A stretch of 13,794 bases of DNA from Octopus sinensis. Lineage: Eukaryota. Below the pieces are notes generated by a model that searched no databases, was not told where the DNA came from, and worked only from the letters and a program-made list of their open reading frames with translations. The position numbers and the translations under genes are program-made. Shown here piece after piece: positions 1 through 13,794 of the stretch. Location of the stretch: the NCBI RefSeq assembly GCF_006345805.1, contig NW_021826102.1, positions 1 to 13,794 on the forward strand, written 5' to 3'. The stretch's first letter is position 1; each line of letters begins with the position of its first letter.

Positions 1-130
1 TGTTATCGATCGCCTTCGCCACCATCACGCCAACCACCACAACCTCCACCATCACCATTGTTACCAACCACCATCAGTACTACCACTACAACCTCCACCA
101 CCACCACCATCACCGACGCCTACACCCTAA
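1..130. repeat. Degenerate (CAC/ACC)n low-complexity tract
   Basis: C/A-rich triplets such as ACCACCACAACCTCCACCATCACC; ACAACCTCCACCA occurs twice (39-51 and 88-100). Confidence 0.8.
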
Positions 131-374
131 ACACTACCCCTCCATCGCCAGCAATAGTTACTACATGCACCACCAACGAGCCTAAAACGGAGACCTCTAT
201 GTGGTCGCTCGGCTTTCTAGAAATAACAGCAATAGCCTCCCTCATTTCATACCTGAAAGCAAAAGAAACATTGAACACTATAAACACTTCATATGCAAAA
301 CAGCCGGGATGGGTGGCCAGCGTGGAATGTCTTTGATCACATGTCTCATTGACCAGGCGCATCGAGGACAGTAA

Positions 375-413
375 CATCATCATGATTATGATCATGATCA
401 TCATCATCATTAT
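375..413. repeat. Imperfect (CAT/GAT)n microsatellite
   Basis: CATCATCATGATTATGATCATGATCATCATCATCATTAT read directly. Confidence 0.85.
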
Positions 414-621
414 CCTTATTAAACTGCATCACTAACCAATCCAACACCAACCGCACCGGCATCACCATCGCCACCGGCACCGTCAGTACAACGTCGTTCC
501 GCTTTCACGCCGACCACAGCCAACAGACTCTCGTCCGTTACTAGCAGCAGTGAGCGATGCCAGCAGCCGACAATTAAGAGACTCTCCAGCAACCGCGTGT
601 AACAACCCCTTTGCACATGCC

Positions 622-661
<40 letters not shown>

Positions 662-663
662 CA
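622..663. repeat. (CAGG)10 tetranucleotide microsatellite
   Basis: Ten perfect CAGG units at 622-661; source of the ACLPACLP pseudo-ORFs. Confidence 0.97.
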
Positions 664-879
664 CACGTATCCATATAAGACGCGCGGGCGCGCACGGATA
701 TAAGAAAAGGGATGGATGAGCATTAACAAAGACTGTATTTGGCGAGGGAAGAGGGGGTTGAGCAGAGGAGTTAATATACTGATATATAGGATGGTAGGGG
801 AGGAGAGTAAGACAAGGGGAGTAAGGCGAGCAGGGGTTGAGGAAACTGTTGGCAAAGGGGATATTCTTATTTGTACCTT

Positions 880-1233
880 TAAGAAGTTTGCTTACCAACC
901 ACATGGATCCGGGTACACTCCCACTGCGTGGCACCTTCGGAAAGTGTCTTCCACTATAGCCTGGGCCGACTAAAACAATGTGAGTGGATTTGGTAAGAGG
1001 AAACTGAAAGAAGCCCAACATGTGTGTGCGTGTGTGTGTGTTTGTTCCCCACCACTGCTTGACAAGTGGTGTCAGTGTGTTTACGTCCCCATAACTTGGT
1101 GGTTCGGCAAGAGAGACCGATAGAATAAGTACTAGGCTTTAAAAATTACTAAATAAAAACCGGAGTTGATTTGTTAGGGAAGTGCTACAACATGGCCGCA
1201 GTGTAATGACTGAAGAAAGTAAATTACAAAAGA
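880..1233 (+). mobile_element. tRNA-derived SINE (here called family B), nearly full length, head slightly truncated
   Basis: Decayed tRNA-like head (GGGTACACTCCC for the B box), then GGAAACTGAAAGAAGCCC, internal (TG)n at 1021-1040, GGTTCGGCAAGAGAGACCGATAGAATAAGTAC, and tail CATGGCCGCAGTGTAATGACTGAA. The same blocks recur at 5224-5460, 7541-7602, 7786-7860 and 12826-13204. Matches my recollection of an abundant Octopus SINE. Confidence 0.85.
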
Positions 1234-1280
1234 TATATATATATGTGTGTGTGTGTGTTTATGTTTATGTTTGTTTATGT

Positions 1281-1325
1281 TTTCCAGTTTCAGCTCTTGA
1301 GCTGTGGCCATGCTGGGGCACCGCC
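1281..1325 (-). mobile_element. SINE 3'-tail fragment (family B type)
   Basis: Reverse complement reads GGCGGTGCCCCAGCATGGCCACAGCTCAAGAGCTGAAAC, homologous to the tails at 1180-1215 and 7545-7583. Confidence 0.8.
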
Positions 1326-1478
1326 ATTATAAATATATATAAATTTGTGTGTATGTATGCATGTATGTATGTACGCAAGTATAAAGAAAAGGAAAAATTG
1401 TAGTTGTAGACGATCTTTTAATCCATAATCCAGATTGTACAGATCCAATATAAATTTTACAAATTGTTTCGGAGTTTA

Positions 1479-1500
1479 ATATATATATATATATATATAT
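1479..1500. repeat. (AT)11 microsatellite
   Basis: Read directly. Confidence 0.95.
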
Positions 1501-1725
1501 CGGTGTGTCTGTGTGTGTAGTGTAGTGTTTCTTGACGGTAAGATTACCAAAAGAAGTTACTTCATTTGCCGAGAGATAGATATTATTTAATAAACAGAAG
1601 ATATATTTTTATGAGCTACTATTAGTTTCATGCAAGTGAAACGTCTCAGATATCATTTTCTACCACGTCCAGTTCCTTCACACAATCCTCAGGCTATGCC
1701 CACATTGCATTAACAAGAGAGTAGG

Positions 1726-1840
1726 TCTAAAAGGTGGAAGGTTGAAACACCAGAAATGAAAAACAAACCAGAAAAAAAGACATGCCCTTTTTTCTACTTT
1801 CGGTTTCGTTTTCCGGTTTTTCAACCTTCCACCTTTTAGA
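1726..1840. repeat. 115-nt inverted repeat / fold-back (MITE-like or hairpin RNA candidate)
   Basis: TCTAAAAGGTGGAAGGTTGAAA (1726-1747) is the exact reverse complement of 1819-1840. Pairing continues imperfectly inward to 1777/1788 around a central CATG. Confidence 0.95.
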
Positions 1841-1978
1841 TGCCCCTTCTCGCCTTTTTTTCGTTTTTCTCTCATGCTATCGTTCTCTGTTAACTTCTTA
1901 TACCATAAAACCACGTGCTTATCAAATAACATTTATGTCTCCTCAGATGGAGTACTTTTCTATTGATCCTACCGTCAC

Positions 1979-1979
<1 letters not shown>

Positions 1980-2009
<30 letters not shown>

Positions 2010-2047
2010 TGTATGTATGTATGTATGTATGTATGCATGCATGCATG
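1980..2047. repeat. Compound (TATG)14(CATG)3 microsatellite
   Basis: Read directly. Confidence 0.95.
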
Positions 2048-2061
2048 TATATATAGATAGA

Positions 2062-2192
2062 TGTTGTTCTAGTTTGTTCTTTCTCGAGCCATGCCTGGCT
2101 CATAAGGGCCGGTCTCCCAGTTTCTTGGCGTATAGGTTCCCCTGACGAGACGTCGGTCCAACGCAGGTGAGCTGCAAGATGTAGGAGGAGAA
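2062..2192 (-). mobile_element. tRNA-derived SINE (family A), 3' half
   Basis: Minus strand reads ...CATCTTGCAGCTCACCTGCG...GGAACCTATACGCCAAGAAACTGGGAGACCGGCCCTTATGAGCCAGGCATGGCTCGAGAAAGAACAAAC, with a terminal GAGCCA-4nt-TGGCTC stem-loop (2086-2101) and an AAC-rich tail. Recalled as the 3' half of the Octopus SINE type whose head is at 7374-7540. Confidence 0.7.
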
Positions 2193-2354
2193 ATAGGTCA
2201 CTTAAAGTTTAGGCGAATGAAAACTGAAATGCGCTATTTCTGTTCCGTAATTCATCTCGCAAGTGCAAAAATCGATAATGTGTTTGTTTAGGCCTTATCC
2301 CATGCATTGAATAGTGAACTTTACTCAGTCAGCTGTTTGACGTGAACTGTGTTC

Positions 2355-2387
2355 ACCATGCGTGCAACCATGCGTGCAACCATGCGT
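2355..2387. repeat. 12-bp tandem repeat (ACCATGCGTGCA) x2.75
   Basis: Perfect copies starting at 2355 and 2367, partial copy at 2379-2387. Confidence 0.95.
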
Positions 2388-2493
2388 AAATTGCATGAAA
2401 ATAAAAAATCAAGATATAAAAACGAATCGTCGTAAACATTCGGCAAAGAAATGAATTTTCGGGATGTAGCCTGGAGGGTTTTTTCGTATTAAT

Positions 2494-2627
2494 ATCTATA
2501 TACTTATATATATATATATATATATATACCATCATATATATATATGTATTATATACACACACGCACACATATATATATATGTATATATATATTGATATAT
2601 ATATTTTATATATATATATATATTATA

Positions 2628-2660
<33 letters not shown>
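2494..2660. repeat. Interrupted (TA)n / (CA)n microsatellite
   Basis: Read directly. Confidence 0.95.
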
Positions 2661-2661
<1 letters not shown>

Positions 2662-2921
2662 ATAGAAGAAGGCTAATTCTCCTTCCGTAGAAGAAAAAAT
2701 TCAAATCGGACCATGTTAACACCAAAAATTATTTACATCAAAAAGGTGCCTTTTTTCTATGAAAATCCCTATTTTTTACAATGTTTTGACTGCTGTGTCG
2801 CCATGTTCCGGTGTATTTCACTTAAAGAGAATAACAAGCTACATACTGCCAAAGTTTTACTTTTCAAAAATTCCAATTCTAAAGGGTCTAAACAAACCGC
2901 AACGCCGGGCGATACTGCTGG
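2661..2921 (+). mobile_element. Probable non-autonomous Helitron, 3' part
   Basis: Ends CCGCAACGCCGGGCGATACTG-CTGG|T: weak GC hairpin at about 2897-2909, CTRR terminus at 2918-2921, followed by T. This fits the Helitron end rules. The body resembles an Octopus repeat I recall (unverified). Confidence 0.55.
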
Positions 2922-2983
2922 TATTATATATAATAAAATATATTTATGCACGTATGTGTTCCATATATACTTAGATATTTCAT

Positions 2984-3571
2984 AGAGAGTGACTAATAAA
3001 GAATGTGTGGTGAGAGGGGTTAAAACTGTGTGGCCCATCGTTAGCGAATGCTCGAAACTGGTACAACGCGATGACAAAAGACGACATGGCAATGTAGTTT
3101 GAATGCTCCATTGGGAGCTGTGTGGAAACCACAACCGACAAAGATGTGGTAGGAGCAAAGCCCAGAAGGAGCTACCGAGAATGAAAACTACAAAATGTTG
3201 TGTGACACAATGATTCAGTACGATAACCTGACCAGACATCAGAAACTGGATATTGTTGTCGTGAATAAAAAAGAAAGAACATGCATGCTGATCAAGAGAA
3301 ACTGAACAACTCTTACGATTTGAAGTGGGAAATACGAAGGTGGTGGTCAATGAGGAGAGTAGACGTGGTACCTACAGTAATTGGCGAACTTGGAGGTATA
3401 AGTACTCAACGACCAGCATTGGTAAAATAAGATTCATACACCTGCGAAGGTAGAACACCTAAGAAAATCAACAAAAATTCTTAGCAGGGTTCTTACAGCA
3501 TGACCAGTAAAACGGGTGTCACCTTAGTCTGCTCGCTGTCATGCGTCAAAATAAACTGTGCATTTTCATAA
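2984..3571 (+). mobile_element. Decayed RLE non-LTR retrotransposon 3' end (R4/Dong-like), copy A
   Basis: Across frameshifts and stops: RMCGERG-KTVWPIVSECSKLVQRDDKRRHGNVV*MLHWELC (CCHC-type knuckle), ENENYKMLCDTMIQ, KLDIVVVNKKERTCMLI (PD motif, 3243-3263), EKLNNSYDLKWEIRRWW, VVPTVIGELG, ILSRVLTA* (stop 3501-3503). AATAAA at 3550-3555, then an (AAC/AAT)n tail. Confidence 0.9.
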
Positions 3572-3655
3572 AACAACAACAACAATAACAACAACAATAA
3601 TAATGATAATAATAATAATATAATAATAATGATAATGATAATAATAATAATAATA
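3572..3655. repeat. (AAC)n(AAT)n microsatellite between LINE copies A and B
   Basis: Read directly. Confidence 0.95.
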
Positions 3656-3964
3656 GTTGAGCGCTTGACGGCAACTGTGCAGATGATTAGCGAAGATATT
3701 GGCGTGGAATGTGGGATCGGGAAATGTGGTATAATGATTCTCAAAAGAGGGAGAACCAGTAAAAGCCACGGGATCAAGCTGGAAAGAGGTGAAGCTATAA
3801 AGGAAGTCGGGGAGGATGGATATAAGTACCTGGGTATCATTGAAAAAGATTAGATGGATAAACACACGATGAAAGAAATGAAGAGTAAAGAGTATATGAG
3901 AACTCGGCTTGTGCTCCAATCGAAGCTAAATGGCCGCTATAAGATTAGAGCAATTAACACGGGG
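3656..3964 (+). mobile_element. Decayed reverse-transcriptase fragment of an R4/Dong-like non-LTR element, copy B
   Basis: VERLTATVQMISEDIGVECGIGKCGIMILKRG...GYKYLGIIEKD*...KEYMRTRLVLQSKLNGRYKIRAINT. The YKYLG motif (3821-3835) and the SKLNG..KI.AINT thumb motif are typical of R4-clade RTs. Confidence 0.9.
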
Positions 3965-4059
3965 TGAGGTTTTAAAAATGAACGATTTAAGAAAGACCAG
4001 AGAGCAGATGAAGAAAATGTAGAAGGGCAAGGAAATGCATAATCAGGCTTTGAAGAATA

Positions 4060-4332
4060 AAGATGAGATTGTAGCGGATAACTTGTTCTTTTAAGAACCA
4101 TATATGACTTGATAAGGTGGTAGTTTTTGTTTCTCCCAGTGTCTGAAGCTTAAGGTGTGATCGTTGAATCTTGCTTTGAAAATTCCCTCTGTGAGACCCA
4201 CGTATCTCTTTGACGGACCTGTGTTATTAGCGTTCGTAGAATTTACGGTAGCTTCATAAATAATGGCCTCGGTCATACAGGCTCCATTTAGCGGACACAA
4301 AAGTACTATAATGGCGACTTACAGATTGTCCT
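4060..4332 (-). mobile_element. Penelope-like element remnant, GIY-YIG endonuclease
   Basis: CPLNGACMTEAIIYEATV...KRYVGLTEGIFKARFNDHTLSFRH, then after a frameshift TTLSSHIWFLKE. The IIY...YVG motif, catalytic Arg and Cys-rich linker are characteristic of PLE endonucleases. Confidence 0.85.
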
Positions 4333-4405
4333 AAAGTATACATATATAAATAATCCTCTCTTTACCTAATATCGAGGTCTCATTCTTTTGTTGTCATTTC
4401 ATTTC

Positions 4406-4522
4406 CTTCTTCTTCTTCTTCTTCTTCTTCTTCTTCTTCTTCTTCTTCTTCTTCTTCTTCTTCTTCTTCTTCTTCTTCTTCTTCTTCTTCTTCTTCTTCT
4501 TCTTCTTCTCCTAATTATTATA

Positions 4523-4561
<39 letters not shown>

Positions 4562-4629
4562 GTTGTTGTTCTTGTCGTCGTCATCATCAGCATCATCATC
4601 ATCATTATCATCATCATTACTATTATTAT
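4406..4629. repeat. (CTT)34 followed by in-phase ATT/GTT/GTC/ATC compound microsatellite
   Basis: 34 perfect CTT units at 4406-4507; later triplets remain in the same register. Confidence 0.97.
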
Positions 4630-4821
4630 ATATTTACACACACACATACGCATATATATTTATATACATATACATATATACCTATATATATGCATATACA
4701 TATACATATATACCTATATATATATACATATATATAAACATATATATATATATATTATACATATATATAGGCATATTTATATGCATATACACATATATGT
4801 GTATGTGTGTGTGTGTGTGTG
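4630..4821. repeat. Interrupted (TA)/(CA)/(TG) microsatellite
   Basis: Read directly. Confidence 0.9.
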
Positions 4822-4825
4822 CGGT

Positions 4826-5181
4826 TATTATTCAGTTTTATTTCAAGATTTCTTGCCAATTGAGAAAGAGCCAGTTTCTAACCTATATCCAAGGCTTCTT
4901 CATTGGAATTTCAACATCGACAACTGGGTATTTTTGTATGTATGTATACATGCAGATTTATATATTTTGTTTTATGTATGTATTCTCATGCATATAGTTA
5001 CATATCTAGACATGCTCATATACATTTAAATGAGAAACTTCTGGAAAGTTTTACAGATTTTTATAGTTCCAGTGATGGATTTGATCTGTAGTCTTCGAAT
5101 CAACTTTATTCCTTTCTCGTTTTGAGAACTTAATTTCTCAAGATTGCTATTTAGGCAGAGTATTATATATCCCAGGGCCCC
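4826..5181 (-). mobile_element. RLE non-LTR retrotransposon extreme 3' end with 3' UTR, copy D
   Basis: GALGYIILCLNSNLEKLSSQNEKGIKLIRRLQIKSITGTIKICKTFQKFLI* (5181 to stop at 5026-5028), homologous to the C-terminus of copy C. The downstream sequence ends ...GAAATAAAACTGAATAATAACC. The 3' UTR extent is inferred. Confidence 0.8.
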
Positions 5182-5223
5182 ATGTACATATGTATTCATG
5201 CAGGCATGCAGGCATCTCACTAG

Positions 5224-5460
5224 CTTTATTTGTTTCAGTCTTTAGTCTGCGGCCACGCTGGGGTACTCCCTTCGAGTTTTTAGTTGACTTTTTAAAGCCT
5301 ATTCTATCGATCACTTTTTGTCGAATCGCTTATTTGCCGTGGGTAAGATGAACAAAACCAAAACCAGTTGTCAAACAATGGTGGGCGTTGGTGTGGGGGG
5401 GGGGTCAATCACAAACACAAAGACATACACATATTGACTTTTATATATATATATATATGG
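5224..5460 (-). mobile_element. SINE family B, 3' half, diverged
   Basis: Minus strand carries CTTGACAAC-like, CGATTCGACAAAAAGTGATCGATAGAATAGGC and tail CCCCAGCGTGGCCGCAGACTAAAGACTGAAACAAATAAA blocks, homologous to 1050-1233. Confidence 0.75.
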
Positions 5461-5469
5461 CTGCTTCTT

Positions 5470-5664
5470 GGTAGCGACATTGTAATGAAAAGCATGTTGC
5501 TTTGCTCATCATCTTTTAAATCATAGGAAGGTCTTGCACTTATTTATGGTCCCGGATATACTCATCATTTGTAGCGCATGCATTGAAGAGTTGCATTATC
5601 TCTTAAAGAGCACAATTTCAGCCATACTCTACCCCGGGCGAGTTGGTGCATATCCTGTTACTCC

Positions 5665-5717
<53 letters not shown>

Positions 5718-6050
5718 TAATAATAATATGAAAATGAACTTATATCTTGGGCACTGAGTTTGCAAACTTCTCATCAATGGCCCATAAATGTTTTCATTCT
5801 CTTGCATTTTGTTGACAATATTGGTTTCTTGAAGGCAGCGGGCAAATGTTTTTGTCATGTGGTCCCACACAACAATTCTAGTCGATTGTGCTTTAATTTG
5901 GTGGAATTTATAATTTCTACCAATATCCTTTCGACCCATTCTCATTGGGTGCATGCTTATGACTGACACTGTACCATAAAATGGACAGTGGATTTCCCAC
6001 GGTTACTGCGGCAGATTATGATTTAATAGAGATTTTGGTTGCCATTCCTA
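5470..6050 (-). mobile_element. Decayed RLE non-LTR retrotransposon endonuclease domain, copy C, split by an internal (ATT)21
   Basis: KHNR(L)-IVVWDHMTK (HNRPDIVVWD motif with a 1-nt deletion), NKMQENENIYGPLMRSLQTQCPRYKFIFI, then (ATT)21, then IGVTGYAPTR...LQMMSISGTINKCKTFL* (stop 5521-5523). Clade not resolved; outer boundaries approximate. Confidence 0.8.
5665..5727. repeat. (AAT)21 microsatellite with one GAT interruption
   Basis: 63 nt, read directly. Confidence 0.97.
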
Positions 6051-7028
6051 GCAAGTCGATTGACCAACCATATAAAGATTAGCTTTCATTGCTCTATCAA
6101 CAATTATTAATTGTTGATCAACTCTAAATCCGAAGCAGCTTAGCGGAACCTAAGAAGAAGCAAAGAGTACAAGAGAAAAAATCTGGTAAAATCAGGCATA
6201 TAATATATGGAGAACAAAGGTCTTTTAGACGCTGTTTGGTCCTTATCAACTAGCATTCTTCGTTATCAATTAACGCTACCCGCGAATAGCTACAAATCTC
6301 AACAATTGTTTAATATTAAAAGAAAGTGAAAACGTAACAACAGAAAAAAAAACAAATAAGTGGGAGCTACTGTTGCAAGGCAAACATGTCTGTTATCATC
6401 ATCATCGCCGCAGTTAACAATAACAACGCTGTAAGATTACTGCACTGAAATAAAATAATGATGCAAAAGAAAAATACAAAATAAAATTAATGTAAAGCAA
6501 TGCATGATTATTGCAATGGAAGAAAAATATAAAACACAATATATAAAGAATCATGCAAATTGCTTCGATGAAAGAAAGAATAATTCAAAATGGCGTCACC
6601 AAGATCATAAAGCGTAACAAAAAAATCAACAGCGAAAAGATTATCAACTGTCGACTGCGGAGATTAGAGAATACCAGTTGAAACAAATAATCGACTGTTA
6701 CCGCTACACTAAATTAAAACGAAATAAACGAAGAAACAAGGAAGTAAATACGGAAATAAAATTATAAAATATTTGTTCCCGTATAACAAATTGGAGATCA
6801 GTAAAGAACGAGGGTGATATTTTAATTGGGAAAAAGAGATAAAAAATGTAGGCTGTGGGTCGGGGAGAAACTATTATATTGTTAATGTTAAGACGATAAA
6901 AAAGAGATAGAGAGATAGGGGGAGAAGTAGGGAGAAGAAAGATATGAAGCGGGGGAGAAAATAGTTTTAAATAGGATCTAGTTACTGTGATCGTTTAGTT
7001 GACTCTAAAAAAATCGATTGAAACAAGT

Positions 7029-7159
7029 CAACAGCACCAACACCACCAACAGCACCAACACCACCAACAGCACCAACACCACCAACAGCACCAACACCAC
7101 CAACAGCACCAACACCACCAACAGCACCAACACCACCAACAGCACCAACACCACCAACA
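7029..7159. repeat. Perfect 18-bp minisatellite (CAACAGCACCAACACCAC) x7.3
   Basis: Seven identical units starting at 7029, 7047 ... 7137, plus CAACA. Each unit is a dimer of the 9-mers CAACAGCAC and CAACACCAC. Confidence 0.97.
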
Positions 7160-7281
7160 TAGAATATCAAAGCAAATATATAAAGAAAAAATTTTATAAA
7201 CAAACAACGATTTTGGGGGTGAGTTATCAATGTACAAACAATTACATTTTCATAAAGCTTGATAAGGAATTCATTTGCCGC

Positions 7282-7373
7282 ACGTATGTATGTGTGTGTG
7301 TGTGTGTGTGTATGTAAATATATATATGTATGTATGAATGTATGTATGTATGTATATATATATATATATATAT
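7282..7373. repeat. Compound (TATG)/(TG)/(TA) microsatellite
   Basis: Read directly. Confidence 0.9.
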
Positions 7374-7602
7374 GGAGGCGCAATGGCCTAGTGGTTAGGG
7401 CAGCGGACTTGCGGTCGGAGGATCGCGGTTTCGATTCCCAGACCGGGCGTTGTGTGTGTTTATTGAGCGAAAAAAACACCTAAAAGCTCCACGAGGCTCC
7501 GGCAGGAGGTGGTGATCCCTGCTGTACTCTTTCACCACTCTAAAGGTGGTGCTCCAGCATGGCCGCAGTCAAATGACTGAAACAATTACAAAAAAAAAAA
7601 AA
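7374..7602 (+). mobile_element. Chimeric tRNA-derived SINE: family A head (7374-7540) joined to a family B tail (7541-7602) with A13
   Basis: The head has A and B boxes. From 7541 the sequence TAAAGGTGGTGCTCCAGCATGGCCGCAGTCAAATGACTGAAAC matches the family B tails, not the family A 3' half seen at 2062-2192. Confidence 0.8.
7384..7438 (+). promoter_or_regulatory. Internal RNA polymerase III type-2 promoter (A and B boxes) of the SINE head
   Basis: A box TGGCCTAGTGG (7384-7394) fits TRGCNNARYGG exactly. B box GTTTCGATTCC (7428-7438) matches GGTTCGANNCC at 10 of 11 positions. Confidence 0.8.
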
Positions 7603-7677
7603 TATATATATTAATATATATATATATAGTTTAAATTTACAGAGAACACAAGATGACGACAGGTGTATAAACAACAA

Positions 7678-7679
<2 letters not shown>

Positions 7680-7710
<31 letters not shown>

Positions 7711-7745
7711 TGTATGTATGTATGTATGTATGTGTGTGTGTATGT

Positions 7746-7782
<37 letters not shown>

Positions 7783-7860
7783 TGTAGCGGTTCGGCAAAA
7801 TAGACCTATAGAATACACATGAAACTTTAAAATGAAACAAGTACTAGAGTCGATTCATTT
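7680..7860 (+). mobile_element. (TATG)n(TG)n tract followed by a SINE family B middle fragment
   Basis: AGCGGTTCGGCAAAATAGACCTATAGAATAC...AAGTACTAGAGTCGATTCATT at 7786-7860 is homologous to 1099-1135. Confidence 0.7.
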
Positions 7861-7890
7861 GTGCCCATCGTAGTTTTATTAAGCCGATTC

Positions 7891-7968
7891 ACTTGTGCCC
7901 AAGGAGCAACGCAGGAGATTGAACCTGTGAACACGAGGTTGGAGGCGAACTTGTTAATCACACAACAT
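7891..7968 (-). mobile_element. SINE family B head fragment, highly diverged
   Basis: Plus strand ACTTGTGCCCAAGGAGCAACGCAGGAGATTGAACC...TTAATCACACAAC parallels 13113-13198. Confidence 0.55.
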
Positions 7969-7991
7969 ACAATTCAATTAACTTATTGCTT

Positions 7992-8200
7992 AAGGCAACG
8001 AGCTGGCATAATCGTCAACACGCCGAGAAATAACGCTTAACGGCATTTCATTTGTCTTTACTCTCTGAGTTCAAATTCCGCCGAGGTCCACTTTGCCTTT
8101 CAGGGTCGATAAAATAGGCATCAGTTTAAAATTGGGGTCGATGTTATCAACCCTTCCCCCGAAATTGCTCCACTTGTCCCCAAATTTGAAATCAAATTAT
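7992..8200 (+). mobile_element. tRNA-derived SINE family C
   Basis: A-box-like TGGCATAATCG (8004-8014), B-box-like GAGTTCAAATTCC (8067-8079), then CCGAGGTCCACTTTGCCTTTCAGGGTCGATAAAAT...GGGGTCGAT...CTTGTCCCCAAATTTGAAATC. Reverse-complement homologues lie at 8390-9111. Confidence 0.85.
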
Positions 8201-8389
8201 GTTTTTGCTTGTAATTCTTCTTACTTCGTAACCGTCGCTGCTACGTTTAACATGATGAGCGACCACGTAATGGCAATCCATCTCTGGAGCTCTTCCTATT
8301 TTGGCCTATAAGGCCGGTTAGCAAGATTCCATGTTATACAAATGAATGAGACCACAGCATATTATTTCCTTGAATGAGTCTCCTGCCAG

Positions 8390-8580
8390 TTTCAAAGTTA
8401 AAGGATAACAATTTTGAGTGAGAGAAGACAGGCTGATTGCATCGATCCCTGTACTTGCCAGAATGAAACGGGATGTTGAATGCGGCAGGATTTGAACATA
8501 GAACATAGAGCTGGAAGAGAAATGAAGCTAAGCGTGTTACCCGATGTGCTAAAGACGCTGGCTGCCAGTGCATCGCCTTA
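8390..8580 (-). mobile_element. SINE family C copy 1 (minus), diverged with internal deletions
   Basis: CGGCAGGATTTGAAC...GCTAAG...CTGCCAG...CGCCTTA is the reverse complement of the family C head. Confidence 0.65.
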
Positions 8581-8604
8581 GTTCTAATGTATGGTTTAGT
8601 GGTA

Positions 8605-8745
8605 AATATTGATATCAAATTTTGGCACAAGGCCAGCAGGTTCAGACGAGCCCTTACATCCGTCATATTGACCCTCAGTGCTCAGCTGGTATTTAGTGTA
8701 TGGACCCCGAAAGAGATGAAAAGTAAAGTTCAACTCGGTGGAATT
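8605..8745 (-). mobile_element. SINE family C copy 2 (minus), 5'-truncated
   Basis: AAATTTTGGCACAAGGCCAGC...CAGCTGGTA...GACCCCGAAAG...CTCGGTGGAATT. Confidence 0.75.
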
Positions 8746-8757
8746 AGTTTAGTGATT

Positions 8758-8950
8758 AATATTGGTTTCAAGTTGGTCACAAATTTTGGCGCTGAGTCAG
8801 CAAGGGGCAGGGTCGATTTTACTGACCCATGTACTCAAACTGAACTTATGTTGTCGCCCCCAAATGGTGAAAGACAAATTCGACTTCAGCGGAATTTGAA
8901 CTCAGAGCGTTAAGACTGACGAAATACCGCAAACGATTCTGCCAGATCCC
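8758..8950 (-). mobile_element. SINE family C copy 3 (minus), head retained
   Basis: AATATTGGTTTCAA...GGGTCGAT...CAGCGGAATTTGAACTCAGAGCG...GACGAAATACCGC...ACGATTCTGCCAG. Confidence 0.8.
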
Positions 8951-8967
8951 TGAAGTATATTAATGAT

Positions 8968-9111
8968 AATAACGGTTTCAAATTTGGGCACAAGGCCAGC
9001 AATTTCGGGGAAGAAGTTTCGTCAGTTACTTCGAACTCAGTGCTCAACTGGTACTTAATTTATTGACCGCAAAAGGGATGAATCAAAGGCAAAGTCGACC
9101 CAGACGGGATT
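8968..9111 (-). mobile_element. SINE family C copy 4 (minus), 5'-truncated
   Basis: GGTTTCAAATTTGGGCACAAGGCCAGCAATTTCGGGG...CTCAACTGGTACTTA...AAAGGCAAAGTCGACC...GGGATT. Confidence 0.8.
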
Positions 9112-9245
9112 ATTTTAGCCGTGAATATTAATTGTAATTCTTCATTTGAGTTTACTGTTATGAGTTTCAATACAAAGATTATTTGTGTTTAAATTCGCCT
9201 GCCAAATTCACTATACATCCAATGAAGCATGTAATATACGACTAC

Positions 9246-9263
9246 ATCAAATATCACTATGGA
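9246..9263 (+). repeat. Left boundary direct repeat of the satellite
   Basis: ATCAAATATCACTATGGA, 16/18 identical to 12609-12626. Contains ATATCACTATG, the reverse complement of the monomer core CATAGTGATAT. Confidence 0.85.
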
Positions 9264-12200
9264 CGCAGAGTAATGTCATATAAAATATGGACGCATAGTG
9301 ATATCATATAAAATATGGACGCATAGTGATATATAAAATATGGACGCATAGTGATATCATATAAAATATGGACGCATAGTGATATATAAAATATGGACGC
9401 ATAGTGATATCATATAAAATATGGACGTATAGTGATATCATATAAAATATGGACGCATAGTGATGTCATATAAAATATGGACGCATAGTGATATATACAA
9501 TATGGACGCATAGTGATATATAAAACATGGACGCATAGTGATATCATATAAAATATGGACGCATAGTGATATCATATAAAATATGGACGCATAGTGATGT
9601 CATATAAAATATGGACGCATAGTGATATATAAAATATGGACGCATAGTGATATCATATAAAATATGGACGCATAGTGATATATAAAATATGGACGCATAG
9701 TGATATCATATATAATATGGACGCATAATGATATCATATAAAATATGGACGCATAGTGATATCATATAAAATATGGACGCATAGTGATGTCATATATAAT
9801 ATGGACGCATAGTGATGTCATATAAAATATGGACGCATAGTGATATCATATAAAATATGGACGCATAGTGATGTCATATAATATGAACGCATAGTGATGT
9901 CATATGAAATATGGACGCATAGTGATATATAAAAAATGGACGCATAGTGATGTCATATAAAATATGGACGCATAGTGATATCATATAAAATATGGACGCA
10001 TAGTGATATCATATAAAATATGGACGCATAGTGATATCATATAAAATATGGACGCATAGTGATGTCATATAATATGGCCGCATAGTGTTATCATATAAAA
10101 TATGGGCGCATAGTAATATCATATAAAATATGGACGCATAGTGATGTCATATATAATATGGACGCATAGTGATATCATATAAAATATGGACGCATAGTGA
10201 TGTCATAAAATATGGACGAATAGTGATATCATATAAAATATGGACGCAAAGTGATGTCATATATAATATGGACGCATAGTGATATTATATAAAATATGGA
10301 AGCATAGTGATATAATATATATGGACGCATAGTGATATATAAAATATGGACGCATAGTGATATCATATAAAATATGGACGCATAGTGATATCATATAAAA
10401 TATGGACGCATAGTGATGTCATATAAAATATGGACGCATAGTGATATATAAAATATGGACGCATAGTGATATATAAAATATGGACGCATAGTGATATCAT
10501 ATAAAATATGGACGCATAGTGATATCATATATAATATGGACGCATAGTGATGTCATATAAAATATGGATGCATAGTGATATATAAAATATGGACGCATAG
10601 TGATATCATATAAAATATGGACGCATAGTGATATCATATAAAATATGGACGCATAGTGATGTCATATATAATATGGAAGCATAGTGATGTCATATAAAAT
10701 ATGGACGCATAGTGATATCATATAAAATATGGACGCATAGTGATGTCATATAATATGAACGCATAATGATGTCATATAAAATATGGACGCATAGTGATGT
10801 CATATATAATATGGACGCATAGTGATATCATATAAAATATGGGCGCATAGTGATGTCATAAAATATGTACGCATAGTGATATCATATAAAATATGGACGG
10901 ATAGTGATATATAAAATATGGACGCATAGTGATATCATATAAAATATAGACGCATAGTGATGTCATATAAAAAATGGACGCATAGTGATATATAAAATAT
11001 GGACGAATAGTGATGTCATATAAAATATGGACGCATAGTGATATCATATAAAATATGGACGCATAGTGATATCATATAAAATATGGACGCATAGTGATAT
11101 CATATAAAATATGGACGCATAGTGATGTCATATAATATGGCCGCATAGTGATATCATATAAAATGTGGGCGCATAGTAATATCATATAAAATATGGACGC
11201 ATAGAGATGTCATATATAATATGGACGCATAGTGATATCATATAAAACATGGACGCATAGTGATGTCATAAAATATGTCCGCATAGTGATATCATATAAA
11301 ATATGGACGCAAAGTGATGTCATATAAAATATGGACGCATAGTGATATCATATAAAATATGGACGCATAGTGATATCATATAAAATATGGACGCATAGTG
11401 ATGTCATATAAAATATGGACGCATAGTGATATATAAAATATGGACGCATAGTGATATATAAAATATGGACGCATAGTGATATATAAAATATGGACGCATA
11501 GTGATATCATATAAAATATGGACGCATAGTGATGTCATATAAAATATGGACGCATAGTGATATATAAAATATGGACGCATAGTGATATCATATAAACTAT
11601 GGACGCATAGTGACATATAAAATATGGACGCATAGTGATATCATATATAATATGGACGCATAATGATATCATATAAAATATGGACGCATAGTGATATCAT
11701 ATAAAATATGGACGCATAGTGATATCATATATAATATGGACGCATAGTGATGTCATATAAAATATGGACGCATAGTGATGTCATATAAAATATGGACGCA
11801 TAGTGATATCATATAAAATATGGACGCATAGTGATGTCATATAATATGAACGCATAGTGATGTCATATAAAATATGGACGCATAGTGATGTCATATATAA
11901 TATGGACGCATAATGATATCATATAAAATATGGACGCATAGTGATATCATATAAAATATGGACGCATAGTGATGTTATATATAATAATGGACGCATAGTG
12001 ATATCATATAAAATATGGACGCATAGTGATGTCATAAAATATGGACGCATAGTGATATCATATAAAATATGGACGCATAGTGATATATAAAATATGGACG
12101 CATAGTGATATCATATAAAATATGGATGCATAGTGATGTCATATAAAATATGTACGCATAGTGATATATAAAATATGGACGAATAGTGATGTCATATAAA

Positions 12201-12608
12201 ATATGGACGCATAGTGATATCATATAAAATATGGACGCATAGTGATATCATATAAAATATGGACGCATTGTGATATCATATAAAATATGGACACATAGTG
12301 ATGTCATATGATATGGCCGCATAGTGATATCATATAAAATATGGGCGCATAGTAATATCATATAAAATATGGACGCATAGTGATGTCATATATGATATGG
12401 ACGCATAGTGATATCATATAAATTATGGACGCATAGTGATGTCATAAAATATGGACGCATAGTGATATCATATAAAATATGGACGCAAAGTGATGTCATA
12501 TAAAATATGGACGCATAGTGATATCATATATAATATGGACGCATAGTGATATCATATAAAATATGGACGGATGGTGATGTTATATCAAATAACGACGCAT
12601 AGTGATAT
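9258..12608. repeat. 3.35-kb tandem satellite/minisatellite, consensus ATATGGACGCATAGTGAT(A/G)TCATATAAA (28 bp) with 25-bp and 26-bp variants
   Basis: Head-to-tail monomers with no unique spacers; roughly 120-125 units, estimated from length rather than counted. The 25-mer is ATATGGACGCATAGTGATATATAAA. The first and last two units are the most diverged. Confidence 0.98.
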
Positions 12609-12626
12609 ATCAAACATCACTGTGGA
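12609..12626 (+). repeat. Right boundary direct repeat of the satellite
   Basis: ATCAAACATCACTGTGGA. ACATCACTGTG folds back on the last monomer core (12598-12608): 9 Watson-Crick pairs plus 1 G-T out of 11. Confidence 0.85.
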
Positions 12627-12825
12627 TAGTTCCATTTGCAAGCACGTGAGATTGTTTTGTGTAAGTCTTATCCTTTTACTATATGCCTACCTAATCTACA
12701 AAAAAAAACTAAAGTATATTTGCATTTTATTCATAGTAATCAGAGTAACCTTCAAAATTTTATTGAATTAGGTGCATATTTTGCCATAAAAGGAGAATGT
12801 TGCTATCGATCTATTTTATTCAAGG

Positions 12826-12865
12826 TAGGCACTGCCGATCAGTTGTCAAGTGATATTAGAGAATG

Positions 12866-12950
<85 letters not shown>

Positions 12951-12989
12951 ACACACACACACACACAAACATACACACACACATACACA

Positions 12990-13022
<33 letters not shown>

Positions 13023-13204
13023 CACCAAATATATATATATATATATGATGGGTTTCTTTTCAGTTTCCGTCGATGAAATCCACTTAGAAGGATTTTTGTC
13101 GGGTCGAGGCAATTGTAGAAGACACCTACGGTGCCGAGTAGTGAGACTGAACCTGGTAGCATGTGGTTGAAAAGCAAAGATATCTTACCACACAGCCACG
13201 CCTA
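12826..13204 (-). mobile_element. SINE family B with intact-looking head and a greatly expanded internal (TA)n(TG)n tract (12868-13047)
   Basis: Minus-strand A-box-like TGGCTGTGTGG (13188-13198), B-box-like GGTTCAGTCTC (13143-13153), GGAAACTGAAAAGAAACCC, the microsatellite, then ATCACTTGACAACTG. Same block order as 880-1233. Confidence 0.85.
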
Positions 13205-13351
13205 ATCGTAGGTTATCATTTAAAAGGTCGCTTCTGCCAATCCGGGTCACTTTTTAAAGTGATGAAAGGGCGGTGGATGTCGTCTCCATTTAGCAAAAGA
13301 TGTCGCCACATTACGGCTGTCAAAAGATTTATGAGTAGCAACATCAGAATT

Positions 13352-13430
13352 CACCGCCACAACCGCCACCACCACAACCGCCACCGCCACCGCCACCACC
13401 ACAACCGCCACCACCGCCACGTCATCACCC
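13352..13430. repeat. Degenerate (CCA/CCG/ACA)n G+C-rich triplet tract
   Basis: CACCGCCACAACCGCCACCACCACAACCGCCACCGCC read directly; source of the His/Arg-rich pseudo-ORF. Confidence 0.9.
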
Positions 13431-13539
13431 CAACTAGCATTAACATCACCATCTCTATGACTACAACAACAATATCAACAAAAATACTTGGATATTAAGA
13501 AGTATAGCTGCGATGAAATAAACAACGCCGACGGCGTGT

Positions 13540-13620
13540 TGTGTGTGTCTGTCTGTGCGTATGTATTACTATTTATATATATATTATATATATATAATAA
13601 TATATATATATATATATATA
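13540..13620. repeat. (TG)/(TA) microsatellite
   Basis: Read directly. Confidence 0.85.
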
Positions 13621-13794
13621 GCAGAGTTTACGAAAAAAAAAAAGACGAAGACAGTGGTTGTACAAAACAAACAGATGTATTAGTATAACGCTCAGGAATA
13701 GAAATATATATATATGCATGTATGTGTATACTTGGATACACGCTTTCTGTGAACAATACAACACACTATATTATTGAGAGATACATTTACACGC

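What the first reader, a model, noticed from the sequence alone, without database searches (positions are those of the whole stretch)
9246..12626. Satellite apparently born from a collapsed palindrome: both boundaries keep an inverted copy of the monomer core
Seen: the array is bracketed by an 18-bp direct repeat (ATCAAATATCACTATGGA at 9246-9263, ATCAAACATCACTGTGGA at 12609-12626). Its middle 11 nt are antisense to the monomer core: the left copy exactly matches the A variant (CATAGTGATAT), the right copy matches the G variant (CATAGTGATGT) with one mismatch. So the array starts with a potential ATATCACTATG-GACG-CATAGTGATAT hairpin (perfect against consensus, degenerate in the first unit) and ends in a hairpin at 12598-12624. 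The ATCAA spacer survives only at the left boundary and in the last two units. Inference: removing the array leaves about 1.6 copies of a 31-bp unit, ATCAA-ATATCACTATG-GACG-CATAGTGATAT. Deleting CACTAT (TAT microhomology) and changing ATCAA to ATAAA gives exactly the 25-bp monomer; inserting CAT gives the 28-mer. The path would be palindromic seed, then hairpin collapse, then amplification of the non-folding derivative. Alternatively, hairpin-capped ends could mark a mobile or rolling-circle unit, since Helitron/Helentron-type elements are known to carry central tandem arrays in molluscs.
Basis: partly seen in the sequence, partly recalled or inferred. Interest (0 to 1): 0.75.

Follow-up and report, generated by a model that had tools for sequence, protein, structure and literature searches.

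The report
Minisatellite keeping its birth-site scars
A 3.4-kb tandem array of 25-28-bp units in non-coding animal DNA still carries at both edges the short repeated sequence it probably grew from, a tidy but ordinary example of how minisatellites are born.

Summary
A 123-unit head-to-tail array (9262-12624; units of 28, 25 and 26 bp) is bracketed by an 18-nt direct repeat (9246-9263 and 12609-12626, 16/18). Each copy holds an antisense copy of the unit core. Both features exceed chance. The 18-mers are the unit's own tail (ATAAAATATGGA) plus six extra bases, CACT(A/G)T, and a C. So the edges are archaic partial units or original flank, as expected where homogenisation does not reach. The best reading is in situ minisatellite birth from a ~49-bp seed with two non-contiguous direct repeats (Haber-Louis type). 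The array then grew by multi-unit duplications into three ~40-unit blocks. The "palindrome collapse" step is not required: one 25-bp duplication of the seed gives the same product. The left "hairpin" does not exist in the actual sequence, and the right one is weak. Nothing supports a Helitron/Helentron: no terminal inverted repeats, no CTRR end, and the wrong unit size and copy number. The decisive tests are an orthologous empty site and a search for other arrays. They could not be run, because the public collections reachable here lack this organism; a control scan for the flank SINE also found nothing. This is a new member of a known kind, of modest interest.

The parts
9246..9263 (+). Left boundary 18-mer ATCAAATATCACTATGGA. 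It is the unit tail plus the 6-nt CACTAT. Positions 9251-9261 are the exact reverse complement of the unit core CATAGTGATAT.
9262..9289 (+). Unit 1, a 28-bp G-variant unit with two private substitutions (GACGCAGAGTAATGT...). These substitutions destroy the predicted left hairpin.
9262..12593 (+). Body of the array, units 1-122, all head-to-tail. Consensus units are GACGCATAGTGAT(A/G)TCATATAAAATATG (28 bp) and GACGCATAGTGATATATAAAATATG (25 bp).
9371..10323 (+). Higher-order block 1, about units 5-39.
10324..11333 (+). Higher-order block 2, about units 40-76.
11334..12565 (+). Higher-order block 3, about units 77-121.
12566..12593 (+). Unit 122, an archaic 28-type unit GACGGATGGTGATGTTATATCAAATAAC. 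It keeps ATCAA, has TAT where other units have CAT, and is 6 edits from consensus.
12594..12624 (+). Unit 123, the only complete 31-nt form: GACGCATAGTGATAT + ATCAAACATCACTGTG.
12609..12626 (+). Right boundary 18-mer ATCAAACATCACTGTGGA, 16/18 identical to the left one.
12598..12624 (+). Weak potential hairpin CATAGTGAT / ATCACTGTG: 9 pairs including one G-T, 9-nt loop, -4.5 kcal/mol, z -2.07.
9203..9214 (+). Possible third, decayed copy of the boundary motif (CAAATTCACTAT). Marginal and not established.

Best explanation
This is a non-coding minisatellite that arose where it now lies.

The ancestral site (inferred) was about 49 bp: ATCAAATATCACTATG-GACGCATAGTGATAT-ATCAAACATCACTGTGGA. That is two 18-nt non-contiguous direct repeats 31 bp apart. 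Each contains the reverse complement of the 11-nt sequence that lies between them.

Inferred steps:
1. Replication slippage or unequal exchange at these repeats made the first extra copy.
2. The repeat junction that spread lacks CACT(A/G)T. It was made either directly, by a 25-bp duplication at AT/TAT microhomology, or by a 31-bp duplication followed by a 6-bp deletion. The product is the same either way.
3. A 3-bp insertion gave the 28-bp unit, and C-to-A gave ATAAA.

Shown by the sequence:
- The array then grew mostly by duplication of multi-unit blocks, giving three ~1.1-kb blocks of about 40 units.
- Homogenisation did not reach the right-hand terminal units or the flanking 18-mers, which therefore keep the old state.

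No function is indicated. I take it to be a neutral repeat locus.
For: - The 18-mers match 16/18, with none of 3000 nulls reaching that value.
- Twelve of their 18 bases are the unit's own tail, and the 31-nt form aligns to the 25-mer with one 6-nt gap and one mismatch.
- The 6 extra bases plus C are present at both ends and in none of the interior units (1-121).
- Unit 122 is intermediate: it has ATCAA but no CACTAT.
- Divergence is 6 edits for each of units 122 and 123, against an interior mean of 0.78. This is the known edge effect (PMC5615363).
- The block structure scores 41.5, against 11.3 +/- 2.0 for shuffled unit order (0 of 200), with 97-98% identity between paired units.
- One 25-bp duplication of the joined flanks reproduces the founder unit with 2 mismatches.
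- The Haber-Louis birth model is summarised in PMC6947457.
Against: - No empty or short allele and no second locus could be examined. All scans of public DNA and protein collections were empty, and the control scan for the flank SINE was empty too.
- The simple in-register version of the model predicts 31-bp units, and none is found in the interior.
- The leftmost unit is of the derived type, so the edge relics are one-sided.
- The order of the 25-bp and 28-bp forms is ambiguous.
Confidence: 0.6

Rival explanations
1. A tandem 31-mer (palindromic) stage existed and was unstable because it formed hairpins. A 6-bp deletion in one arm collapsed the hairpin, and only this non-folding derivative could amplify. 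In this view hairpin potential is causal.
For: - A 31-mer dimer folds at -17.7 kcal/mol (z -7.1). The 25-mer and 28-mer dimers fold at -4.0 and -5.8 kcal/mol (z -1.3 and -1.5).
- In-register slippage has 8/9 bases of homology at the nascent end, against 2-3 for the direct 25-bp duplication (from the sequence).
- The deletion is flanked by TAT microhomology.
Against: - No 31-mer survives in the interior.
- The end product is identical to that of a single 25-bp duplication, so the extra step is not demanded by the data.
- Arms of 11 bp are short for palindrome instability in vivo (my own knowledge).
- A 3-nt microhomology is trivial in AT-rich DNA.
Confidence: 0.2
2. The array is the central tandem array of a mobile element or rolling-circle unit (Helitron/Helentron-like or other). 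The hairpin-forming boundaries would be part of the element.
For: - There is a weak hairpin at the right boundary.
- Mollusc Helentron derivatives do carry central arrays plus a microsatellite (PMC7492417).
- A (CA)n tract lies 240 bp to the right.
Against: - There are no inverted repeats between the flanks: score 22 against a null of 18.7 +/- 2.2.
- There is no hairpin-plus-CTRR 3' end.
- The left hairpin is absent from the real sequence.
- Units are 25-28 bp in 123 copies, against 140-180 bp and at most 29 copies in the oyster elements.
- The hairpin arms are simply unit sequence.
- Microsatellites are everywhere in this window.
Confidence: 0.08
3. The two 18-mers are a target-site duplication made when a pre-formed array was inserted, for example by LINE-type retroposition or reintegration of a circle.
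For: An 18-bp length is within the range of target-primed insertions (my own knowledge).
Against: - A target site should be unrelated to the insert. Here 12 of the 18 bases are the unit tail and 11 are an exact antisense copy of the core (p about 0.0015).
- There is no poly-A tail or other insertion hallmark.
Confidence: 0.03
4. The six extra bases were added at the edges after the array formed. The mechanism would be template switching that 'corrects' the quasi-palindrome ATATG-GACG-CATAGTGATAT to a perfect one.
For: Every unit junction is such a quasi-palindrome, and templated correction is a known mutation class (my own knowledge).
Against: - It would have to occur at both edge junctions and at none of the 122 junctions between units.
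- At the right edge the result is CACTGT, not the templated CACTAT.
Confidence: 0.03
5. The junctions, or the array length and order, are assembly artefacts.
For: Arrays of short units are hard to assemble, and there is no read evidence here.
Against: The array has many private variants and a structured, non-periodic block order, as well as unique degenerate edge units. This is not what a collapsed or invented repeat looks like.
Confidence: 0.05

Closest known systems
Minisatellite birth by slippage or unequal exchange between short non-contiguous direct repeats (Haber & Louis 1998, as summarised in PMC6947457; Taylor & Breden 2000, from my own knowledge)
   Same: The array is bracketed by a short direct repeat that is also the end of the unit. 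The unit size (25-31 bp) and array size fit. The predicted ancestral site is repeat, unique piece, repeat.
   Different: - The flanking repeats are long (18 nt against the usual 5-10 nt).
- Each contains an inverted copy of the intervening sequence.
- The amplified unit is 6 nt shorter than the in-register model predicts.
Array-edge effect: terminal repeats escape homogenisation and stay divergent (McAllister & Werren 1999, cited in PMC5615363)
   Same: Units 122 and 123 and both boundary 18-mers keep a state absent from the interior. Each of units 122 and 123 has 6 edits, against an interior mean of 0.78.
   Different: The effect is one-sided. The leftmost full unit is of the derived type.
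Higher-order repeat structure of satellite DNA
   Same: Three ~40-unit blocks at 97-98% identity between paired units, against a mean of 2.7 edits between random unit pairs.
   Different: There are only three blocks, with unit-level insertions and deletions between them. The array is 3.4 kb, not a long heterochromatic array.
Helentron-derived non-autonomous elements with central tandem arrays in oysters (Cg_HINE, PMC7492417)
   Same: A mollusc-type genome (assumed), a tandem array with a palindrome at one side, and a microsatellite nearby.
   Different: There are no subterminal inverted repeats. Units are 25-28 bp against 140-180 bp, and there are 123 copies against at most 29. The palindrome is made of unit sequence.
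Pause-melting misalignment model for the birth of mitochondrial tandem repeats (PMC3599147)
   Same: In that model a pause in replication lets the nascent strand melt and re-pair out of register, so that repeat units are inserted or deleted. The seed's hairpin potential could provide a comparable pause here.
   Different: That model concerns mitochondrial control regions. Here it is only an analogy, with no direct evidence.

Membership tests
Minisatellite (tandem array of 10-100-bp units) | Unit of tens of bp, repeated head-to-tail | tested here: met
   Units of 25, 26 and 28 bp in 123 copies, all in one orientation.
Minisatellite (tandem array of 10-100-bp units) | Array of 0.1-20 kb in non-coding DNA | tested here: met
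   The array is 3.36 kb. No ORF in the window has a Pfam domain.
Minisatellite (tandem array of 10-100-bp units) | Copy-number variation between individuals | not testable with these tools
   No other individual or species is available.
Haber-Louis type in situ birth | Array bracketed by a short direct repeat that overlaps the unit end | tested here: met
   The repeat matches 16/18, with none of 3000 nulls reaching that value. Twelve of the 18 bases are the unit tail.
Haber-Louis type in situ birth | Unit equals one flanking repeat plus the intervening sequence (31 bp here) | tested here: not met
   Interior units are 25-28 bp and lack CACT(A/G)T. An out-of-register duplication or a later deletion is needed.
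Haber-Louis type in situ birth | Orthologous pre-expansion site: repeat, unique piece, repeat | not testable with these tools
   The collections lack this organism. The control scan for the flank SINE also found nothing.
Classical satellite DNA | Higher-order periodicity | tested here: met
   Unit-level self-alignment scores 41.5, against 11.3 +/- 2.0 for shuffled unit order.
Classical satellite DNA | Many long arrays and high genomic abundance | not testable with these tools
   There is only one array in the 13.8-kb window. No genome is available.
Helentron/Helitron-derived element with a central array | Subterminal inverted repeats of 11-12 bp in the two flanks | tested here: not met
   The best inverted match between the flanks scores 22, against a null of 18.7 +/- 2.2. 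The feature is taken from PMC7492417.
Helentron/Helitron-derived element with a central array | 3' palindrome, or a hairpin followed by CTRR | tested here: inconclusive
   A weak hairpin of unit sequence is present (-4.5 kcal/mol, z -2.07). No CTRR-T lies within 60 nt of it.
Helentron/Helitron-derived element with a central array | Units of about 140-180 bp and few copies (at most about 30) | tested here: not met
   Units are 25-28 bp in 123 copies.
Helentron/Helitron-derived element with a central array | Many copies with conserved flanks | not testable with these tools
   No genome is available.
Insertion with target-site duplication | Flanking repeat unrelated to the inserted sequence | tested here: not met
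   The repeat is homologous to the unit tail and antisense to its core.

The most novel reading that the evidence does not exclude
The seed was a three-arm alternating inverted repeat (antisense, sense, antisense). A tandem 31-mer made of it was too hairpin-prone to persist. The satellite could expand only after a 6-bp deletion broke one arm. If so, this locus would be a preserved record that secondary-structure potential gates which sequence can become a satellite.
Probability: 0.15. Interest if true: 0.5.

Novelty: new member of a known kind. Interest (0 to 1): 0.3.

Why it matters
Loci that still show the sequence a tandem array grew from are useful teaching cases for how minisatellites and satellites start. 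This one makes an exact, cheap prediction: a 49-bp empty allele. Its seed happens to be palindromic, so it could serve as a natural test of whether hairpin potential helps or hinders repeat birth. There is no sign of a gene, an RNA, a mobile element or any cellular function. Without comparative data it adds one example, not a new principle.

Tried and rejected
1. **Orthologous or other copies via protein searches.** I used junction-spanning and flank ORFs and array ORFs as protein queries. Neither returned a hit. Non-coding eukaryotic ORFs are evidently not in that collection.
2. **Two-unit DNA pattern scans.** Metagenome, viral and prokaryotic genome collections all returned nothing. The palindromic seed also returned nothing in genomes.
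3. **Positive control.** The conserved SINE core from the left flank returned nothing in the metagenome collection. The empty scans therefore say nothing about whether the locus is unique.
4. **Literature string search for the unit.** No papers hold it. A search for octopus satellite papers found nothing relevant.
5. **A decayed older unit in the left flank (9203-9247).** My first test gave 0 of 3000, but I had chosen the segment and phase after seeing the hit. An unbiased test gave p = 0.09-0.14. I reject it as established and keep it as marginal (p about 0.03).
6. **Array born inside a SINE copy.** The joined flanks show no similarity to the neighbouring SINE-like copies beyond their overlap.
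7. **Other scans.** Rfam and tRNA scans of the window found nothing. Pfam found nothing in 8 ORFs.
8. **BLAST self-comparison of the array.** It did not discriminate, giving about 90-92% at every shift. I replaced it with unit-level alignment.
9. **A first significance script timed out** and was rewritten.

Full report
**Observation.** The window holds one large tandem array. Tandem Repeats Finder reports 9258-12608, period 28, 122.7 copies and 89% matches. Splitting at the conserved core GACGCATAGTGAT gives 123 units from 9262: 89 of 28 bp, 21 of 25 bp, 11 of 26 bp, one of 29 bp and a last unit of 31 nt. The left one contains the exact reverse complement of the A-variant core. The right one differs from the reverse complement of the G-variant core at one base. 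On the + strand this antisense motif occurs only at these two places in all 13.8 kb. ATCAA occurs only in the left boundary and in units 122 and 123. Against a first-order Markov model of the flanks, none of 3000 pairs of 78-nt zones reach 16/18 (maximum 15). An exact antisense 11-mer of the unit appears in such a zone with p about 0.0015.

**What the boundaries are.** Twelve of the 18 bases are the unit's own tail: ATCAAATAT..GGA against ATAAAATATGGA. What sets the boundaries apart is six extra bases, CACTAT on the left and CACTGT on the right, plus a C. Adding those six bases to the tail is what creates the antisense copy of the core. The 31-nt form aligns best with the 25-mer, with one 6-nt gap and one mismatch, and less well with the 28-mer. 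This state is present at both ends and in none of the interior units (1-121). Unit 122 is intermediate: it is 28-type, has ATCAA, and lacks CACTAT. Units 122 and 123 are 6 edits from the nearest consensus, against an interior mean of 0.78, and unit 1 is 2 edits away. This is the familiar edge effect, in which terminal repeats escape homogenisation (PMC5615363, citing McAllister & Werren 1999). "Bracketed by a direct repeat" therefore means that the array begins and ends in the same archaic partial unit, or in the original flank.

**How the array grew.** Unit types recur in long ordered runs. A unit-level local alignment pairs units 25-78 with 64-121 (97.4% identity between paired units). It also pairs units 6-24 with 77-96 (98.1%) and units 5-23 with 40-55 (98.6%). 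The best score is 41.5, against 11.3 +/- 2.0 (maximum 22.5) for 200 shuffles of unit order. The array is about three copies of a block of roughly 40 units (about 1.1 kb), with small unit-level gains and losses between them. This points to unequal exchange or segmental duplication on top of slippage. All 25-mers carry the A variant and all 26-mers the G variant, which suggests single origins for these length variants.

**Hairpins.** As single-stranded DNA, the real left boundary plus unit 1 folds at -2.9 kcal/mol (z -1.25), so it is not a hairpin. The -9.0 kcal/mol stem (z -7.7) exists only against the consensus unit. The real right boundary folds at -4.5 kcal/mol (z -2.07; 6 of 200 shuffles do as well). 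Dimers of the 25-mer and 28-mer are unremarkable (-4.0 and -5.8 kcal/mol; z -1.3 and -1.5). A dimer of the 31-mer would fold at -17.7 kcal/mol (z -7.1). The claim that the amplified derivative does not fold is correct. The claim of hairpin-capped ends is weak.

**Birth models.** Joining the flanks at a unit boundary gives the 49-nt seed ATCAAATATCACTATGGACGCATAGTGATATATCAAACATCACTGTGGA. It consists of two 18-nt direct repeats 31 bp apart, and its three arms alternate antisense, sense, antisense. This layout is the one Haber and Louis proposed for minisatellite birth (summarised in PMC6947457). The in-register version predicts 31-bp units, and none survives in the interior. Two paths give the same first product. 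The other is a single duplication of the 25-bp segment GGACGCATAGTGATATATCAAACAT, which is preceded by CACTAT and followed by CACTGT. The second needs one event fewer. The first has more homology to drive it (8 of 9 bases against 2-3). The present sequence cannot separate them. Because unit 122 is 28-type yet still has ATCAA, the 28-bp form arose early. The present 25-mers, which all have ATAAA, may be secondary deletions rather than direct descendants of the founder (inference).

**Rivals.**
- A target-site duplication is rejected because the repeat is homologous to the insert.
- Templated correction of a quasi-palindrome at the edges would have to occur at both edges and at none of the 122 junctions between units.
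- A Helitron/Helentron-type element fails the tests I could run. There are no inverted repeats between the flanks (score 22 against 18.7 +/- 2.2) and no hairpin-plus-CTRR end. The unit size and copy number are far from those of the oyster elements: 140-180 bp, mostly 5 units or fewer, and at most 29 (PMC7492417).
- The joined flanks are not part of the neighbouring SINE-like copies.
- A possible third copy of the boundary motif at 9203-9214 is only marginal: p about 0.03 and 0.09-0.14 in an unbiased lenient test. My first test was biased by post-hoc choice.

**External evidence.** None could be obtained. Protein searches with junction, flank and array ORFs gave nothing. DNA scans of metagenome, viral and prokaryotic genome collections gave nothing. 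A control scan with the conserved core of the flank SINE also gave nothing, so these collections do not contain this kind of organism. The negatives are therefore uninformative about uniqueness. No paper holds the unit sequence.

**Verdict.** The feature is real and accurately described. It is best explained as an in situ born minisatellite that keeps its seed at the edges. The palindrome-collapse story is possible but not required, and the mobile-element story is unsupported. It is a new member of a known kind, of modest interest.

Noticed in passing
window 8590-9135: Three to four head-to-tail copies of a SINE-like repeat of about 180 bp, with cores 82-83% identical. The last copy ends about 110 bp before the array. 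From memory they resemble abundant octopus SINEs; no tool verified this. ARAGORN and Rfam found nothing.
   Followed up: partly
window 9203-9214: CAAATTCACTAT lies 45 bp upstream of the same motif in the left boundary, with a core-like GCATGTAATATA between them. It may be an older decayed unit, but it is only marginally significant (p about 0.03; 0.09-0.14 in an unbiased test).
   Followed up: yes
window 7029-7159: A perfect (100%) 18-bp tandem repeat, CAACAGCACCAACACCAC, in 7.3 copies. It is made of two 9-bp half-units that differ at one base.
   Followed up: no
window 4406-4617: A compound microsatellite: a perfect (CTT) run of 34.7 copies, followed directly by (ATT)16 and (TCA)12.
   Followed up: no
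window 12868-13022: A (CA) run of about 77 copies, 240 bp to the right of the array. The window as a whole is very rich in microsatellites (27 Tandem Repeats Finder rows).
   Followed up: no
window about 3200-3850, + strand: Frameshifted reading-frame pieces that look like the tail of a retroelement polyprotein, for example ...KYLGIIEKD and ...DIVVVNKKERTCMLI. Pfam found no domain, so this rests on my recollection only.
   Followed up: partly
window 1-1000: A GC-rich stretch (48-52%, against 25-43% in the rest of the window) with (CAGG)10.5 at 622-663. It contains a 200-aa ORF with no Pfam match.
   Followed up: partly
window 9860-12453 (11 units): All 26-bp units carry the G variant and fall into two kinds of 2-nt deletion (GTCATATAATATG and GTCATAAAATATG). 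They recur at matching positions in the higher-order blocks.
   Followed up: partly
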